Virus record (IMG/VR): IMGVR_UViG_3300014819_000002
Coordinates: 1-64,000 of that record
DNA from: a virus
Reading direction: 5' to 3' (one strand)
Length of the DNA stretch: 64,000 nucleotides
Shown here: positions 1-64,000 of the stretch, one piece after another
Numbering within the stretch: the first letter of the stretch is position 1
How the letters are laid out: every line of letters begins with the position of its first letter
Position numbers and translations under genes: made by a program
Notes under the pieces: model-generated
What the model was told of the DNA's origin: nothing
Databases searched by the model: none
The model's input: only the letters and a program-made list of their open reading frames with translations

Positions 1-432
1 TATATCATAATCTTGTCGTCCAACTTCAAGTTTAATAGAACCAGAATATGACTGAAGAGATTGACCATAACCAACCTCAGAAGCATATGGCTCGGCTTGT
101 CTTACAAGATATTCAAGATTGGGTTGAACATAGTTATTAACTAAATTAAGTTGATATTTCCCAGTTGCCGAATCTATAGAACCAGTAGGAGAACCAAGAA
201 GATATGATAAATTTGATTTAGCTTGATATTCAATCATGATTGCATTGAAATATAAAGTCGCCTCCTCAAAACATGCCCAAATCATCTTCTTAGTTAGCTC
301 AACGCTTAATACATCTTCCCCAAGCTTTCTTAAAATAAAAGTAACAACTTTATCGGCATCACTTTGGAAAGCTGGGTCAGAATCAAAGTAACCAAAACTA
401 GTTGGATTTAACGTAGTATTAAACGTAGACAT
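1..432 (-). CDS. Neck/head-tail adaptor protein, T4 gp13-like (runs off window start)
   Basis: Not in ORF track; manual translation from ATG at 432: MSTFNTTLNPTSFGYFDSD...FILRKLGEDVLSVELTKKMIWACFEEA, matching the gp13 LRxLG..V.VELT...I..C motif; frame open to base 1. Confidence 0.75.
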   Translation of the reverse strand, partial: MSTFNTTLNPTSFGYFDSDPAFQSDADKVVTFILRKLGEDVLSVELTKKMIWACFEEATLYFNAIMIEYQAKSNLSYLLGSPTGSIDSATGKYQLNLVNNYVQPNLEYLVRQAEPYASEVGYGQSLQSYSGSIKLEVGRQDYDI

Positions 433-445
433 ACTAAAAATAAAT

Positions 446-1987
446 ATGACAACAAAGAAAATAAATTATATAGAGGCCGCTAAACGATTCGAAGAATTTC
501 ATAATGAAGTTGAAATAGTGGAATGTACTTTTATTTCATGGACGAAGAAAGCAAAATTTTTTGACAAAATAATCCAAGATTACTTTGAATCAATTCCAAA
601 AGATGTTTTTAAAAACAAATCGGTGCATCCCCGAAGAAGAAAAGAAAAGAAAATAAACACGTTCTTCTCAAAAAGAACAAAAAAAGAAAAGAAATCAAAA
701 GTAACCACAGAAGAAATAGTTCAAAAAAGAAAACAAACTTGCATAGAAAAATATGGCACAGATAATCCTTCTAAAGTAGATTGGATTAAAAAAAAGAAGG
801 AAAAAACTAGCATAGAAAATTGGGGAACAAAACAACCTCTAGCAGCCTCACAAGTAAGGCAGAAAATAAAAGAAACCAATCTAGAAAAATATGGATCCAC
901 TACTCCAGCAGGAAATATTTCGATCCAGAAAAAAATGGAAGAAACAAATCTGAAAAAGTATGGTGTCTCATATTTTTCTCAAACTGAAAAATTTAAACAA
1001 GAACAATCAAAGTTAGTGATAGTTGAAAATGAAAACGAAATTCCTTTGAAAGATTGGTTGGAGCAAACAAAGTATAAAAATACTTTACCTAGTCAGGTTA
1101 CTATTAATCAATGGTTCGTATCCGTTGAGAAAATCAACGAAAAACAATTGATAGAAAAACTTAATCAGTTTAATTCTTATAAAACCTATCTGGAACATTT
1201 TATAGAAAAAGAACTTGGTTTAAAACACTTCAATAAGAAACCATTAGAAATTGATAAACTTTATCGACCAGATTTTAAGATTAATGACTCTGTTTATGTA
1301 AACATTGACGGTTTATATTGGCATAAAGAAGATTATAGAGATAAGACCTATCATTCTGATCTCAGAAAAGAATTTGAAACCCATAATTTAAGATTATTAC
1401 AATTCAGAGAAAATGAAGTTCAGTCCAAATTAGATATTGTTAAATCAATTATTAATAATGCATCCGGTCTTATATTAAAGAAAATATATGGCAGAAATAC
1501 TAAAATAACTGACGTTTCCAATAAGCTAGCAATTAGTTTTTTAAATGAAAATCATTTAAAAGGAATGAAAAATGCGAAACATATTGGTTTGCGTGATCAA
1601 GAAGGAAACTTAATTTCAATTCTTTCATGGAAAACGCACAACAACGTTTGCAAAATAGAAAGATTTTGCTCACTTAAGAATACTATTGTAATAGGAGGAC
1701 TTAGCAAATTATTGTCTGAACTTGAAAAAAGACTGTTTGGTAAAGTAGACGAATATCATTATTGGGTTGATCTCCGTTATGGAACTGGTAATCAACTAAA
1801 AAGTTTTGGATACGAACTGAGCCACGAAACAATCGGTTTTGATTGGACAGATGGTAAAAATTGTTTTAACAGATTATATTGCACCGCTTCAGAAACAAAC
1901 AGCGAAAAAGAAGAGGCAGTCAAAAAAAATCTATATAAAATATATGATGCTGGTCAAAGGCTATGGGTAAAAAAATGCCAAGCTTGA
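446..1987 (+). CDS. Free-standing homing-endonuclease-like protein (Hef-like; KYG repeats, PD-(D/E)XK-type domain, conserved C-terminal domain)
   Basis: Repeated T(N/C)LEKYG units; PDFK...IDGLYWH motif; C-terminal ERFCS...GGLSKLL...DLRYGTG shared with 5903..7363; antisense to structural genes. Confidence 0.7.
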   Translation: MTTKKINYIEAAKRFEEFHNEVEIVECTFISWTKKAKFFDKIIQDYFESIPKDVFKNKSVHPRRRKEKKINTFFSKRTKKEKKSKVTTEEIVQKRKQTCIEKYGTDNPSKVDWIKKKKEKTSIENWGTKQPLAASQVRQKIKETNLEKYGSTTPAGNISIQKKMEETNLKKYGVSYFSQTEKFKQEQSKLVIVENENEIPLKDWLEQTKYKNTLPSQVTINQWFVSVEKINEKQLIEKLNQFNSYKTYLEHFIEKELGLKHFNKKPLEIDKLYRPDFKINDSVYVNIDGLYWHKEDYRDKTYHSDLRKEFETHNLRLLQFRENEVQSKLDIVKSIINNASGLILKKIYGRNTKITDVSNKLAISFLNENHLKGMKNAKHIGLRDQEGNLISILSWKTHNNVCKIERFCSLKNTIVIGGLSKLLSELEKRLFGKVDEYHYWVDLRYGTGNQLKSFGYELSHETIGFDWTDGKNCFNRLYCTASETNSEKEEAVKKNLYKIYDAGQRLWVKKCQA

Positions 1988-2006
1988 ATAATATTTATTA
2001 TTAACA

Positions 2007-2558
2007 ATGTCTAAAGAAGTTCTCAAAGAATATATTAAACTGTTTATTCATGAACAACTACGTAATCGCAAATTATATGTTTGGGATTTAGATGATACTC
2101 TTGTAAAAACAAATAGTCGGGTTCATATAACAAAAGAAAATGGAGACGTTCTTCATTTAACGCCTGGCGAGTATGCAGTATATGAGAAAACTCCTGGCGA
2201 TATATTTGACTACAGCGATTTTGAAGGCTTAGTAGATCCAAAAACAATTGTTTGGACAACACAAATTCTTAAAAGAGTAATCAATAAACATGGTACAGAT
2301 GCAGCAGTTATTCTTACTGCACGTGGAAATGAAAATCCTGCAAAAGAATTCTTGAAATTAAATAATATTCCGGAGATTCCTATTGTTGCATTAGCTAATA
2401 GCGATCCGGAAATGAAAGCACAATGGATCAAAATGATTGCTTTAAAATTTGATTTTAAAGAGATTGAATTCTTTGACGATAGTTACAAAAATATTAGATC
2501 CGTTAGTAACGTTAAAGTACCAGGGGTAAAAATTATAGCTCGTCACATTAAACATTAA
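2007..2558 (+). CDS. HAD-superfamily hydrolase/phosphatase
   Basis: Motif I WDLDDTL, motif II LTAR, motif IV FFDDS. Confidence 0.75.
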   Translation: MSKEVLKEYIKLFIHEQLRNRKLYVWDLDDTLVKTNSRVHITKENGDVLHLTPGEYAVYEKTPGDIFDYSDFEGLVDPKTIVWTTQILKRVINKHGTDAAVILTARGNENPAKEFLKLNNIPEIPIVALANSDPEMKAQWIKMIALKFDFKEIEFFDDSYKNIRSVSNVKVPGVKIIARHIKH

Positions 2559-2940
2559 TAAACTGTAATTGATCGCCCTTATATGCCCCATTTCTTTCAC
2601 ACCAACCAGCAGATAATTCTAATACATATCTACATGGTCGGGTAATTCTACATATTCTTTCATCATGTGCTCTTAAACGATGAACTCCCATTATTTTCAT
2701 ATTCGAATCTAATGGCACAAGATCCAAATCAAAAGCAACATTCCGCATCCAAAAACCTAATTCTCTTGGCTCATTATAAATGAACAAAAGCCCGAACCCA
2801 TCATGGGGCTCAGGCTCAAACATAAATCCTTTTTCTCTTTCGGCTGATGTGTTTAATACACGCAAATCAAGCGGTTGTCCAGCTAATCGGGCAGATACGT
2901 TATTAGCATACCGCCGCCATTTATGCATTATCTCTTTCAT
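2548..2940 (-). CDS. DUF192-family protein
   Basis: ER.KGFMF, GLLFIY, FWMRNVAFDLD, YVLELSAGW; start moved to ATG 2940 to reduce overlap with upstream gene. Confidence 0.8.
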   Translation of the reverse strand: MKEIMHKWRRYANNVSARLAGQPLDLRVLNTSAEREKGFMFEPEPHDGFGLLFIYNEPRELGFWMRNVAFDLDLVPLDSNMKIMGVHRLRAHDERICRITRPCRYVLELSAGWCERNGAYKGDQLQFINV

Positions 2941-3214
2941 TATCATAATCATTAAATATAACTTCATCCGGTTCAAAATGCTTAATAAAGCTATCGGATA
3001 CAATTGCCATAACTTCACCAATCAAAATTTGATAGACGCCGGGATTATACCCATAACCCTGTTCAATAATCATTCCAATCGTGTTGATAGGATATAGCTT
3101 GTGCTCAGTCTTACTCTCAGTCTGAATAAAAACAGAAACATCATAATATTCTCCCGAACAGCTTGCCTCGGGACGAGTCAATCGAATCATTTGTCCTACT
3201 TTAAAATCATTCAT
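2921..3214 (-). CDS. Hypothetical protein (SH3-like FKVGQMIR start)
   Basis: Co-directional ORF packed between neighbours. Confidence 0.5.
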   Translation of the reverse strand: MNDFKVGQMIRLTRPEASCSGEYYDVSVFIQTESKTEHKLYPINTIGMIIEQGYGYNPGVYQILIGEVMAIVSDSFIKHFEPDEVIFNDYDNERDNA

Positions 3215-3224
3215 TATGCATCAC

Positions 3225-3911
3225 TTACTTGATCTTACGAGCGTGCGCCTTCTCAATATGACGCTGAATGTCAGCCACTGTCCACTTAGTATTACGAATA
3301 TACCGCCGCCGACTATGATAATAAGGAAATGCACGATCAACACCGCCCTGAGCCATAAGCGCAAGAGCACGATCAATATCTTCCCGAAGACGGACAAGCT
3401 CCGGTCCAAGTTCAAGCATCTGATTCATAATGCGTGCTGTAAGTTCTGCCTTACGCTCCGCTGCACGCTCCTTACGCTTTGTCCAAGCCTCTGCACGTTC
3501 CTGCCGAATACGAATCTTATCCTCGTCAGAAAGGGCATTAAAAGCCTTCCTACGCTCCTTAGCAAGCTCCCTACGTCGGTTCTTATTATAAATATTACGA
3601 GCTTCAATGATAGCCTTATGCAACGGCGAACTATCGTCATGATAACCAATGCCAAATTCAGCTAGATTTGACCGTGCCCAATTATAAATAGACCAAACAC
3701 TATGCTCCTCGTGCCAATTTACACCACCATCAACAGAAATCGAAATTGTATAATCTGGATACCATAGATTTGCACCTATCGATGCAGACCATTTAAATTG
3801 ATATTTTCCATCAATACCAAAAGAGCTAACAGTATTCTGTTGTTTTGAGAATACCTCGAAACCGGTGGAATTATTCAAACGATGATGCGGAGTATTAATA
3901 CTACTAGTCAT
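3225..3911 (-). CDS. Hypothetical protein, probably early and leaderless
   Basis: 228-aa ORF with GC-richer basic helical C-terminal half; promoter directly upstream of ATG. Confidence 0.6.
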   Translation of the reverse strand: MTSSINTPHHRLNNSTGFEVFSKQQNTVSSFGIDGKYQFKWSASIGANLWYPDYTISISVDGGVNWHEEHSVWSIYNWARSNLAEFGIGYHDDSSPLHKAIIEARNIYNKNRRRELAKERRKAFNALSDEDKIRIRQERAEAWTKRKERAAERKAELTARIMNQMLELGPELVRLREDIDRALALMAQGGVDRAFPYYHSRRRYIRNTKWTVADIQRHIEKAHARKIK

Positions 3912-3917
3912 ACATTA

Positions 3918-3946
3918 ATAATATCACATTAAATAAAAGATATAAA
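3918..3946 (-). promoter_or_regulatory. Sigma70-type extended -10 promoter giving a leaderless transcript
   Basis: TTTATA-17 nt-(TGa)TATTAT-6 nt-ATG(3911). Confidence 0.6.
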
Positions 3947-3964
3947 CAAATATTTGCGGCTATT

Positions 3965-4312
3965 TTATAAGGGTTTTAAGAACTCTGATTTGATAAGCAT
4001 TATTCTTTCATCTAACAAACAGGGAATATAGTTTCCATCTGGAACATACTTTCCCTTAACCGTTTTACTAAAACGTTCGAGTTCTTTTCCATTAACTGTT
4101 TCATCTAATTGCAATACAACAGAATTAGGTTCAAGGAAAATATATTCTTCTAATTCCGGATAATATTCTCTTTTATTAATTTGATTTAAATCATCATAAC
4201 ATACGCTGGCCCACCCCATATGTTCTATTTTCTTTATAAGAAAACCATATGGAGCAGGTACGTCAAACGGATGGTAACGAGTAGAACGTTTTATTTTATA
4301 TAAATTACCCAT
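3965..4312 (-). CDS. Hypothetical protein
   Basis: Start MGNLYKI at 4312 supported by the internally deleted paralog at 5800..5901. Confidence 0.55.
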   Translation of the reverse strand: MGNLYKIKRSTRYHPFDVPAPYGFLIKKIEHMGWASVCYDDLNQINKREYYPELEEYIFLEPNSVVLQLDETVNGKELERFSKTVKGKYVPDGNYIPCLLDERIMLIKSEFLKPL

Positions 4313-4322
4313 ATTGAATATG

Positions 4323-5594
4323 TTATGGTGAACATGGATCAGAAACAACAGTTTCTAGGTTTGCCAATACTCTTTCTTCATCGGTACTTAATTCAAAGTA
4401 CCGTCCACACAAATCCCAATCTTCTCTATTCTCTGGTAACACAAAATAATAGAAAGCTTCACCATTAGTTAGTTGACTGCACATATCAGTTTCCGTGACA
4501 TATGTTGGCCTGTAACTTTGTCCTTCTTCGTCTGTAAATAGTATTATTATTCTAGAAGATGCTGCTCTCCATCCAACATCTAATGTTCCATTACCAATTT
4601 CCCAAATTACATCCCAAGTTGGTTCTGAAGCAATTGCACCTCTTAAGTTTTCTAATACAAATGAAAAAATAAAAGTGTCATAACTAGACAACGGTAAAAG
4701 CACTCTGGAATATGACACTCTCGGGCCGGTTCCTGGAACATATCTAGGTTCCGGAGCTTGCACAATACCAAATCTGAAATTTGGGTTGCTAGAAAACATA
4801 TCCGAAAAAGTACGTATTACATTTACGATGGCACCAATTTCTTCTGACATACTACCAGAGGTATCAATTACAAAGACAATATCAAAATCTGTATTAACGG
4901 CAGACTCACATGAACCAACGGAATTAACTGAGCCATCAATACATCCATCACAATTATTATCAACGCCGTCACAAGCAAACAAACCTTGTTCATTTATAGG
5001 AGAAATAGAACCTTCACATGGTTGCCATTCACCATATGAACATACTTGAACACCACGCCGACATGGAAATGTTATTGGTTCAGTTGCTGGAATATCAACA
5101 TCATAACAATATCGAGCAACAGGGCCTCGCATGTCACCATCGATATTACCATCGCAATCATTATCAATGGAATCACATATTTCTGGAGTGCATTCAATTC
5201 GTGAACAATGACCAAGAATACATCCAAACCCACTCTCGGGTGCACCACATTCCCGATCAAATTCACATATTCTTCCATTTTCATCAACCGGTCTACAAAC
5301 TCCAAACCTACATTCTTCCGTTGCAGCATCGCATGGTGGAGAAACACCACACATACATTGATCGACATTACATCGATCAGTAGTAAAATAGGGACATTCA
5401 TTTCCACAACGTCCACAATTTAATGGATCATTTGGAGCTTCTCTACCTTCTATACATGTAGGTGGCATTTGAGTCATTCCACTATCAGTTTCTACCGATA
5501 TTGCATCTGGAACTCTCATATGGGTTTCTTGAGAACAACTACAGCCATATATCATGGCACTTAATCCTATTAACACACAACAAATATATTTCAT
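4323..5594 (-). CDS. Lipoprotein with Cys-rich repeats and C-terminal VWA domain
   Basis: Signal ending IYGC; DPLNCGRCGNEC, EICDSIDNDCDG and CDGVDNNCDG repeats; MIDAS motif VIDTSGSM and IIILFTDE. Confidence 0.8.
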   Translation of the reverse strand: MKYICCVLIGLSAMIYGCSCSQETHMRVPDAISVETDSGMTQMPPTCIEGREAPNDPLNCGRCGNECPYFTTDRCNVDQCMCGVSPPCDAATEECRFGVCRPVDENGRICEFDRECGAPESGFGCILGHCSRIECTPEICDSIDNDCDGNIDGDMRGPVARYCYDVDIPATEPITFPCRRGVQVCSYGEWQPCEGSISPINEQGLFACDGVDNNCDGCIDGSVNSVGSCESAVNTDFDIVFVIDTSGSMSEEIGAIVNVIRTFSDMFSSNPNFRFGIVQAPEPRYVPGTGPRVSYSRVLLPLSSYDTFIFSFVLENLRGAIASEPTWDVIWEIGNGTLDVGWRAASSRIIILFTDEEGQSYRPTYVTETDMCSQLTNGEAFYYFVLPENREDWDLCGRYFELSTDEERVLANLETVVSDPCSP

Positions 5595-5720
5595 ATTATG
5601 AACCTCGCAAATATATGTTCCTTACATAAGATTAGCTCAATATATTATGAAATTATATTGAATATTCATGAATATAGTCTATATCAACATTCTTATAGAA
5701 TATTGTAAATTTTACCTAGT

Positions 5721-5810
5721 TCATTACAGGTTTGTATATGCAATATATGGATAAAAAAAGAAGGGTGACATTTCTGCCACCCTTCTCTAAATCCTTATTT
5801 TATAAGGGGT
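5721..5810. repeat. Imperfect direct repeat copy 1 (about 90 bp; copy 2 at 7380..7468)
   Basis: Shared TCATTACAGGTTTGTATA, then terminator-like hairpin, then CCYTATTTTATARGG palindrome in the same order. Confidence 0.8.
5754..5785 (-). terminator. Rho-independent terminator
   Basis: GAAGGGTG...CACCCTTC hairpin followed by U-tract on minus strand. Confidence 0.65.
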
Positions 5811-5901
5811 TTAAGAACTCGGCTTTAATAAGCAACAATCGTTCATCTAACAGGCAAGGAATATAGTTTCCATTATGTATTATTTTATGTAATTTTCCCA
5901 T
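5800..5901 (-). pseudogene. 33-aa in-frame internally deleted copy of 3965..4312
   Basis: MGKLHKIIHNGNYIPCLLDERLLLIKAEFLNPL versus MGNLYKIK...GNYIPCLLDERIMLIKSEFLKPL. Confidence 0.7.
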
Positions 5902-5902
5902 G

Positions 5903-7363
5903 CTATAATTTGAGCTCATATAGATTATTGCTGCAACCAAATACTTTCCAAACTTTATTTTCTTCTGCTACCTCTTTTTCGGTTTTATCTTTTGTAGCAC
6001 GAAATTTAAAGCGGGGATATCTAATTTTACCATCAGTATACCAATAATTGATCCCTGTATCTTCTTTCACACAAGAAAACCCAGACTGAAGATAAACATT
6101 TCCATATCCAAATCTTAAATCACAATAGCTTATTATTCTTCTATATCCAGTTTCCGGAATTAACCAAGCATCTATAGAATGCTTTAATAACCTACTAAAA
6201 CCACCACGTACATTCGTATACAACTTGTTAGCATATCTCGCTATCTCAATTACATCCGGATTGCTCTTAATCCATTTCTTCTTTTGTTGAGGAACTCTCC
6301 ATGACATAGCCGCTACAATATCTCCATTGTATTCTAATCCAAAATACTTGCTAGCAGGTACATTCCCGGATATATGCGAACAATCAAAAAACTTATGAGC
6401 AGATTGAGGCTTTAATTCCACTATAGAACATTTCCTCGCATCAATATTTGATATGTTACCGGATCTTAATCTACTAGATATCATCGATTTTACAATATCA
6501 GATTTGCTTTCCCATTCGTCAGAAAAAACATGAAAAAGAGAATAATTTATTTCTTTGCATTTCTTTGTTTTTTCTTGATGATGCGTTTTTCCAACTTTTT
6601 CTACATCATGCCAATATAATCCATTATATTCAATGGCAAAATTCTTATCTAAAACTACTATATCTAATTCTTTTGGAGAGATAAGAGTTCTATTATTACG
6701 TTTAATTTGATAGCCTAAACTTTCTACATAGTTCCCAACCTGGATCTCATCTTTTGAAACCATGAAAGGATAACAAAATATACACAACCCGCCACGTTCA
6801 TAAGCTTGTAATGTCTTTTCTTGTTTACCAAAACATTTGACACATTCCAATTTTAATTTTGTATGTTGTCTATTTGTATATGATTGATAATCTGATAAAC
6901 AATAAAACTCTTTTGATCGCAACTCAATTCTTTTATTGAATTCTTCTTCTGATATTGTTTTTAATTTAGAAATTATTTTTTTAGTAAATTCGGTATGTTT
7001 ACGACCATAAAAATGATTTGAAGAACCCGCAACTGCTAAAGATTGATTGTATATTCGAATATCATTTTCTTTTGTCAATCCTTTGTTCCATGTTTTCTTA
7101 ACTTTACCACCAGTTTTTCCAGCAACAGAACAGGCTTCTTTAACATGTTCTTTACAATATTCTTTAAAAGAAAAGGATACATATCTTGTATATTCCGAAC
7201 ACGACTTACAATATGGTCGTTTACCTTCATATAGATAATCTATAGTATATTGTTCTGATGTAAGCTTGTGCTTGTATTGCAGATGAGTTGATAATCCTTT
7301 CAATGTCTCAAAGCTCTCTCTGCATATCTTACAATCGTTTTTTTCCATGTAAAAACCTCTCAT
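5903..7363 (-). CDS. Free-standing homing-endonuclease-like protein (C2H2 zinc finger, NUMOD3-like motif, Hef-like nuclease domain)
   Basis: CKIC...HLQYKH; NHFYGRKHTE; ELDIVV...AIEYNGLYWH; C-terminal domain paralogous to 446..1987. Confidence 0.7.
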   Translation of the reverse strand: MRGFYMEKNDCKICRESFETLKGLSTHLQYKHKLTSEQYTIDYLYEGKRPYCKSCSEYTRYVSFSFKEYCKEHVKEACSVAGKTGGKVKKTWNKGLTKENDIRIYNQSLAVAGSSNHFYGRKHTEFTKKIISKLKTISEEEFNKRIELRSKEFYCLSDYQSYTNRQHTKLKLECVKCFGKQEKTLQAYERGGLCIFCYPFMVSKDEIQVGNYVESLGYQIKRNNRTLISPKELDIVVLDKNFAIEYNGLYWHDVEKVGKTHHQEKTKKCKEINYSLFHVFSDEWESKSDIVKSMISSRLRSGNISNIDARKCSIVELKPQSAHKFFDCSHISGNVPASKYFGLEYNGDIVAAMSWRVPQQKKKWIKSNPDVIEIARYANKLYTNVRGGFSRLLKHSIDAWLIPETGYRRIISYCDLRFGYGNVYLQSGFSCVKEDTGINYWYTDGKIRYPRFKFRATKDKTEKEVAEENKVWKVFGCSNNLYELKL

Positions 7364-7379
7364 GACATATATTACCGTG

Positions 7380-7468
7380 TCATTACAGGTTTGTATAACT
7401 TGATAAAATAAAAAAGAAAAGGGGCAGCATTTCTGCTGCCCCTTCTCAAGTCCCTATTTTATAGGGGT
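7380..7468. repeat. Imperfect direct repeat copy 2
   Basis: Matches 5721..5810. Confidence 0.8.
7407..7444 (-). terminator. Rho-independent terminator after major capsid gene
   Basis: AAGGGGCAG-CATTT-CTGCTGCCCCTT hairpin with downstream U-rich tract on minus strand. Confidence 0.8.
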
Positions 7469-7473
7469 ATTTC

Positions 7474-9372
7474 TCAGATTAGTGAGAGATCAAGGACGGT
7501 AACAGTTCCGTAGAAGTCGTTACGAACCATTCTCTTGCCATAGCGGGTCATCACTCCTTTTCTGGGCGTGAAATCGTCTTGTGCATAAATTACTGGTGTA
7601 AGGATTAGTGGAACGTATGGAGCGTAGATATAACCGCTCTCAAGGAAGGTATTGCCCTTAAGACCAACAAGAATCTTGTTAGCTGGGAAATATGGATCCT
7701 TGTAAACTGTGTAACGGTTATTGAGGGTGCCTACTGATTCTGCGCCTACAGTCATGCTGTCACGAACTTGACCATCAGAGTCAAGGCGATAAGCTGGCTT
7801 GTATGTTACAAGATGCTCAAGGATGGTGCAAACATCAGGTGATGTGACGATGAAGTTTGCAGAACCACGAAGGGTCTTCTTGTAGATGGTGTTGGCAACA
7901 TCAGAGATTGTCTCAATAAGGGTCTGATACCACTCTTGGACGTTGGTGAATGCCATTGGTCCTGGGGATAGAGTGGATGACTGTAGAGCCTCTGCACCTG
8001 TGAACTTATTAACAATCTTGCCTGGGGCACGTGACCAATAAAGGTTAGCGGCGCCAGCTTGTGTAAGAAGGTCATTAAGGATTTCACGATCGATTTCGAG
8101 TGTAATCATCTCAGAGAGAATATTTGTAAGTTCAACTTCGATATCGATTGAGTAGAAGGCTGTAAGGTCTTGAGCCATTTCTGGTGACCAGCGAGCACGG
8201 AGCTTACGGGTTGTTGCAGTTACTGAGGTTGATTCGATACGGATATCAACTTCTGGAATAACTGGAGAAGCTGGATTTACGCCAAAATCAGACTCAAAGG
8301 ATGGGATTGTAAGGGATGCGCCATCAGAGTTAACTGTTTGTGAATCAGAGATTGCTGCGGAACCGGTGACTGCTGCGGTACCGACTGCTGGAACTGCACC
8401 GGTATTGTTGATACGAAGAACGAACAATACATGGGAGCCATTGAGTGGATCTGGTGTAAATACAGAACCATTCCAGTTACCACGACGATTGAGCTTACGA
8501 AGATTCAATACGCCAGTACCACCTTGATATTGCTCGCCCCATGCTGCAACGCCGTTAGCTGTTGGGAAGCCGGTAATAGCGATTTGATCAAGATTTGTAA
8601 GGTCTGCACCTGTGCATACAGCACTAATCTGAGCGGTAGTAACGAACATGAAGCAGTAATCTAATACGCCGTCTGTAAGATCATTTTCAACTTTGCCGTC
8701 ATAGTTTACATAACGTGCATTGAATCCAACGAATTCAGCGGCTGTTGCAACTGTATCTGCTGCTGTCCATGTTGTACCTGCTGCACCCCATGCACCTATA
8801 TCTGCATTTGAAGCAGAAAGATTTAGGAATGTGCGGTGAACTTTAGAATAAGCATTGCCTACTAGATCATACATGCCACCGGTAGCAAGAGAACCGGAAC
8901 GGACTCCAGCGCCACGTGGATTATTATATACTGATTGACCATCTGTATAAGTTGATGTTGTTGCACCGGATGAAAGGTTTACACCAGCGCCACCACCAAC
9001 GTTATTACCATATGTATAATCGAGGTAGAAAAGTAAACCGGCTGGAAGGCTCATTGGCTGAACGGAAACGATCTCGTTAGCAATAAGACCAGCGAATACT
9101 CTACGAACGATTGGGAAGGCAACATTTGTGAAACCAACTACTTGACCAGAGGAAGCAAGAGATGCACCACCTGTTGAAAGTGAATTTGCGGTTTCTTTAA
9201 GAAGCTCGGCTGCTTGGTTCTCAAGAAGACGAGCCATGTTGTCCTTGGAAACACCCTTAAGACCTTCTAAAAGGCCAGTTGCTTGCCACTTCTTTAATAG
9301 ACGTGGAGCGTCAGCACCGAGGGATCGACGGTGTACGCCTTCAGCTAATTGTGATAATGTAAAAGACTTCAT
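7474..9372 (-). CDS. Major capsid protein, T4 gp23-like
   Basis: MARLLENQ, FPIVRRVF, VSVQPM..P.GL.FY, TRKLRARWSPEMAQDL, GYIYAPYVPL, FTPRKGVMTRYG; CAGGAG SD before ATG 9372. Confidence 0.97.
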   Translation of the reverse strand: MKSFTLSQLAEGVHRRSLGADAPRLLKKWQATGLLEGLKGVSKDNMARLLENQAAELLKETANSLSTGGASLASSGQVVGFTNVAFPIVRRVFAGLIANEIVSVQPMSLPAGLLFYLDYTYGNNVGGGAGVNLSSGATTSTYTDGQSVYNNPRGAGVRSGSLATGGMYDLVGNAYSKVHRTFLNLSASNADIGAWGAAGTTWTAADTVATAAEFVGFNARYVNYDGKVENDLTDGVLDYCFMFVTTAQISAVCTGADLTNLDQIAITGFPTANGVAAWGEQYQGGTGVLNLRKLNRRGNWNGSVFTPDPLNGSHVLFVLRINNTGAVPAVGTAAVTGSAAISDSQTVNSDGASLTIPSFESDFGVNPASPVIPEVDIRIESTSVTATTRKLRARWSPEMAQDLTAFYSIDIEVELTNILSEMITLEIDREILNDLLTQAGAANLYWSRAPGKIVNKFTGAEALQSSTLSPGPMAFTNVQEWYQTLIETISDVANTIYKKTLRGSANFIVTSPDVCTILEHLVTYKPAYRLDSDGQVRDSMTVGAESVGTLNNRYTVYKDPYFPANKILVGLKGNTFLESGYIYAPYVPLILTPVIYAQDDFTPRKGVMTRYGKRMVRNDFYGTVTVLDLSLI

Positions 9373-9415
9373 TTTATACTCCTGTATAGTTTTATTTTTC
9401 AATTCGGCTTTTTAA

Positions 9416-11425
9416 TCAACCATTTTTCTTGATGTTAGCTAGGATCTGCCATTTCTCAAACGTTCCGATTACGGGTTCTCCGGAACCATCCGATGTTGCA
9501 GCTCGAGATACGCTCTCATTGAGACGTGCGCTGCCAGCAGTCGTTGGCTTTGATGCCGAACCAACTACAGGAGCAGTTTGCGCTGCTGCTGCTTCATCAA
9601 GCTTTTTAACAATCTTTCCGTAGATATCTTTAGCTTCTGCAATTGTTGTTGCACGATCAAGATGTTCTACGATTTGCTGCTTAACCTTGCGGCTAAGGTC
9701 TTCTCTCACAAGGAACTTGTTTAGATATACAAGCTTGGAGAGGAAAAGGTTTGTTTCTGCCATTTCCTTCTTAAGTGTGGCAGTCTCTGCACGCTTTGCT
9801 TCTGCAAGACGACGTGCCTTAACTTCACGAGTGCGGGCTTCAAGGAGAGCCTTATGAACACGACGAGACTCCATCATGGGCTTCATCGCCATTTCATCCA
9901 TTTCGCCCTCTTCTTCTTCGTCAGTAAGAAGCATTTCTTCTTCTGAAGAACCCATGTCTTCTTCGCCAGACATGTCTAGTTCAACTGCTTCTTCTTCGGC
10001 GCCCATGTCTTCTTCTTCGTCGCCAGAAAACATAACATCTACTTCAAGGTCTTCATCTGCAAGTTGTTCTTCAACTTCGTCTGGAAGTTCAACAGAAAGA
10101 ACCATATCTTCATCCATAGACTCTTCACCCATAGCTGATTCATCTTGTTCTTTTAGTTTAGCTTTTTTATTTGCAGACTCTTTACGAAGTTTGGCGACGG
10201 CTTCACGCAATGCAGCTTCGCTAATTTCAAAATAACCAGAATCTTTAACGCTGGCTGGTACTTCTTCTGGACGTTCTTCGTGTGCATCAAGTTCATCACG
10301 AAGTGCGGCTTCTACCTCTTCCATAAGAGCTTCTTCCCATGCACCTTCTTCTGGCTTATCTGTAATTGCTTCTGCATCTACAGATCCAGCGGCGGCATGG
10401 CGAGCTTCTACTGTCTTGCTACCGCCACTAAATAAATCAGCTTGAACGCCGTCTACTTTTTGTGCATGGTCTGTTGCCTTCTTATGAACTGGAACTCCAG
10501 TTTCTCCAGAAGACTTGCTGTCTTGACCAAGACGTTCTTCATCTGCGCTTTCGAAAAGTTTTGCTGCGAATTCTTTGAGAGTTGTCATAGTTGTGTCCTT
10601 ATCCTTTGTTTTATAACTATTATTCTGATTTGCTTCTTTCAAATGCAAGAACAAAAATTCTAATCTATTTTCGTTCAATTGGGCTTGTCTTGGCGTTATT
10701 GCCTTGTTCGCAGCAAGTTTATCAAGCTGCTCTAATAGTGAAAAAAGCTTTGTTTTATAGGCATCTTGCGTAAGAGCCGAAACGTTTGTATTATACATAC
10801 GATCAATTTTAACTGCCATCTCAGCAATTTGACGCTCGAATTGTTTTAATGATTTCATTTCGGCTAGCGGAGCTGGTGTTGGCAATGGTTCCTCAGTTGC
10901 TTCAGGAGTTGATACAGTTTCTGAAGCTGGAACTGGACCTGCGGCGGGTGATGAAGCAACTGGTGTCATTGTCGGTGCCTCAGAGGGTGTTTCTGGAGAC
11001 ATTGTTGTCGAAACCGGCTCAACTGCTGGAGGAGCTTGAGACACATCTGGGGTTGCAGTTGTTATTTCGGTTGATGAACCAGCAGAAACATCTGTTGGAT
11101 TTATAATATCTTCGCCGGTCTTTGCAAATAAATCATCAAAACTTAATGTTATTTTCCCGCTAGCATCTGGCATAGAGACATTAGCAAGATTAGATTCATC
11201 GGATGGAACAATTGGAGTTTCAGATGGCAAAGTTGTATCTGGCTCTGAACTCATATTCATAGCTAATTCTTCTTGTTCTGTTAATAAGAAGCTAGAAGAT
11301 TCTTTTGCAATCATCTGTTTAATATAAGGAGATATTTTTTCGAGAATAGTATTACGAGCATCTTGCTCGGCTATTTCTCTAATTTTTGCAGCATCAGCTA
11401 ACGCTTCTTTATATAAATCACTCAT
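9416..11425 (-). CDS. Prohead core/scaffold protein
   Basis: Very acidic low-complexity protein just upstream of MCP; C-terminal ETNLFLSKLVYLNK and LDRATTIAEAK; many L-x-E sites. Confidence 0.7.
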   Translation of the reverse strand: MSDLYKEALADAAKIREIAEQDARNTILEKISPYIKQMIAKESSSFLLTEQEELAMNMSSEPDTTLPSETPIVPSDESNLANVSMPDASGKITLSFDDLFAKTGEDIINPTDVSAGSSTEITTATPDVSQAPPAVEPVSTTMSPETPSEAPTMTPVASSPAAGPVPASETVSTPEATEEPLPTPAPLAEMKSLKQFERQIAEMAVKIDRMYNTNVSALTQDAYKTKLFSLLEQLDKLAANKAITPRQAQLNENRLEFLFLHLKEANQNNSYKTKDKDTTMTTLKEFAAKLFESADEERLGQDSKSSGETGVPVHKKATDHAQKVDGVQADLFSGGSKTVEARHAAAGSVDAEAITDKPEEGAWEEALMEEVEAALRDELDAHEERPEEVPASVKDSGYFEISEAALREAVAKLRKESANKKAKLKEQDESAMGEESMDEDMVLSVELPDEVEEQLADEDLEVDVMFSGDEEEDMGAEEEAVELDMSGEEDMGSSEEEMLLTDEEEEGEMDEMAMKPMMESRRVHKALLEARTREVKARRLAEAKRAETATLKKEMAETNLFLSKLVYLNKFLVREDLSRKVKQQIVEHLDRATTIAEAKDIYGKIVKKLDEAAAAQTAPVVGSASKPTTAGSARLNESVSRAATSDGSGEPVIGTFEKWQILANIKKNG

Positions 11426-11446
11426 TGTTTAATCCTTTGATAATGA

Positions 11447-11953
11447 TCATGTTGGTGTTGAAGTACCTCGACGCAAACTCCCTAATGTTTGACGTGAAAT
11501 TACATTTGATGTGTTGTTTGGTGATGCCAATCCATCACCAGAGAATGCTCCACCAGAGCCTCGTGCACGTTCGGTTGCTTCGACGCCAGATTCAGGAATG
11601 TCTGCTGGATTTTGTCCAGTTGGAGGTGATGCTATATTTGGAGCATATGGTGAACCGGGTTTTCCTCCACCACCAACTTCCACATCTTCAAGATTTGGCG
11701 CAGCTCTATAATCCAAATCAACCGTACCAAAAGTATGACCACCATCATCACCAGCAATTTTACCAGCAACAGGCTCTCCGACGTTAACAACATTGTTAAA
11801 TTGTTCTATTACAGTTGAATCCGTTAATTCACCAGAATATACAGGAGAACCCGGAAATGCATTTTGTAATACTATGATATCTGAACGACCAGGACCGCCT
11901 GTCATTCTGTCGGCGGGTGGTTGAACCATTATTTGTCTTCTTGCTGATGGCAT
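11447..11953 (-). CDS. Hypothetical head-module protein
   Basis: Gly/Pro-rich ORF with AAGGA SD inside head cluster. Confidence 0.55.
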   Translation of the reverse strand: MPSARRQIMVQPPADRMTGGPGRSDIIVLQNAFPGSPVYSGELTDSTVIEQFNNVVNVGEPVAGKIAGDDGGHTFGTVDLDYRAAPNLEDVEVGGGGKPGSPYAPNIASPPTGQNPADIPESGVEATERARGSGGAFSGDGLASPNNTSNVISRQTLGSLRRGTSTPT

Positions 11954-12013
11954 AAACTAATTCCTTATCTGCATCATTAAATATGATGCAAATATAACTA
12001 GTTACTTTCAGAT

Positions 12014-12583
12014 TTATTTATTTATTTTTCCAAAAGCTAATTTAGCCCAATGACTCACATCTCCAGATGGAGCTATTGCTTCTAAATCTTGTGGAGCAAC
12101 CTTTTCTTGTGCTCCTTGCATACCAGCAGCGGCAAATGCACTATAACCACCATTTCTTGATGGATCTTGTGCCATTTGTTGTGGAAGAGTATTAATAGCT
12201 GTGTCTGCCAATATTGCCGCATATGCATTTGCCATCTTATTGTCACCTTTACTCATTTGAGTAGATGTAGCTTCAATAAGCTTTTTAAGTTCATGATTTA
12301 CATTTGGAGCAGCTTGACTACCATATGATGTTGAATCGCCTTCTGGCATGAAATCATCATATCCGGCCATACGTGCAGCAGCAGCACGTGCACGAGCTAC
12401 ATCAACAGGATTTTTATTAGATTTACTTACCATATCAGAAGCTGCAACTCTAATACTTGTTTTAGGACCAGCCCCAGCGTTTTCTAAAACAACGTTAGCA
12501 ACTTCGTTAAATGCACCTTCTTTAATTAACTCACGAATGCATTCTTTTATCAAACCCTTAAAATCTGTTTTTGTCATTTTCAT
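12014..12583 (-). CDS. Hypothetical head-module protein
   Basis: N-terminal LIKECIRELIKE motif; follows prohead protease. Confidence 0.55.
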   Translation of the reverse strand: MKMTKTDFKGLIKECIRELIKEGAFNEVANVVLENAGAGPKTSIRVAASDMVSKSNKNPVDVARARAAAARMAGYDDFMPEGDSTSYGSQAAPNVNHELKKLIEATSTQMSKGDNKMANAYAAILADTAINTLPQQMAQDPSRNGGYSAFAAAGMQGAQEKVAPQDLEAIAPSGDVSHWAKLAFGKINK

Positions 12584-12586
12584 ATG

Positions 12587-13189
12587 TCATTTTTCTTTTT
12601 TAGAGTATAAAATATCATTCAAAATACGCCCAATTCTATCGTTTTTAGAAAATATTTTGTTTAGAATTCTTGGATCAACGTCTTTAGCTTCTTTCATGAG
12701 ATAGGCATTGGGTGTGGAGGGCTCAGAGACTAGATCCCAGCAAATAAGGTGGAGATCATCTTGAACGATATCTGCGTCTCCTCGGCTTCTTACAGAACCA
12801 AGAGCACGAGATGAGATACCAATCTTGACATTGCTTTCAATAAGATTACGAGCAATATTACCCATTGGAGTTGGAAGGATTTCGATCTTTCCATAAACAA
12901 CTTCATCATCTGCCCAGATATCTGTAATAAGATGGGAAACATTTTTAAGATTAACAACAGGATCATCTGCGTGATCAAGCTCTCCCATTGCCCGACGTTC
13001 TTGAACAACTTTACGATAGCTTTCTACTTCTTTGAAAAGAATATCACGTGGATATATACGACCATTTTGATTTAACGTATCAGCACGTTGAATTATTCCC
13101 TTCACAAATAATTTAGAAGGGCGACCTTCACCAACTTCTTCTTTGATTATTTCGTAATTAAATTCTTTATATTCTTTCAAGAATTTCAT
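12587..13189 (-). CDS. Prohead core protease, T4 gp21-like
   Basis: NQNGRIYP, AMGELDH, GISSRALGS, WDLVSEPSTPNAY. Confidence 0.95.
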   Translation of the reverse strand: MKFLKEYKEFNYEIIKEEVGEGRPSKLFVKGIIQRADTLNQNGRIYPRDILFKEVESYRKVVQERRAMGELDHADDPVVNLKNVSHLITDIWADDEVVYGKIEILPTPMGNIARNLIESNVKIGISSRALGSVRSRGDADIVQDDLHLICWDLVSEPSTPNAYLMKEAKDVDPRILNKIFSKNDRIGRILNDILYSKKEK

Positions 13190-14049
13190 ACTCTATTTTC
13201 CATTTCTTCTTTAAGTTTTGCAATTGACATATAAAATGTAACTGTCTCATCATTAATTTTGTTTAAATCGCTGTTTTCAAGTAAAGTTATAACTTTATCT
13301 AGATTATTTGAATTATTTTTATCAAGTGCTTCTAGAATAACTTTAGATTTCATCAATTTTAATGTTTCAGTTTTCAACTTTTCAAGTAAGTTAACTAACC
13401 GAAGTTGATTATCTTGATTGTTATGTTCTAACATATAAAGATTAACGATTTGCTTCTGAGCTTCATTTAAAAGTCCATTATATTTTGCATTAAACTTTTC
13501 TGTCATTAGTTTAATCACAAGATTATCGACTTCTGTTGTAGTAATCTGAGATGCATCAAATAGTAATTGAGACTTAGGTGTCAATACATGTTCAAGTATC
13601 ATTTCTTCTAATTGAACCATTTCCGATAGAGTTCCTTTAAATCCGATGCCTCTCCACGCATTCATTAATACTTGAATAGATGCATAAGATTTATACTCTG
13701 GAATTGTGCGTTCAAAAAACTTTTTATCTCCTAATACGAGCCCTATTTCACTGATTAAATTATTTTTTTCTTCATCTAATTGTTTTTGAGATTGATTTTT
13801 GCAAATTATCTTTGCACGTTCCAATAATGAAAAAGCTAGTTCTCTAGACTTTAAATTGCTCTCGTATAATGCATTAAATGTATGAAGTTCTTCATATATT
13901 GCAGACTTTGGATGTACATGTTTTTCCCAAAGTTTTCGGGCACGAAGGACATCTTCATTCCGGCCATCAATAAATGCTTCAGCAATATAACGTGAAAAAA
14001 ATTCACTTATTAAACCAATGTTACGTTTTTTGTTGTGTTTATAATCCAT
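13186..14049 (-). CDS. Hypothetical protein between portal and protease
   Basis: KHNKKRNIGLISE start, KFNAKY..L...QK; 4-nt overlap with protease gene. Confidence 0.6.
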   Translation of the reverse strand: MDYKHNKKRNIGLISEFFSRYIAEAFIDGRNEDVLRARKLWEKHVHPKSAIYEELHTFNALYESNLKSRELAFSLLERAKIICKNQSQKQLDEEKNNLISEIGLVLGDKKFFERTIPEYKSYASIQVLMNAWRGIGFKGTLSEMVQLEEMILEHVLTPKSQLLFDASQITTTEVDNLVIKLMTEKFNAKYNGLLNEAQKQIVNLYMLEHNNQDNQLRLVNLLEKLKTETLKLMKSKVILEALDKNNSNNLDKVITLLENSDLNKINDETVTFYMSIAKLKEEMENRV

Positions 14050-14120
14050 CTCAAATTACCCATTCTCTTTTATAGGTCAATTCCTGATATAAATAGGATT
14101 AGTCCGGATAAAAAAACTTT

Positions 14121-17100
14121 TCATTCCAGAATACTAAGGTCGAAATCGTTATTTTGATTTTCTTCTTCTTGTTCTTCTTTTAAGATATCTTTGTTTTCAG
14201 ACTGATTGTAGGAATTAATAACGATTTCATCATCGACTGTTTCCATTTCAAATATATTTTCTTCACTCAAGTTACTTAAGTTAACATCGGCTTCGGTCAA
14301 AATTTTCTTGTTTCTACGACCACCATTTTTTTCAAAATATATGTCAAGTTTATTCATTAGATTTTTGATATCTCTAGATATAACTGGCGGTGGCTTATAA
14401 TCCAAATCAATATCTTCTGATATAGTCGTAAACTGCGATTTCAAGTTTAATGTTTCTTTATCATTGATATCTGTTAAATTCTTATTTGTTCCAGATAACA
14501 TGTCTTTAAAATCTGGCATGGCCAAATTATTGCGTCCACCCATACCAACTCTTCTACGTTTGTTGTGTTGAGCGGCGGAAAGAAATGGTGTTGCCTTAAT
14601 TGGCAATCCAGATGATTCTGCATCCGGTGAAGCAGAAGGTTGCCCAGCTATTGATACGCCACTGGTAGCAACCGCCTGCATATCATTTGAAATATTTTTG
14701 GGTTGAATTGGAGTATTTGCATTTCCACCAACAGGTTCACCTAATGGCGGATTCTTTTTTACATCAGCACCAGCCATTACATAATTGCTTGGATCAAATG
14801 GCCCGGTTGTTGTATTTTTTTCTGGTAAATTTTCTTTTATAGCAATTGCCTCAATTTCAACTTCACGAATTTTATCTCTACGAATACCAGCTTCAATCTT
14901 AATAATGTCATCATCCGTAAGATCGAGAAGCTTCTTTTGAATCCAATCTTGATCAACCAGTTTTGTTTCTTTGGCTTTGCCAGCAATATCAAACTTAGTA
15001 TTCATTGCCTCTAATTTTTGCTGCATTGCTACAGTTGATGGATTACTTAATTTTAATTCAAACGCTATTAGATCCTCTCCATCAAATCCTTTTGAATAGA
15101 GATGAATCATAGCCATTTTATTTAATTCGCTCAAGATAACTCTCTGGAGAACCGAAATTGTTCTTGAGAAACGAACGTCCTGTTGGGCAAGAGAAGCCTT
15201 GGCAGAATTGTGTACAACCACGCCTGCGGAAAGTAAGAAATTGGACCATTTTTCAACTGTAATATCATACACCGGAATTGGTGTGACGGTCTTTATCATT
15301 TCAACGGCAATAACTTTATGGTTATATTTGTTTAAGTTTAGAGTGAACCACTCATTAGGAATGATTCCTTTTTTTCTGCAATGCCTCTCAAAAGTTTCTC
15401 TTGAAATATTGGACTTAATATAGAATTCAGTCCTTGTTTTAGAAGTTGCTGCAATGTTCGCCAGTTCTTCTAAATCAACAAATATACGATATCTTTTAAG
15501 TGGTGGAAGTTTGATAACAGATTGATCAATGGTTTGTTGAATAAAACTTTGCAGATTCTTATACCCAGCTTGCTTAACAACATCTTTAAGACCACGCATC
15601 GAACAACTTAGTTGTTTACATATCGCAACAGGCATATACGTGCCAGCAAATATAATTTGCTGAACTGCTTTTATGTCAGGATTTTTTTTATAGTTCGGAG
15701 CCTCCTGACCAGACATAAATCCAATAGAACGAAGGTCGCTAAGTCTTTTGTGCATCTTCTCAACTTTGTGCAATCTTCGATTTGTTTCCGCAATTGCCTG
15801 TTTCCGGAAAACAGAATTAGCAGATTTCCAAGAAGCTAAAACGCCATCCATATGATTTTTTCGCAACGTAGAATCAGGGTTACGCCACATTCCAGCAATC
15901 TTTTCTCGGTTTTCTATTGTCAAAAGGTTTTTCTTTGCTAGAGCACCGTGAAGTTGACCATGCGCCTTGAAACCCATACGAATAAGATTATCAGGCATAT
16001 TATTTCGTTTATTAAAATCTGCATGATGCACTACAGTCTTTCCCTCCTCTAAGAAAGATTTATCGCATTTTGATTGCTCCCCTAGTGCATCAACAACTAC
16101 TTGATGTGTATATCTCCACTTATTAGCCTGGTTATCATATAACATCTCATATCCATCTAGCTTGTCTCCAGAAGTTTTCGAGGAGAGTTTACGATATACT
16201 GGCATAAGTGACATATCCGGCTTGAGACTATCCGCTCTTACATATTCGCCATTTCTTAACAAGAAAGGATGATTTCCTGTACATTCAATTACTTCACCGT
16301 TATCTATAGTGACTTTATAATACTCATTAACTTCTTTAGTCTTCCAAGCGTTGATAATTTTACCTGGAACTACTGCACCAGAATTTGTATCAATTGAGTA
16401 CGTCCACATCTCTTTCTTTTCAGAAAAAGATTTAACTATCTCCTCAATGGTTGATTCAGTGCCGTCCAACATAGAAATTTTTGTTGTACCAACAAGACAA
16501 AGATTTTCGTCAAAATTGAGATAAGGCTTTGGAACTTGAATAGCTGCAAATAGCTTCTGTTGAAGATATTTTATGTCGTCAACTGCTGTAGCGTTTTGAC
16601 CACCAGCAAGAGTTTCAATCTTTGTTCCAGTTTGACCACCACGAACCGGAATGAAATAGTCTTCGTCAATGCTTAATGGATTATACCTTTGATCCATTCT
16701 ACCATTTGTTCTGTCAACAACGTCTCTTGAGCGCATAGTTTGCTTAACAGCTTCCATATATGACGGAACATCATTCGGCGCTACGTTACCAACATCAATA
16801 TAGAAAACACGACGTTCGGGTGAGCGAACAACACGGTAAACTAACATGCTGTCTTCCATCATCATTAACTGGCGCCAAATTCTTCTGGCAGGCTCGAGGA
16901 GAGAGTTGTGTGTTACAATTCCGTTTGCATAGAAGTTATGATTACTGTCCTGAACATATATGTCATATGTCTCATGTGAGCCAACAGATTCAATAGCTAC
17001 TATTGGTTCGGTAATATAATAATCACTCTTCTTTGAAGGCGAGCTCCATTTCTTGATTTGCTTATTTTGGGATTCAAACCAATAGAACATGTAAGAAGGA

Positions 17101-18662
17101 CTAATTTGCTTAAATTCTCTTAAAATTCCGTTTTCAACAATTCTACCTTTTACATTTCTTGACTTTCTTTTGGTTATCTTACCGGTCTTATATCCAAGCG
17201 TCTGCGCCAAGGTTTTAAGATCCTTAATCAATTCATAGTTTGACAATTCAAAGCAATGGCGCTCACATTTCCACTTGTCAACATAAGAACTACCATCTGC
17301 ATCATGCATACCCTGCAAGAATGCCTTACGACACTCGGCAGATGTTGCATAAACCCAGGATGGAATTCTTTTTGTTGTAGCTTTCCCTGCGAATCCCATT
17401 CTTTGAAGAATTATTGTTAACATCTTAGAGGAAGCAACCGTCTGAGATCCTTGATTAATCGAAGTATTTGGTTTCTTACCGGTAAACTTCTCAAGAAGAG
17501 ACGCATAAAAAATATTTTGCTTATCGTCCACTCCATTTGCAAAACATACTTGATTTCCAGAAATCCATCCATCACCAAGTAAAAAGCCAAATAGACGAGC
17601 AAATTCCGGAGTAACATTCTCTGGTATATATCTGGAACTATTCCAGTATCCATTTTTGTTCTTTTCATTAGGTCTAGACCTGTCGATAGAAACGTTTGTT
17701 TCCTTTGCGCTGTGAGTTGTGTTGATTATCAACATATCTCCAACTCTTAAATCTCCGGCGCTCTTATAATCAAAAGAATCCTTTGAGGCATCCCAAATCA
17801 AAATTTGATGTTCCTTAGATGTTCTTAAGAAGTTATGTTTTGTTCTTATTTCAAAACATGGTTTAAATCCAGAATTCTTTACACCAAGAACCGGTGATAC
17901 GACTTTTTGCTGTGATTGTAAATCAAAAGAAACAACTCTATCGCCAACCTTAATGTGCTGAATTTCCTTCAGACCATCTTCAGTTAGAATTTTAGTTGTT
18001 TTTTCATGACATGTCCCGTATGGCAAGAATAAATCATTACCAAGAACACGCATATGTGTTATTTGCCAGTTCTCAAGGTATCTATTTCCTCTTGTAAGCC
18101 ACTTATAACGAACAGCATATGGATCGTATTGATCAAAACCTTCTTCTCGTTCTAACTCATTTACAGGAATTGGTTGGACGTTAACAATACCGATATCTGG
18201 AATAACTTCATTATAGAGGAAGAAATCTCCATATTTGACTAAATTGCGTATCCATGGACGAAGATTAAAGTCTATATTGAGGATATCATAGAAGAGTTCT
18301 TCAAGAGCTTTTTTTACTTCCGGATTTTTAGAAAATAAGTGAAAAGCTTTACCCTTTTCATCACCGGCTGCTGTTTCATCAGCGAATATATTTAAAGCAG
18401 CAGCAATTTCTGGCTGATATTCCATTTCTGCGAATTCAGAATAACGAGCCATACGGTCAAGAATGCCATAGGCTCCGAGAACAGAGAAAGGGGAACTTTC
18501 ACGACCAAACGGAAATGGACCACGATAACCTAAGTTACCACGGACTAATTGATTATCGTAATAGCTTTTATAATCATATCCTTTAACACGACGTTGGATT
18601 GCGGGTCCAGACCGGAACAATTTGGTTAGTCTGGAAAAAAATGGATCATTTCGATTGGCCAA
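14121..18662 (-). CDS. Portal vertex protein, T4 gp20-like, with two inteins (about 713 aa after splicing)
   Basis: QLMMMEDSMLVYRVVRSPERRVFYIDVGN, EDYFIPVRGG, IETLAGG, QQDVRFSRTI; TTG start with GAGG SD. Confidence 0.95.
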   Translation of the reverse strand: MANRNDPFFSRLTKLFRSGPAIQRRVKGYDYKSYYDNQLVRGNLGYRGPFPFGRESSPFSVLGAYGILDRMARYSEFAEMEYQPEIAAALNIFADETAAGDEKGKAFHLFSKNPEVKKALEELFYDILNIDFNLRPWIRNLVKYGDFFLYNEVIPDIGIVNVQPIPVNELEREEGFDQYDPYAVRYKWLTRGNRYLENWQITHMRVLGNDLFLPYGTCHEKTTKILTEDGLKEIQHIKVGDRVVSFDLQSQQKVVSPVLGVKNSGFKPCFEIRTKHNFLRTSKEHQILIWDASKDSFDYKSAGDLRVGDMLIINTTHSAKETNVSIDRSRPNEKNKNGYWNSSRYIPENVTPEFARLFGFLLGDGWISGNQVCFANGVDDKQNIFYASLLEKFTGKKPNTSINQGSQTVASSKMLTIILQRMGFAGKATTKRIPSWVYATSAECRKAFLQGMHDADGSSYVDKWKCERHCFELSNYELIKDLKTLAQTLGYKTGKITKRKSRNVKGRIVENGILREFKQISPSYMFYWFESQNKQIKKWSSPSKKSDYYITEPIVAIESVGSHETYDIYVQDSNHNFYANGIVTHNSLLEPARRIWRQLMMMEDSMLVYRVVRSPERRVFYIDVGNVAPNDVPSYMEAVKQTMRSRDVVDRTNGRMDQRYNPLSIDEDYFIPVRGGQTGTKIETLAGGQNATAVDDIKYLQQKLFAAIQVPKPYLNFDENLCLVGTTKISMLDGTESTIEEIVKSFSEKKEMWTYSIDTNSGAVVPGKIINAWKTKEVNEYYKVTIDNGEVIECTGNHPFLLRNGEYVRADSLKPDMSLMPVYRKLSSKTSGDKLDGYEMLYDNQANKWRYTHQVVVDALGEQSKCDKSFLEEGKTVVHHADFNKRNNMPDNLIRMGFKAHGQLHGALAKKNLLTIENREKIAGMWRNPDSTLRKNHMDGVLASWKSANSVFRKQAIAETNRRLHKVEKMHKRLSDLRSIGFMSGQEAPNYKKNPDIKAVQQIIFAGTYMPVAICKQLSCSMRGLKDVVKQAGYKNLQSFIQQTIDQSVIKLPPLKRYRIFVDLEELANIAATSKTRTEFYIKSNISRETFERHCRKKGIIPNEWFTLNLNKYNHKVIAVEMIKTVTPIPVYDITVEKWSNFLLSAGVVVHNSAKASLAQQDVRFSRTISVLQRVILSELNKMAMIHLYSKGFDGEDLIAFELKLSNPSTVAMQQKLEAMNTKFDIAGKAKETKLVDQDWIQKKLLDLTDDDIIKIEAGIRRDKIREVEIEAIAIKENLPEKNTTTGPFDPSNYVMAGADVKKNPPLGEPVGGNANTPIQPKNISNDMQAVATSGVSIAGQPSASPDAESSGLPIKATPFLSAAQHNKRRRVGMGGRNNLAMPDFKDMLSGTNKNLTDINDKETLNLKSQFTTISEDIDLDYKPPPVISRDIKNLMNKLDIYFEKNGGRRNKKILTEADVNLSNLSEENIFEMETVDDEIVINSYNQSENKDILKEEQEEENQNNDFDLSILE
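15207..16499 (-). mobile_element. Portal intein 2 (431 aa) with HNH-type endonuclease
   Basis: ENL|CLVGTTKI...VYDITVEKWSNFLLSAGVVVHN|SAK; internal VVHHADFNKRNNMPDNL. Confidence 0.9.
16905..18011 (-). mobile_element. Portal intein 1 (369 aa) with LAGLIDADG endonuclease
   Basis: PYGT|CHEKTTKI...TYDIYVQDSNHNFYANGIVTHN|SLLE; internal LFGFLLGDG and FLQGMHDADG. Confidence 0.92.
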
Positions 18663-18695
18663 TGTAAATTACCTCTTCGTGATTGTAATTATTGA

Positions 18696-19727
18696 GTGAA
18701 AATGAGTGGAGTGTCCAAAGTGAATAAAAAGTCAAATTTAGAAAATCTTCTAAACGAATTATTTGAAATAGAAAATAAAAATATTTCAGATTCAGATAGT
18801 CCGGATAATTCTTCAAATAAAAATTCTGAGCAGCCAAGAGAAGAATCAATAACTCCTCACGATCAAAAAATAATTGATTCATTGAAGGATGAAATTGAAA
18901 AGACAATTAATGCATCTGTCGAAGTAGAGCAAGATTCAAGTCAAATTAGCGAAAGTAGCAATATTGGCGGATTCGATTATGAAAATAAAGTTTTAAAAGC
19001 AATTAGATTAGCTGGGCTGACAGGTAATATAACAACTGGAGCTGGAGCAAGTGCTGCGGCAGCAGATGCAGATATTAAGATCAATGATGAAGTTTTCAAT
19101 ATTGAAGTAAAATTAGATAACAATGCACAAATGGGCGGTTCAAGCGTTCGTTTTGGTTCAAAAGGTATAAAGTTAGTTAAAAGTATGGAACCTGAAACAG
19201 AAGATTTGCTAGTGGCGGCAATTGCATCAAAAGCTTCCGAATTGAACAAACTAATATCATTTATTTCTAAAAAAAGACCAAAAGCAATTAATTCCAAAGT
19301 TTCTGGTTTTCCAATGTCTTGCACAAAAGATGCATGGGAAGAAGCAGCGTATAAAAAGTTACTTGTGAATGTAAAAATCAAAAATACGGTAGATTTTATT
19401 TCAAAACACTACGCTAAAAAAGGCATATTTTATATACAAATCGGCGGCGCAGGACTTTTCTATTTAGCTGGGAATCCAGCAAATCTCCCAATTCCACAAT
19501 TGCAAGGAAATATCGATATCGAAATTAGATCCGCAAGATCAGGTGCAAAGATGTTGGCATCAGGTGTAGAAGTTGTTGGTGGTGGAATTAGAGTTCAAGC
19601 TCGCCTTAAAACAAAAGGACAATCACCTTTTACGGCAGATGACCCAGGAAGCCTTAAGCGAATGTTGGATGTAATGCTCATGAGAAACGCAAACGTGTCA
19701 ATCCAAAATAAAAAAACAAAACTCTGA
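18696..19727 (+). CDS. Hypothetical protein, possible PD-(D/E)XK nuclease fold
   Basis: YENKV...ADADIKINDEVFNIEVK resembles E...D-x(n)-EVK; acidic N-terminal extension. Confidence 0.4.
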   Translation: MKMSGVSKVNKKSNLENLLNELFEIENKNISDSDSPDNSSNKNSEQPREESITPHDQKIIDSLKDEIEKTINASVEVEQDSSQISESSNIGGFDYENKVLKAIRLAGLTGNITTGAGASAAAADADIKINDEVFNIEVKLDNNAQMGGSSVRFGSKGIKLVKSMEPETEDLLVAAIASKASELNKLISFISKKRPKAINSKVSGFPMSCTKDAWEEAAYKKLLVNVKIKNTVDFISKHYAKKGIFYIQIGGAGLFYLAGNPANLPIPQLQGNIDIEIRSARSGAKMLASGVEVVGGGIRVQARLKTKGQSPFTADDPGSLKRMLDVMLMRNANVSIQNKKTKL

Positions 19728-19729
19728 AA

Positions 19730-20302
19730 TCAAGCTTTTAACATATTATATATAACTGGACCATAAAGTCTAACTGGTTCTGGTAATCCTGCTATAAAAG
19801 CTTTCATATTAGCTTTTGTGCCTTTAGCTAATGCCTTACGCATAACAGTTCCGGAAATACCACCCGTCTCCCCACGATCAATCATTTTAAGTTCAAATTG
19901 ATCATTCTCTACAAGACGAGGCCAATATTTCATTTGTTTTTCTTTACTATAGTTTTTAACAGCATCTTCTGGATCTGAATAGACATAATAACTGTTATAA
20001 TTGTTTGCGTCGGCGTTAGCATCAATAAGGATATCCATAATAGAACGAATAGGTGTTTTGGTATATATGACATCTATATTTCCAAGCTTTGTAATAGCTG
20101 GTACCAAATATTCATTCCATATAGGTTCCATCTGTGCCCAAGTAAGAGGCAGTTCACCTTCACGTTTGCGATCACCCATAGAAACAAAAAGTTTAACTTG
20201 ATCACATTCACTTGAAGCTTTTTTAACTAAATTATAATGACCTGCCGTGAAAGGCTTAAAGCCTCCAGCAATAAGTCCAATTGTTTTACGAGCACTTTCC
20301 AT
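19730..20302 (-). CDS. Cytidyltransferase-like nucleotidyltransferase
   Basis: AGGFKPFTAGHY (HxGH variant) and ISGTVMRKAL. Confidence 0.75.
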   Translation of the reverse strand: MESARKTIGLIAGGFKPFTAGHYNLVKKASSECDQVKLFVSMGDRKREGELPLTWAQMEPIWNEYLVPAITKLGNIDVIYTKTPIRSIMDILIDANADANNYNSYYVYSDPEDAVKNYSKEKQMKYWPRLVENDQFELKMIDRGETGGISGTVMRKALAKGTKANMKAFIAGLPEPVRLYGPVIYNMLKA

Positions 20303-20352
20303 GTATAGCCTCTTCTAATTGGTAGGGTTCCACAACTAATTATAGGATAAAG

Positions 20353-20715
20353 ATGAAAGAAATAAATGATATTCCGGATAAGATTTGGGAAGCTATTAAT
20401 TATGTAATGCAATATGCCACTGGTACAGACAATTGGTTGGCAGTTAAAAAAGAAATAATGTGGTTATTAACAAATGAATATCGTCATTATTTTTCTCGCA
20501 GACATTATGCAACAAAGAAACATTCCTTAAATGATTTTGAAAAACTTGTGATAGAATATTGGAAGAGTGAGACGGGTCAAGATTTAAAAATACCAGATAA
20601 CGTTATACACAATCCTAATTGGGTAAGACACCGCCGAGGCTGGGGTTTGAAGAAATATAATAAAGAGAGACAAAAGAATGCAGAACTCAAAAGAAAAAAT
20701 AAAAAAGATTCGTGA
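20353..20715 (+). CDS. Hypothetical protein
   Basis: ORF with AGGA SD. Confidence 0.5.
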   Translation: MKEINDIPDKIWEAINYVMQYATGTDNWLAVKKEIMWLLTNEYRHYFSRRHYATKKHSLNDFEKLVIEYWKSETGQDLKIPDNVIHNPNWVRHRRGWGLKKYNKERQKNAELKRKNKKDS

Positions 20716-21955
20716 CCGTGCTCTCTTGAGAGAATTTATAAATCTTCAATTATCAAAAAAACTCTTGGAACAAGATGGTGATTATTATGGTGGTTATGAT
20801 GATGCCGGTATTATGGTAGGTGGTTATGCAGAACCTGGCGCTCCATCATCTAATATAGCAACATTCTTAACCAAATCTGATTTTGCTCGTTTATTAGGTT
20901 TAGATGCAATACACAACGCATTTAAAACAGCGGCATATGGAATTAAACGTTTAGCAACTAAAACATTTGGAGAATCCAAAATATTAGCTAAAAGTCTATT
21001 TTGGTATTTAATGCCCGTATTTTTAAAATCAAGTAAATTTGATAATATCATTGATATGGCCGAACAAGAACGGGCCGTTATAGAAAATCAATTAGAAAAA
21101 ATTGATGGCGAATATGCAGAAGTATTAAAAAAAAACAATGAAATATTTGAAAATCCGGATTTTAATTTTGCATTTTTTGTTGCCGCTCCGGGAGCAGTTA
21201 TTGGTTCTGAAATTATCAAAAAGTCATTAAAAGCTTCATTGGAAATGTTTCATGTATTAGTTGGAAAAGATAATGTTACAGAAAGCATTGGAAATCAAAT
21301 AACTAATATATTTGAAGATTTGACAACACGTATTGGATTAAATCCAAAAAATTATACTGACCGTGCAGCGGTAGAATCTAGAATCCTAAATAACTTACGT
21401 CAAGATTTTCCTAATTTAACACAAGGCGAACTTCATGACATCATTAATGAAGTACAAGGTCAGAGATTAGAAGAACAGTCTATAAAACCAAATTTATCAG
21501 CACAAAAACAAATAGATGCATATTTGACAACTCCCGATGGTCTTGCACATATATCAGGAATTAGTAATGCATTGGATAAATTACGTCGCCATATATCAAG
21601 TTCTCAATCGCAACAAAAAATGAATAACAGTCCAATTGCAAAAGCTGGGCAACAAATATTGGCTACTAATATTGTAAATGCAGCAAAATCTGCAATCAAT
21701 AAGTTTGATATGAACTATATAAAAACAAATTATCAACAAGAAATAGATAAATTCTTTAATGAAAAAGGAATTACGGATCCTGAACAAAAAAAAGAATTAG
21801 TTGAAGATCCTAAAGTAGTTAGTGAACTTGAAAAGCTTTTAAAAAATACTCTTAAAAAAGCGTACACGAAACAACTTGATGAATTAGAAAAAATTAATCC
21901 AATGATTCTTAAATCTGTAGTTACGTCTGGTAAAAAACAAATTGATGCCATGTAG
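20678..21955 (+). CDS. Hypothetical protein, possible internal head protein
   Basis: 425-aa ORF with LLREFI...LLEQ N-terminal motif. Confidence 0.55.
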   Translation: MQNSKEKIKKIRDRALLREFINLQLSKKLLEQDGDYYGGYDDAGIMVGGYAEPGAPSSNIATFLTKSDFARLLGLDAIHNAFKTAAYGIKRLATKTFGESKILAKSLFWYLMPVFLKSSKFDNIIDMAEQERAVIENQLEKIDGEYAEVLKKNNEIFENPDFNFAFFVAAPGAVIGSEIIKKSLKASLEMFHVLVGKDNVTESIGNQITNIFEDLTTRIGLNPKNYTDRAAVESRILNNLRQDFPNLTQGELHDIINEVQGQRLEEQSIKPNLSAQKQIDAYLTTPDGLAHISGISNALDKLRRHISSSQSQQKMNNSPIAKAGQQILATNIVNAAKSAINKFDMNYIKTNYQQEIDKFFNEKGITDPEQKKELVEDPKVVSELEKLLKNTLKKAYTKQLDELEKINPMILKSVVTSGKKQIDAM

Positions 21956-22024
21956 ACAGTTTTCTGTTTTTTCATCCAAATAAAAAACTTACTATTATCC
22001 TCTTTTCAAAAAGGAGTGATATAT

Positions 22025-22294
22025 ATGGCATTAGATGGAGCAGAACGACAACCCGATGAGATTAATGAATTAACAGCTCTCGTCGTTGAATTTGTTGATC
22101 GTTTTAAGAATATAGAAAATGAGATTACTCTTCTAAAAGAAAGCCAAAAAGAATTGGTAGAGGAGTATAGCGATCGTCTTGATGTAAAAACATTACAGGC
22201 AGCTATGAGAACAGTTAAGATTAAGAAGAAGGTATCGTATAAAGATACTTTTGATACTTTTGTTGATATTTTGTCTGAACATGAAAGTATCTGA
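22025..22294 (+). CDS. Small dsDNA-binding protein, DUF2312/GapR or T4 DsbA-like
   Basis: FVDRFKNIENEITLLKESQKELVEEY..LDVKTLQAAMR pattern; AGGAG SD. Confidence 0.6.
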   Translation: MALDGAERQPDEINELTALVVEFVDRFKNIENEITLLKESQKELVEEYSDRLDVKTLQAAMRTVKIKKKVSYKDTFDTFVDILSEHESI

Positions 22295-22310
22295 AATATA
22301 GAAAGAACAT

Positions 22311-22769
22311 ATGAGTACCGTAAAAACAACTAATAAGCAACCGCAATTGCCGGTTATTCTTTATGAAGAACCATCTGGCAAAAATGATCGGGGTATTTCA
22401 ATGCCCTATATTGAAGTACCCAAAGAAGGACAAATGCCACCTGTATTGTTTATATTTGAATATAAGCATACCGGAGAGACAGAACCTGATGCCCGAGGTC
22501 GAGAAGTGGCCATCGTAGATCAGATACCACACAAGTATGTAGATATGGAATATCTTAAAGATAGATTATCTCCAGAATTAAATGATCAAATAAGAGTAGC
22601 ACTTGGAATGAAACCGCTTCAAGTAGCTAAACAAGAAGGTCAAAAAATAATGGACAAAGTAATGTTCCAAGTTTCTATCGTTAAAGATGAAGCCGAAAGA
22701 GATAAACAAGAAAAACAAGCATTAGTAACAAAAGAACTTGAAAAAAAGACAAAGGAGAAAATGCAATGA
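22311..22769 (+). CDS. Hypothetical protein
   Basis: ORF in tightly packed operon. Confidence 0.55.
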   Translation: MSTVKTTNKQPQLPVILYEEPSGKNDRGISMPYIEVPKEGQMPPVLFIFEYKHTGETEPDARGREVAIVDQIPHKYVDMEYLKDRLSPELNDQIRVALGMKPLQVAKQEGQKIMDKVMFQVSIVKDEAERDKQEKQALVTKELEKKTKEKMQ

Positions 22770-22954
22770 AATTACATCCAAATGTTGTTGAGAAATTGAT
22801 ATATCTTTATGAAAATTATGGTGGTCACGTTAATAATGCGAAACTGCGTGCTCATCTTCAAAATCTTGATCTCTCGGCTTATGAACGTAAAACTGGCGAA
22901 CAAGATGTTGTTTTGGTTTTAACAGAAGATATGATGAAAGCGATTCGTAAGTGA
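22766..22954 (+). CDS. Hypothetical protein
   Basis: ATGA overlap, AGGAG SD. Confidence 0.55.
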   Translation: MKLHPNVVEKLIYLYENYGGHVNNAKLRAHLQNLDLSAYERKTGEQDVVLVLTEDMMKAIRK

Positions 22955-22961
22955 GAATAAT

Positions 22962-23525
22962 ATGCCACTTGGAGAAAACAGTACGTTAAAAATAGGTCAG
23001 ATTATTTATGTGCTTTCAAATAAGGCACAAAAGATCATTCCAGCAATAGTTGTTGAAGAAATGACTGTAAAAAAACTAGAAGGTAATGAAGTTTCATGGA
23101 AAGTTTCTGTTGGACCAACTGGTAAAGAAAAAATAATTGATTCAAAACGTCTAGATGGAGAACTTTATGAAACACTTCTAGAAGTAGAAAACGTTTTAAA
23201 ACAAAGATTAGAAGCATTTGTTAATGGTATTATTGTAGATGCTCAGAAAAGAGCAGAAATTTGGTATGGGAACAAGCCTAAATTAGTGCAACAAAGTGCA
23301 ACTCAAGATAAAATTGATCCGGATACTTTAATTGAGGAAGAAACATCAATGTTACAAGATATCAAGAAAAAATCCGGATTATCTCATGCACAAACAAGCA
23401 AAGAAGTTCGTAATAAGCTTTTAGCAGCTCTGTCTGATGAACAAAAGACATCAACAGATATTGTGGAACAAGAAGAAATTCAGCTTCCAGATGGTCAGGT
23501 AGTAAAGGTAAACATTAGAACATGA
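22962..23525 (+). CDS. Hypothetical protein
   Basis: ORF overlapping GroEL start by 4 nt. Confidence 0.55.
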   Translation: MPLGENSTLKIGQIIYVLSNKAQKIIPAIVVEEMTVKKLEGNEVSWKVSVGPTGKEKIIDSKRLDGELYETLLEVENVLKQRLEAFVNGIIVDAQKRAEIWYGNKPKLVQQSATQDKIDPDTLIEEETSMLQDIKKKSGLSHAQTSKEVRNKLLAALSDEQKTSTDIVEQEEIQLPDGQVVKVNIRT

Positions 23526-25252
23526 ATAATCAATCTCCAAATCAAAGAGTTGTTTTTTTCCCCAAGGCTCATGAAGAACTATATAAAGGAGCTACAATAT
23601 TAGCTAATGCCGTAGCTTCTACGATGGGTCCATCTGGACATTCCGTAATAATCGACATGGAAACCGGACCTCCATTAATCACAAAAGATGGTGTAACCGT
23701 AGCTAAATCTATAAATCTTAAAGATAAACTTCAATCTATGGGAGCTGAACTCCTTAAAGAAGTTGCATCAAAAACAAATGAGCGTGCTGGAGATGGTACG
23801 TCGTCTAGTGTTGTATTAGGTCATGCTATCTTCACAGAAGGTCTTAAGATGATATCAACAGGGCGTTCTGCGATTGATATTAAGAAAGGTATGGATAATG
23901 CTTCCGAAATCGTTATCAAGTTTCTTAGACAGAATTCTATACCTATTTCATCAAGAGAGGATATTGTTAATGTTGGAACAATCTCTGCTAATGGTGATCG
24001 TTCTATCGGTGATCTACTCGCTACTGCAATAGAACGTGTAGGTAATGACGGCATCATTACAGTAGAACCTGCTAAAAGCGTAGAAACTACCCTTGATATC
24101 GTTGAAGGTATGCAGTTAGATACTGGCTATGTTTCACCATTCTTTATTACAAACTCTGAACGTGCTACCTGTGAACTTGAGAATCCATACGTTTTAATGA
24201 CACCTAATAAGATATCTTCTATACAGGATATTATAGGATTATTAGAGGGTGGTCTTAAAACGTCCCGTCCATTATTGATTATTGCAGATGATGTAGAAGG
24301 CGAAGCACTTCATACTCTTATCGTTAACAAGACTAAGGGAGTTGTTAAAGTTTGTGCTATTAAAGCTCCAAGCTATGGTGAACATCGGGCTGATATTCTC
24401 TCAGACATTCAGACATTAACTGGTGGTACAATATTCAACGCCACTACAGATATAACTCTTAAAAAAGCTAGCCTTAATCATCTTGGTTCTGCCAAAAAGG
24501 TTATTATAGGGCGTAATACAACTACAATCATTAGCGATCTAGATAGTGAACGTAAAACAGCCCTAGAAGACCGTATACGGGCTCTTAGAACCTCTCTAGC
24601 GGAAGATAAGACCCTTGACGCCCTTCATGTAGACAAATACCGTAAAAGGCTTGCTAGGCTCTCTGGTGGTGTAGCTATTATTAAGGTTGGCGGCTCAACA
24701 GAAGTAGAAATATTGGAAAAGAAAGATAGAGTGGAGGATGCAGTAAATGCGACATTGGCAGCTACACAAGAAGGTATTGTTCCTGGGGGTGGCACTGCTC
24801 TTTATTATGCCGCTAATCATCTCCGTGAACAGATAGCTCTTAAACAATCTGTAAATACTTCACAAGATGAAATGGCTGGTATGGAGATCATTGCTAATGT
24901 TTGTGAATATCCCCTAAATACAATTGTAAGCAATACAGGTGCTTCACCTGATGTTGTTAAACAAAGATTAAAGACCAATCTTACTGGACATAAAGTTTTT
25001 TATGTAGATACAGAAAATGCTGATGTAGAAGATTTGGTTGCGGCTGTAAAACAATTTAAGACAAAGATTGATACCAGAAAAAATGATAGACGTTTTGGCT
25101 ATAACGCTGCTAAGGGCACATATGGTGATTTAGTAGCGGAAGGCATTATAGACCCGGTTAAAGTAACCAGATATGCACTAGAACACGCAGTAAGCGTTAT
25201 TGGATTAACGTTATCTTGTAATTCAGTTATAGTAAATGAAGAGGAGAAATAA
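23522..25252 (+). CDS. groEL: Chaperonin GroEL
   Basis: ITKDGVTVAK, AGDGTSS, ISANGD, RLARLSGGVAIIKVGG, EKKDRVEDA, EGIVPGGG, GIIDPVKVTR. Confidence 0.97.
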   Translation: MNNQSPNQRVVFFPKAHEELYKGATILANAVASTMGPSGHSVIIDMETGPPLITKDGVTVAKSINLKDKLQSMGAELLKEVASKTNERAGDGTSSSVVLGHAIFTEGLKMISTGRSAIDIKKGMDNASEIVIKFLRQNSIPISSREDIVNVGTISANGDRSIGDLLATAIERVGNDGIITVEPAKSVETTLDIVEGMQLDTGYVSPFFITNSERATCELENPYVLMTPNKISSIQDIIGLLEGGLKTSRPLLIIADDVEGEALHTLIVNKTKGVVKVCAIKAPSYGEHRADILSDIQTLTGGTIFNATTDITLKKASLNHLGSAKKVIIGRNTTTIISDLDSERKTALEDRIRALRTSLAEDKTLDALHVDKYRKRLARLSGGVAIIKVGGSTEVEILEKKDRVEDAVNATLAATQEGIVPGGGTALYYAANHLREQIALKQSVNTSQDEMAGMEIIANVCEYPLNTIVSNTGASPDVVKQRLKTNLTGHKVFYVDTENADVEDLVAAVKQFKTKIDTRKNDRRFGYNAAKGTYGDLVAEGIIDPVKVTRYALEHAVSVIGLTLSCNSVIVNEEEK

Positions 25253-25253
25253 T

Positions 25254-25613
25254 ATGAAAGGCGATAGAGTTCAAATTACATCAGGTATGTTACATACCCA
25301 AGCAGATGAAGTCCTACCAGTATATGCACCAACAAAATTACAAAATGGTCAACTCAAAGAAAGTTATGATGGTTCATATGAGTTTCAAAGATTAGGTGGA
25401 GTTAAAGCTGGTACTACTGGAGTTATTCAAGGACCACCACTTAAAATTCATAAAACACAACTTTTACATCTACAAAATAATGCCGCCATCGCATCATTAG
25501 GCGGGACAAATGATTTTGTTAACATGTTTCCAGTAATGTTAGATTATTATCAACAGCTAGGCTGGTTTCCGTCAGAACATATCAAAATTGTTTCTGGTGA
25601 CGTTTTAAGATGA
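25254..25613 (+). CDS. Hypothetical protein following GroEL
   Basis: GAGGAG SD before ATG 25254. Confidence 0.5.
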   Translation: MKGDRVQITSGMLHTQADEVLPVYAPTKLQNGQLKESYDGSYEFQRLGGVKAGTTGVIQGPPLKIHKTQLLHLQNNAAIASLGGTNDFVNMFPVMLDYYQQLGWFPSEHIKIVSGDVLR

Positions 25614-26117
25614 TCAAGCTCCAGAAATGCGTTGTTTAAGTAAATAAACAACACCTTCATGTTCATCCAATATCGTTCCTAACATTTGTTCAACACCACG
25701 GGTTAATAAACCTTTGCTTTTAAGTTGATCCATCATACGTTCCCCGGCTGTAATAAACGATTTCTCTGCAAGGAGAGATCGTTTTGCCATTTTAAGAGCC
25801 GGTGCATCAAGTATATCACTATCTTCAATCGCCTCTATATAACGACGCATATTTTCTAAAGAATGTTTCGGTAAAACTAAATCCGAAGAACCTAAACCCA
25901 CTGCTTTCTCGCCTACAAGATCAATATGTCCATCGGCTAACTCATAAAGTCTTTGATATAATAAATGATCTCCATAAAATTGAGGGCCATGTGTTTGCCA
26001 ATGATGTGTGTGATGCATCATCGATAAAGCTCTTAATAAATCAATAAAAACTCCAAGTTCAGCATATTTGGAGTCTCCATATGTCATAAACAAATCTTCT
26101 ATCTTTAATATAGACAT
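25614..26117 (-). CDS. dps: Dps/ferritin-like protein
   Basis: HHWQTHGPQFYGDHLLYQRLYE...D..GEK matches Dps ferroxidase signature. Confidence 0.8.
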   Translation of the reverse strand: MSILKIEDLFMTYGDSKYAELGVFIDLLRALSMMHHTHHWQTHGPQFYGDHLLYQRLYELADGHIDLVGEKAVGLGSSDLVLPKHSLENMRRYIEAIEDSDILDAPALKMAKRSLLAEKSFITAGERMMDQLKSKGLLTRGVEQMLGTILDEHEGVVYLLKQRISGA

Positions 26118-26134
26118 GATATATCCTTTTCGTC

Positions 26135-26503
26135 CTAATTATTCTCCACCAAACGTTTTAAAACGTTTTCGATACTTTTACATATATCATAAGCTTCCGT
26201 AATATGACGACGAATAACTTTATTTTTCATATGACCTTTGTTTGTTATTGTAGCCCCATATAATTGTTGGGTCCAATTTTCATATAACGTCACTATATTA
26301 ATAACGTTCATGGTTATTTTTTGATTTTTTGCAAATTGTTGAACCACATGAGGAACAATCTGGATAACATTATCCTCTGGATCACTAGGATCAACATTTT
26401 CCGATTCAATAATTTCATGAATATCTTTGAGCAATGCCGCAATATCCTGCACTTTTTTCAGCAGAGTAACAGCTTCTTTCCTGGTTAGATTAGCAAAACT
26501 CAT
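26135..26503 (-). CDS. Hypothetical protein
   Basis: ORF in operon. Confidence 0.5.
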   Translation of the reverse strand: MSFANLTRKEAVTLLKKVQDIAALLKDIHEIIESENVDPSDPEDNVIQIVPHVVQQFAKNQKITMNVINIVTLYENWTQQLYGATITNKGHMKNKVIRRHITEAYDICKSIENVLKRLVENN

Positions 26504-26511
26504 AACTTCAT

Positions 26512-26757
26512 TTAATTATTGATAAAAAGAAAGCCATCCCGAAAAGAGATGGCTTTCTTAGATTTTAAGATATCTATCACAATATCATCGTTTATATCTT
26601 CATAAAGATTGTCTATTACGTTCTCTTGTTTTTCAGAAGAAGGAGATGGTGGAGGCAAAGGAGGATGTATTTCAACATATAAAGGCTCGTTTTCCTTTTC
26701 CCTTTCCTTAATTTTGTTTTTAACCCACTCCCAGAAATCCGGGTTTTGTTCATTCAT
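26512..26757 (-). CDS. Hypothetical protein
   Basis: ORF with Pro-rich linker; start region tandemly duplicated. Confidence 0.5.
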   Translation of the reverse strand: MNEQNPDFWEWVKNKIKEREKENEPLYVEIHPPLPPPSPSSEKQENVIDNLYEDINDDIVIDILKSKKAISFRDGFLFINN

Positions 26758-26807
26758 ATCTCACCGTCATTCATATCTCACTCCAATTTAATTAGGAGAG
26801 AAATATT

Positions 26808-27329
26808 CTAACCACGTGAGTTTTTTGCAAACCAATCATAAAGAGCAATGCCACATGACGTTGATACATTATGATCGTTATTTAGTCCAAGAATAGGAAT
26901 AGTGACAATACTATGTGAAACATTCAAGATTTCATCTGGTACTCCATTTTTTTCACTACCAAAAAACAATATAGGATTTTTTGGATAATGAAAAAATCTA
27001 ATATCTTGACTGGAAATATTATTGCGCCGTTCAAAAGAAACAATAGGTCTAGAATCGGTTGCCGATATGAAACTGCTTAACGTAGCCCATCGCTTTAGAT
27101 TACGCTTTTCATATTTCAAGGTAGAAAGAGCGCCCTTCTCATAGAACCATTCTACCTCAATAAGATGAATTTCTTGTACGAGAAAGTTATGGGCGGTTCT
27201 GATCATACCACCAATATTGAATTCGTTCTTTGAACCATAGATTGCAATACTTACCGGTTGACGTACTTCATCCAGTGCATCACAAATCTCATCACGGGTA
27301 AACTCGGAAAGATCAGGGGCGAGTGACAT
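26808..27329 (-). CDS. SPOUT RNA 2'-O-methyltransferase, TrmH/SpoU family
   Basis: NIGGMIRTA, LFFGSEKNGVP, VTIPILG..NDHNVSTSCGIALY. Confidence 0.85.
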   Translation of the reverse strand: MSLAPDLSEFTRDEICDALDEVRQPVSIAIYGSKNEFNIGGMIRTAHNFLVQEIHLIEVEWFYEKGALSTLKYEKRNLKRWATLSSFISATDSRPIVSFERRNNISSQDIRFFHYPKNPILFFGSEKNGVPDEILNVSHSIVTIPILGLNNDHNVSTSCGIALYDWFAKNSRG

Positions 27330-27609
27330 ATATCAATTCGATATCCGTATAATGTTCTGTTTGCTTAAACTTAAGCAAAAAAGCACTATGCTGTTCAGTG
27401 TATAACTTATACTTTGTTGTTTTTTTATTGAAGTTATATGTTACGTCTTGTATTGATGCTCTACAAGAATAAAGAGCATCTTCAAATTGAAGCCGCTCTT
27501 TATACGATAACAAAGTTCTTAGGACGATATAAAATATCTTTGGTTCAGTCTTCGTCTGACTGGAAACGTTGATTGGTTCGCTTTTCTCGTCGGCGGGCAG
27601 AATTGACAT
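27313..27609 (-). CDS. Hypothetical protein
   Basis: ORF overlapping IF-1 and methylase genes. Confidence 0.45.
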   Translation of the reverse strand: MSILPADEKSEPINVSSQTKTEPKIFYIVLRTLLSYKERLQFEDALYSCRASIQDVTYNFNKKTTKYKLYTEQHSAFLLKFKQTEHYTDIELIYVTRP

Positions 27610-27859
27610 TTGTATTTTCGTCTCTCACTGAGTAAATATCCCTGGCACTGTTAATTCTAAACACGATTCTACCCATACTCATGTCATAAGGCGACACTTC
27701 AATCTTTACACGATCTCCAACCTGCAAATCAATCTTATTGAGACGCATCTTACCAGAAAGCTTTGCTGTTACAATCTGTTCAGTACCTTCAATTCCTACT
27801 CGAAAGATATCCCGTGAATGTTCCAAAATAACTCCAACCATTTCCATACGATCCGTCAT
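27545..27859 (-). CDS. infA: Translation initiation factor IF-1 with C-terminal extension
   Basis: AKLSGKMRLNKIDLQVGDRVKIEVSPYDMSMGRIVFR. Confidence 0.93.
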   Translation of the reverse strand: MTDRMEMVGVILEHSRDIFRVGIEGTEQIVTAKLSGKMRLNKIDLQVGDRVKIEVSPYDMSMGRIVFRINSARDIYSVRDENTNVNSARRREKRTNQRFQSDED

Positions 27860-27914
27860 TTATTTTTTCTTCCTGTTACTATGTTACTATGTTACGATTA
27901 TGTTAATTATCGTA

Positions 27915-27994
27915 CCTGAGCGGCTGGAATCGAACCAGCATTTTCAGATCCATTTACGGATAAAAGCTTAGAAGGCTTCCTCGTCTACGCCCAG
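27915..27994 (-). tRNA. Atypical D-armless tRNA-Arg(UCU)-like RNA with long variable region
   Basis: CUGGGCG/CGCUCAG acceptor; 8-nt linker instead of D-arm; GAAGC-CUUCUAA-GCUUU anticodon arm; 23-nt variable region with hairpin; GCUGG-UUCGAUU-CCAGC T-arm; promoter at 28015..28043. Confidence 0.7.
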
Positions 27995-28047
27995 ATTATC
28001 TTTAGCTCTATATAAATATAACAAATTTGTTGTTTGATATAAACTAT

Positions 28048-28215
28048 TTATTCACTGGTGAAATAACTACATTGATCATTCAAACACAAATCAAGAGTAG
28101 CACCGGTATCATTGATAACCAAACAAAAATATGCATCTCGATTTGCATTTGTGCCGCAGTTGATATAACAAGCTGACAAAAACAAACAAAAAAACAATAT
28201 TCCGGCTCGATACAT
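28048..28215 (-). CDS. Small putative lipoprotein (55 aa)
   Basis: Manual translation MYRAGILFFCLFLSAC...CSYFTSE; LSAC lipobox; GGTGA SD. Confidence 0.5.
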   Translation of the reverse strand: MYRAGILFFCLFLSACYINCGTNANRDAYFCLVINDTGATLDLCLNDQCSYFTSE

Positions 28216-28221
28216 TTTTAA

Positions 28222-28614
28222 TCACCAACGATAGTAAAAACGTTCCTCTTCGCAAATAGGATGCATCGGCGTACCAGTCATACCCATCAATATATACATC
28301 CAAGCAGGATCATTTTCCTCACGAAGATCAACTAGCTCTCGATTATAGAAATGACCGTTACTTTCCAACATATCCAAACGAGCTAGAGTTCTTTCATCGA
28401 CTTCATATAGCTCACCCTGGACAGCAGCACACTCTCCAGTATTAAAGCTTATAAGCACTCCTGGGAAACCACCAAGGGAATGCATGACAAACGTTTCATC
28501 TTCAGTTAGCCGCTCACCAATAAACCGGCTCTCAGTAAGAAAACGATTATTATGAAATCCACGCTTCAAACTACCATAAACAAAAACTCGATGCCGTTCC
28601 ATCTTACTCCTCAA
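28222..28614 (-). CDS. Gamma-glutamylcyclotransferase (AIG2-like)
   Basis: VFVYGSLKRGFHN, VQGELYEV, LDMLE...Y.R. Confidence 0.9.
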   Translation of the reverse strand: MRSKMERHRVFVYGSLKRGFHNNRFLTESRFIGERLTEDETFVMHSLGGFPGVLISFNTGECAAVQGELYEVDERTLARLDMLESNGHFYNRELVDLREENDPAWMYILMGMTGTPMHPICEEERFYYRW

Positions 28615-28853
28615 TTTGTCACAATCGGCTCAATACGAAGGCATCCCTCCCTAACCATATCATTAACAAAAATATTAACGTTAGTAGTTCGAATAAATGC
28701 CCCGTAAGCCTTATACGCCCTTTCTGCCACTTCCTCCATATACTGCTTAAGCGATCCGGTATCTGCGTGGCTCGTAATCCACAATCGCTCCACGAATTCT
28801 TCGTTATTACGAGCCGGGATAGTCCAATGAAAGAAATGATAGTTATTCATCAC
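28611..28853 (-). CDS. Hypothetical protein
   Basis: Overlaps both neighbours by 4 nt. Confidence 0.5.
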   Translation of the reverse strand: MMNNYHFFHWTIPARNNEEFVERLWITSHADTGSLKQYMEEVAERAYKAYGAFIRTTNVNIFVNDMVREGCLRIEPIVTN

Positions 28854-29962
28854 GCCCCAAGATCCGCAGCACGCTCGTTGAAATAACTCACAACCGTTGC
28901 AGGAAGACCACGGAGAGCGAAATCATCCGAGCCAACCGTAGGCATGAAGGAAGCCGGGCTAGCGGGCCGAGCCGGGCGAACGGTGCCATTGTTGAGAGAA
29001 TTCTCAATCTCGGTCAAACGAATGATGCTCACCGACGTAGTGTAGGTGCCATTCCAGCGAGCCTTACGGATACGCACACCCCATTTGCTACGGATCTCCG
29101 AAATGCAAGCCGGGATGCTCGCCTCGGCGTAACCCGAAACCTGCGAAAGATAGGCGATGGTGGACCGCTCACCGGTACCGGTCTGACTGTAATCATACAT
29201 CGCATGAAGCATCTTGAAGAGGCGACGATCCCGAACACTCGGACGACCAGCCGGGCGACCACGACGAGGCCGAGCAGGCGCCGCCACCGCAGGGATTGCA
29301 GAGGTAACAAGCGATCGACTAGTCTCGACGAAGTTAAGAACGAAAAGAACCCAATTTCCGATCTTCTCCGGGCTCACCGTGCCGCTGTGCTGACGGAATT
29401 CAATGGTGTTCTGCCGAACGTAGGCAGCGAGGTTAACCTTGTAGTAGCGATCCCACGAACGGCTCAGGATATCAGACGACGTGCTGCAAGCCGCTAGCTG
29501 CGTGCCGTAAGAACGGCTCCAATCCGCCATGCTCTTAAGATACGTGTTATTGTTCGCACGACGGCTCACCGGCATGTAGCTGTCGATCACGTTCTCGAAA
29601 GACTCATAACGCTTGACGATCATCTTGATCTCATTGATCGTGAGATCCGCAGCGCCGACGTGCACATGAAGCCCGCAGGTCTTATTAGCCGTTGCGCCCG
29701 CAGCCGAAAGAGCCGCTGCGACCGTGCGGAGCTGATTAAGCCCGTCGAGCCCACGAAGCACAGGCGAAACGACCTCGATGCCAGGATTGCCACGGTTATC
29801 ACGCACCGAACCATCGGTCACGATCTTCCAATGGGTCCGTGTTATGTGATTATAGCCTTCGATCTCGCAAGCGAAACCTGCTGCCGTGATAGCAGCATGA
29901 GCCGCCGACCTCGAAATCCCGATGCACTCGATCTCCACACCAAACGTCCGATTCATCATCAT
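28850..29962 (-). CDS. Putative amidoligase (COOH-NH2 ligase type 2) with C-terminal HTH-like region
   Basis: RTFGVEIE, WKIVTDGSV, GIEVVSPVL, TCGLHVHVG, RYYKVNL, TIEFRQHSGT. Confidence 0.88.
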   Translation of the reverse strand: MMMNRTFGVEIECIGISRSAAHAAITAAGFACEIEGYNHITRTHWKIVTDGSVRDNRGNPGIEVVSPVLRGLDGLNQLRTVAAALSAAGATANKTCGLHVHVGAADLTINEIKMIVKRYESFENVIDSYMPVSRRANNNTYLKSMADWSRSYGTQLAACSTSSDILSRSWDRYYKVNLAAYVRQNTIEFRQHSGTVSPEKIGNWVLFVLNFVETSRSLVTSAIPAVAAPARPRRGRPAGRPSVRDRRLFKMLHAMYDYSQTGTGERSTIAYLSQVSGYAEASIPACISEIRSKWGVRIRKARWNGTYTTSVSIIRLTEIENSLNNGTVRPARPASPASFMPTVGSDDFALRGLPATVVSYFNERAADLGA

Positions 29963-29969
29963 GTATAAC

Positions 29970-29998
29970 AGAATAACAGACGTATCACATTTTTTAAA
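29970..29998 (-). promoter_or_regulatory. Extended -10 promoter, leaderless
   Basis: TTTAAA-17 nt-(TGt)TATTCT-7 nt-ATG(29962). Confidence 0.55.
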
Positions 29999-30043
29999 GG
30001 TATTTAATTCCCTTATTTTATGGGGGATTTATGAGATTTATAC

Positions 30044-30115
30044 TTGCGGGTATAGGATTTGCACCTATGTTCTTTGCGTTATGAGCGCAACGAGTTACTA
30101 CTTCTCCAACCCGCT
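30044..30115 (-). tRNA. tRNA-Met(CAU), initiator-like
   Basis: AGCGGGU/ACCCGCA acceptor with 1:72 mismatch; UUGCG-CUCAUAA-CGCAA; AUAGG-UGCAAAU-CCUAU; CCA not encoded. Confidence 0.85.
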
Positions 30116-30146
30116 CTAATAAGATAATTCAGAAAGTTATTTTTGT

Positions 30147-30515
30147 TTAAATCCTACCGTAATCATCTTCATATCTAATAATATCTTTTTCGTCACAAAC
30201 GCCCATTTGAATTTCAATTAATTCCATATCAACAGCGGCCCAGATTCTATGTTTTTGTTTTTTTGGAACTAAAATATGACCACCAACACCTAAATGACGT
30301 TCCATATCATCTAATTGAACTCTTCCAAAACCACTAACAACAATCCAATATTCGTTACGTTGTTCATGAGATTGTAAACTCAAACAACAACCTTTTTTAA
30401 TATATAACTTTTTTATTTTGTGATTTGAGCAATCTAAAATAACTTCAAAATGTCCCCATGGACGTTCTTCGGTTATATTTTTATTATTTGTTTTTTCTTT
30501 TTTAGGGCGGGTCAT
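30147..30515 (-). CDS. Cupin, mannose-6-phosphate isomerase type II C-terminal-like
   Basis: ERPWGHF, LSLQSHEQRNEYWIVVSG, KHRI, IEIQMG, DIIRYEDDYGR. Confidence 0.85.
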   Translation of the reverse strand: MTRPKKEKTNNKNITEERPWGHFEVILDCSNHKIKKLYIKKGCCLSLQSHEQRNEYWIVVSGFGRVQLDDMERHLGVGGHILVPKKQKHRIWAAVDMELIEIQMGVCDEKDIIRYEDDYGRI

Positions 30516-30736
30516 GAATTTATATATTATAGACGATCAATAAAACTCATATCTTCTGCACCTTCTGAGAAAACAATATTGTTCATATGATTAATTAATC
30601 ATTGATCAATGTAAGTCTGTAAGACTTCTCTAATGTCATTTAAAAACATTATAGTATAATATGCATATATTATATAAAACCCATATTACTAATGCTATTT
30701 TCAATGGCAAATATTTTCGGCTATTTTCAAATGTTA

Positions 30737-31273
30737 TCATTTTGTTTTGGTAGCACCTTGTAGCCCTTGCAAGGTTGTTAATGTTTTTCGTAATTCATTC
30801 TCTGTAGCTTTGACACCAGAGGCTGCGTTATCAAACCCTTTTGATTGACGATCAATATTGTTAACAACATCATCTCGACTTTGTTCAGGTTTTGTTAAGT
30901 CTTTTGTAGCAGCAGATGCAGAACTTAATCCATCAGCAGTTTTTGCTGTGGATGATATCATATTATTTGTTTGAACCGCCATTTTATTTGCAGCAGTATT
31001 AACAGCTTTTTGATTGTTTGCAATGGTTTCAGAGTTTGATTTTACAGCATCTTCAATATTTGAAATTGAATCTTCCGTATCAGATTGTTTATCTGCACTA
31101 CTGCCAGTTCCTAATGTTGATTCAGAAGCTTTTGTTCCTGTTGATCTAGTTGATGATACTGTAGACATACTTGATCTTAATGATGTAGTGCTAGTGGTGC
31201 CTATAGTTCCCAACTCTAATATAACATTTTCAACAATTAGTCGTATATATTCCTTTAATAACTTCATATTCAT
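30737..31273 (-). CDS. Hypothetical Ser/Thr-rich protein, possible internal head protein
   Basis: N-terminal MKLLKEYIRLIVE motif. Confidence 0.55.
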   Translation of the reverse strand: MNMKLLKEYIRLIVENVILELGTIGTTSTTSLRSSMSTVSSTRSTGTKASESTLGTGSSADKQSDTEDSISNIEDAVKSNSETIANNQKAVNTAANKMAVQTNNMISSTAKTADGLSSASAATKDLTKPEQSRDDVVNNIDRQSKGFDNAASGVKATENELRKTLTTLQGLQGATKTK

Positions 31274-31707
31274 TAAATATTGGGTCGTTTAGCAGAATAT
31301 ATTTTTTCTAAGATATCGTTGCTATAAACATCTTGTTCGCCGCCTCCGATACCCCAAACACATGCAATTCCCAATTCATTACATAATTGCCGTTCTGGTG
31401 TATTTTTTTGCCCTCGTATACCTCCATTACCAAATATATTTGGTTTTAATCTTTTTAAGGCTTCGCATACTGTACCATCATGATCATCAACTGATTCAAC
31501 AAAATCAATACCCTTAATAGCTAATAAAATTTCTTTGCGTTCATGCCAAGGCATCATCACAAGACCTTTTTTCTTCATTAACCACGAATCACTATTTAAA
31601 ATGATTAATACACGTCCAAAATTTTGAGCACCCTTAATCATACGAATATGGCCAGGATGAATAATATCAAATCCACCAGATAAAGCGATTATTTGGTTTT
31701 TAATCAA
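31273..31707 (-). CDS. Cytidylyl/adenylyltransferase (TagD/RfaE-II-like)
   Basis: [26 protein letters not shown]. Confidence 0.85.
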
Positions 31708-32969
31708 AATTGTTCTGCCTCTGTACTATCTTTCAATGCTACCGTTGATGCACCGTTTTGCACAGTGTTCTGAATATAATCGAAATATCCAGTTCCTACA
31801 AAGCTTTGATGTTTAATTGCTCGAAAACCTTGAGCCTGCATTTCAAACTCTTTTTGTTGCAATTCAGAAAAACCTGCCATTCCATTTCGCTTATAATTCT
31901 GACTCAACTCAAACATTGAAGTATTAAGAGAATGAAAACCTGCAAGAGTAATAAACTGGAAACGATATCCCATAGCCGCTAACTCTTCACGGAATGTAAG
32001 CATCTGACCACGATCAAGATACTTAGACCAATTAAAGCTTGGAGAACAGTTATAAGCAAGTAGCTTATCTGGATATACATTATGAATGCCCTCTGCAAAG
32101 GCTCTGGCGACGTTTAAATCAGGTTTACTTGTTTCCATCCATAGAAGGTCAGAATAAGGCGCATATGCCAATCCACGAGCTATGCATTGTTGTAATCCAT
32201 TATGTACACGATAAAAACCTTCTGCCGTTCTTTCTCCGGTAAGGAATGAACGATCTCTTTCATCAATATCACTTGTTATAAGATTTGCGGCTTCACCATC
32301 TGTTCTAGCAATAATAAGAGTTGGAACATTGGATACGTCAGCAGCTAATCTTGCAGCAATAAGTTTTGCAATTGCTTCGCTCGTAGGCACAAGAACTTTA
32401 CCACCTAAATGACCACATTTCTTTGCACTAGATAATTGATCTTCAAAATGAACACCGGCAGCACCAGCTTCAATCATCATTTTCATTAACTCATAAGCAT
32501 TTAAATTGCCACCAAATCCTGCTTCTGCATCGGCTACTATAGGTTGCATCCAATCTTTACTATTATCTCCATTAACGCTATCGATCTGTTCACAACGTAG
32601 GAGAGCATTATTAATTTTTTTAATAACTGCTGGTACGCTATCTATTGGATAGAGAGATTGGTCTGGATACATATGACCAGCTAGGTTTGCATCTGCTGCT
32701 ACTTGCCAACCGCTTAGATAGATTGCTTCTAATCCGGCTGCTACTTCTTGAATTGCTTGATTTCCAGTAAGAGCACCAAGAGCAGCAACATATTCTTGAT
32801 TATTTAAACGTTGCCAAAGTTTTGTTGCTCCAAGGCGGGCTAATGTATGTTCCACCAAAACTTTACCACGAAGTTTTAAAACGTCTTCTGGTGTATATGG
32901 ACGTGTAACACCCTTCCATCTTGGATTTGTTTGCCAATCTGCCGCTAATGTTTCTTTGTTATATGTCAT
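31704..32969 (-). CDS. aceA: Isocitrate lyase
   Basis: [29 protein letters not shown], catalytic [25 protein letters not shown]; start moved to ATG 32969 because a promoter overlaps the longer start. Confidence 0.97.
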
Positions 32970-32975
32970 GTGGCT

Positions 32976-33004
32976 ATTATGACATATGCACAATTATTTG
33001 TAAA
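32976..33004 (-). promoter_or_regulatory. Extended -10 promoter, leaderless aceA transcript
   Basis: TTTACA-17 nt-(TGt)CATAAT-6 nt-ATG. Confidence 0.65.
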
Positions 33005-33037
33005 AATAAAAAGCCCGATGCTGTGCACATCGGGCTT
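33002..33037 (-). terminator. Rho-independent terminator ending the tRNA-Asn transcript
   Basis: AAGCCCGATG/CATCGGGCTT 10-bp stem plus U-tract. Confidence 0.85.
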
Positions 33038-33039
33038 AA

Positions 33040-33205
33040 AAAGAGATAGTGTAGTCCTGATATCAAAGGGGCTCGTTCCCTCCATCGGTGTCTACTGCGC
33101 TGCTATCACAACGAGCCTTCCAGGCTTTGGGGCTTTTTTTACGGAAGCTACTCCGCTTCATTCATAAGGAAACCAACCTTATTAGCCATACAGCTTATAT
33201 GACAC
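33040..33205 (-). ncRNA. Candidate structured RNA between tRNA-Asn and terminator
   Basis: Several hairpins and a nested long stem; no credible ORF. Confidence 0.35.
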
Positions 33206-33211
33206 GTCAAA

Positions 33212-33490
33212 CTCCATTTCCTGGACTCGAACCAGGGACCATTCGGTTACTTTGCCACTATAGTTTTCACTACCCTTTCGGTTTGTGGTCTGGACTATAC
33301 CATTACCCTCGTCTTTCTCGTTAGGGTATTGCCCCTCTAGTCTCTACACCTTCCTTTTGGGCTTGGCTCGGGATTGTCATCAGCTTTACCTGTTAAGAGT
33401 TCCCCGAATTTGGGCAATTTTTCATTCATAAATTTCTTAATGAAGCTGCTAACTGACAGCCGAACGCTCTACCAACTGAGCTAAAATGGA
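33212..33490 (-). tRNA. tRNA-Asn(GUU), intron-containing (exons 33456..33490 and 33212..33249)
   Basis: Joined exons give a canonical 73-nt cloverleaf: UCCAUUU/AAAUGGA, GCUC-AGUUGGUA-GAGC, UUCGG-CUGUUAA-CCGAA, CCUGG-UUCGAGU-CCAGG, G73. Confidence 0.93.
33250..33455 (-). mobile_element. Group I intron (IC3-like, 206 nt, no ORF) between tRNA positions 35 and 36
   Basis: P1 GCUGU/GCAGC with U-G at 5' splice site; P AAAUUCGGGGAA, Q AAUCCCGAGC, R GUAGAGACUAG, S GUAUAGUCC; terminal G. Confidence 0.92.
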
Positions 33491-33506
33491 ATACTAATCT
33501 AATAAA

Positions 33507-34070
33507 CTATTTTAAGTTTAACTTTTTTAACCTCTTATGTATAGCAACATCTGAACAACCTAACTTCTCTGCTATTTTTACTATGGATAGTTTTTCCAAC
33601 AACTGAGGTAAATCAACATTGTCCCAATCGATCTTTCTAGCTAATTTACCTCCACATTGAACTGAACATGTTTTTTGTTGTTTTGGTTTTAAACCTTCAC
33701 AAACTAGACATTTATCAAGAAATAAATTATTTCTCTTATAATTTGCATATTCTTCATTAAATGAAGAAATATTTTCTGGTAATGAAATTATATTTTCATG
33801 TATCTCAGTATGACATATATGGCATAATAAAACGCATTTTCTCAATTCTTCTGTGATTTTATTCCAAGATTTAGGATTTGCTCTTACGCCACCTAAACTA
33901 AAATCTTTTTTAGTTGGATCTTTATGGTGCAAAGCTAAGTTTGATAAACAACGATCATATCCGCAAATTTGACACTTGCCACCCATCGATTCAACAATTC
34001 TTTTTTTTGTATTAAATCGCCATAGCTTTACTTTTTCTGATTGTGAAGACAATAATGCACTATCTTTCAT
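33507..34070 (-). CDS. HNH endonuclease with C-terminal zinc finger and HTH
   Basis: CQICGY...LHHKDP...LLCHICHTEIH; C-terminal IAEKLGCSDVAIHKRL. Confidence 0.85.
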   Translation of the reverse strand: MKDSALLSSQSEKVKLWRFNTKKRIVESMGGKCQICGYDRCLSNLALHHKDPTKKDFSLGGVRANPKSWNKITEELRKCVLLCHICHTEIHENIISLPENISSFNEEYANYKRNNLFLDKCLVCEGLKPKQQKTCSVQCGGKLARKIDWDNVDLPQLLEKLSIVKIAEKLGCSDVAIHKRLKKLNLK

Positions 34071-34219
34071 GTGTTAAGATATACGGAGTCACAGCAAATA
34101 TTATATATCAGTTAGAAGAAAACATATTTGGATTACCAATTATCCTATCTGCCAATATAAACCCAGCATATCATATATCGCACATATTTTATACTGAGTT
34201 CATAAAAATGATAGTTACG

Positions 34220-34556
34220 AGATCCCTCTAAACATAAGAAGTGGATTTTGCTCGCTTAACGCTACTATCTGCGTTCTCTTTCCCGAGAAGGGGCTTTTTC
34301 TCCCATTTATATCATGAAAGGAATGTCATAACTTTAGTGGGCAATTCAGGTCGCTTCTGAACCTCCTTAATCATCATGTTAAGGATAACATTATATAACC
34401 GACTTGCATATATATGCTTTTCTTTATAACCTATTTTGATTATCCATTAATTTCTGGATAATGGTAATAAATACTTACGGTTCCTTTTATCCCATATATA
34501 TCGAACCTTTATTTAAATGATGACCGGTTCATTAATCGTAGGGATAGAATCTTTCT
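34220..34556 (-). ncRNA. Candidate large structured ncRNA (about 335 nt)
   Basis: ORF-free region downstream of tRNA-Ala with about eight stems and complementary ends. Confidence 0.5.
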
Positions 34557-34569
34557 CTGTTTTCAATAT

Positions 34570-34645
34570 TGGACCTTGTGGGTAATGCTCCCACCTGAGC
34601 TTCTGTGTGCAAAACAGACGACCACCCTATGCAGTCCCAAGGCCC
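34570..34645 (-). tRNA. tRNA-Ala(UGC) with atypical T-loop
   Basis: GGGCCUU/AAGGUCC with G3-U70, A73; UCUGU-UUUGCAC-ACAGA; GUGGG-AGCAUUA-CCCAC. Confidence 0.85.
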
Positions 34646-34690
34646 AATATCTCAATGATATATCAGATATATTTTTATGTTTAAACTAAA

Positions 34691-34768
34691 TTAACCTATG
34701 AAGTAAGCAGTAGCGACGGTAACAAAAAATGCAACACCAACAATAATCATCATTGATCGATCTTCCAT
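34691..34768 (-). CDS. 25-aa single-pass membrane peptide
   Basis: MEDRSMMIIVGVAFFVTVATAYFIG with GAGGAG SD. Confidence 0.5.
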   Translation of the reverse strand: MEDRSMMIIVGVAFFVTVATAYFIG

Positions 34769-34778
34769 AGATATCTCC

Positions 34779-35597
34779 TCATTTCTTATTTTCAATTACT
34801 TTTTTAGTCTTGGCACCACCAGGAATACGAGTCTTATCATTAAGACGACGCAAATTACGATTATGTACATTTCTTAGCGTATAGAAAGTGTTCTCTGCTT
34901 CACTAAAAAGCTTATTTGCTTCCATTGCAGAAGAAATGTTACCAATACGATTACGGAATGTCTCCAGTTTTGCAGTCAAAGAACTAATCGCCATTGCGAT
35001 ATCCATAATGGCTTGAGTCTTTTCTGCTTTTCGAGCGGCAACATAATCATTAATGCTATCTACATCGAGAGATCTCTTCAACTCTGCCACTTTACGACGC
35101 TTTAGTTCAAGCCATGCATTTGCATATTGTTGCTTAAGTATCTTAAGCAATTTCATATGCCGTTCATTACAATTCCATCGATTAGCATCGGCTCTTAACC
35201 ATATCTCGATAGGTCTAATAGCATAATTATTACCATGAGGCGAATATGGTATCGCTGGCTTTTGAATATCAGTTAAAAGCTCAGAATTTGCAGCATCTAC
35301 TGCATACTTGACCATATATTGATGCGTTATATTATCTTTGAAAAAATAAAGAGGCTTGGCAGGTATACCACTTTCATCAAAAACATGATTAAATACAATA
35401 TTCTGACAATATTGGTCTTCAATCAAATTGTTAAATCCATAAGAATTATATGAATAATAATTCTTATAACGAAATTTGTTGAGAGTGTCAATCTTTTCAA
35501 GAGTTGTTTTATTACTGAACTTTGAGCTATTAATGAGTTCGTCTAACGTTTTAGAACGTTCAATAACAAAAGGCAATATATTCTTTTTGCGGGCCAT
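34779..35597 (-). CDS. Hypothetical protein
   Basis: 272-aa ORF. Confidence 0.55.
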   Translation of the reverse strand: MARKKNILPFVIERSKTLDELINSSKFSNKTTLEKIDTLNKFRYKNYYSYNSYGFNNLIEDQYCQNIVFNHVFDESGIPAKPLYFFKDNITHQYMVKYAVDAANSELLTDIQKPAIPYSPHGNNYAIRPIEIWLRADANRWNCNERHMKLLKILKQQYANAWLELKRRKVAELKRSLDVDSINDYVAARKAEKTQAIMDIAMAISSLTAKLETFRNRIGNISSAMEANKLFSEAENTFYTLRNVHNRNLRRLNDKTRIPGGAKTKKVIENKK

Positions 35598-35608
35598 TTT
35601 TTCTTTCT

Positions 35609-36034
35609 TTATATGATTGGTTTACAGATTGTACGAGGACTTACGTTAGCTGGGAATGCAAACCAGCCAGTTTTTTCTCCACAAAGAACCTTAATTTGAT
35701 AATGAAAATATAACTGAGATGGAAGCCCTTTATCTTCTTTATGGGGAAGAAGAGTTTGATACAGAGGTGGCCGTAGCAAAATAAAAACCGTATTTTTATC
35801 AATCTTATTATTGATATGATTTCCGTTGTTTAACGGATTAAAAACTGACGTATATGATGAATCAATCCAACGAATATTCCGACGACGATGAAATGATTTT
35901 TTGCTTTCAATCAAATCTAATTGAAATGCGTAAAGCGTTTTTGCATAACGGAGCATATATGCTCGGCCCACTTTCCAAAAACGTTTACCGCCTGGTATCT
36001 GATCGATATGACCGATTTTTGAAGACACTACCAA
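35609..36034 (-). CDS. Hypothetical protein
   Basis: ORF in operon. Confidence 0.45.
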   Translation of the reverse strand: MVVSSKIGHIDQIPGGKRFWKVGRAYMLRYAKTLYAFQLDLIESKKSFHRRRNIRWIDSSYTSVFNPLNNGNHINNKIDKNTVFILLRPPLYQTLLPHKEDKGLPSQLYFHYQIKVLCGEKTGWFAFPANVSPRTICKPII

Positions 36035-36180
36035 TTCTCCAAAATTCGGTATTCATACTTCTTCGCCTTTTCTCGACGACGACGCCGATCACGCATAACG
36101 TCACCCTTCATATGAAGGATCATGAATTCAGTGATGGCAGACCGCCGCTTAGGCTCATTTTGTTTACGCTTATTGGACAT
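36028..36180 (-). CDS. 50-aa basic protein, leaderless
   Basis: Manual translation MSNKRKQNEPKRRSAITEFMILHMKGDVMRDRRRRREKAKKYEYRILENW; promoter TTTAAA-17-TATTAT at 36187..36215, 6 nt before ATG. Confidence 0.55.
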   Translation of the reverse strand: MSNKRKQNEPKRRSAITEFMILHMKGDVMRDRRRRREKAKKYEYRILENW

Positions 36181-36385
36181 ATGACTATAATATCATTATA
36201 TGTATAAGGTTTAAAGTATTTTTCAGTCCTTGAATCCCAGCATAGAAACAACGCAAAACGGATAAAGCAGAAAAAACCCTATCAATCGGATCAATTGATG
36301 TTTAGATTGCAAAAGAAAATAACCTCCCCAAGCAAATGGAAAAGTTAATGACATTAACACGATTGAAATGAGATATAGCATTTAA

Positions 36386-36460
36386 TGACCCCAACGGGGT
36401 ATGATCCCGTAGTCTCACGCCTTGAAAGGGCGGTGATTTAGCCAATTAATCTATGGGGCC
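36386..36460 (-). tRNA. tRNA-Glu(UUC) with atypical T-loop
   Basis: GGCCCCA/UGGGGUC; GAUU/AAUC D-stem; CGCC-CUUUCAA-GGCG; ACGGG-AUCAUAC-CCCGU; promoter at 36473..36501. Confidence 0.88.
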
Positions 36461-36501
36461 ATCAATGTATAGAATATAGCAAGGTAATTTCGGTTTGTAA
36501 A

Positions 36502-36735
36502 CTATTTTTTAGATGCCCACCAAATTAATATCCAGTAAATAACTGCTGTGGAGCAACTAAACCCTGAGATTAAAAAAGTAAAGGCGGCTGTAATATCTCC
36601 TTGAAGATACTGATTAGCCGCCATTACAAATTGAAACAACATCATGAATACGTTTATTGCAAGATTTAATCCTGGATGTTTTAAAACTTTCAATAGAGTT
36701 ACCGACATATGTTTAATTAATCTGGTAAACTCCAA
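36502..36735 (-). CDS. Small two-TM membrane protein
   Basis: Two hydrophobic segments, basic C-terminus. Confidence 0.45.
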   Translation of the reverse strand: MEFTRLIKHMSVTLLKVLKHPGLNLAINVFMMLFQFVMAANQYLQGDITAAFTFLISGFSCSTAVIYWILIWWASKK

Positions 36736-37364
36736 AATTGATTTAATGTTTCACCACATTCTATAGGTGTCCATCCATTTCTGATATGTCTATTTCTACG
36801 AAAATATCTTGCACCCCAATGGTCAATACGTACACCGCAAGGATTTTCTGGACGTGTTCTCAATAACATTCCAACATGTTCATAAACTTGCCGGAATCCT
36901 TCACGTCTTGTAGACCATGAAATTGATGCAACTTCTCTCCAACCACGTGGTTCTCGAAAATCTGAACGTAAATGTGCAATCCACCGATGATTGTCTGTAC
37001 GTTCTAAATCAAAGGATTTTGGAGCATATGCTCTCATTATTCCCATAGTTATTTCTCCGCTATCACTTCGAGTTCTTAATGCATGATATATCATATTGCA
37101 ATCATTTGTTCGAACTTGAAATCCGGATTCACTTATACAAATACGTGACAGAGCTAGCTGTATGTCTCTATTAATTGATATAGCTAATTGATTTTGTGTT
37201 TCTGTTTCATAGAAACTTTCATCGACACACATATTGATTGAATCAATACAAGATACTGTTTCTGGTTCTAATGCATATACTGTATCTTGCACATTTTCAC
37301 AGTGATTATGCATTGTATTGCCAAATAACAAAAACATTATTATAGCAATCGACATTTTTTTCAT
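36717..37364 (-). CDS. Secreted protein, possible SleB-like cell wall hydrolase
   Basis: Signal peptide; LALSRICISES resembles the LAR....E catalytic helix; AGGAG SD. Confidence 0.45.
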   Translation of the reverse strand: MKKMSIAIIMFLLFGNTMHNHCENVQDTVYALEPETVSCIDSINMCVDESFYETETQNQLAISINRDIQLALSRICISESGFQVRTNDCNMIYHALRTRSDSGEITMGIMRAYAPKSFDLERTDNHRWIAHLRSDFREPRGWREVASISWSTRREGFRQVYEHVGMLLRTRPENPCGVRIDHWGARYFRRNRHIRNGWTPIECGETLNQFWSLPD

Positions 37365-37378
37365 ATAATCTCCTAAAA

Positions 37379-37406
37379 CAAAAATCCGGCTTAAATATAG
37401 CCGGAT
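37379..37406 (-). terminator. Rho-independent terminator
   Basis: ATCCGGCT...AGCCGGAT plus U-tract on minus strand. Confidence 0.7.
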
Positions 37407-37429
37407 CGTAAAAAGATATATATTATATA

Positions 37430-37906
37430 TTAACCGCTCAAGAAATGACCACGTGCATTATTTCTTAGCCGTTCAAAATTATTGGGAAACACTCGACGAA
37501 AAAGATTGACGCTCCAACGACATGCCTCTCGTTCACTTCTACCCTTGAGGGCATGACCCCATTCATGCAAAAACGTAAGTACGGAAAGACGACCATGAAG
37601 AGTAATAGTTCTAGAAATCGGATTATAATTGGACTGTCCAGAATGACTATTCTCCAAAATCGAAGGATGACACCGAAATTTAACATCAATCCCGTATATC
37701 TCACAAAGAGAGAGATGCAATTTGCAGAATTTAGTAATTCGACTATCTAGATCGCCTTTCCATGGATTCAAACGCTTGAATCTCTTAAGAGCATTGATTG
37801 TCTCTTTCCTATAGTTTACATCGTCAATAATTTCTTCTAGAGACGATGGATAATCAGTAACGGCGTCGGAGGTCATATTTAACGGTTTCCAACAAACATG
37901 TTGCAA
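37430..37906 (-). CDS. Zincin-like HExxH protein
   Basis: TFLHEWGHAL followed by SEREAC; start may be the internal MTSD. Confidence 0.6.
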   Translation of the reverse strand: MQHVCWKPLNMTSDAVTDYPSSLEEIIDDVNYRKETINALKRFKRLNPWKGDLDSRITKFCKLHLSLCEIYGIDVKFRCHPSILENSHSGQSNYNPISRTITLHGRLSVLTFLHEWGHALKGRSEREACRWSVNLFRRVFPNNFERLRNNARGHFLSG

Positions 37907-37930
37907 AAAGAAAAAACAAAAAAATATGCA

Positions 37931-38398
37931 TCAATCCCCACTATCAATTTGGAAAACATGTCCACAATCGTTGCATTGATATTCATTATAACAACGACCG
38001 AGATTTCGGACGTGGCGATGATTACGATGATTACAAGAAACAAGAGCCTTGAGCCGGAAATCATTGAGACGATTCAATGTCGGTCCAATATCATCAACCT
38101 GATTAACCACAAAACGTTCGATCTTACCTGACATTGTGGCATCAGTCACAATGACCAGAATTCGCATTCCACCAAAACGCATCACATTCTCATGTCGCTC
38201 ATACAGCGGATATGCTTGGAAACACCATGCGGGAACCACGTGGGCGGCAGACGGAGCTGCAAATGAAGGTTTATAAGCCGACTCATTCCATGGTTGAGGA
38301 TTGGGACATGGAAGCTTCACGTCACCCCGATCACGGAGAGTGACAAAAATATCGGCAATGTAATTTCCAAACTGTTCGACGGTATCAAATTGATTCAT
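37931..38398 (-). CDS. Hypothetical protein with C-terminal zinc ribbon, leaderless
   Basis: CNH...CNDCG; promoter TTGAAA-16-TATCAT at 38405..38432, 6 nt before ATG. Confidence 0.55.
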   Translation of the reverse strand: MNQFDTVEQFGNYIADIFVTLRDRGDVKLPCPNPQPWNESAYKPSFAAPSAAHVVPAWCFQAYPLYERHENVMRFGGMRILVIVTDATMSGKIERFVVNQVDDIGPTLNRLNDFRLKALVSCNHRNHRHVRNLGRCYNEYQCNDCGHVFQIDSGD

Positions 38399-38464
38399 AT
38401 GTTCATGATATCACATATAAGAAATATTTCAAGTAATATAATTTATCCAGAATTATTGTTAAAT

Positions 38465-38827
38465 TGGAGATGTGCGGTACTGCCCCGCAGTCTCAAGAGT
38501 ATTCAATTAATTTGTTGTCACATAGTATAGCTCTTTAATAAATTACCCATCATAAGCTTAACCAAAGAGCAGGTTGTATATGATATGGTTCCAATGTTTA
38601 AACTTTGGCAGTAGGAACTATCCTTACAAAGTCGAGTTTGTTTTATGACAATCTTAATCAATCCTCAAACGGCGTATCAACTAGATTGCTTACTGTCAAG
38701 CAGCAAGAGCGTAAGAGCTATAGGAACTATCGTTTGCACTTACTTTTGTTTACGGTTTTAAACGGTCATAAACGCCCGTTACTATGCAAATTAATTTTCA
38801 AATCCTGATCGAATCTATTTCATCCCC
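38465..38827 (-). ncRNA. ssrA: tmRNA, one-piece, 363 nt; tag ANDSSYSSYALAA (38696..38737)
   Basis: 5' GGGGAUG pairs with 3' CAUCUCC-A with G3-U70; GAUUCGA after 5' end; resume context AAGU-GCA-AAC-GAU; tag ends ALAA-stop; T-arm UGCGG-GGCAGUA-CCGCA. Confidence 0.93.
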
Positions 38828-39194
38828 CTTTTTTTTCCATATATGGAAAAATACTATATGTGGTTCCATGTTTTCTAAAAATCCATGTTCCTAAAACGGT
38901 ACCATATATTATAGATTTAGATTTTAAAACAGCAGCAAGACCACTTTGATTCATCCAATAACGAGCACCAGTTTCTGTATTTTCCCAAAGTATCTTGCCG
39001 CCATAATACATTTTAATAAATTTTAAATTGGCATCAAAACGTTCATTAACACGCCATTCATATTTTTGACCCCAATTCAACTTCCTCATTTCATACAATG
39101 TTATTTGATGCGGCACACTTCCGATCGGAAGATTAGGAATCCGTTCAGCTTCTTTCACATATGGTATTTTATATTCTACTTTCTTACGAGCCAT
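38820..39194 (-). CDS. Hypothetical protein
   Basis: 124-aa ORF whose stop codon lies inside the tmRNA 5' end. Confidence 0.55.
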   Translation of the reverse strand: MARKKVEYKIPYVKEAERIPNLPIGSVPHQITLYEMRKLNWGQKYEWRVNERFDANLKFIKMYYGGKILWENTETGARYWMNQSGLAAVLKSKSIIYGTVLGTWIFRKHGTTYSIFPYMEKKGG

Positions 39195-39211
39195 ATTAAT
39201 AACTCTTATAA

Positions 39212-39664
39212 CTATGACAGAAGTCTAAAAGCTTTTATCCTTCTATAAAATGTTTTTATTTTCCGAATTAAACGTTTCCACCACCATCCCGGTTTACGTT
39301 TATAACCGTCTTTTTTTTCATGACATGGTACACAAAGAGGTTGAACGTTTTTAGCATCATTAATCCCACCTTGATTCAAAGGAATAATATGATCTAAAGT
39401 AAGTCTATGTCGTCCTCGTATTCCACAATGAGCACATGACCAATTATGAGTATATAAAACGTTAATCCACGAGCGAACAGAAATTCGACTCGTGGAATAT
39501 TTGCGACTTCTTTTACTTTTATTATTTGATCTTAATCGATTTCGCTCTGCTTGCCAACATGAACGACATATCATAGCATAATTTGATGGCGCTTTAAGAG
39601 TTCGCCGCAAATCGCTAAAACATAGCTTACATGTGTATTTTTCGTTTCTAAAATGATGTAACAT
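39212..39664 (-). CDS. HNH endonuclease
   Basis: CAHCG...LTLDHIIPLNQGG.N...NVQPLCVPCHEKK. Confidence 0.85.
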   Translation of the reverse strand: MLHHFRNEKYTCKLCFSDLRRTLKAPSNYAMICRSCWQAERNRLRSNNKSKRSRKYSTSRISVRSWINVLYTHNWSCAHCGIRGRHRLTLDHIIPLNQGGINDAKNVQPLCVPCHEKKDGYKRKPGWWWKRLIRKIKTFYRRIKAFRLLS

Positions 39665-40104
39665 TAAAACACAAGATCCGTCGTTTCTCCGTCAGGCTTA
39701 ATCAACATCTTACCAAACTGATGTTCATTAATTGTATAATATGCTTTGCGAATTCCATAGCTATACAAAACGTTTTCACAAATAGGACATGGGCGGGCCA
39801 TGCCAGGATTACCATCCAATTTTTTTCTACGAGCAACAAAAATCTTACAACCTTTAAGGTTAACTTTACCACGAGCTTTAAGAATAGCATCTTGTTCTGC
39901 ATGAGTTGACAAACAAAAATCTCGACCACGACCACGAGTAATATCTGTATAATGTTCAACAAATGCGTTGGTATTATGTTTATTATAACCTACTGAAATG
40001 ATTGAACCACCTCGAACAATAATAGCGCAAAGATGATAATCGATTTGACTATCATAATCTTTTTCTTTTGCATATTGCATTGCAAGACGTAGATAACGAT
40101 GCAT
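39664..40104 (-). CDS. Zinc-dependent nucleotide/nucleic-acid deaminase
   Basis: STHAEQDAI and RPCPIC motifs; promoter TTTATA-17-TATCAT at 40111..40139, 6 nt before ATG. Confidence 0.85.
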   Translation of the reverse strand: MHRYLRLAMQYAKEKDYDSQIDYHLCAIIVRGGSIISVGYNKHNTNAFVEHYTDITRGRGRDFCLSTHAEQDAILKARGKVNLKGCKIFVARRKKLDGNPGMARPCPICENVLYSYGIRKAYYTINEHQFGKMLIKPDGETTDLVF

Positions 40105-40168
40105 ATTAATATGATATTACAACATGTTGAATATATAAACTAATATTTTTATAAGAGAGAAACTTTCT

Positions 40169-43100
40169 CTATTCAAGCAACCATTTCCAACGCTTCCAAT
40201 ATGCATTTCTGAAATCTTGACCTACACCACCATGCTTGGCTGCGTCTTGACGATTTTGTATATCTTGAATTTGAGCATATTCTTTAATACCATCACTAGT
40301 AATGATTGGTGGCATATATTTGTTTTGCTCACCAAATTGATTCCCCATGTTATTCATAGTTGAAGTTGTTTTACTCATACCAGCTATCATTGCCATTGTC
40401 ACAGCTTTGTCATCCCAGGCATTAACACCAGCAGCTTCATATAGAGAATTACCAATAGCTAAAGCTATAATCAAATCGTCGTTATAGCTTTTCATAGCTT
40501 GGGCTTTATTATTCTTCCATATAAAGGTCTTAAACTCTTCTACGGTTCTGGATGAATATATTTTCATTCTACGTGTTCGGATAACAGTTTCAAGTTTAGC
40601 TAAGATTTCATCACGGTTTTTTGGACCGGTAGTAAACCCAGGCAAATCATTTGCAATGTCTGCCGTTGTATATGACATATAAGCATTACTACGATGAATA
40701 CGCTCATAATAAATGTTTGGATATTGCGCTTTCTTAATATCGGTTGCTACGATAAGACCGAATGAGTTAAGTTCTGGGCATAAGAGGGCTTGATTGTATT
40801 TAAAGCCTAAGTCCATCATTAACTCGGCTAGCCTTTCCGGTGGGCATTTACCTTGATATTCACATACAACTTCATCGGCATTAGTATCTATAACATGAAG
40901 GGTTGAATAGTCGTCGGCATCACCACGACTTACATCTCCGCTGATTATATATTTGTGATTTGGTTCTGCATATTTCCAAATCCATACATCGCCTCTATCT
41001 CCATAGGTGGCTATAGGTTGTTTTATTTGCCTCTCCATATCTTCTATAACGTCAGCAGATAGGAAGTTCTCACCGGAGGCGGCGAATTTGCATAATAGCT
41101 CCTGAGCTATTCCACGTTCACCTTTGGCTGGTAAAATCTCTGCTCTCTGAGCTTCATACCAAGCTTGATCTCTCTCCGGATGAACCGTCCATGGGAGTTC
41201 TATGCGATAGAAATTATTATTGCCCTTGCCAGGATTTGAATTGCCTTCTCCATCCTCGCCTTCTTTAGCGCCGACCCAAATCTTATGAAACAAAGTTCCA
41301 ACTCCACTCGGAGAACTTATTAAAATAGCATTTCCACCAGTGTTTGAACCTAAAATACCGTTCTGTAGAAAGGTGTGACTGCGTGGGACTGTGAAATCAT
41401 AAGTTTTTGCCTTTCCAGATTCGGTTTCTACTACCGCATCCCAAAAAAAATTACCAATTATATTGTCAAAAAATTCTGTAACGCCGGTATCAAGCAACAA
41501 TGATGGATTTGCTAAATAAACAAGATATTTGAATTTACACAACCAACTGTTACTAACAGAACGATTATGATCGTTGCCTTGCAACAAGGTTGTTTTTAAA
41601 CCATTTTGATGAAACCACCATTTTGATTTCCCAGTCTTTTGAATGATTTCGTTTAAAGGTTTACGTATAGGTAATATTGGACAACGATTTAAATCACTAT
41701 CTTTTCTATTTTCTACCGAAAGCATTTGCTTTTGTTTTCTTTGAATTCTAAATCCAATTTCTTTAGCAAATTTCATAGATTCACTCTTTGGAATCTCTAA
41801 AACCCAAGTGGTTCTTGCAGATTTAGTATTTGTTAAATTACTACGTGCTGTTTTCTTATTAACATTAGGATGAAATCCCATGTTCAAAAGTAAGAGCTGC
41901 ACATCTTTAATCATTTGCTCAGATGTTAATTCAATTTTTGCAATACCCTTGTAGGCAGTACCATCTCCGTCAAATAATCCAGATAAGTAATTTTGCTGAG
42001 TTTGCTTATTAGCTGTCCATATAATCTTAGGAACGGTTTTATTGTAAGATAATTCGTTAATATTAAGCCCAAGATTTTGTAATTTTTTTACAACAGCAAC
42101 AGAATATAATGTTAAATGGTGTTTTCCGTATGCATGAAAATTTTTTCCAAATATAGTATGTTTTGCCCTATTCAAATAAACATCTCTAAATTCAGAATCT
42201 GAATTGGTAATTTGTATACCGCAATATTCTACTCTGCCAAAACGATTTCTTTTTCGTTTTTTTATACAGCCTTCAGCAGAATATCCTCCCAACATATAAG
42301 CCAAATCAGGATTTAATTTCTTATCACCATAGCAGTTCATACCAACTTGTATTCTAAGATAATCTCCTGGCTTTATATTCTGTATTTGTTTCATAGAGCC
42401 GCCAGCAGCATCAAGAACCCACAAAGGATGCTTGAGCGTTCCTTCAACATTATATCCATGCTTGGTTGTTAATTTGATTGTATCGCTTTCTGGAGATACA
42501 TAACCATGAGACAGCGGTTCAAGACCATTTTTTCCATAAACTTGCCATCCATCAATTTCAAAATATTCTCCAATAGAACGACCTTTATGAAAATCTTCAA
42601 TTGCAAATATTCCCTTGTCGGTAAAAACTTTTGTGTTGCCGACAAGACAAGATAAGGTAGGCCACAAACCAAGCCACAATTCATCAATACCATCAACGTG
42701 GGCAGCTTCGTCAATGATTAATAAAGATAGAGCTTCAGAACGACCAGCATCGGTGCCAGTAGGAACGGCTTGAACCTTTGAACCATTAGAGAACTCAAGG
42801 TATCTAACAGAACGTGCTTTAATCTGAGGCATGACAAGCCACTTTGGCAAGTTGTCATACATTCCGTTAACCTTCTTAATGAAGTTCTTTGCAACTTCAA
42901 GACGGGTAGCGATAACAAGAATATTTTTTTCACGCTGGAATAAAGCCATCCAAAGAGAATAGGCGGCAGATAGGGTAGATAAACCTAACTGACGACTTTT
43001 GTTTGTAATGACGAAACGATGTTTTTGGAAGGCAGTTAAACACTTATCCTGATATGGGAAGGTTTCAAATGGAATTGGACCCTTAACTGGATGGGAGATT

Positions 43101-43213
43101 TTAACGTATTTAGAAATGAAATAGGATGCATCTGTTCCGCAGCGCATGATTTCTTTCATTTGTGCGGCACGATTTGGAACTGTTCCTAATGTTAGATTTT
43201 TTTTAGCAGGCAT
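40169..43213 (-). CDS. Terminase large subunit, T4 gp17-like, with intein
   Basis: KSRQLGLST, GRSEALSLLIIDEAAH, ISSPSG, ISGDVSRG..DDYST, YNDDLIIAL. Confidence 0.95.
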   Translation of the reverse strand: MPAKKNLTLGTVPNRAAQMKEIMRCGTDASYFISKYVKISHPVKGPIPFETFPYQDKCLTAFQKHRFVITNKSRQLGLSTLSAAYSLWMALFQREKNILVIATRLEVAKNFIKKVNGMYDNLPKWLVMPQIKARSVRYLEFSNGSKVQAVPTGTDAGRSEALSLLIIDEAAHVDGIDELWLGLWPTLSCLVGNTKVFTDKGIFAIEDFHKGRSIGEYFEIDGWQVYGKNGLEPLSHGYVSPESDTIKLTTKHGYNVEGTLKHPLWVLDAAGGSMKQIQNIKPGDYLRIQVGMNCYGDKKLNPDLAYMLGGYSAEGCIKKRKRNRFGRVEYCGIQITNSDSEFRDVYLNRAKHTIFGKNFHAYGKHHLTLYSVAVVKKLQNLGLNINELSYNKTVPKIIWTANKQTQQNYLSGLFDGDGTAYKGIAKIELTSEQMIKDVQLLLLNMGFHPNVNKKTARSNLTNTKSARTTWVLEIPKSESMKFAKEIGFRIQRKQKQMLSVENRKDSDLNRCPILPIRKPLNEIIQKTGKSKWWFHQNGLKTTLLQGNDHNRSVSNSWLCKFKYLVYLANPSLLLDTGVTEFFDNIIGNFFWDAVVETESGKAKTYDFTVPRSHTFLQNGILGSNTGGNAILISSPSGVGTLFHKIWVGAKEGEDGEGNSNPGKGNNNFYRIELPWTVHPERDQAWYEAQRAEILPAKGERGIAQELLCKFAASGENFLSADVIEDMERQIKQPIATYGDRGDVWIWKYAEPNHKYIISGDVSRGDADDYSTLHVIDTNADEVVCEYQGKCPPERLAELMMDLGFKYNQALLCPELNSFGLIVATDIKKAQYPNIYYERIHRSNAYMSYTTADIANDLPGFTTGPKNRDEILAKLETVIRTRRMKIYSSRTVEEFKTFIWKNNKAQAMKSYNDDLIIALAIGNSLYEAAGVNAWDDKAVTMAMIAGMSKTTSTMNNMGNQFGEQNKYMPPIITSDGIKEYAQIQDIQNRQDAAKHGGVGQDFRNAYWKRWKWLLE
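41342..42649 (-). mobile_element. Terminase intein (436 aa), LAGLIDADG type
   Basis: PTLS|CLVGNTKV...TYDFTVPRSHTFLQNGILGSN|TGG; internal YMLGGYSAEG and YLSGLFDGDG. Confidence 0.9.
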
Positions 43214-43623
43214 CAGTCAATTTCTACAAGGCAACCAAAGCGGTAATATGCCTTACGATTACCAGTATAGTTGTAATATGAAATATATTCTATATCTTCG
43301 TTACAAGTTTCTTCTTGAAGAGTAAAATTTGGAACCGGTTGACCTGGATATTTGTCTTTATATTCTTCTTTAACTTGTTTTAGGGCGGCTTCAATAAAGC
43401 TTGTTGCTTCATCTCTATAACGGCGCATAAGTTCACGCATCATTGTATCGGAACCAAAGTTCACTATGCAAAGATAACGTATTTTAAGAGCACCTTCATC
43501 CAATAAGTCAAACTTAACTGATTGAGTTTGATAAACACGATTATAATTGCCAGTATCAGAACCAAAGCTTGTATTTAGGAGCTTTGAGAGATTAATAAAT
43601 TTTTGATAGTCTTTAACAAGCAT
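43213..43623 (-). CDS. Hypothetical protein upstream of terminase
   Basis: GAGG SD before ATG 43623; stop overlaps terminase start. Confidence 0.55.
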   Translation of the reverse strand: MLVKDYQKFINLSKLLNTSFGSDTGNYNRVYQTQSVKFDLLDEGALKIRYLCIVNFGSDTMMRELMRRYRDEATSFIEAALKQVKEEYKDKYPGQPVPNFTLQEETCNEDIEYISYYNYTGNRKAYYRFGCLVEID

Positions 43624-43654
43624 ATTTTTGCCTCTTTTTCTAATTATAGACCTT

Positions 43655-43948
43655 TCAGCGGAAAGTGATTGGTGAACGAGCACTTATTCTTCTTATTTCT
43701 ATATATTCGGCCCATTCATCCCAATCCTGGCTGGGAAGCTTATCTGTGCTCCAATCTATACGCCGATCATTTGTCCATCTACCATCACAATGAGAACAAA
43801 CTCCTACCTTACGATAGGAAATGCTATCTTCTATTGTCTTCATGGGATAACAACAAAGCTTACAGAACAATGGAACTATATTGCTTTGATCTATTGGTTT
43901 AACGACTACAACTTTACCGTTATGTAAACTCTCTATCTTCTTTTCCAT
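43655..43948 (-). CDS. Small zinc-finger protein
   Basis: CKLC...CSHC. Confidence 0.55.
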   Translation of the reverse strand: MEKKIESLHNGKVVVVKPIDQSNIVPLFCKLCCYPMKTIEDSISYRKVGVCSHCDGRWTNDRRIDWSTDKLPSQDWDEWAEYIEIRRISARSPITFR

Positions 43949-43969
43949 ATAGAAGATATTATGTACAAC

Positions 43970-44311
43970 TTATCCTTTTTTGTTTCCCCGCATTACAACC
44001 ATAGGATTTTCTTTAATTAACCAAAACTCTTTAGGTAGTGGCGGTTCTTCTCCATCTTTAAACCACATAAGCTTTCTACCAGCAGTAGTTTTATATACAC
44101 CGATAATCGTTATCTTTCCTTCATGGATAAGCGAATGATCTGTGGCGCAAACTATAGCCAGGTTATTATTATTATTGGTACAACGAGGATCGCATTGAGG
44201 AATAATATGATGAATGTGGAGAGCTTCTTGTCCTCCACATATCTCGCATTTATCTTTTATTAATTTATCTTGACCAGATTTTCTTCTTTGTTTCATAAAC
44301 GGAAGACCCAA
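43970..44311 (-). CDS. HNH endonuclease
   Basis: CEICG...LHIHHIIP...NNNLAIVCATDHSLIH; start may be ATG 44296. Confidence 0.8.
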   Translation of the reverse strand: MGLPFMKQRRKSGQDKLIKDKCEICGGQEALHIHHIIPQCDPRCTNNNNNLAIVCATDHSLIHEGKITIIGVYKTTAGRKLMWFKDGEEPPLPKEFWLIKENPMVVMRGNKKG

Positions 44312-44335
44312 GAGACATTATATCTCTTGGGTCTT
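44303..44335. promoter_or_regulatory. Perfect 13-bp inverted repeat at HNH translation start
   Basis: AAGACCCAAGAGA-7 nt-TCTCTTGGGTCTT; minus-strand loop reads TATAATG. Confidence 0.55.
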
Positions 44336-44359
44336 GAATTCTAACCAATTATTTTGGAT

Positions 44360-44647
44360 TCAAAGTGTTTTAGTTTGTAACTTGTTTGCAATTCGTTCAC
44401 AAATAACAATAACATTCTGTATTGTAGGATCTGAATATGCGAGAGCCATTACAGAACCCAATTCGTGACGAGTTTCAAGATCAACATGACGACTCATATC
44501 ATTTAAAATACGTGTGGCTCGAGTCCAATTTTCATCGCTAAATCCCAAACATAATGTTTCTTGATAAAGACCTAAAAGTTCTAGGGCCTTATCTGTTGGA
44601 TTAACACGCCAATTATTACGATTTTTTCTATTATTGTTCTTATTCAT
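44360..44647 (-). CDS. Hypothetical protein
   Basis: 95-aa ORF. Confidence 0.5.
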   Translation of the reverse strand: MNKNNNRKNRNNWRVNPTDKALELLGLYQETLCLGFSDENWTRATRILNDMSRHVDLETRHELGSVMALAYSDPTIQNVIVICERIANKLQTKTL

Positions 44648-44682
44648 TTTAACTTATTTTATTAGGGTTATAGGTTATAGGT

Positions 44683-45306
44683 TTAGAATTCAACTCCGTC
44701 AATATTAATTGATTCATAAGAAATTTCTATGGCACCTTCACTTGGTGCCGGTTTTTCATATGCGGCATTACCAAGATCCAATCCTTGTATTCTGGCTTTA
44801 TTAAATACCCATTCAGATACTACCTTTTCTTTTTCATCAATCCAGTCAATAGCACATTTAATGTTATTTTTTTTAGCAGCTTGAAATAAACTTTTCCAAG
44901 GATATCCTTCTGTTTCATGAGGAATGGTATAGAAATATACCATAATAGTGCTTTTTTCTTTAATCGATTGTATATTTTTATGTTGTGAAAAAATAATTTT
45001 AGGTAGCTCTACATTCTTAACTCGAAAAGACTCAATACCCTCAACCTTAAGAAGAAAACGATCAGAAAAAGCATCACTCTCTTTTACAGAAGGAGAATCT
45101 GTATCAGATTCTGGTTCTTGTTTTTTTATTACTTTTGATTTTAGCTTTTCTAATTCAGAAGGATCTGAAGTTTCGTCTTCTGACTCTTCAATTTCTTCTT
45201 TGTTCTCATCTTCAGATGATGTCGGCGGCGGTGCTTCGCTTACTGTCCTTCTACGAGTTTTGTTTGGAGTTCGAACTTGAACTTTACTTGTATTTTTATT
45301 AATCAT
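44683..45306 (-). CDS. Tail-tube (T4 gp19-like) fold protein with acidic N-terminal extension
   Basis: RFLLKVEGI.SFRVK.VELPKI and VVSEWVFNKARI...DLG...Y......IEISYE resemble tube-protein pattern. Confidence 0.55.
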   Translation of the reverse strand: MINKNTSKVQVRTPNKTRRRTVSEAPPPTSSEDENKEEIEESEDETSDPSELEKLKSKVIKKQEPESDTDSPSVKESDAFSDRFLLKVEGIESFRVKNVELPKIIFSQHKNIQSIKEKSTIMVYFYTIPHETEGYPWKSLFQAAKKNNIKCAIDWIDEKEKVVSEWVFNKARIQGLDLGNAAYEKPAPSEGAIEISYESINIDGVEF

Positions 45307-48300
45307 GTATTACCATTACTTTTGATTCTAGTCCATCGTTGTATATATCTATAATCTTATCTGCAACTTCTTTTATTGGATCTACGTGCGTTATAACTAA
45401 AATTGTTCTAAAATATGATTTAAATAATGTTAACAGTTCCATTGCTTTTATTAAACTATCTTGGTCTAACGTGCCCCATCCTTCATCGATTATAAAAATA
45501 TCTGGTCTTGATAAGCTTGAAAGATTAATAAGCGCAACTCTTAAAGCAAGAGAACATATCATTTTTTCCATTCCAGAAGCTAACTCAATAATCCGTCTTG
45601 AGTGCCCATCTTCTATGTATACATCCATTACATTAGAAGATATATCTGTTTCCAAACTTACTTTAAAGTCTACAATATTATCTAATATTTTAGTTAATTC
45701 CATATTTATGGCTGGTAATTGAGTTTTTAATACCATTGCCGGAATTCCATTTTTAGAGAAAGCTTGCTGCACAGTTTCGTATATTTTAAGTTTTTCTAAA
45801 TCTGCTTTACATTCAATGCGATCTTTTGTTAATTGTTTTAATTTTTCATTTTTGCCTCCGAGGGAAATAAGCAAATCTCTTTCTTCCCTTTCTCGTGCTT
45901 CAATATGATCAATTATTACATCTAACATTAAACGATTTTTTTCATATTCCTTACGCTCATTAGAAGCTAACAAATCTGATAACTTCTTACGTTCTATTTC
46001 AAGGTTTTCCAGAGTAGACTTAATAAGAGCAATCTCTTTCTCACGAACGTTCTTATCTGAGACTGTTTTATTAAGCTTTGTCTCTAATTCAAACTCTAAT
46101 CTGGAAGCTTGCTCATCCATCTTTAACGTTTCGGCAATCTTTTCTTGAATAAGAAGCTCGGCTATGCTATCAAGCTCTGCAATTTTCTCTCCAAGCTCTA
46201 TAACCTTCTCTTCTTGAGACTTTACAAGCTTCTTATCTGCATGACTATCCTTAATGAAACGGCAGGTTGGAAAGCTATCACCGCAAGGAACAGTTTCAAG
46301 CCGCTTAATAGACTTTTTCTGCTGTTCTAATGTTTCTGTTTCTTTTACAAAGGATTGTCTAAGAATAGATATGTCAGACTTAACACGGTCAAGCTTTTCA
46401 AGCTTATCATGCAAAATCTTGATATCATATTTTGAACGAGCATACTTAACACGATCTAACTCTGATCGAATATTCTTTACCGTATCCTCATGTTCACCAT
46501 CCAGATGAAGCATATAGGCAAGTGTCTTTTCCTTTGATTCAATATCATTCTTCAGTTCATTAAACCGGGTGAGCGATACTGTCTGCATTACATTCTGATG
46601 TTGCATCATCCATAGGCGGAGTTCATCCCGCTCCTGAATGTTTATTTGTTGCTGCGTCTTAATATCGGAAATTTTCTTTTCAATCTCCTCTATCTCTTGA
46701 TGGCCACGTTTAAGAGCAGATGCCCAATCAAAACCAATATATTTTTTGGTCTTTTCTGTCAATGTAGAATAATCGTCCTTTGCATAAACATTGAGTTTAT
46801 CAAATAACTCAAGGTCAAGGAAGCGTGAGAGAATAGCCTTTCTTTGCGTTGCACCTTCCTCAATAAATTTATTGATACCACCTTGATTTGATAGGGCAGT
46901 TAACAAGAAATCCTGTGGTTGTCCTACAAGCTTACGTATTTCTCTATCTGTTTCATCTCGTGATATGGAATTTTTTTCTATAAGAGTTCCATCTTGCTCA
47001 ATCTTATAGAGATTAAGACTAGTAACCGTCTTGTCATCATCTTTCTTTGTAGACTTTTTTGAAATGTTGCGGATTGTCTCTCTTTTTACAAGATAAAAAT
47101 CGCCACCAACAGAAAATGTTAATTCAGCATAACAACTCTTCTTATTTTTATTAATGATATGAGAACCCTTTAATGGGCCTCTATCTGTTGTATTAAACAG
47201 AGCATACATAATAGCCGCAATAATTGAGCTTTTCCCAATTTTATTAGGGCCGAAGATACCAATAACACCTTCTAAACCATCAAAGTTAACTTCATTACCT
47301 TCGCCATATCGAAAGATATTATCAAACTTAAGTTTTTTAAGACTCCATGAGGTGTTACGAACGGCGTTATCTATATCCTCAGTATTCAATTTTGTGAGAT
47401 AGCTACGAATGACGTTAGAAGCCTCTCCAAGCTGTTCTTCATTTAGAACGTAGCTTTCCTTATGTGCCTTCATAAACTCCCTATATAGCTTAAGGAGAGT
47501 CTCCGGATCATTGCGTAAATTGGTTTTAAGAACCTGTTGTCCGTTAGTCTCGATTGTTTCCATACGATTTATAAGATCGTATTTGAATACAACTTCCTCT
47601 GCACCTTTATGTTCTTTTAACTCATTCAAAAGTTGACGAGCTTCAACTTGCTGAATTGGTTGATTACTAATAACTCGATATCTTGCGCCTGGAATATAAG
47701 CACGGGCGCCTCGAGTTTTTTCTATTTGACGTAAGGTATTATTGACGGTATTTGCCCAATTCACAGAAATAAATGGTGCTTTATTCTCATGCTCATGAAA
47801 TTGAACATCCCATTCATTTTCATTTTTAATATCCCAAATGAGAAATCCTTTTGTTTCGGATTCACCAAAATTTTGTTGAATAAGAGAACCTGGATACCCT
47901 ATCCATGGCTTTTCTTTACCATTCTTATCCAAACGATATGCAAGAAACTGTTGCTTATGAATATCTCCAAGCATTACAAATTGCATACCAGTAAAAAATG
48001 AAACGTCTCTTTCGCCATCAACTAGACGGTATTCCATATCTGTCTTAGAACCAGATATACAACCATGAAATAGAGCAATATTAATCTTATCTTGAAGCGG
48101 CTTAATATTCTTCCAACCGTCTACATCAAATGGTGAATATACATGAAGGGCAAAACGATTACCACCCTTTACTTCTCTTGGAAGAGAGTATGTACCAGAT
48201 TTCTTATAAAGATAAGAATCTTGATGATTAATAGCTTCATGTATAGGAGATATGATATCTTGACGGTCACTATTAGTTAGATTACCATCATGATTACCAA

Positions 48301-48538
48301 GAATTGTAATAGTTGGAGCGATGTCTGCTAACTCACGGAACATCCATGAAAGCTTTTCAATGATTTCTGGTGTAATACCCTGGGTCTTTGTATGAAAGAT
48401 ATCTCCAGTATTAATAATCAAATCTGGTTTAATTCTTCTACGTAGAGAATCAAATAGCCTCTGAAAACTTTCTGTATATTCTTTATGACGGGCTATACCA
48501 CGCCAATGTATGTCACTTATCTGAATTATTTTCGGCAT
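45299..48538 (-). CDS. Fused Mre11/SbcD nuclease - Rad50/SbcC ATPase (gp47-gp46 fusion)
   Basis: SDIH, TGD, GNHD, LGDIH; Walker A GPNKIGKSS; hook CGDSFPTC; ASGME; FIIDEGWGTLD; VITH. Confidence 0.92.
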   Translation of the reverse strand: MPKIIQISDIHWRGIARHKEYTESFQRLFDSLRRRIKPDLIINTGDIFHTKTQGITPEIIEKLSWMFRELADIAPTITILGNHDGNLTNSDRQDIISPIHEAINHQDSYLYKKSGTYSLPREVKGGNRFALHVYSPFDVDGWKNIKPLQDKINIALFHGCISGSKTDMEYRLVDGERDVSFFTGMQFVMLGDIHKQQFLAYRLDKNGKEKPWIGYPGSLIQQNFGESETKGFLIWDIKNENEWDVQFHEHENKAPFISVNWANTVNNTLRQIEKTRGARAYIPGARYRVISNQPIQQVEARQLLNELKEHKGAEEVVFKYDLINRMETIETNGQQVLKTNLRNDPETLLKLYREFMKAHKESYVLNEEQLGEASNVIRSYLTKLNTEDIDNAVRNTSWSLKKLKFDNIFRYGEGNEVNFDGLEGVIGIFGPNKIGKSSIIAAIMYALFNTTDRGPLKGSHIINKNKKSCYAELTFSVGGDFYLVKRETIRNISKKSTKKDDDKTVTSLNLYKIEQDGTLIEKNSISRDETDREIRKLVGQPQDFLLTALSNQGGINKFIEEGATQRKAILSRFLDLELFDKLNVYAKDDYSTLTEKTKKYIGFDWASALKRGHQEIEEIEKKISDIKTQQQINIQERDELRLWMMQHQNVMQTVSLTRFNELKNDIESKEKTLAYMLHLDGEHEDTVKNIRSELDRVKYARSKYDIKILHDKLEKLDRVKSDISILRQSFVKETETLEQQKKSIKRLETVPCGDSFPTCRFIKDSHADKKLVKSQEEKVIELGEKIAELDSIAELLIQEKIAETLKMDEQASRLEFELETKLNKTVSDKNVREKEIALIKSTLENLEIERKKLSDLLASNERKEYEKNRLMLDVIIDHIEAREREERDLLISLGGKNEKLKQLTKDRIECKADLEKLKIYETVQQAFSKNGIPAMVLKTQLPAINMELTKILDNIVDFKVSLETDISSNVMDVYIEDGHSRRIIELASGMEKMICSLALRVALINLSSLSRPDIFIIDEGWGTLDQDSLIKAMELLTLFKSYFRTILVITHVDPIKEVADKIIDIYNDGLESKVMVIHD

Positions 48539-48545
48539 TTTTTAA

Positions 48546-49544
48546 TCAATATTTTAGGATTTTGGATATCTTTGCCCTTAGCAAATAATCCTTACTAAAA
48601 GGTGTAACATGTTCTAAAAGTGAGTTAAACTGTGTTTGCGTAAGTTCTCCTACGTCATTATAAGGCTGTGGAATATCAAGTAATGAAACGGAAACATCAA
48701 ATTCGCTTAATAGCTCTGCTATTTTCAATGATTTATCTTTTGCATCTGAGTCTAATGCTAATATTATTGGTGTCTTATGTTTTACTATCATCAAAAACAA
48801 CTTATATTCTGATGTTAACTCAGAACCTAATAAACAGGTAGCATTTGTATTACATTTAATAAGATCAAATGGACCTTCAACTATTGTTAGAGGTTCATTC
48901 CAATTGATATTAATCTCATTGAAGATAATATCTTCTCTTTGAACATTAGGATTAACATATTTTGGATATATATCAACAAAAGTTCTACCGGTGAAATAAT
49001 TCAATTCTCCATCACAAGAAAAAGAAGGCATTATTATTCTGTTAACAAAAGCCTTATCTTCTAAAGATATTCCAAACTTCCAATACCACAAATGAGAAGG
49101 GTCAAGTTCATCAGTGTCTATGTTAAATCGATTTGAAATATAATTTATCGCTGCTCGATATGAAACTTCTAATGTTGTATCTGTATTTGGCAAAGCCAAC
49201 AATTGAAAACCAGAAGGAAGTTTAAAATGCATTTCTGTTGTTTTTAAAACATCATTATTAGATTTTAGTTGTTGGACTCCTACAAATCGATTCAAATATT
49301 CTGCAAAATATCCGGAATGAAAATTTTTTATTAAGTCCAATAAATTACGAGATTTATAACCACAACTCCAGCAATGAAGTAAAAAATTATCTGTTCGAAT
49401 TACTAACTTACGTTTATTATGTGATATGCCCTTTTTTTGCAGGCACATAGGACATGTTACTGAAATATTTGCACCATGATTTGATAAAGAACCCTGTCCA
49501 AAAACTTTTTCTATGAAATCAATAGCTTGACCTCTTGTATACAT
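48546..49544 (-). CDS. DNA primase
   Basis: CPMC...HCWSC zinc domain; NRIIMP...YFTGR; TOPRIM VEGPFD, LDSD, DVGE. Confidence 0.88.
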   Translation of the reverse strand: MYTRGQAIDFIEKVFGQGSLSNHGANISVTCPMCLQKKGISHNKRKLVIRTDNFLLHCWSCGYKSRNLLDLIKNFHSGYFAEYLNRFVGVQQLKSNNDVLKTTEMHFKLPSGFQLLALPNTDTTLEVSYRAAINYISNRFNIDTDELDPSHLWYWKFGISLEDKAFVNRIIMPSFSCDGELNYFTGRTFVDIYPKYVNPNVQREDIIFNEININWNEPLTIVEGPFDLIKCNTNATCLLGSELTSEYKLFLMIVKHKTPIILALDSDAKDKSLKIAELLSEFDVSVSLLDIPQPYNDVGELTQTQFNSLLEHVTPFSKDYLLRAKISKILKY

Positions 49545-49545
49545 A

Positions 49546-50154
49546 TCACTTTTTCTTTCGGATCTTAACGTCTGTATCTTTTAATATCTTTATTAATCCC
49601 GTTCCGGATTTTCCAAATTTCTTTTTTCTTTGCCAAACAAACCAAGCATATTCAATACTGTCAGTTCCTTTACCATTAAATGATGGTCGGTTTGGAACAA
49701 CATATATATCTGGAGTGTATTTTCTGAGAAAATCAGACCGCTCACCACTGCCCATGAAATTAAGTCGTAATAACATGCAAACATACTCTGGCTCCAACTC
49801 TATTGATTTCTTTATAAACTCCAATGCTTTTGAAAATGGTGGGTTGGTTATAATCACATCATATTCTTTAACTAATGGGACATCTAAGAAGCTTCCTATG
49901 TGAACCCGGCTTGAGTCTACTATAGCCTCTAGATCCGTTTTAAACCTATCCTGTAGCTCTATGGCAGTCCAAGTAGGTGCAGTTCCTAAACGGGCGGCTA
50001 CAGCCCGTATAAGAGCGCCATCGCCAGCCGCAGGCTCAAGCCACTTAACAGAAGAAATATTAACTTCTTCCAATAGACGATCAACACACCAACCGGGAGT
50101 TGGATAATAATCGTTTGCTACACGCTTGTTAGAGTTTTTCTTTGTTGATGACAT
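49546..50154 (-). CDS. DNA N6-adenine (or N4-cytosine) methyltransferase
   Basis: DYYPTP, LEPAAGDG, ITNPPF, YAWFVW; start set at MSSTKK. Confidence 0.85.
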   Translation of the reverse strand: MSSTKKNSNKRVANDYYPTPGWCVDRLLEEVNISSVKWLEPAAGDGALIRAVAARLGTAPTWTAIELQDRFKTDLEAIVDSSRVHIGSFLDVPLVKEYDVIITNPPFSKALEFIKKSIELEPEYVCMLLRLNFMGSGERSDFLRKYTPDIYVVPNRPSFNGKGTDSIEYAWFVWQRKKKFGKSGTGLIKILKDTDVKIRKKK

Positions 50155-50156
50155 AA

Positions 50157-50831
50157 TCAGGGGTTTATTAACATTCCACCTCGGCAAATCACCCACGCAT
50201 CTGCACAGTCCTCATTAACTTTATCATATATCATTTGACCTTTAAACTGCCCCGACTTTGCTTCACGGATAATCCAAGGGAAATGTGGATTAATAGTTCT
50301 TACAGCAAGAAATACTTTGTCTTTTGTAGAAGAAGTCTTATCTTTATAATCTATTTTAATATTGAGTTTTGAACGGGCAGAACGAACGTTGATCATAGTT
50401 GGTTTTATTCCCCACCACTTATAAACCATGTAAGAAATAATACCATTAAAACGTCCAAGAGTCATGATTGTGTCAGCAGAAGAAAATCCTGGTGTAAATT
50501 TTTTTGCCGCTTCCTCAATGTAAACTTTTTTTACATTCCATTTGAGATCAACCCAATCCGATAAGAAATTGTCAGCCTTATCATATTCGTCATCCCATTT
50601 TGTGAGTTTTTTATGAGTTAGTTTAACTAGTTCCCCAGTGTTACTATCTAATACACATATACCAACTACAGATGTTGATATATCAAATGCTACACAAACT
50701 TCTCTTAATCCCGTTTCTCCTGTTGTTTCTCTAGAAGCATGAATCGTTGACGTATCGGAAATATTATTATTTCTGTCCATAACTCGTACATATGTTTCTT
50801 TCCTGTTTTCTTTGTTAGACTTTCGCACCAT
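50157..50831 (-). CDS. RuvC-like Holliday junction resolvase
   Basis: AFDISTSVVG, VYIEE, EDCADAWVI; true start probably downstream of 50831. Confidence 0.75.
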   Translation of the reverse strand: MVRKSNKENRKETYVRVMDRNNNISDTSTIHASRETTGETGLREVCVAFDISTSVVGICVLDSNTGELVKLTHKKLTKWDDEYDKADNFLSDWVDLKWNVKKVYIEEAAKKFTPGFSSADTIMTLGRFNGIISYMVYKWWGIKPTMINVRSARSKLNIKIDYKDKTSSTKDKVFLAVRTINPHFPWIIREAKSGQFKGQMIYDKVNEDCADAWVICRGGMLINP

Positions 50832-51196
50832 CTTCTTGCTGCTTCGGCTTTCTTTATTACTGTATTGTTGTTTAATGCAGAATTTCTCTTTACTTCAATT
50901 ATCTTTTGTGTTCCATCAGCATAATTCACAACAAAATCTGGTATATAAAATCTCACCCTACCTGATTTTAAATTAGATATATACGCTATTTTATATGGCT
51001 CATAATCATATGATAATACCCTTGGATCTTCATCAAAATGTTTGCAAACATATAGCTCCCATGAAGAACGATATTGAATAGGATGCATAGATTTTGGAGA
51101 TATATGTGTACCAGTAATGTAATGTGTTTGACGACGACCCTTACGGGTCTTTGCTCTTGGTTTCTTATAGGTTTTCTTAGTAGATGTTTTAGTCAT
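50705..51196 (-). CDS. Head completion nuclease, T4 gp4/TnsA-like
   Basis: YRSSWE, YEP..I.Y, YIPDFVV, IIEVK. Confidence 0.75.
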   Translation of the reverse strand: MTKTSTKKTYKKPRAKTRKGRRQTHYITGTHISPKSMHPIQYRSSWELYVCKHFDEDPRVLSYDYEPYKIAYISNLKSGRVRFYIPDFVVNYADGTQKIIEVKRNSALNNNTVIKKAEAARRWCESLTKKTGKKHMYELWTEIIIFPIRQRFMLLEKQQEKRD

Positions 51197-51307
51197 AATA
51201 GCAATTAAGTGATAAGTGGAACGCTACCAATTAGAAGAGAGATGATCCTATTAACAAATATAGGATACGTCATGTTGAATATCTGAAATCATACTTATAA
51301 GTGTGTT

Positions 51308-51946
51308 ATGTGTAAGTATTATGTGCTAATATGCATATTATTGCTGGAATCTTTGATATCCGGCTGTACCGTCTCGTCTCCATTTTCTGGAAGAGAACTA
51401 AACTTCTATGGTTATAACCTAAATCACCAAACAATCTCAAGACAGGGAGAAAATATTTGGCATCTAGATTCTTTCCCATTAAGAATTCTCATTGATAGTG
51501 ATATCGAACAGCTAAAAAAAAATCAGATTATATCTGCACTTGAACAATGGAATTCTATTATTGGTTTCTATGTTTTTAGATGGGAAGAAATAGATTTAGA
51601 AGAAACTATTCATTATGGCCAATTTAGTGAACCAGAAAGAAATGTAGTATATGTTTTTGAATCTGAACTTGGTCGTGATACTGATGATAATCACATATTA
51701 GGTTTAGCTACAAACTATATCGAATATGGACAATCAATATATATAAGAAGTTCTTTAGTTTTATTTGATGAAGAACTATTAGCAACCGATATGTATTATG
51801 TATGTATGCATGAATTTGGTCATGTTTTAGGACTTAAACATGATCGTGATGATATTAGTTCAATAATGTATCCACACGTGTTATCAAGTTTTGGTAACAT
51901 TAAACCAGAAGATTTGGTATATATCAGAAATCAACTTTATAGATGA
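51308..51946 (+). CDS. Matrixin-like zinc metalloprotease, putative lipoprotein
   Basis: HEFGHVLGLKH plus SIMYP Met-turn; hydrophobic signal ending ISGC. Confidence 0.85.
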   Translation: MCKYYVLICILLLESLISGCTVSSPFSGRELNFYGYNLNHQTISRQGENIWHLDSFPLRILIDSDIEQLKKNQIISALEQWNSIIGFYVFRWEEIDLEETIHYGQFSEPERNVVYVFESELGRDTDDNHILGLATNYIEYGQSIYIRSSLVLFDEELLATDMYYVCMHEFGHVLGLKHDRDDISSIMYPHVLSSFGNIKPEDLVYIRNQLYR

Positions 51947-51974
51947 TAATCATATAAAAAATAGTTGTTTCAGA

Positions 51975-54326
51975 TTAATAATCCATACGTATGCGAAAAA
52001 GCATTTTATCACCGGCTCTTTTAAGAATTGGTTGTGCAACAGAAGTTCTACCAATAACATTTAAATTGTCATCATGTAATAAAACGTTTGATATGAAAAC
52101 GTAACGTTTATCGGTTTCATTTGCCAACTCATCAATTTCTCCATTTTGAAAATGTTCATAACTTGAAGTTATAAGTTGCATTGGTCGAGCATATCCATTA
52201 ACCGTTAATACATGAATATTTTGTATGCCTTCAAACTCACATTGAAATTGATTAAGACCAAAGAAATATAATTGTGGTATTTTTAGTACAGCGATACCTT
52301 CATTGTAAAATATATTTCCTATAGAGGACCAGGTTGCATGACTACCAGAAGCATCTGCACGATATAGATTGCCATATCCATCATCTTTGATAGTCATACT
52401 GATGCTGCCACTTATTGAACCACTTAAGTTACTATCTTTCAATAAAAAAGTACCAGGTTTAATGGTTAAACCATAATACATATTACTGATATCAAAAAAC
52501 ACAACTTGATTACTAGTTGCATCTCTTGTTCTATCATATATTGCAAGATCAGATCCAGGAGCAGTTCCATTCCAGAAACTATCCGGATTATTACCGCCTT
52601 GCAAATTAATTGAAATAGGATTTTCTGTATTACTTTGAATTACTGTACCAGGAAATGACCCGGTAATCATATCTCTCAATGATACATAACCTAAAACAGA
52701 TGTGCCATTGTCATCAGTAAATTTGCTACCACTTAAAGAAGATAATATATTGAAATTAGGATAAAAATTACCATTATCGTTTGGAATAACAGTATATAAT
52801 CTTTTTATATTTGAACCGGTATTGTATAATAATTCATTTGCAGATATTGCAGTTGATAATGGATTTGTATATAGAGAAGCAGAAAGATTCCAAAGTCTTG
52901 GATATCTTCCTGTAACAAATTCTCTTACATAGTTTTCTAAATTGATGTAATGTCCACCACAACCAAATGCCATTTTAATATTAAATGGATCTTGTGTTGT
53001 CCCATCAGATGAAAAGAATGGAGTCTCAAACACTCCACCATCATTATTGATAACTTGACGATATGGACTTTCTTGTGTAAAGAATGGTGGCAAATAAAAC
53101 TTAAGACTTGCTGATGCTGTATCAGATAATCCTGTAACGTCCAATGCAGTTATTTGATCATTATTTAGATAACTGCTATATAGTTTTAATTCATGTATTT
53201 CTGCTTTGAGAGGATAATTGAAAGCATAAATTGTTGGATTGTCTTGAGCTGTGCTTGTTTGTAACTCATATAATCCTTCTTTCAAAGAAGGATTTGTAGA
53301 GAAAAACCATGAAGTTTTAGTGGATATTGTATTATTTGGTCCCTCAAAATAGTTTCCAATACAAAGAATATCTTGATCAAGAGATGCACTACCAACAACC
53401 AAGCTCTCTGTAATGTTAAAATATCCCTCATTAACACCATTAATGATGAATGAACCAGAACCAAAATTATAATTGGCTCCGCCCCACCGAACTGTTACAT
53501 GATGCCATTTATTTGCTTCCAATGAATTGTCATTTGAGAAAAACATATAAGGCATTCCTGTTCCAACTTGGTCAGGAGGTACTTCGCTCGCACCAGATAG
53601 CTGCAACAATATTCTAAAACCATCTATAGCCCCATTTATATCTCTAGAGGATCCAGAACATAAACTAATAGCAAATGCACCAGACATGTGCATTATGGTA
53701 CCTGGTTTATAAATCGTTTCCATATAAGAAACAGTTTTAGGCTTAATCCAAAAATCAAATGAAAAAGAACCTGAAAAACTATAATCTCTATAGTCTTGTT
53801 CTACAGCATTTATGGGATTTGGATATATTAATACACTGCCCGTTGGCACATTACTCGCTGAGTAAAAATTTAAACAATGATAATTTGTAAAACTGTAATG
53901 TGCATTAGGATATGTTGCCCTATAATAGGGCATTAACGTGTTTATAGTAACTAACTTACGTAAAGTGTTAGAGTTGAATCTAAATGGCGGCTCAAATCGG
54001 ATAATCTCCAAACGTTGATATTGTTTTGGAGATACAGGAGTTTCTTGTACCCCCGTCATATATGCCAATATTTCTGAAGTTATATTTGTACTTCCAGTAG
54101 ATGCCGTTATCGCATTTAATCTCAATTGATTTAAATCATAATCAGAGAAATATGATTTGCTATAGTAGTTGAGAGGATCTGGCTCTTTTTGAAATGTCGA
54201 TCTTCGAGAAAAAAGATAAAGTGATCCGGTAATACCATCTGTTGAGGAACTTATATAAGTTCTCCTTGGATTGGTTTCAATTGTAAACGTCTCAAAATCA
54301 TCTGGTGTTACTCGTTGTATTGACAT
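51975..54326 (-). CDS. Virion structural protein with LamG/ConA-like domain
   Basis: FSFDFWIKP, WHHVTVRW, IHELKLY; C-terminal LHDDNLNVIG...QPILK...FRIRMDY paralogous to 55870..57093. Confidence 0.65.
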   Translation of the reverse strand: MSIQRVTPDDFETFTIETNPRRTYISSSTDGITGSLYLFSRRSTFQKEPDPLNYYSKSYFSDYDLNQLRLNAITASTGSTNITSEILAYMTGVQETPVSPKQYQRLEIIRFEPPFRFNSNTLRKLVTINTLMPYYRATYPNAHYSFTNYHCLNFYSASNVPTGSVLIYPNPINAVEQDYRDYSFSGSFSFDFWIKPKTVSYMETIYKPGTIMHMSGAFAISLCSGSSRDINGAIDGFRILLQLSGASEVPPDQVGTGMPYMFFSNDNSLEANKWHHVTVRWGGANYNFGSGSFIINGVNEGYFNITESLVVGSASLDQDILCIGNYFEGPNNTISTKTSWFFSTNPSLKEGLYELQTSTAQDNPTIYAFNYPLKAEIHELKLYSSYLNNDQITALDVTGLSDTASASLKFYLPPFFTQESPYRQVINNDGGVFETPFFSSDGTTQDPFNIKMAFGCGGHYINLENYVREFVTGRYPRLWNLSASLYTNPLSTAISANELLYNTGSNIKRLYTVIPNDNGNFYPNFNILSSLSGSKFTDDNGTSVLGYVSLRDMITGSFPGTVIQSNTENPISINLQGGNNPDSFWNGTAPGSDLAIYDRTRDATSNQVVFFDISNMYYGLTIKPGTFLLKDSNLSGSISGSISMTIKDDGYGNLYRADASGSHATWSSIGNIFYNEGIAVLKIPQLYFFGLNQFQCEFEGIQNIHVLTVNGYARPMQLITSSYEHFQNGEIDELANETDKRYVFISNVLLHDDNLNVIGRTSVAQPILKRAGDKMLFRIRMDY

Positions 54327-54350
54327 ATTATCTGAGATTTAAGTATATTA

Positions 54351-54674
54351 CTATGATCTTTTTAAAGATAATAACTTTTGTTGGAAATCCGGATTATCTA
54401 CCAAAAATGCATAAAGGCGAGGAGACAACGCTTTCGTTATTTGATCTGTATTAATCTCGTCAATTCCAGTATTGTCCAATAATCCATGCAATATCTCATG
54501 AATTAATGTCTCATTTTGAAATGTTATCTCTAAATCCGATCTTATGTAAATTTCTGACGTTGGATACTCAATATATCCATATGCTTCTTCATGTTCTTTA
54601 AATACAGAATTCTCTTCCGCATCCTGCTCATGAATCGTATATGTGCGAGCACCTATTTTTACTTGTTTAATCAT
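54351..54674 (-). CDS. Small HExxH metallopeptidase-like protein
   Basis: YG.I.Y....IYI...ETLIHEILH. Confidence 0.65.
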   Translation of the reverse strand: MIKQVKIGARTYTIHEQDAEENSVFKEHEEAYGYIEYPTSEIYIRSDLEITFQNETLIHEILHGLLDNTGIDEINTDQITKALSPRLYAFLVDNPDFQQKLLSLKRS

Positions 54675-55771
54675 ATTATAATACTTTCAATATATTTTTC
54701 GTACTCGTTAATGTCATTTAACATCAATATTTCATATATCATATTGTTATTTTTGCAGTATTCACGAGCATCTTGTTCTTTATCAGAAAAATTTTTAAGA
54801 TATCTAGTATATTCACATTTTATTTCAATTAATTTTTTTGTACCATCAGAGTAGTATACTAAAAAATCTGGGAGATATCTTTTACCGGAAGAACACCTTA
54901 TATAAAATGGCTCATATGAATAGGTTATAACATTTTTATCGGCATCTAGTAATTTCATAAATTTAAATTCATATGATGATCTATAATACATTTTTTTCTT
55001 TATTGCTTTTAAACTTTCATGTGTGCCTTTAATGAATCCGCCTTTCGTTCCTGTCATTACTCTTTTAATAGCGGTCTTTGAATAATTTTCAATTTGTTCA
55101 AAAGTTCTATCAACTATAGTTTTGCCCCAGTTTGGATTGTTTTCTTTCGCATTGCTTCGAATACCAGAAGCAAATTGCTCTTTCTGTATCTTGCTTATTT
55201 TAGCTCCAAGTTCCACAATTCTTTCGTCATTTTCTTTCGTAAGTCCATATGTCCAAGGCTTCATTCCTTTAGTTGGACCTTCTTTTCCATAATTGATATG
55301 TTCCTCACCCGACTGATACAATGAAGAACATTTGCGTGAACAATATTCTGTTTGCCGTCGATATAATACTTCATATTCTTTATTACATCGTTTACAGGTT
55401 TTGATAATATTTTTTTGATCATTCCCACGTTTAAATGCTTCACTGCAAGCAGGAGAACAATAATCTCCATTCTTACCCTTTTGACTTAAACGTTTTGTTA
55501 TAACTTTTTTACACCATCCACATTCTGTTGTAAATGTTCCGTTTGTAGTTCGTTGCTCTCCGTATATCTTGGCAGCACATACTCTCGAACAATATTTCAT
55601 ATTCGAGCCAGAACTATACTTCAGAAATTCTGTGTTACAACATTCGCATATTGCTTTACGAGCATTTTTCTTATCTTCCCTAAGACATACAATAGAACAA
55701 TATTTTCGATTTGGTTTCCTGTTTTGAAAACCAGATTTGCAAGTTATGCATTTATGATCATACTTCTTCAT
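54671..55771 (-). CDS. Homing-endonuclease-like protein: tandem zinc-binding repeats plus TnsA-like nuclease
   Basis: Four CxxC...YCSxxC repeats; WTYGLTKENDERI; YRSSYE, YLPDFLV, LIEIK. Confidence 0.75.
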   Translation of the reverse strand: MKKYDHKCITCKSGFQNRKPNRKYCSIVCLREDKKNARKAICECCNTEFLKYSSGSNMKYCSRVCAAKIYGEQRTTNGTFTTECGWCKKVITKRLSQKGKNGDYCSPACSEAFKRGNDQKNIIKTCKRCNKEYEVLYRRQTEYCSRKCSSLYQSGEEHINYGKEGPTKGMKPWTYGLTKENDERIVELGAKISKIQKEQFASGIRSNAKENNPNWGKTIVDRTFEQIENYSKTAIKRVMTGTKGGFIKGTHESLKAIKKKMYYRSSYEFKFMKLLDADKNVITYSYEPFYIRCSSGKRYLPDFLVYYSDGTKKLIEIKCEYTRYLKNFSDKEQDAREYCKNNNMIYEILMLNDINEYEKYIESIII

Positions 55772-55869
55772 TTCATCTTCTACAATTTTATCCTAGGATT
55801 AATTATATCAAGAGAGGTGAAATGTTCAGTCTATTAACTTAGGCTAAGTTATTTTACAACATTAATATG

Positions 55870-57093
55870 TTACTTAACAAATCTGATAGATTTGCCGGTT
55901 TTTTTGCGTACATGTAATTTTTTATAAAAACCAAAATCAAGTCTGACTTTAAAAGTCAGATCACGTTCAGAGTCTTTTAGAACAGGACGTGAAAGTTTAG
56001 CGACACCAAGAAGATTGTTGTTATCATCATATAGACCAATAGAAGTAATAAACGTAAATGCCTCTTGATCTAATTCTTCACCTTCATCTATAACAACGAT
56101 TCTATTATTATCATCTGTAAATGTTGGATTAGAAGAATAGTTGAATGAATCTGGATTTGCACGACAGAAGAATATTGTGCTATTGATGTTTGTTATATTT
56201 TGAAAAGTCATTGCAGTTTCATTAGAAGCTGTGAAACGTGTACTACAAAGATGGTCAACGAAATTATCTATCGATGCAGAAGTTGCAAATCTACAGAGGC
56301 TAGCGGATACGGCGACTGTTCCAGCCGTTGTTGTAACACAATCAATGGAACCAGTAATTTTAACTGCTTGATCGAAACTTCTTGACATATCAAGAACAAG
56401 AATGCCACGATCAAGAAATAATAAACCATATGGATTTGTTGTAACTGCTGAATCAACTACAACAGCAGCTTCACCACCAACTTCGAAGAATTTATTGGTA
56501 CTTGAGTTGATATCAGTTAATATTGATGCTGATGCTGCTGTTGTTGCAATATTGGTTCCTGCGGGAGCTTGAGCTGCGCTAGTAAAGAAGCGCATAGCAA
56601 ACGTTTCTCTTTTAACTTTATCACGTGCAAACAAACGCTTAAAGCAAATAAAAACAGCTTCTTTTATTTCAATTGTATTGTTAGAATTAGGAGCTGTGGC
56701 TGTAAACGTAGCAGTTTCGTCACCAAGCAATTGACGAGCAAATAATCTATATATATCTATTTTTTCTCTCATCATGAGAGTATCAGAACCGAATATATAT
56801 TTGCCATTAGCATCGATTGTTGGATTTAATTCATTTATAAGGGCAGAACTTGTAGCAAAACCATATGTCACATCAAAAACAGGATTTGCGGTTTGTAGAG
56901 TGAAATCTTGATCATATATTGTTTGAAATAGAGAGCTAGTAACTCCTGGACCTAATCCACCAGTTACGAAAACTTGATATTCTCTTCTTGTAGCGGAAGA
57001 TGATACATCTGAACCAATTATATCAACTAACTGATTGAGATAACTTGTAGTTGATCTTATGTCTTGATTATCAAAAGCTTGAAAGGTTGCCAT
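55870..57093 (-). CDS. Virion structural protein (tail/baseplate region)
   Basis: FNYSSNPTF, FITSIGLYDDNNNLLGVAKLSRPV.K...FKVRLDF. Confidence 0.65.
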   Translation of the reverse strand: MATFQAFDNQDIRSTTSYLNQLVDIIGSDVSSSATRREYQVFVTGGLGPGVTSSLFQTIYDQDFTLQTANPVFDVTYGFATSSALINELNPTIDANGKYIFGSDTLMMREKIDIYRLFARQLLGDETATFTATAPNSNNTIEIKEAVFICFKRLFARDKVKRETFAMRFFTSAAQAPAGTNIATTAASASILTDINSSTNKFFEVGGEAAVVVDSAVTTNPYGLLFLDRGILVLDMSRSFDQAVKITGSIDCVTTTAGTVAVSASLCRFATSASIDNFVDHLCSTRFTASNETAMTFQNITNINSTIFFCRANPDSFNYSSNPTFTDDNNRIVVIDEGEELDQEAFTFITSIGLYDDNNNLLGVAKLSRPVLKDSERDLTFKVRLDFGFYKKLHVRKKTGKSIRFVK

Positions 57094-57109
57094 TATTTAT
57101 ACCTTAATA

Positions 57110-57820
57110 TTAAGATTTTTGTATTTGAACTAAAATATCATATGAGGCACCGGATTGTAGTCCAGTAACTTTAACATATGTGTTAATTTGTGTTTTTTGT
57201 GCGGTACCGTTAACGGCACCATATATTTGGAACTGAGCATTTGTTATTGTACGAGTTCTTAAACTAAAATTAAGAACCGAGCCATTTGTATCTGAAGCCT
57301 TTCCAGGCACAGAAGCTATTAAATAATTTGAAGTTTGATTCTGAGCTTCTGTATATTCTGGTGTTTCTCCGATGATGTCTAGAAACTGTGAATTTAGTTG
57401 CACCATATATGTTGCATCTACTAACTCACTACTGACATTTAATGGGTCACTAAAAACCTGTTGAATACTGATATTTGCTGGTGCTTTAGTTGCTGCATTA
57501 ATGTTTATAGTTTTAGCACCACCAACTAGCTCAATACTTGGCAAAAATATCAAATTTGGATCTGAAACAGAGACGCAACGATATTTTTGTGCTAATGAAC
57601 CATTTGTTAAAGCTTCAAATATTGGCGTGTTTTTTTCAAGCTTCTCTTTCCCTACTGTGCGCCCATATTTTTGTATAATACCATAATCAACTTCATCATC
57701 TCCTAAAGCAAATTTTGATATTTTAAAGCTTTGATTGTTCTGGGAAAGAAATTTTCTGCCGGTATCTGTTAATACTGCATCAAGAATTATATTATTTGTA
57801 TCACCTTGTAGAAATGCCAT
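57110..57820 (-). CDS. Virion structural protein
   Basis: IILDAVLTDTGRKFL...FKISKFALGDDEVDY; in structural cluster. Confidence 0.6.
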   Translation of the reverse strand: MAFLQGDTNNIILDAVLTDTGRKFLSQNNQSFKISKFALGDDEVDYGIIQKYGRTVGKEKLEKNTPIFEALTNGSLAQKYRCVSVSDPNLIFLPSIELVGGAKTININAATKAPANISIQQVFSDPLNVSSELVDATYMVQLNSQFLDIIGETPEYTEAQNQTSNYLIASVPGKASDTNGSVLNFSLRTRTITNAQFQIYGAVNGTAQKTQINTYVKVTGLQSGASYDILVQIQKS

Positions 57821-57894
57821 TGTACACTTTCCTGTAGTAATCCCATAAATAACAATTATAAATTATAAAAATTGTGTAAAGGTAAATATAGAAT

Positions 57895-58140
57895 ATGAAA
57901 AAAATCTCGTATGAAGAAGCAAAAAAATATTTTGAGGATCAAGGTAGAACAGATATTGTTTTACTAAAAGAAGGATATGAATGTTTTAGAAAAAAAGCCA
58001 AATTTTTAGATTTGGTTATTGGCGAAACGTTTGAGGCGATCCCGAAATCATCCTAAAAGAGCATTAGAAAATAGAAAAAACAAATCTTGAAAAATATGGA
58101 AATACAAAAGAAGCTTTAGAGGTCAAAAAAATATAAAGTT
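57895..58140 (+). pseudogene. Degenerate remnant of a 446..1987-family endonuclease gene
   Basis: MKKISYEEAKKYF...RKKAKFLD...FEAIPK, then frameshifted HPKR and TNLEKYG fragments. Confidence 0.7.
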
Positions 58141-58169
58141 TGAATTGTTATTTTATAGTTCCAATAATA

Positions 58170-60095
58170 TTAAGATCCTATATTGTCACGTGATAGAGGT
58201 TTTATATTATTGTTTATTGAAACTGTAGAGTTGTTTGAGATATTGTTTGGTCCAGGAAGATCAGTTTTATTTCTTGTATCTATCAGCTTTATATTTACTG
58301 TTTGTTCCTGTTGTAAATCAATATTAATCAATTGCAGTTTATAAACAGAATTTTCGTCTGTTTTAAGTAGACCTAAATCGGTTGGTGGTTGACCTTGTGC
58401 AACAACTTTCAAGTATTCGGGATTAAAGATTACTTGAAGTTTACCAGTGCCGCTCGTGCGTATAGAGTCTACAAAAGCATCTTTTTGTATAAAGAAGTTT
58501 GGATATGCTTTAGGTGCACCTGATTGTGATATAGCTTCTGTTATTATTTTATTGCCATATTTATCAAACGAAACTTGAAATTGCACGGTATAGTTTGAAC
58601 TATAGCCATGAGCATCAATGCAAGCTACTGTATATATAGCTGAACCATCTTTGTTAAAATCATCATCATGGTAGTATGTTCTTGGTAAAGCTGTTCCATT
58701 AGGAAAACGCAAATTCAACACATTAGTTTGTTCCATAAATTGTTCGGACATTTCCGATAAACTTAATGGCGTGACACTATCATTGAAATCATATACTTTA
58801 ATTAATTGATACGGTTCATTGATGCCCAAACGTTTAAATATTTGAAAATATTTAACATCTCTTTGAGAGTTGACAGGAATATTCCATGTAAGCATGGGCA
58901 TATCACGTTGATAATCCCATATAACTCGAAAGTCGGCGGGTGGTGGTGGTGGCATATATTCTTTACATACAATATATGCTTCTGGGGATCTTTGTGATGC
59001 AACTAAGTAAGTTGTTGTACCAAATTCTATATTTGTTTCTGTAATGTTATATGTCGGTATCTCTAACATGAAAATAGATTTAACCGTATATCCGTATTGT
59101 GTACCATATTTTACATTATAATCTACACATTCAGTAACATTAGGATTTTCTATTACAATAGGATCCTTCTTAATTGCTTGACCATCACGTGAATATTCTG
59201 TTTTTTCAATTACATAACCAATAACTTGGAAATTAATCTTATATGTGCCTACTGGAACATTCTTGTCATATGATATGTGATTCGGTAAATTAAGTTGATA
59301 ATCAACTGCATCGATAACAGAATTTGGTCTGGCAACAATAGAATTTTCTTGCAATATCTTGGCTAGGCCAATACTAGCATAAGTTTCATCACCGAATATA
59401 TTATCGATTTGTTGAGCACTTGAACGTAGAAGTGTCTCTATTCTTTTATTGTTGAATGCACTTTTAAGTTTTACATTTCGTAGTTGATCATATATTGATT
59501 TAACGATATCTTCTTTATTATTATTTGAAGTATATTTTATACCATTTTTTTGTAGATTTAAGAATGCCTCTGAAAGAAAAGTACCATCGATTTCTTGAGA
59601 TGTTAATGTGTTTAGTAACTTGATTTGATCCATTTGTGATAAGTTGGTTCGGGACATATCAGCCCCTTCCATAAATGCTGACAATGCTTTATCAATACTA
59701 TATGTTATTTTCCCATCAGCTCCATTATCTTTGAATAAGATATTTGTAAAAAAATCAGAACTCAAAGTTTCTTCGTCGAGAATTTTTGATAGATTGTTGT
59801 ATATCGATATCTTACCAATCCAATCAGGTCTATTTCCTAAATTAACCTGTTTCCAAGAAACATTTGTATATCTCGGGACAAATCTTTGTATTTTTCTTTT
59901 TAATTGTTGTCTTATAGAAGTATTAGCACTATTCTTTAAATCATTTTGTAATCGATTAGGTGATGAACCAAGTGGATTCTCATTAACATATTCATCAGGC
60001 ATGTAAAAATTATATATAAAGCTAGCTTCCGGAAGAGGTATTTCGCCGGGAGCGTCTAATATCACTGCTCTATTTGATGGATAAGATTTTGCCAT
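58170..60095 (-). CDS. Large virion structural protein, fibronectin-III-like segments
   Basis: GYVIEK, D.NVKYG..YGYTVK, PPPP...LTW...YFQIFKR, YTVACIDAHG.SSN. Confidence 0.55.
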   Translation of the reverse strand: MAKSYPSNRAVILDAPGEIPLPEASFIYNFYMPDEYVNENPLGSSPNRLQNDLKNSANTSIRQQLKRKIQRFVPRYTNVSWKQVNLGNRPDWIGKISIYNNLSKILDEETLSSDFFTNILFKDNGADGKITYSIDKALSAFMEGADMSRTNLSQMDQIKLLNTLTSQEIDGTFLSEAFLNLQKNGIKYTSNNNKEDIVKSIYDQLRNVKLKSAFNNKRIETLLRSSAQQIDNIFGDETYASIGLAKILQENSIVARPNSVIDAVDYQLNLPNHISYDKNVPVGTYKINFQVIGYVIEKTEYSRDGQAIKKDPIVIENPNVTECVDYNVKYGTQYGYTVKSIFMLEIPTYNITETNIEFGTTTYLVASQRSPEAYIVCKEYMPPPPPADFRVIWDYQRDMPMLTWNIPVNSQRDVKYFQIFKRLGINEPYQLIKVYDFNDSVTPLSLSEMSEQFMEQTNVLNLRFPNGTALPRTYYHDDDFNKDGSAIYTVACIDAHGYSSNYTVQFQVSFDKYGNKIITEAISQSGAPKAYPNFFIQKDAFVDSIRTSGTGKLQVIFNPEYLKVVAQGQPPTDLGLLKTDENSVYKLQLINIDLQQEQTVNIKLIDTRNKTDLPGPNNISNNSTVSINNNIKPLSRDNIGS

Positions 60096-60097
60096 TT

Positions 60098-63000
60098 TTA
60101 CTTTCGAAATAAATTCTTATTTAATATATTTATGTTTCCTAAAGCTTGTCCGGAGCGATTTGCTCTTGCAGAGTTGAAATAGCTAGATATGTTGCCAATC
60201 TTTGATAGATTTGTGATATTTGGTCCTATTATTTCAGTTAACGTAACAGTGTTAGGTAATGTTTCCACTTGCACAAAAATATCTTTTACAATAAATTGGT
60301 CTGCGTCTCCATCTCTCAAAATGTATTTGCCAGATTGATCAATCGTTAAGTAATCACGATATAAATCAAAATTAATATTTTGATTGTATAGTTTTGTTTT
60401 AGCTACATCGATTTCTAATGCATATGTTTGAATTGGAATATAAAATATTCTATCATACAACTTAGGCACCAATACTCTATTGATTACTTCGTTTGTGTTT
60501 AATACAAGGCTACCATATGTACATATGCGATACAAATCTTTTACAGTATCGGAAATATTAGGATCGGATAGTATTTGAGATGTTACTTGTTTGTCGGAAG
60601 GTGCAGTTAATTTTAATTGCTGCAAATAAGCTGATATCAAACCCTTGACCTTAGAATTTAAAACTCTTTCTGCTGGTTCAGGAAATGTAAAAGTATCTTC
60701 ACTTGGTTTAACACCAGTATGCAAGCTCATGTATGTGCCAAACAAATAGCTATTAACATGGTTATATAACAACTCAGAAAATTGTGTTTCTTTTAATCCG
60801 TTATATTTTGGATCTGCTTTTAACGCATCTAAATCGATTTCAATTGGATTGAAAGGATCTTCAAAATCTGTTAAAGCCATTCTATTCAATACCGCTGTAT
60901 AACTCTCACCAACTTGTGGTTGTGCATCATTAATATTTTTATTCGTTACAAAAAGACTAGTGTCAAATACATATTTCGTTGGCTTGAAAATTAAATCCGG
61001 ATATTTTGCGTTTCTTACATAAACGTTAACATATATTATATCACTTTGACGTTCTTGAAATGATATCGTATTAATATTCTTTCTACTAATTCGATCAAAT
61101 AATACTTTGCAAAAACCAGTTGGCAAACCAACGCTTATAACTTTATAATTTCTTCTATATTGTTCTTCGCTAAATGATGTACCCGGCGTATAATTTTTCA
61201 TCATTTTTTCTAATAAATTAAAACTATTAACAGTTGGTACATCTGAAACAATTAAATCGATCTCTTTTGTTTCAGAAGAATTACGAGCCGTTACATATTC
61301 AGTTGGAACTCTGGTTTTTTCCTTAATTTCATTTAATGCTTGAGCCGATATTCTTATTTGAGATATGTTTTTGATCAAATCTAGATTAGAAATTGTACTG
61401 GTCGCTAAAAACTGTTTTAATCCAGTTTGAGTAAAAAATTGTTTTGCTTGACTTAGTGCATTGTTAAGATTATTGCCAATAACTTCAAATATTGAGATAA
61501 TAGTGTCTATATCGGAATATTCTTTTGCAATTTTATTTTTATTATCTTCGAGGCTAATAAATAACGGATTTTGCCTTCTTTCAGTTTCGGCTTCTTGTTC
61601 TTTGTAGTCACGACTTAATATTTCTATAGACTTTTGAACCAAACTGGTATTAGTTAAATCTACTTTGAAAACTAAAAACTTTAAAACTCCGGTTTTTGTT
61701 TCTGTTAATGTTGTCGTGGTAAAATTAACTGTGCCAGTATTTCTATCTGTGAACTCAGCAGTATCACCTTGTTTGTCAAAACGAATTTCACCAATTGGTA
61801 ATTCTTCACTAGTTTCAACTTGAACGTATCCAAATTTATCTTGCGTTATAGTTCGATTAGGTTTTATAAATGAATATTTCTTGCTATATTGACAGAATAT
61901 TTCAAATAACATGAAAAGTTGTGTTGAACAACTTAAAGAACTTAATCTTGTTCTTCCAGAATTATCAGATAACAAATGTACGTTTGTTCCATTGACTTGA
62001 GCTGAAGAAAATAATGAGTTTGCTAAATTTATGTATTGATATATGAGATTAGTGTTACCTATTGTACCTTGGCCTAGAGCTGCCCGTTCAAGTACATTTG
62101 CAACATCAGCTTCACTCATTATCAAATCGACTGTTTTGCCAGAGTTGAAACCTAATACAGATTGTGTACCAGTATTTGAAAGAATGATGAATATTTTGAT
62201 GTATCTTTCTGCAATAGTTCCAGCGAGTTGTTTTAAACTTTGCAATAGTTGTAAACCATCAATAGTTGTTGTAGAAGTATTTGAAGTTCCACCAAATATC
62301 GTTGTTAATGTTTCAAACGCTGCAAATACGTCCAGATTTTGTATTTTATTAATTTCATTACGTGCTAATATATTAAATATTCCATTTGTTTCATTACTTT
62401 TATTTCTCACTAATCCAGCAAGAATACAATATTGAAACAACATGTTTTTTAAGTCGGCATAATCGCCAGCGACATTAAAAATGTTCATTATCATTGCTTG
62501 TTCAATGGTATTTTGCAATATATTGGGATTGGGTACATTTAATTCATTAATTCTTTGATTAATTTCTATTAATTTTGCTTCTAGAAGAGGTATCCTTGGA
62601 TTATTACGTAATTTTTCTACCTCTCGCTCTAAATCTTCTGGATGGGGTCGCCAATTATTCACCTGGTTGGCTTCGCTGCCGTCACCAATTGATGATACAC
62701 TCACATCACCAGTTGGTATTGACGCTTTTAGAGAATTTAATTCTGTCTCCAGTTGTTCTTTTTGCTGTTGTAATGCAAGTTTTTCTGCATAAACAGCAGG
62801 ATCAAATTTAGCTGCAACATCTTCTTCAATTGGTGTTACTTTATCAAATGCAGTATAAAATGCTTGCAATATTTGCTTATTAAGCATCATTGGAGTTATA
62901 AGGCTTGTTTGTGATTCTTGTAAATCTATACCTAATAATCTTCTAATAAGATTAGCAGCATTTTGTGTGGTGTCATTATAATTTGTCACATATGCATTAT

Positions 63001-64000
63001 AGCTAGAAATATCCCATGTATTTCCAGTGGGATTTATAATTTTTTCTGTAAAGTAGTTATCACCTGGCACCCATGAGGTGTTATTGTTGTCCGGATCTTC
63101 AATAAATTTCTTTTCAAATGCTAAAACAATCGTATTTGTAGAATTTGGTATTGTTGTATATGGTAGAAAAGAAAGACCATTTCTATTATTTGGTATTTGT
63201 AGTATATTTGGAGATATATCACCAATAATATTAGCAAATGAATTTCCGACATTTGGTGCTCTAAACTTTTGCAAAATAGAATTATTGTTAGTATTTCCGA
63301 GATTGCTCGATACAATATATTCTTTAGCTAAAATATATGTTAGTAGCTTAATTCTAGAATCAGCATCTGATGGTAACAGATTAATAAATCTGTTAAATGT
63401 TGCACTAACACTGGCGTTTATTGGCTGATTAGTTGTTGAAGTAAAATTGCTGATATCAAATTTATATCCTGGCGAATTTTCACTTACATCAATCCGGATT
63501 GGACTGAAATCATTTTTTCTGGTTAAATTTACTTGATCTAAAAATTTAAATGAATACGTTTTTAATCTTGTATTCAAATCATATAATAGTTGAAGCAATA
63601 TTTTTGTATCGGAAAATGTTTCGTATTGACCAGTAGTAAATCCCATGTTTTCCGAATAAAACATACGAAGTGGAGTAATAGCTTCGGATTTGGAAGCGAC
63701 TTTATATTTGGTATCTGGGATTAGTTTAATATCAAACGATTTTTTGATTACATCGATATTTTCTAGAATGTTTTTAAAAAACATCATATTATTACCAACA
63801 ATATTAATTTCATTGAGATAATCATTTCTGATGTCATTAAAAGTTTTATCTTGTTTTGTTACTCTTTTTATATCCTTTAACGTTGCTATTAATGTTTCTT
63901 GACGCAATAATTTTGTTTGATGTGAAAATTTGAGAAACATTCCAGTGTCGGTATATTGACGTTCTAAAATTGCATTAATGTTTGAGTTTTTTGGTTCTTG
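60098..64000 (-). CDS. Very large putative structural protein (5' end beyond window)
   Basis: Frame stays open from 63940 to window edge (QEPKNSNINAILERQYTDTGMF). Confidence 0.6.
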   Translation of the reverse strand, partial: QEPKNSNINAILERQYTDTGMFLKFSHQTKLLRQETLIATLKDIKRVTKQDKTFNDIRNDYLNEINIVGNNMMFFKNILENIDVIKKSFDIKLIPDTKYKVASKSEAITPLRMFYSENMGFTTGQYETFSDTKILLQLLYDLNTRLKTYSFKFLDQVNLTRKNDFSPIRIDVSENSPGYKFDISNFTSTTNQPINASVSATFNRFINLLPSDADSRIKLLTYILAKEYIVSSNLGNTNNNSILQKFRAPNVGNSFANIIGDISPNILQIPNNRNGLSFLPYTTIPNSTNTIVLAFEKKFIEDPDNNNTSWVPGDNYFTEKIINPTGNTWDISSYNAYVTNYNDTTQNAANLIRRLLGIDLQESQTSLITPMMLNKQILQAFYTAFDKVTPIEEDVAAKFDPAVYAEKLALQQQKEQLETELNSLKASIPTGDVSVSSIGDGSEANQVNNWRPHPEDLEREVEKLRNNPRIPLLEAKLIEINQRINELNVPNPNILQNTIEQAMIMNIFNVAGDYADLKNMLFQYCILAGLVRNKSNETNGIFNILARNEINKIQNLDVFAAFETLTTIFGGTSNTSTTTIDGLQLLQSLKQLAGTIAERYIKIFIILSNTGTQSVLGFNSGKTVDLIMSEADVANVLERAALGQGTIGNTNLIYQYINLANSLFSSAQVNGTNVHLLSDNSGRTRLSSLSCSTQLFMLFEIFCQYSKKYSFIKPNRTITQDKFGYVQVETSEELPIGEIRFDKQGDTAEFTDRNTGTVNFTTTTLTETKTGVLKFLVFKVDLTNTSLVQKSIEILSRDYKEQEAETERRQNPLFISLEDNKNKIAKEYSDIDTIISIFEVIGNNLNNALSQAKQFFTQTGLKQFLATSTISNLDLIKNISQIRISAQALNEIKEKTRVPTEYVTARNSSETKEIDLIVSDVPTVNSFNLLEKMMKNYTPGTSFSEEQYRRNYKVISVGLPTGFCKVLFDRISRKNINTISFQERQSDIIYVNVYVRNAKYPDLIFKPTKYVFDTSLFVTNKNINDAQPQVGESYTAVLNRMALTDFEDPFNPIEIDLDALKADPKYNGLKETQFSELLYNHVNSYLFGTYMSLHTGVKPSEDTFTFPEPAERVLNSKVKGLISAYLQQLKLTAPSDKQVTSQILSDPNISDTVKDLYRICTYGSLVLNTNEVINRVLVPKLYDRIFYIPIQTYALEIDVAKTKLYNQNINFDLYRDYLTIDQSGKYILRDGDADQFIVKDIFVQVETLPNTVTLTEIIGPNITNLSKIGNISSYFNSARANRSGQALGNINILNKNLFRK

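Follow-up and report, generated by a model that had tools for sequence, protein, structure and literature searches.

The survey of Williams (2020; bioRxiv 10.1101/2020.01.27.920355) raised the number of bacterial tRNA intron types from the four classical ones to 21, and its seed alignment includes the entries Pam37.Asn.4Ug and Wba81.Asp.4Ug; a database labels the four classical tRNA types as IC3, as noted in the same work. An intron class at position 35/36 of bacterial tRNA-Asn is already described, and the element added by the present locus is a phage carrier. For phages, the widely cited review by Hausner, Hafez & Edgell (2014; PMC3984707) stated that all group I introns then known lay in protein genes, despite the many tRNA genes of phages, and the same article cites Bonocora & Shub (2001) for a Synechocystis tRNA-fMet intron that encodes the PD-(D/E)XK endonuclease I-Ssp6803I. 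Devoto et al. (2019; PMC6784885) described 'enigmatic' introns that interrupt tRNA genes in the Lak megaphages and noted that introns of phage tRNAs had previously been unreported. Group I introns in tRNAs of the CPR are mentioned in passing in PMC8172020, inserts of 22-49 nt are labelled 'group I introns' in PMC5733544, and the fMet and Ile2 introns are the only ones mentioned for tRNAscan-SE 2.0; the latter two sources have no bearing on the present case. Our literature search found no publication on group I introns within the tRNA genes of phages.

ORF-less group I introns that sit beside free-standing endonuclease genes are known from collaborative homing, namely the psbA intron of cyanophage S-PM2 with F-CphI and the nrdA intron of Aeh1 with MobE; both pairs reside in protein genes, and cleavage of the intron-less allele has been shown for them. 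An analogue within a phage tRNA gene cluster is SegB of T4, a free-standing GIY-YIG homing endonuclease whose preferred cut lies inside the tRNA-Asn gene of T2L and which drives the co-inheritance of neighbouring tRNA genes (PMC2330249).

The split tRNA-Asn gene and its intron

The stretch of DNA analysed here (64,000 nt; hereafter the window) covers positions 1 to 64,000 of an IMG/VR virus record of 103 kb with 35% G+C and a CheckV completeness of ~25%, and a second tRNA-Asn may therefore exist elsewhere in the phage genome. The window encodes a T4-like portal (PF07230, 3.4e-71) with two inteins and a T4-type large terminase with one intein, together with GroEL, an SbcC-like nuclease, a tmRNA, isocitrate lyase and several homing-type nucleases; judged by its portal, its terminase and its IMG/VR virus record, it is phage DNA. 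All deposited phages are distant from it (GroEL identity ≤44%), and the stretch is contained in DNA sequencing runs from ~12 studies, nearly all of them of freshwater. Our reading of the locus, to which we assign a probability of about 85%, is that the phage possesses a functional tRNA-Asn(GUU) gene split at 35/36 by a compact, ORF-less group I ribozyme and accompanied by an HNH endonuclease of tRNA clusters that drives the turnover of the whole cassette (Table 1).

Table 1. Features of the split tRNA-Asn locus in window coordinates; intron nt i corresponds to window position 33456 minus i
Feature	Position	Strand	Description	Basis
Presence/absence cassette (HNH gene and intron-split tRNA-Asn)	33207..34128		922 bp	contig joints 33206->34129
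Free-standing HNH endonuclease gene P0001	33507..34070	minus	187 aa; ends 16 nt upstream of the tRNA	phrog_35854
5' exon of tRNA-Asn(GUU)	33490..33456	minus	35 nt; acceptor 5' strand, D arm, anticodon stem 5' strand, C32 U33 G34 U35	in-silico splicing, ARAGORN intron mode
ORF-less group I intron between U35 and U36	33455..33250	minus	206 nt	RF00028, covariation
P10 strand GUUA	33453..33450 (intron nt 3-6)	minus	4 bp with the first 3'-exon bases UAAC
P1 guide sequence GCAGCU	33449..33444 (intron nt 7-12)	minus	pairs with exon GGCUGU; U35·G7 wobble at the 5' splice site
P2	intron nt 13-30	minus	GAAA cap; 7/7 pairs covary
P3	intron nt 38-44 with 122-128	minus	double changes in 6/7 pairs
P4	intron nt 49-54 with 83-88	minus	double changes in 2/6 pairs
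P5	intron nt 58-79	minus
P6	intron nt 89-108	minus
P7, G-binding helix with bulged A113	intron nt 112-118 with 159-164 (33344..33292, enclosing P3' and P8)	minus	100% paired, 5/6 pairs invariant
P8	intron nt 129-151	minus	double changes in 5/7 pairs
P9, three-way element	intron nt 168-201	minus	two further GAAA loops (P9a, P9b)
Terminal (omega) G206	33250	minus	intron end ...CAAAG
3' exon of tRNA-Asn(GUU)	33249..33212	minus	38 nt; U36 A37 A38, anticodon stem 3' strand, variable loop, T arm, acceptor 3' strand, G73	in-silico splicing
Terminator-like hairpin with T-rich tail	33037..33011	minus	~175 nt downstream of the tRNA	consensus scan only

The joined exons form a canonical cloverleaf of 73 nt, called tRNA-Asn(gtt) by ARAGORN, with the anticodon loop CUGUUAA and the discriminator G73; CCA is not encoded at the 3' end of the gene. 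The 35/36 split alone gives a U at position -1, a G as the final intron base and a loop of 7 nt, and the intron boundaries are therefore unambiguous. Run in intron mode, ARAGORN recovers the split gene unaided (c[33211,33491] i(37,206)); default ARAGORN and the Rfam tRNA model overlook it. The group I family model RF00028 (Intron_gpI) matches positions 33465..33269 of the minus strand end to end (model 1-253) with 66.9 bits and E = 8.7e-15, and given its gathering score of 50 bits this match is far beyond chance.

The helices listed in Table 1 were mapped by hand onto an alignment of 13 sequences, comprising four phage copies as well as copies from Clostridia, Omnitrophota, Planctomycetes and Gammaproteobacteria. 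Across the 64 mapped pairs, 89.9% of the cells are paired, compared with 76.4% after shuffling and 32-43% when the partners are slid, and compensatory changes on both sides occur in 31 of the 64 pairs; the observed values were matched by none of 500 shuffles. The U·G pair at the splice site is invariant (13/13 aligned homologues), and P10 is paired in 98% of the cells, with an A-U pair turned into G·U in the sister phages. An omega G precedes the 3' exon in all 92 homologues that could be resolved, a base that the splice parser itself demanded. The overall pattern looks like that of a ribozyme under purifying selection. The fold displays a P2 helix and GAAA loops on P2, P9a and P9b, with no P5abc, and from its resemblance to the classical tRNA introns the ribozyme may belong to the IC3 subgroup; a search for the classical cyanobacterial Leu intron as an IC3 reference returned the Asn locus and one sub-threshold match. 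The first-pass annotation, made from the letters of the window, had proposed that removing 33250..33455 leaves a canonical tRNA-Asn(GUU), that such a gene is easily missed by annotation, and that the insert is a group I intron with the splice-site U-G wobble in P1, P/Q/R/S core elements and, as its last base, a G. In-silico splicing and ARAGORN agree on the first point and the absence of a call by default ARAGORN and the Rfam tRNA model bears out the second, while the third agrees with the covariance-model score above the gathering threshold, with the covarying hand-mapped helices and with the in-silico splice product. The observation itself is thereby confirmed, and the sequence evidence supports its reading as a group I intron that splits a phage tRNA-Asn(GUU) at 35/36.

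Three sister viral contigs (L271, L273, which equals L265, and L274) contain the same intron at the same site, with an intron identity of 92-95%. They have it at the same locus as the window, and the tRNA-intron segment is ~90% identical between the phages, as against 68-80% for the flanking genes. The anticodon stems of the sisters differ by two compensatory pairs (27-43 from U-A to A-U and 28-42 from U-A to G-C), and the mature tRNA is therefore considered to be under selection.

From this anatomy we infer how the gene would be expressed. Transcription is probably joint with the upstream HNH gene and would end at the terminator-like hairpin. The folded intron would present the U35·G wobble in P1 (GGCUGU with GCAGCU), free guanosine bound in P7 would attack after U35, and P10 (GUUA with UAAC) would align the 3' exon while the terminal G206 replaces the free G; ligation of the exons is predicted to restore the loop CUGUUAA.

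Compared with the bacterial class 'Asn.4Ug', the locus shares the tRNA-Asn(GUU), the insertion after the fourth loop nucleotide (35/36), the U at -1 and the omega G. It differs in its phage carrier, the class having been defined on bacterial assemblies, and in the free-standing HNH gene attached to it; the identity between the phage Asn introns and the bacterial 'Asn.4Ug' introns is ~60-71%. Like the introns of cyanobacterial and plastid tRNA-Leu(UAA) ('Leu.3Ug') and of Azoarcus tRNA-Ile(CAU) ('Ile2.5Ug'), the present intron is a ribozyme of ~200 nt that lacks an ORF, interrupts the anticodon loop, uses the anticodon arm to build P1 and P10, and bears GNRA loops on both P2 and P9, but it resides in another tRNA and at another loop position. 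The Lak megaphage inserts were not classified as group I, whereas the intron of the window has the family score and helices of a bona fide group I ribozyme.

Occurrence of the intron in phages and cells

The distribution of the site was assessed with a pattern consisting of the tRNA-Asn D arm, the anticodon stem ending in CTGT and the guide TTRGCAG, and containing no sequence of the intron core. The pattern matched 6 viral contigs and 99 species-representative prokaryotic genomes, against ~1 match expected by chance. Since ARAGORN anticodon labels proved unreliable on intron-split genes ('Tyr(ata)', 'Thr(cgt)'), they were replaced by a splice parser built on the U(-1)/omega-G rule, which was applied to the Asn set only. 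With this parser, in-silico splicing yields tRNA-Asn(GUU) at 92 of the 105 loci; these belong to 87 prokaryotic genomes and to 5 viral contigs besides the window. The other 13 pattern matches stayed unresolved, some of them being truncated at contig ends, and for the matches in Nitrososphaeraceae, Nitrosocosmicus and Aenigmatarchaeota no 3' exon was found within 2.6 kb. The inserts at Asn 35/36 measure 183-334 nt, apart from two of 616 nt, and among 17 sampled homologues the RF00028 gathering score was reached by 11 and missed by 6.

According to the record titles, the carriers include CPR/Patescibacteria (Woese-, Sacchari-, Berkel-, Blackburn-, Magasanikbacteria and others), Omnitrophota and Clostridia, as well as gamma- and deltaproteobacterial MAGs, Planctomycetes, MAGs labelled as Cyanobacteria, and Methylomirabilota. 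A 616-nt Asn 35/36 intron in the viral contig L275 encodes a PD-(D/E)XK endonuclease (PF11645) and in this respect resembles the Synechocystis tRNA-fMet intron, unlike the ORF-less intron of the window. This case bears on possible transfer between phages and bacteria: a copy of the 616-nt intron in a 4.6-kb contig assigned to a Romboutsia bin matches that of a 196-kb viral contig at 611/616 positions, although the 4.6-kb contig may itself be phage DNA.

Related introns extend to other phage tRNAs. A motif of the intron core is present in at least 120 IMG/VR contigs; among the matches listed, ~99 lie inside tRNA genes, mostly of Leu(UAA) and Arg(UCU/CCU) and none of Asn, and the core motif GGTGTAGAGACT ... 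AGTCCAGAC is common to ~51 viral tRNA-Leu(UAA) introns at 34/35. An initial viral scan with CTGTNNGTTAG..AGACTA..ATAGTC had yielded 3 matches devoid of an intron or a tRNA, which were discarded as chance matches. Among cultured phages, the jumbo phages Muenster (Klebsiella; MT708547, pre-tRNA at about 302826-303135) and Turkey5 (E. coli; PQ471516) each contain a tRNA(CAU) gene that has escaped annotation and is interrupted after its anticodon by a group I intron of 230-231 nt, scoring 104 and 95 bits, respectively, with RF00028. The 735-kb phage LR756501 has a tRNA-Leu(UAA) with a 205-nt intron.

These surveys also bear on what the first-pass annotation had said about the wider occurrence of such introns. 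Its mention of 35/36 introns in tRNA-Asn/Asp of Patescibacteria is verified by the seed entries of Williams (2020) and by the occupied site in many CPR genomes. The rarity that it ascribed to phage-borne tRNA introns does not hold, related introns being present in ~100 tRNA genes of IMG/VR. The search that it advised for both alleles in phage databases succeeded in one half: intron-plus alleles exist at the same site in 5 other viral contigs, but intron-minus alleles numbered 0 in IMG/VR.

An intron-less allele of this phage tRNA was sought in IMG/VR, with 0 matches, and in the JGI metagenomes, with one unrelated match. The latter (L377) was rejected as an allele, having a different acceptor stem, an identity of 54/73 and otherwise no similarity to the phage. 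Contigs with joints 33240->33465, which have the letters GACGGATTAACAGTCCGG between these two points, were likewise set aside, since a different anticodon stem identifies them as tRNA-Asn genes of other organisms.

As regards the descent of the intron, a tree places the phage Asn introns inside a clade dominated by bacterial Asn introns, whereas outside the selection motif their identity is 69-71% to phage introns of other tRNAs (Leu, 'Tyr', Thr) versus 60-66% to bacterial Asn introns. The guide sequence common to these introns and the motif-based sampling bias both tree and identity, and because the two conflict and are both confounded in this way, we make no claim on the origin of the intron. 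The suggestion of the first-pass annotation that phages would be vectors of such introns gains no support from these signals.

The HNH gene and the 922-bp cassette

The product of P0001 matched phrog_35854 with E = 2.9e-32, plus 10 other HNH PHROGs; all of its matches were to HNH PHROGs, and no GIY-YIG domain was found. In IMG/VR, 13 of 20 loci with relatives of P0001 are situated between tRNA genes, and the five closest relatives (45-57% identity) abut tRNA-Asn genes. An HNH gene beside tRNA-Asn is also present in Klebsiella phage Muenster, its product being 44% identical to P0001 over 68 residues. P0001 would accordingly represent a homing-type endonuclease from a lineage that resides in the tRNA clusters of phages, as a rule next to tRNA-Asn. 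Its preservation varies among the sister phages: the gene is intact in the window, reduced to an N-terminal fragment in L271 and to a 36-residue remnant in L273 (= L265), and absent from L274. Upstream of the HNH gene, a search for a tRNA remnant found none.

Comparison of the locus with contigs of four independent studies revealed a polymorphism of the whole unit. In run X3, the high-depth genome (~33x) is interrupted at 33206 and at 34129, two positions that are joined in a contig with a depth of 39; the contigs bearing the 922 bp have a depth of 5-11, against ~33 in the flanks. The same joint 33206->34129 was retrieved from run X11 at a depth of 9.8. The joint contigs and the difference in depth therefore identify the HNH gene and the split tRNA as a presence/absence cassette in a natural population, which is missing from the dominant population variant of one lake metagenome (X3), although the cassette-less variant could carry other DNA at the joint instead of a clean deletion. 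The free-standing HNH gene just upstream of the split tRNA and the polymorphism of the 922-bp cassette are the features that are new here.

In our reading, co-conversion driven by the HNH enzyme is the most likely cause of the gain and loss of the 922-bp cassette as a whole, in the manner of T4 SegB. Like SegB, it is the product of a free-standing endonuclease gene in a phage tRNA cluster, variably present among related phages; unlike SegB, it is an HNH and not a GIY-YIG enzyme, and SegB is without an association with an intron. The HNH of the window is therefore SegB-like in its working at most, and not a member of the SegB family.

An unlikely alternative is that the HNH cuts the intron-less tRNA-Asn at or near 35/36 in competing phages or in the host, that the intron protects the phage's own copy by disrupting this site, and that both spread together as a unit of collaborative homing or immunity. 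Such a unit would share with the psbA and nrdA pairs an ORF-less group I intron that adjoins a free-standing endonuclease gene, here at a distance of 16 nt, and the two are lost as one cassette; moreover, the closest relatives of the HNH abut tRNA-Asn genes, and in L252 an HNH that is 49% identical precedes another intron-split GUU tRNA. However, the relatives give a link with the intron no support: in L250, L251, L253 and L254, which are among the closest, the adjoining tRNA-Asn is intron-less with an intact C/UUGUUAA loop, and the intron is therefore unnecessary for coexistence of the enzyme with that gene. Furthermore, sister phages in which the HNH gene is missing or decayed still have the intron at ~90% identity, and, in contrast to the psbA and nrdA pairs, no intron-less allele that could serve as the target was found in IMG/VR or the JGI metagenomes. 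SegB, the best-studied analogue, cuts in the T arm and not in the anticodon loop (PMC2330249). The more specific proposal that HNH and ORF-less intron form a co-adapted unit, in which the HNH cuts intron-less tRNA-Asn genes of competing phages or of the host in the anticodon region, the intron makes the phage's gene resistant to cutting and homing spreads the 922-bp cassette, we regard as improbable; if true, it would constitute the first case of collaborative homing for an RNA gene. Under the co-conversion reading that we prefer, the HNH is not the intron's own mobility enzyme.

Remaining alternatives and significance

It is very unlikely that the intron no longer splices and that the tRNA-Asn is a passively carried pseudogene. 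Such a relic would sit well with the dispensability of the cassette, given its loss from the dominant X3 variant, but not with an invariant catalytic core, with the compensatory nature of the changes in P2, P3, P8, P9 and the anticodon stem, or with a segment that has diverged less than the flanking genes across four phage lineages.

It is likewise very unlikely that the intron is retained for a benefit to the phage, whether by concealing the precursor's anticodon loop from anticodon nucleases of the host or by tying the supply of tRNA-Asn to the guanosine/GTP pool. That default tRNA finders do not see the gene is a matter of annotation and not of biology. The shielding of the precursor, suggested in the first-pass annotation, is pure speculation: the mature tRNA has an ordinary CUGUUAA loop, which would be no less exposed than any other, and the same intron class is found in tRNA-Asn of 87 cellular genomes, outside any logic of phage defence. 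Selfish persistence explains the data.

Finally, that the contig is a mis-called bacterial (e.g. CPR) fragment bearing an ordinary bacterial Asn.4Ug intron is scarcely credible, for although misclassified contigs do occur in IMG/VR and the tmRNA, GroEL and isocitrate-lyase genes are cell-like, the T4-like portal (PF07230), the T4-type large terminase and the SbcC-like nuclease, the dense load of HNH genes and inteins, the packing of genes on one strand and the viral records of the sister contigs all favour a phage.

Group I introns in the tRNA genes of uncultured phages are common, and they also occur, unannotated, in cultured jumbo phages. In view of the present locus and ~100 others, the statement that phage group I introns are confined to protein genes is out of date, and since default tRNA finders miss the split genes, the tRNA repertoires of phages are under-counted. 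The locus of the window is a single example of a phenomenon seen widely across public data, and its HNH-tRNA cassette polymorphism offers a natural system for how selfish nucleases reshape the tRNA clusters of phages.

Group I introns in phage and viral tRNA genes

The intron core GGTGTAGAGACT..AGTCCAGAC was common to at least 120 IMG/VR viral contigs, and in about 99 of these it lay within a tRNA gene. The isotypes assigned to these tRNA genes were Leu(UAA) (about 51), Arg(UCU) (11) and others; the ARAGORN isotype labels of these intron-split tRNAs are unreliable. Several of the inserts are ~690-750 nt long and may contain endonuclease genes. The tRNA-Leu(UAA) intron of LR756501, a 735-kb uncultured phage whose record carries no annotation, occupies the classical 34/35 site.

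Group I introns were also found in two cultured jumbo phages, Klebsiella phage Muenster and E. coli phage Turkey5, in which an insert of 230-231 nt interrupts a tRNA(CAU) 3' of the anticodon (36/37). The gene is absent from the existing annotation of both phages and belongs to a tRNA cluster, where its neighbours are an HNH gene and a tRNA-Asn. In-silico removal of the intron from the Turkey5 gene yielded tRNA-Met(cat), while the spliced Muenster tRNA(CAU) gave no ARAGORN call. Phage tRNAs of 84-91 nt in Muenster and three other loci (L252, L260 and L272) combine a GUU (Asn) anticodon with a variable arm that is long and of class-II type; one of those in L252 is additionally interrupted by a 191-192-nt group I intron, placed at 33/34 when U at -1 and the omega G set the splice sites.

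Table. Positions of the genes and introns discussed
Feature	Locus and positions	Strand	Match
Homing endonuclease, 486 aa	window 5903-7363		
T4-like portal, 1513 aa, two intein-type inserts	window 14121-18662	-	
tRNA-like gene, 82 nt	window 27914-27995	-	ARAGORN
Amidoligase	window 28850-29962	-	PF12224
Cysteine-dioxygenase-like gene	window 30147-30515	-	PHROG, weak
Isocitrate-lyase family protein	window 31704-32993	-	PF00463, 1.6e-106
Phage-encoded tmRNA	window 38464-38827	-	RF00023, 76 bits, E about 1e-27
Large terminase, 1014 aa, one intein with LAGLIDADG	window 40169-43213	-	
Split tRNA(CAU), Turkey5 (PQ471516)	L002:1433-1750		RF00028, 95 bits
Split tRNA(CAU), Muenster (MT708547)	L003:1435-1745		RF00028, 104 bits
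tRNA-Leu(UAA), 205-nt group I intron, LR756501	L004:1392-1682		
GUU tRNA, class-II-type arm	L003:1833-1916		
GUU tRNA, class-II-type arm	L252:2833-2921		
GUU tRNA, class-II-type arm	L252:3579-3857		
GUU tRNA, class-II-type arm	L260:3878-3964		
GUU tRNA, class-II-type arm	L272:1486-1576		
616-nt Asn-35/36 intron	L275:5456-6071; second copy in L292		

Asn-35/36 introns in viral and prokaryotic contigs

One Asn-35/36 intron, 616 nt long, encodes a PD-(D/E)XK endonuclease (PF11645, 6.3e-24). Its copies in a 196-kb viral contig (L275) and a 4.6-kb Romboutsia-labelled MAG contig (L292) are identical at 611 of 616 positions, and the flanking sequences are 87-95% identical. Such similarity may reflect either sharing between phage and host or a phage fragment mis-binned into the Romboutsia MAG.

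In Clostridia MAG loci (L280, L313 and others), a 5S rRNA gene lies directly upstream of the intron-split tRNA-Asn, which places the split gene inside an rRNA operon. Archaea-labelled contigs from Nitrososphaeraceae/Nitrosocosmicus MAGs (L276, L299, L371) and an Aenigmatarchaeota MAG (L295) also matched the Asn-35/36 pattern over its 5' half, but no 3' exon was found within 2.6 kb. The intron may be long or the gene split, or the matches may stem from mis-binning or chance.

Other genes and selfish elements of the window

The window tRNA region is adjoined by three metabolic-looking genes, for isocitrate-lyase family, amidoligase and cysteine-dioxygenase-like proteins. ARAGORN assigns the 82-nt tRNA-like gene of the window a four-base anticodon, 'ttta', in an enlarged loop; the gene is 94% conserved in the sister viral contig (L273/L265). 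A tmRNA is also encoded. One portal insert combines Hint and LAGLIDADG domains, the other Intein_splicing and an HNH-like domain; together with the terminase intein and the homing endonuclease, these mark the genome as heavily loaded with selfish elements.

Follow-up and report, generated by a model that had tools for sequence, protein, structure and literature searches.

Collaborative homing has been described for F-CphI and the psbA group I intron of cyanophage S-PM2 (Zeng, Bonocora & Shub 2009; PMC3984707), and homing in trans for MobE of phage T4, a free-standing HNH nuclease that mobilizes the nrdB intron with its defunct I-TevIII (PMC2790892). T4 also encodes, within its tRNA cluster, the free-standing homing endonuclease SegB, which prefers a site in a tRNA-Asn gene (PMC2330249). 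In bacteria, the nuclease I-Ssp6803I is encoded within a tRNA-fMet group I intron (Bonocora & Shub 2001, cited in PMC3984707), and a preprint extends the classes of bacterial tRNA group I introns to 21 (Williams 2020; bioRxiv 10.1101/2020.01.27.920355). Although phages have many tRNA genes, every phage intron known at the time of a 2014 review was, according to that review, in a protein-coding gene (PMC3984707). Lak megaphages provided the first examples in phage tRNAs in 2019; these introns were termed "enigmatic" and left unclassified (PMC6784885).

The collaborative-homing route to mobile introns has two experimental systems. The phage locus described here adds a broad natural data set and combines a phage tRNA gene that contains a clear group I intron with an adjacent nuclease whose relatives span the range from free-standing to intron-encoded. 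We favor, tentatively and with a confidence that falls just short of even, homing in trans (collaborative homing) on a tRNA gene: the HNH nuclease would provide the break, the ORF-less intron would be copied, and the interruption would protect the adjoining gene.

The HNH gene and the intron-split tRNA-Asn gene

The stretch of DNA that we analyzed (the window) covers the initial 64 kb of an IMG/VR virus record of 103 kb, ∼25% complete by CheckV and with 35% G+C. ORFs are dense under the standard genetic code. PHROG matches in the window include a major head protein, a portal protein, and a large terminase, the last two each with additional nuclease-like inserts, as well as two large homing-endonuclease-like ORFs. 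The sequencing runs that contain the stretch are mostly freshwater metagenomes from several studies, and the run list includes no RNA run; in a blastn search against cultured-phage records, only the intron core and the HNH motif gave matches, all of them short. The window is a fragment of a large tailed (jumbo) freshwater phage rich in selfish elements.

Two such elements appear to be packed against one tRNA gene in a 922-bp unit at 33207..34128 on the minus strand, the boundaries of which are set by Logan contigs. Read along this strand, the unit comprises a 58-nt leader upstream of the HNH start codon (34071..34128), the free-standing HNH gene (187 amino acids plus the stop codon; 33507..34070), a 16-nt spacer from the HNH stop codon to the first tRNA base (33491..33506), the intron-split tRNA-Asn gene, and 5 further nt. 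The leader forms the upstream edge of the stretch that near-identical phages lack, and homology of the leader side to HNH-less relatives ends at 34205 (L110), 34154 (L113), or 34145 (L112). The 5′ exon of tRNA-Asn(GUU), covering tRNA positions 1 to 35 and ending in GGCUGU (33456..33490, minus strand), is 94% identical in an alignment to the uninterrupted tRNA-Asn of L110. It is followed on the same strand by a group I intron that contains no ORF, is 206 nt long, belongs to the tRNA-intron (IC3-like) type, and separates anticodon positions 35 and 36 (33250..33455), and by a 3′ exon (33212..33249), recognized by ARAGORN and by alignment to L110, that starts with UAACCGAA and runs to the discriminator G, with no encoded CCA. 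ARAGORN detects tRNA-Asn(GTT) solely when introns are allowed, at 33211..33491 with a 206-nt intron after CTGT; the tRNA proper spans 33212..33490, and the gap to the HNH stop codon is therefore exactly 16 nt. The initial annotation, made from the sequence alone, had placed the HNH stop codon 16 nt before the 5′ end of tRNA-Asn on the same strand and had called the intron ORF-less. Both statements are borne out, the first by these coordinates and the second by the absence of any ORF of at least 40 amino acids on the intron strand. The proximity of nuclease and intron that characterizes collaborative pairs is also present, with ∼50 nt between the HNH stop codon and the intron insertion site.

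The HNH gene, taken from the ORF list, has phrog_35854 as its best PHROG match (E value, 2.9e-32), and 10 further matching PHROG families are annotated as HNH endonuclease. The Pfam HNH model PF01844 stays under its cutoff (12.7 versus 21.4 bits), and the Pfam helix-turn-helix matches at the C terminus are weak, all below their cutoffs (E values, 1.6e-3 to 0.07). The motif CxxC...HH...CxxCH...H is kept in 31 relatives, among which the HNH/zinc residues C33, C36, H48, H49, C79, C83, C86, and H87 are invariant, with near invariance also at H91 and in a second Cys4 cluster (C121, C124, C135, and C139). An AlphaFold2 model (pLDDT 86.5) has the strand-strand-helix core expected for HNH and a helical C terminus (pLDDT ∼90). 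The best Foldseek matches are weak yet are all HNH nucleases, namely, Cap5, SciA of phage T5, and the HNH domain of Cas9; no Foldseek match reached an E value of ≤0.001, and a sequence search of the PDB returned nothing. The layout predicted from sequence and model has an HNH/zinc domain at the N terminus, a Cys4 zinc ribbon in the middle, and a helix-turn-helix at the C terminus, and the protein carries the catalytic and zinc motif of a putative free-standing HNH (beta-beta-alpha-metal) homing endonuclease.

We infer that the window HNH is active and where it would cut. That the unit is instead a decaying remnant, either of a composite mobile intron or of a once-active pair whose link has been lost, with an HNH that may be inactive and headed for deletion, seems to us decidedly improbable. 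Residue 85 is Ile in the window versus Asn in at least 90% of the relatives, as might be expected of a decaying gene; however, variation at this position is also seen in L001 and L003, the nearest relatives, the ORF is full length, and all of the invariant catalytic and zinc residues are present.

The intron matches the Rfam model Intron_gpI (RF00028) over its full length (33269..33465; model positions 1 to 253) with 66.9 bits against a cutoff of 50. As read from the sequence, P1 has 6 bp (GGCUGU/GCAGCU), with the splice site after U35 in a U-G pair, and the intron terminates in AAAG, that is, with a 3′ G. Splicing is predicted to yield a cloverleaf of 73 nt, the anticodon loop of which reads CUGUUAA. 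Only five phage tRNA-Asn introns are available for comparison, and among these we found 13 compensatory base pairs. Judged by its core, by P1 and the terminal G, and by the compensatory changes, the intron is a clear group I ribozyme. In the notation of Williams (2020; bioRxiv 10.1101/2020.01.27.920355), it is Asn.4Ug.

HNH relatives and their tRNA-Asn neighborhoods

The comparison set comprises about 200 related loci. A protein search with the window HNH gave 20 viral and 80 metagenomic loci, and nearly all HNH genes of these loci lie inside phage tRNA arrays. ARAGORN often assigned wrong anticodons to genes with an interruption (Tyr-ata, Stop-tta, His, Ile, or Thr), and these were re-read by hand. 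On a weakly resolved tree of the HNH core (96 usable columns), tRNA-Asn is adjoined by 31 of the 36 rows of the clade that contains the window HNH; this gene order shows the clade to be tied to tRNA-Asn neighborhoods. The initial annotation had held that an HNH gene beside an intron-less tRNA-Asn would speak against a pair, and at the level of the family this is what most close relatives have. Their usual order is an uninterrupted tRNA-Asn, 40 to 70 nt, and the HNH gene, the 3′ end of which touches the next tRNA, and in about ten family members the 3′ end of the HNH gene itself adjoins an uninterrupted tRNA-Asn. Since most relatives lie beside an uninterrupted gene, the intron is not required for self-tolerance.

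A second clade (12 rows) includes four HNHs (L167, L184, L189, and L191) that are encoded inside tRNA-Asn group I introns of 560 to 573 nt, located at CTGT|TAA, the insertion site of the window intron. The contigs of these four look bacterial, with neighbors such as VKOR and RtcA. The same clade also contains free-standing HNHs that adjoin interrupted tRNA-Asn genes (L048, L111, and L190). In the intron-encoded form, the ORF starts directly after the 5′ splice site, so the free-standing and intron-encoded layouts differ only in the side of the 35-nt 5′ exon on which the HNH gene lies. The window HNH belongs to a clade distinct from the intron-encoded one, which argues against its direct descent from an intron ORF and hence against a decayed composite element. 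Because it lies outside that clade and has a different putative C-terminal DNA-binding module, a target shared with the intron-encoded nucleases is not assured.

The interruption of tRNA-Asn genes is associated with the position of the nuclease gene. The loci used for this comparison were found through HNH and hence are unbiased for introns; among them, tRNA-Asn was interrupted in 5 of the 15 genes that adjoin the HNH 3′ end and in 0 of 54 elsewhere (Fisher P = 2.7e-4, in a small sample in which many loci are interrelated). The confinement of interruptions to HNH-adjoining genes, together with the 31 tRNA-Asn-adjoining clade rows, indicates that HNH-tRNA adjacency goes beyond chance. Co-occurrence of HNH and intron across genomes, which the initial annotation had proposed as a check, gives a mixed picture: besides the association itself, there are three intact pairs of HNH and group I intron (the window, L003, and L048), but L087 has an intron only, and many loci have an HNH only.

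The group I interruptions are those of the window, L016, L048, and L003, the last at 33/34 instead of 35/36. A conserved mini-insert of 47 to 49 nt, structured and tRNA-like but not group I, is present at 35/36 in L001, L111/L113, and L190, and L132 has a different 52-nt insert, also at 35/36. A hand search around the mini-insert did not find an archaeal-type bulge-helix-bulge motif, and a pattern scan for further copies returned just the three contigs already known. One anticodon arm around the intron site, GGCTGTTAACC, is common to every tRNA-Asn interrupted beside a free-standing HNH. A candidate rule, that HNH-bearing contigs never hold an uninterrupted GGCTGTTAACC arm, was true in the first 20 viral loci and was refuted by upstream copies in the metagenomic loci L116 and L128.

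These neighborhoods bear on an alternative that we judge unlikely but by no means negligible, namely, a hotspot shared by two independent parasites. In that case, the HNH would home to the spacer or body of tRNA-Asn regardless of the intron site, the intron would spread otherwise, for example, by reverse splicing or by means of other nucleases or intron-encoded relatives that act in trans, and the two would be neighbors because both favor tRNA-Asn. The many window-clade members that adjoin an uninterrupted tRNA-Asn fit such independence. On the other hand, interruptions occur only in the copy adjoining the HNH 3′ end although upstream tRNA-Asn copies are equally close, and the HNH has relatives that are genuine intron-encoded nucleases at this site, both of which speak against this alternative.

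The shared anticodon arm would also be compatible with an interference weapon, in which the HNH destroys tRNA-Asn genes of the host or of competitors and the intron is the immunity half of a toxin/immunity-like pair. In favor of such a weapon, the exons next to the insertion site have a sequence of a type common in bacteria, and other organisms in the same samples have tRNA-Asn genes that are uninterrupted. We nevertheless regard it as highly improbable: GGCUGU is required anyway for the P1 pairing of the intron, uninterrupted tRNA-Asn genes, some of them with the shared arm, are tolerated in contigs that carry an HNH, and nothing sets the weapon apart from ordinary homing.

The HNH family as a whole invites a further reading, to which we assign a low probability. 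In it, living examples would display a proposed birth route of a mobile intron: an HNH free beside an intact tRNA-Asn, then free beside an ORF-less intron, as in the window, and then inside the intron after a hop of ∼50 nt. The interruption of the anticodon loop would be the immunity determinant, whether it comes from a group I intron or from a second, undescribed kind of insert, the 47- to 49-nt mini-insert, which would need a removal route without a ribozyme.

Intron mobility and variation at the locus

A 33-nt pattern of the intron core was found in 88 viral contigs, most of which have it in a tRNA-Leu(UAA) intron of the cyanobacterial type. In other contigs it lies in a tRNA-Arg(UCU) or tRNA(CAU) gene, and each of these genes is adjoined by an opposite-strand HNH of the window-HNH family. 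Pairings that recur in independent lineages, and for these two tRNAs as well, argue against two parasites that merely share a hotspot, whereas the lack of a window-family HNH within 2.5 kb in most of the 88 contigs argues for them.

Movement of the tRNA-Asn intron is apparent from a comparison of L048, which has an adjoining HNH, with L087, which has none. Their introns are 97.6% identical, and the flanking 9 and 13 nt of the exons are 100% identical, but the distal exons are merely 70% and 58% identical and the flanks ∼60%. By this contrast in identity, the intron is shown to have moved horizontally between unlike tRNA-Asn genes, and the pattern is, in its form, the footprint of DNA-level, repair-mediated homing with a short co-conversion tract. 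Since no nuclease is encoded in the intron, one has to be supplied in trans. A single intron lineage (92 to 98% identity) lies beside two HNH clades, that of the window and that of L048, so the pairings arose more than once; an intron that changes partners, like the HNH-less intron of L087, is also what independent parasites at a hotspot would leave.

A series of syntenic relatives, found with a neighboring 272-amino-acid protein and the intron-core pattern, captures the locus in different states. Two relatives (L110 and L112) have an uninterrupted tRNA-Asn and no HNH; L087 has the intron with neither an HNH nor a remnant; L016 has the intron and a remnant of the HNH gene, the last 48 codons only; the window has both the HNH and the intron; L111 combines the mini-insert with an HNH from the other clade, located at the same junction; and L113 has the mini-insert alone. 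The HNH is thus absent from four relatives (L110, L112, L087, and L113) and truncated in one (L016) at an otherwise conserved locus. Compared with L110, the window has two insertions, one of ∼0.7 kb with the HNH exactly at the tRNA 5′ end and the other the 206-nt intron. HNH genes beside an uninterrupted tRNA-Asn, and introns without an HNH (L087) or with a remnant (L016), imply that the HNH can be carried without the intron and that the pair is not obligate. The remnant beside an intact intron in L016 is also a point in favor of a decaying element.

Natural populations were examined in Logan contigs of four runs over 32900 to 34500. Two of these runs, X3 and X5 (from two studies), each have a contig whose flanks are essentially identical but in which 33206 connects to 34129 across 57 other letters; this form is deeper than the HNH-bearing contigs (39 versus 5 to 7 in X3 and 12.3 versus 3 in X5). 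The 922-bp unit is therefore polymorphic for presence and absence among near-identical phages. The minority status of the cassette-bearing form in both runs would suit an element headed for deletion. The variant without the unit has no tRNA-Asn to cut; because tRNA-Asn is kept at the locus in all seven syntenic relatives, this variant is more likely to have lost or replaced the unit recently than to be a homing site not yet filled. A search of viral contigs for the flank-gap-flank pattern of the 57-letter replacement matched nothing, and an isocitrate-lyase protein search for the allele without the unit returned only known relatives and L196, which has no tRNA there. In X6, the dominant relative is ∼90% identical, and its contig jumps from the intron interior (33421) to the spacer at 34129. 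It is best read as intron-bearing and HNH-less, which, like L087, would fit an intron that spreads independently of the HNH.

Proposed homing in trans and its relation to described systems

For homing in trans, we envisage the following course. During coinfection, the HNH would nick or cut the tRNA-Asn DNA of a relative that lacks the HNH, and repair off the HNH-bearing genome would copy the HNH gene, the intron, or both; the nuclease-less intron would spread by such repair in trans. The intron probably shields the adjoining tRNA-Asn from the nuclease, an immunity that we infer, and splicing would keep the tRNA usable. Taken together, the comparisons suggest that the two selfish elements may travel and survive together. 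The initial annotation had proposed a collaborative homing unit, and much of what we found agrees with it: a tRNA-Asn-specific HNH clade, a sister clade encoded in introns at 35/36, the link between adjacency and interruption, a mobile intron, and empty alleles. The uninterrupted neighbors of many HNHs and the introns without an HNH do not agree with it, so the proposal stands only in part.

The locus is a small, easily synthesized test case, with a 187-amino-acid protein and targets of 75 nt and 281 nt. More broadly, it suggests that conflicts between nucleases and introns shape which tRNA genes large phages carry and exchange.

Among described systems, F-CphI and the psbA intron resemble the window pair in that relatives have intron-less and nuclease-less alleles. 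They differ in several respects: the host gene in the window is a tRNA gene rather than a protein gene; the window nuclease is an HNH, whereas F-CphI has an Endo VII-type motif (PMC6083498); and many window-family HNHs lie beside uninterrupted targets, with cleavage at the insertion site a candidate activity for the window HNH. MobE is likewise a free-standing HNH-family nuclease encoded beside an intron unable to move alone. Mobilization of the MobE type needs a cut within co-conversion distance, and in the window the nuclease gene and the intron site are ∼50 bp apart. The T4 nrdB intron, however, has a broken nuclease gene and the window intron none.

SegB shares with the window HNH its position as a free-standing nuclease gene among phage tRNA genes, but it is a GIY-YIG protein that recognizes a T-arm motif and is associated with no intron; the window protein, an HNH, hence does not belong to the SegB family. 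The tRNA introns of Lak megaphages are similar in being phage tRNA introns that are present or absent among close relatives; unlike these, the window intron is a clear group I intron. Bacterial tRNA introns are of the same intron type as the window intron, and those in tRNA-Asn occupy the same 35/36 site. The HNHs of L167, L184, L189, and L191 are homologous to the window HNH, with 43 to 51% identity over the HNH domain. In introns of the bacterial type, however, the nuclease lies inside the intron, whereas the window HNH lies outside, upstream of the 5′ exon, and has an extra predicted zinc-ribbon/helix-turn-helix tail.

A short conserved insert in tRNA-Asn genes

In four related contigs (L001, L111, L113, and L190), the tRNA-Asn gene is split at CTGT|TAA, the intron site of the anticodon loop, by a conserved insert only 47 to 49 nt long and distinct from the group I introns. 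The genes lie at L001:694-827, L111:5820-5942, and L113:5395-5517; in L190, the tRNA begins 44 nt past the HNH ORF. The mini-insert has a 6-bp outer stem, three of whose pairs are compensatory (GGGAATT/AATTCC versus GGAGGTT/AACCTC), a 4-bp inner hairpin closed by a 7-nt T-loop-like loop, and a tail reading AAGAG, AAGGA, or AAAGA. ARAGORN miscalls the interrupted genes as tRNA-His, -Ile, or -Thr. As judged from the perfect cloverleaves that their exons retain, the mini-insert is probably removed.

Group I introns in other tRNA genes

Group I introns also interrupt other phage tRNA genes, immediately after U33: tRNA-Arg UCU in three contigs (L022, L061, and L094) and a CAU tRNA, called "Stop(tta)" by ARAGORN, in four more (L037, L044, L083, and L092). 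In every one of these cases, an HNH gene of the same family adjoins the 3' end of the tRNA on the opposite strand. In contigs L167, L184, L189, and L191, tRNA-Asn is split at 35/36 by group I introns of 560 to 573 nt, in which an HNH ORF begins just past the 5' splice site; these contigs look bacterial, with VKOR, an esterase, and RtcA as neighbors.

Other genes and RNAs of the window

Upstream of the HNH cassette, an ORF-less spacer (34145-34404) retains 74 to 91% nucleotide identity in the syntenic relatives L016, L087, and L110 to L113 and has no match among Rfam families, which fits the structured orphan RNA proposed in the initial annotation. In the syntenic relatives, a tRNA-Ala(TGC) gene lies 350 to 420 nt upstream of tRNA-Asn. 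ARAGORN called no tRNA at ∼34569-34645 (-) of the window, nor did Rfam at E ≤ 1; by eye, the sequence there resembles a tRNA-Ala whose D arm is odd and which has a G3-U70 pair. The window further encodes a full-length phage tmRNA (38464-38827, -; Rfam, 76 bits) and a tRNA-like gene with a four-base anticodon, ttta (27914-27995, -; ARAGORN), which is also present in L016.

Among protein genes, the portal protein (1,515 aa; 14121-18668, -) and the large terminase (1,015 aa; 40169-43216, -) far exceed their usual lengths and contain internal nuclease-like and recombinase-like matches, which together suggest inteins within both. Two large paralogous ORFs, of 531 aa (392-1987, +) and 516 aa (5903-7453, -), match the homing-endonuclease PHROGs phrog_3339 and phrog_559. 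Just downstream of tRNA-Asn lies an isocitrate-lyase-like gene (31704-32993, -), an unusual metabolic gene in a phage, with 88 to 95% amino acid identity across the related phage contigs L194 to L197.

Sequence oddities of phage tRNA-Asn

Two uninterrupted tRNA-Asn genes that adjoin the 3' end of an HNH gene (L116:1547-1634 and L143:493-564) have C33 in place of the near-universal U33, a position adjacent to the intron sites. L116 and L003 carry sister HNHs, and the L116 tRNA-Asn gene is orthologous to the L003 gene that bears an intron. Several phage tRNA-Asn genes, totaling 87 to 89 nt, carry a long variable arm (L003:2833-2921, L011:3878-3964, L124:2039-2127, and the mini-insert gene L001:694-827), a feature that in bacteria is normally confined to tRNA-Leu, -Ser, and -Tyr.

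Follow-up and report, generated by a model that had tools for sequence, protein, structure and literature searches.

Two families of large structured RNA, ROOL and GOLLD, are encoded by phages near tRNA islands and form RNA-only cages (10.1101/2024.12.08.627333). ROOL (rumen-originating, ornate, large) is a multi-pseudoknotted RNA carried by phages and prophages, for which neither a protein partner nor a function is known (10.1101/2024.12.08.627333). GOLLD is phage-encoded, often lies beside tRNA genes, occurs in lake metagenomes and carries covarying long-range pairings; its members often exceed 800 nt and its function is also unknown (10.1101/2024.12.08.627333). Once the structures of both had been solved, covarying pairs regarded as tertiary proved to be kissing loops between chains (10.1101/2024.12.08.627333). 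Another precedent comes from phage T4, where RNAC and RNAD, stable RNAs of unknown role, are encoded and transcribed within the tRNA cluster (PMC3014915).

The window analyzed here, i.e., the whole stretch of 64,000 nt taken from the IMG/VR record IMGVR_UViG_3300014819_000002 (positions 1 to 64,000), contains an island of tRNA and tmRNA genes with a further RNA inside it on the same strand, and the neighboring genes all lie on the minus strand. The virus contig of the record measures 103 kb at 34.8% G+C; CheckV estimates it to be about 25% complete, so the phage from which it derives is probably very large. A first-pass annotation had marked positions 34220-34556, between a tRNA-Ala and an HNH gene, as a highly structured orphan RNA. 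We consider it rather probable that 34546-34209 on the minus strand encodes a stable RNA of about 340 nt that is non-coding, acts in trans and belongs to no described family (Table 1). The central proposal, that a large non-coding RNA with extensive structure lies next to the phage tRNAs, was borne out by homologues and covariation. The limits first assigned were nearly right, except that the 3' end at 34220 falls 11 nt too early, truncating the 3' strand of P9 and omitting the conserved CUAUCA tail. As had been noted, the minus strand has no ORF of at least 30 aa within 34220-34556, and every one of the complementary strings originally listed was found on that strand. Whole-RNA matching with an nhmmer profile gave an envelope of 34554-34206 (E 9.6e-80), the sole match within the 103-kb record, i.e., the RNA is single-copy.

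Table 1. Coordinates in the window of the structured RNA, its parts and the neighboring features.
Feature	Position	Strand	Basis or remark
ORF, 272 aa, family unassigned	35597-34779	minus	
Sigma-70-like promoter before the tRNA-Ala/RNA/tRNA-Asn unit	34683-34655	minus	TAAACA-17-TATCAT, 9/12 consensus positions
tRNA-Ala(UGC)-like gene	34645-34570	minus	cloverleaf drawn by eye; position
Structured RNA, P1 to CUAUCA tail, ~338 nt	34546-34209	minus	nhmmer, 11 homologous loci, pair counts
P1 domain; loop with invariant UCAUC	34546-34488	minus	covariation
P1 outer stem UAUCC/GGAUA	34546-34542 with 34492-34488	minus	
P1 inner stem GAACC/GGUUC	34531-34526 with 34507-34502	minus	
J1/2: AAAGGAA (PK1 5' strand), then invariant CCGUAAGUA	34487-34472	minus	
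Pseudoknot PK1: J1/2 with P6 loop	34487-34481 with 34323-34317	minus	
P2, long hairpin, variable length	34471-34422	minus	
P3, short hairpin, often GNRA loop	34417-34406	minus	
P4 (loop NRUGAUGA) and P5 (loop A-N-GCGAC)	34384-34343	minus	
P6 hairpin; loop UUCCUUU = PK1 3' strand	34331-34312	minus	
Invariant 23-nt core AAAGCCCCUUCUCGGGAAAGAGA	34297-34275	minus	
P8 (AACGC/GCGUU, loop AGAUAGNA), P9 (GCGAG/CUCGU), CUAUCA tail	34275-34209	minus	
Accessory 3' hairpin, then UUUAUAUU	34204-34157	minus	10/12 loci
tRNA-Asn stump, first 26 nt of former resident gene	34154-34129	minus	identical to L021 gene 5' end
HNH homing-type endonuclease gene, 187 aa	34070-33507	minus	phrog_35854, 2.9e-32
tRNA-Asn(GUU) split by 206-nt group I intron (33455-33250)	33491-33211	minus	Rfam Intron_gpI, 66.9 bits, E 1.5e-15
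Strong terminator, 11 pairs	33037-33011	minus	only strong one downstream on minus strand, beyond tRNA-Asn
Isocitrate lyase gene	32993-31704	minus	Pfam ICL, 1.6e-106

The first four homologous loci were found by searching IMG/VR with the 272-aa protein encoded upstream; they share 79-91% DNA identity with positions 34395-34145 of the window, while their flanking genes share 65-80%. Further loci were obtained by scanning IMG/VR, JGI metagenomes and GTDB genomes with patterns of the conserved core and of gapped motifs. After removal of duplicates and chance matches, 12 distinct copies remained from IMG/VR and metagenome contigs, namely those of the window, L001, L002, L003, L004, L015, L016, L017, L018, L019, L021 and the divergent L023. 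The extra pattern matches L020, L022 and L024-L036 were rejected as chance, being coding or GC-rich, and nhmmer matches nothing in them beyond the motif. A search of 185,579 prokaryote species genomes returned neither the core nor the motif combination. In megablast and blastn comparisons with 50,697 phage records, only the HNH gene and the group I intron gave matches. The absence of any match over the element, by blastn with positions 33000-34800 of the window, argues against close similarity to the deposited phages, T4 included. The carriers of the RNA are one small group of uncultured large freshwater phages. In all 12 loci a tRNA-Asn(GUU) gene or its 5' stump lies directly downstream of the RNA, tRNA-Ala(UGC) lies just upstream in 11 of them (the exception is L023), and tmRNA and other tRNAs are nearby in all the longer loci that reach far enough. 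The neighborhood also includes a gene for a SpoU-type RNA methylase and, between the 272-aa ORF and the promoter-like site, a 34-aa ORF on the minus strand. No genes for TROVE/Ro, reverse transcriptase or SmpB were found in the 103-kb fragment, which is weak evidence given that the record is about 25% complete.

Comparison with Rfam by cmscan, a check suggested in the first-pass annotation, excluded GOLLD, ROOL, HEARO and RNase P RNA. All 4227 families of Rfam 15, applied with lax filters and E up to 10 to 541 nt, gave only three chance snoRNA matches, far below threshold, and scans of 11 kb at E up to 1 and of the whole window at gathering thresholds returned no match to the element. It had been suggested that the RNA might be a short member of one of these families or a new class; the former was not upheld and the latter was, since no Rfam 15 family matches. 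For GOLLD no model match was obtained at any threshold, and a phage location near tRNAs, which the RNA does have, also characterizes other families and is insufficient for membership. The ROOL covariance model was also unmatched, as was that of HEARO (IscB omega-RNA), and the RNA has no constant adjacency to an IscB-type (RuvC plus HNH) gene. Bacterial RNase P RNA of types A and B, whose models encode the conserved P4 core, gave no match at E up to 10. For tmRNA, characterized by tRNA-like ends together with a tag reading frame, the model (RF00023) did not match the element, the tmRNA of the phage being a separate gene, and the only match of the group I intron model (RF00028, P3-P9 core) in the region was at 33269-33465, inside tRNA-Asn. 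As judged by the Rfam 15 models, the RNA is set apart from every described family.

Folding energy alone is weak, and the case is therefore made by comparative evidence. The minus strand folds at -71.1 kcal/mol, compared to -63.5 +/- 4.2 for shuffles (z -1.81; 5 of 100 shuffles were as good), so that with respect to shuffled controls, one of the comparisons called for in the first-pass annotation, it is barely better; the plus strand reaches a z of -2.87, slightly better than the minus. RNAalifold, applied to 11 sequences, independently predicted 80 pairs, of which 24 had compensatory changes. Seven secondary helices and three tertiary pairings (56 pairs) were then combined into one structure and evaluated on a MAFFT alignment of the 12 sequences (A3), against shuffles and against a control in which pairing partners were slid by 1-3 columns. 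Standard pairs were present in 96.9% of 668 cells, a count inflated by shared ancestry as the 12 sequences represent, by eye, about six lineages, compared to 87.7 +/- 0.7% in shuffles (reached by 0 of 500) and to 32-47% with slid partners, over which the structure has the advantage of having been drawn partly from the same sequences. Changes on both sides were observed in 22 of the 56 pairs (shuffles 10.0 +/- 1.9, reached by 0 of 500; slid 4-7), and the covariation score was 0.294 versus 0.118 in shuffles. The compensatory changes support an RNA of at least nine helices in which J1/2 and the P6 loop form a pseudoknot. For the other two tertiary pairings, which are invariant, covariation gives no signal. 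G-U pairs were found at 327/369 in all 12 sequences, at 34/61 in 10, and at 47/206 and 84/259 in 8 each; as these would be C-A mismatches on the plus strand, they assign the RNA to the minus strand, the same as that of the tRNAs.

Six of the stems listed in the first-pass annotation were kept as helices (UAUCC/GGAUA, GAACC/GGUUC, UCCUUAA/UUAAGGA, UUCAG/CUGAA, AACGC/GCGUU and the window-specific tip of P2), each with compensatory changes in at least one pair among the homologues. The UUCUC-GGGAAA-GAGAA stem sits within the invariant core, so covariation gives no signal either way, and the proposed end-to-end pairing of AGAUUCU with GGGAUCU, which overlaps P9 and has by eye no counterpart in L002, was not counted as supported.

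Among the parts of the RNA, PK1 is the strongest single structural feature: six of its seven pairs change on both sides, 98.8% of its cells pair, and it occurs in three sequence versions (AAGGAG:UUCCUU, UCAAUCG:UGGUUGA and AAGAAAG:CUUUCUU). The outer stem of P1 is closed by U-A, G-U, C-G or A-U with all cells paired, and the inner stem varies as GC/AU and CG/UA. P4 shows both-side changes in four of six pairs (100% of cells paired), P5 in three of six (97.2%) and P6 in four of five. P2 and P3 were too variable for MAFFT to align; independent single-sequence folds recovered both in 10 of the 12 copies despite their differing sequences, and in the P2 of L017 every C-to-U change retains a G-U pair (alignment, by eye). 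P8 reads AUCGU/ACGAU in L023, and P9 alternates between G-C and A-U, with six sequences each. The 23-nt core is identical in all 12 sequences, the most divergent L023 included. Two further complementarities, both perfect, occur throughout the 12 copies. The UGAUGA of the P4 loop can pair with UCAUC(A/G) of the P1 loop, invariant except for an alternation of A-U and G-U, and is a candidate kissing loop; the GAUAG of the P8 loop is complementary to CUAUC of the tail, with both strands invariant. The hairpin that follows the tail, which we treated as accessory to the RNA, shows one-sided and compensatory changes among its 10 loci. L001 and L018 lack it, and there a gap of about 3 nt separates the tail of the RNA from tRNA-Asn.

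Another conserved and structured non-coding stretch was observed at 33205-33040 on the minus strand, between tRNA-Asn and the terminator, with no Rfam match. It is 81-99% identical in eight related loci, is absent from L002 (a 12.8-kb locus with the main RNA), and has the motif AAAGCCCC in common with the core of the main RNA. That the two might be halves of one larger RNA was rejected, as L002 lacks the second stretch and the complementarity drawn by eye is lost in L001.

The HNH gene had been put forward as a possible partner of the RNA, a proposal that fails on the distribution of the gene. Beside the RNA, 7 of the 12 loci (L001, L003, L004, L015, L018, L019 and L021) lack it, and L023 retains no more than a 36-aa remnant. 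Of the seven, L021 is a sister contig in which every flanking protein is 98-100% identical to that of the window, and it carries neither the HNH gene nor the intron. Instead, an intact intron-less tRNA-Asn (L021:10308-10380) comes directly after the 3' hairpin. In the window, the stump is followed by the HNH cassette and then by a different tRNA-Asn with an intron, which ARAGORN calls as a split gene with a 206-nt intron and also as joined exons. The intact gene of L021 and the stump of the window indicate a recent arrival of the HNH gene together with the intron-bearing tRNA-Asn, as one mobile unit that targets tRNA-Asn and has no relation to the RNA. The cassette and the new tRNA-Asn took the place of the last two-thirds (3' part) of the resident gene, as endonuclease-driven gene conversion would predict. 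In L002, L016 and L017 a different HNH gene is inserted in a similar way after a shorter tRNA-Asn stump; these proteins are 39-46% identical to that of the window over their N-terminal halves only, which suggests that the two sets of insertions are independent.

The group I intron lies in the anticodon loop of tRNA-Asn, and among the 12 loci the window alone has it. Over 44-125 nt, parts of it resemble, at 73-93% identity, DNA of a crAss-like phage, of jumbo phages of Escherichia and Klebsiella and of uncultured phages with 735-kb records. The tRNA-Asn of L004 has an insert of about 48 nt at the same anticodon-loop position, which can form a hairpin, does not match Intron_gpI and may be a mini-intron or a remnant of one. 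The tRNA-Asn genes of L002 (7821-7941), L004 (7396-7516) and L016 (1008-1128) were all scored over 121 nt, and this equal span suggests that L002 and L016 carry the same insert as L004.

Other observations concern the wider region. Selfish elements are abundant in it: in addition to the group I intron and the tRNA-targeting HNH gene, the large terminase ORF (1014 aa, 40169-43213, minus strand) contains an intein with a LAGLIDADG endonuclease domain, and another HNH gene lies at 39212-39664. The tmRNA gene is in one piece (38464-38827, minus strand; Rfam 76 bits) and was overlooked by ARAGORN, which read the tag ANDSSYALAA in L001 and L002. ARAGORN also called a tRNA-like gene with a four-base anticodon (ttta) at 27914-27995 on the minus strand, just over the Rfam threshold at 32.3 bits and conserved in L023 (7560-7641). 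The closest named cellular homologues of the isocitrate lyase belong to Bacteroidota (Chitinophagaceae, Sediminibacterium, Hydrotalea and Pedobacter, 77-80% identity), which hints at a host in this phylum, and about 35 phage-like isocitrate lyases, 88-96% identical, were found on contigs of up to 212 kb.

With respect to synthesis, the RNA would be transcribed together with the flanking tRNAs as one precursor, from the sigma-70-like promoter upstream of tRNA-Ala. By eye, relatives have TTTACA-17-TATATT at the same place in the alignment; both are matches to the consensus only. In L023, which has no adjacent tRNA-Ala, a promoter-like TTTACA-17-TATATA is seen by eye about 50 nt upstream of the RNA copy, from which the RNA would be transcribed on its own. 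The tRNA-Ala-like gene of the window has the G3:U70 pair but also an aberrant T-loop (AGCAUUA), a G in position 8 and a variable loop of 7 nt, and was called neither by ARAGORN, also when given the stretch alone, nor by Rfam at E up to 1. Seven relatives (L001-L004, L016, L018 and L019) have a canonical tRNA-Ala(UGC) at the same position; L021 has the aberrant version of the window, and ARAGORN overlooks that copy too. By analogy with RNAC and RNAD of the T4 tRNA region, the RNA would be released when RNase P cleaves tRNA-Asn at its 5' end and tRNA-Ala is processed at its 3' end. The released RNA would act in trans as a compact fold, in an RNA-only assembly or with a protein, and not as a regulator in cis. 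Its size, knotted fold and invariant core favor an RNA machine or scaffold acting in trans over a spacer.

The role of a spacer nevertheless deserves attention, since the RNA comes directly before tRNA-Asn or its 5' fragment in all 12 loci, including L023 without an adjacent tRNA-Ala, and the gap is only about 3 nt in L001 and L018. The element might then be a part of the tRNA precursor that controls in cis the processing, stability or expression of tRNA-Asn and has no role after cleavage. However, a length of about 340 nt, nine helices, a pseudoknot that covaries and an invariant core of 23 nt far exceed what any known tRNA spacer needs. Moreover, in the window, L002, L016 and L017, where an inserted HNH gene has put 0.4-0.9 kb between the RNA and the working tRNA-Asn, the RNA is as well conserved as in the neighbors without HNH; we consider a role as a spacer improbable. 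Large pseudoknotted RNAs of bacteria and phages with invariant cores are often catalytic, as in RNase P RNA and the group I and group II introns, and the present RNA has the traits of that class. It is located in a tRNA and tmRNA island, and its core is identical across loci whose neighboring DNA is only 65-80% identical. The core and the pseudoknotted fold could thus form the active site of a ribozyme for, e.g., cleavage, ligation or repair of tRNA-like substrates. On the other hand, the ribozyme families of Rfam were unmatched even at E up to 10, no substrate or cleavage site can be named, and a binding site for a protein or the ribosome would be equally invariant; we give a ribozyme the same small chance as a cis-acting spacer. 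Host anticodon nucleases can be offset by phage tRNA sets, and the setting among phage tRNAs, tmRNA and the SpoU-type methylase gene is what speaks for a decoy or sponge of a host factor, such as a tRNA-targeting defence nuclease or an RNA-binding protein. As the RNA has no repeated binding motif and no internal tRNA-like module, and no host factor has been identified, the chance of this is smaller still.

It could also be argued that the element is not an RNA gene at all but a DNA element (a promoter cluster, an origin or a packaging site) or what is left of a decaying gene or intron. Promoter-like hexamers lie inside P2 (34467-34439), the core (34276-34293) can be drawn as a terminator-like hairpin when read on the plus strand, and the plus strand has the slightly better folding energy. 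A promoter scan, however, yielded 19 sites versus 15.8 +/- 4.5 in shuffles, i.e., no excess; the 22 pairs with compensatory changes, the wobble pairs that fit the minus strand only and the common strand of the neighboring genes all argue for a transcribed RNA, and a decaying remnant would keep neither an invariant core nor a covarying pseudoknot. This reading has very little in its favor. The least credible is that the RNA guides or assists the adjacent nuclease in the manner of HEARO or omega-RNA, for which one may cite its position 139 nt upstream of a same-strand HNH gene in the window. Apart from the absence of that gene from most loci, its remnant in L023 and the apparently independent insertions elsewhere, the 187-aa protein gives only weak HTH matches in Pfam (E up to 0.01), the HEARO model is unmatched, and the 26-nt tRNA-Asn stump stands between the RNA and the HNH cassette. 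We therefore prefer a stable trans-acting RNA over the alternatives.

Few large RNAs of bacteria or phages have this much conserved tertiary structure, and those described later proved to be ribozymes, ribonucleoprotein cores or, recently, RNA-only cages. The finding indicates that these uncultured large freshwater phages possess, besides tRNAs and tmRNA, a conserved RNA gene overlooked by gene callers and Rfam. Its likeness to HEARO and IscB omega-RNA is that of a structured RNA of a few hundred nucleotides adjoining an HNH-domain gene; it differs in that the model is unmatched and that the HNH protein here is small, free-standing, of the homing type and missing from most RNA loci. As for the proposed route of synthesis, the closest precedent is T4 RNAC and RNAD (species 1 and 2 RNAs), which also lie within a phage tRNA cluster and with which our RNA would share co-transcription. 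Those RNAs are much shorter, and the present phage need not be T4-like.

By niche and complexity, the nearest analogues are ROOL and GOLLD. ROOL has the same tRNA-island niche and general complexity; it is markedly longer than the present RNA of about 340 nt, its Rfam model does not match, and our RNA has been seen in one freshwater phage clade only (12 loci). GOLLD is likewise phage-encoded, has tRNA neighbors, occurs in lake metagenomes and contains covarying long-range pairings, whereas the present RNA is under half its size and unmatched by its model. On this analogy, one may speculate, with considerable reserve, that the RNA is a compact third member of the ROOL/GOLLD functional kind, a self-assembling RNA-only multimer, or else a new ribozyme acting on tRNA-like substrates. 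In the case of a multimer, the pairing of the P1 and P4 loops, and perhaps that of J1/2 with P6, would be bridges between chains. In any case, a new family in the niche of ROOL and GOLLD that measures about 340 nt is easier to probe, mutate and image, and such a short independent example could help to reveal what the RNAs of tRNA islands do for the phage.
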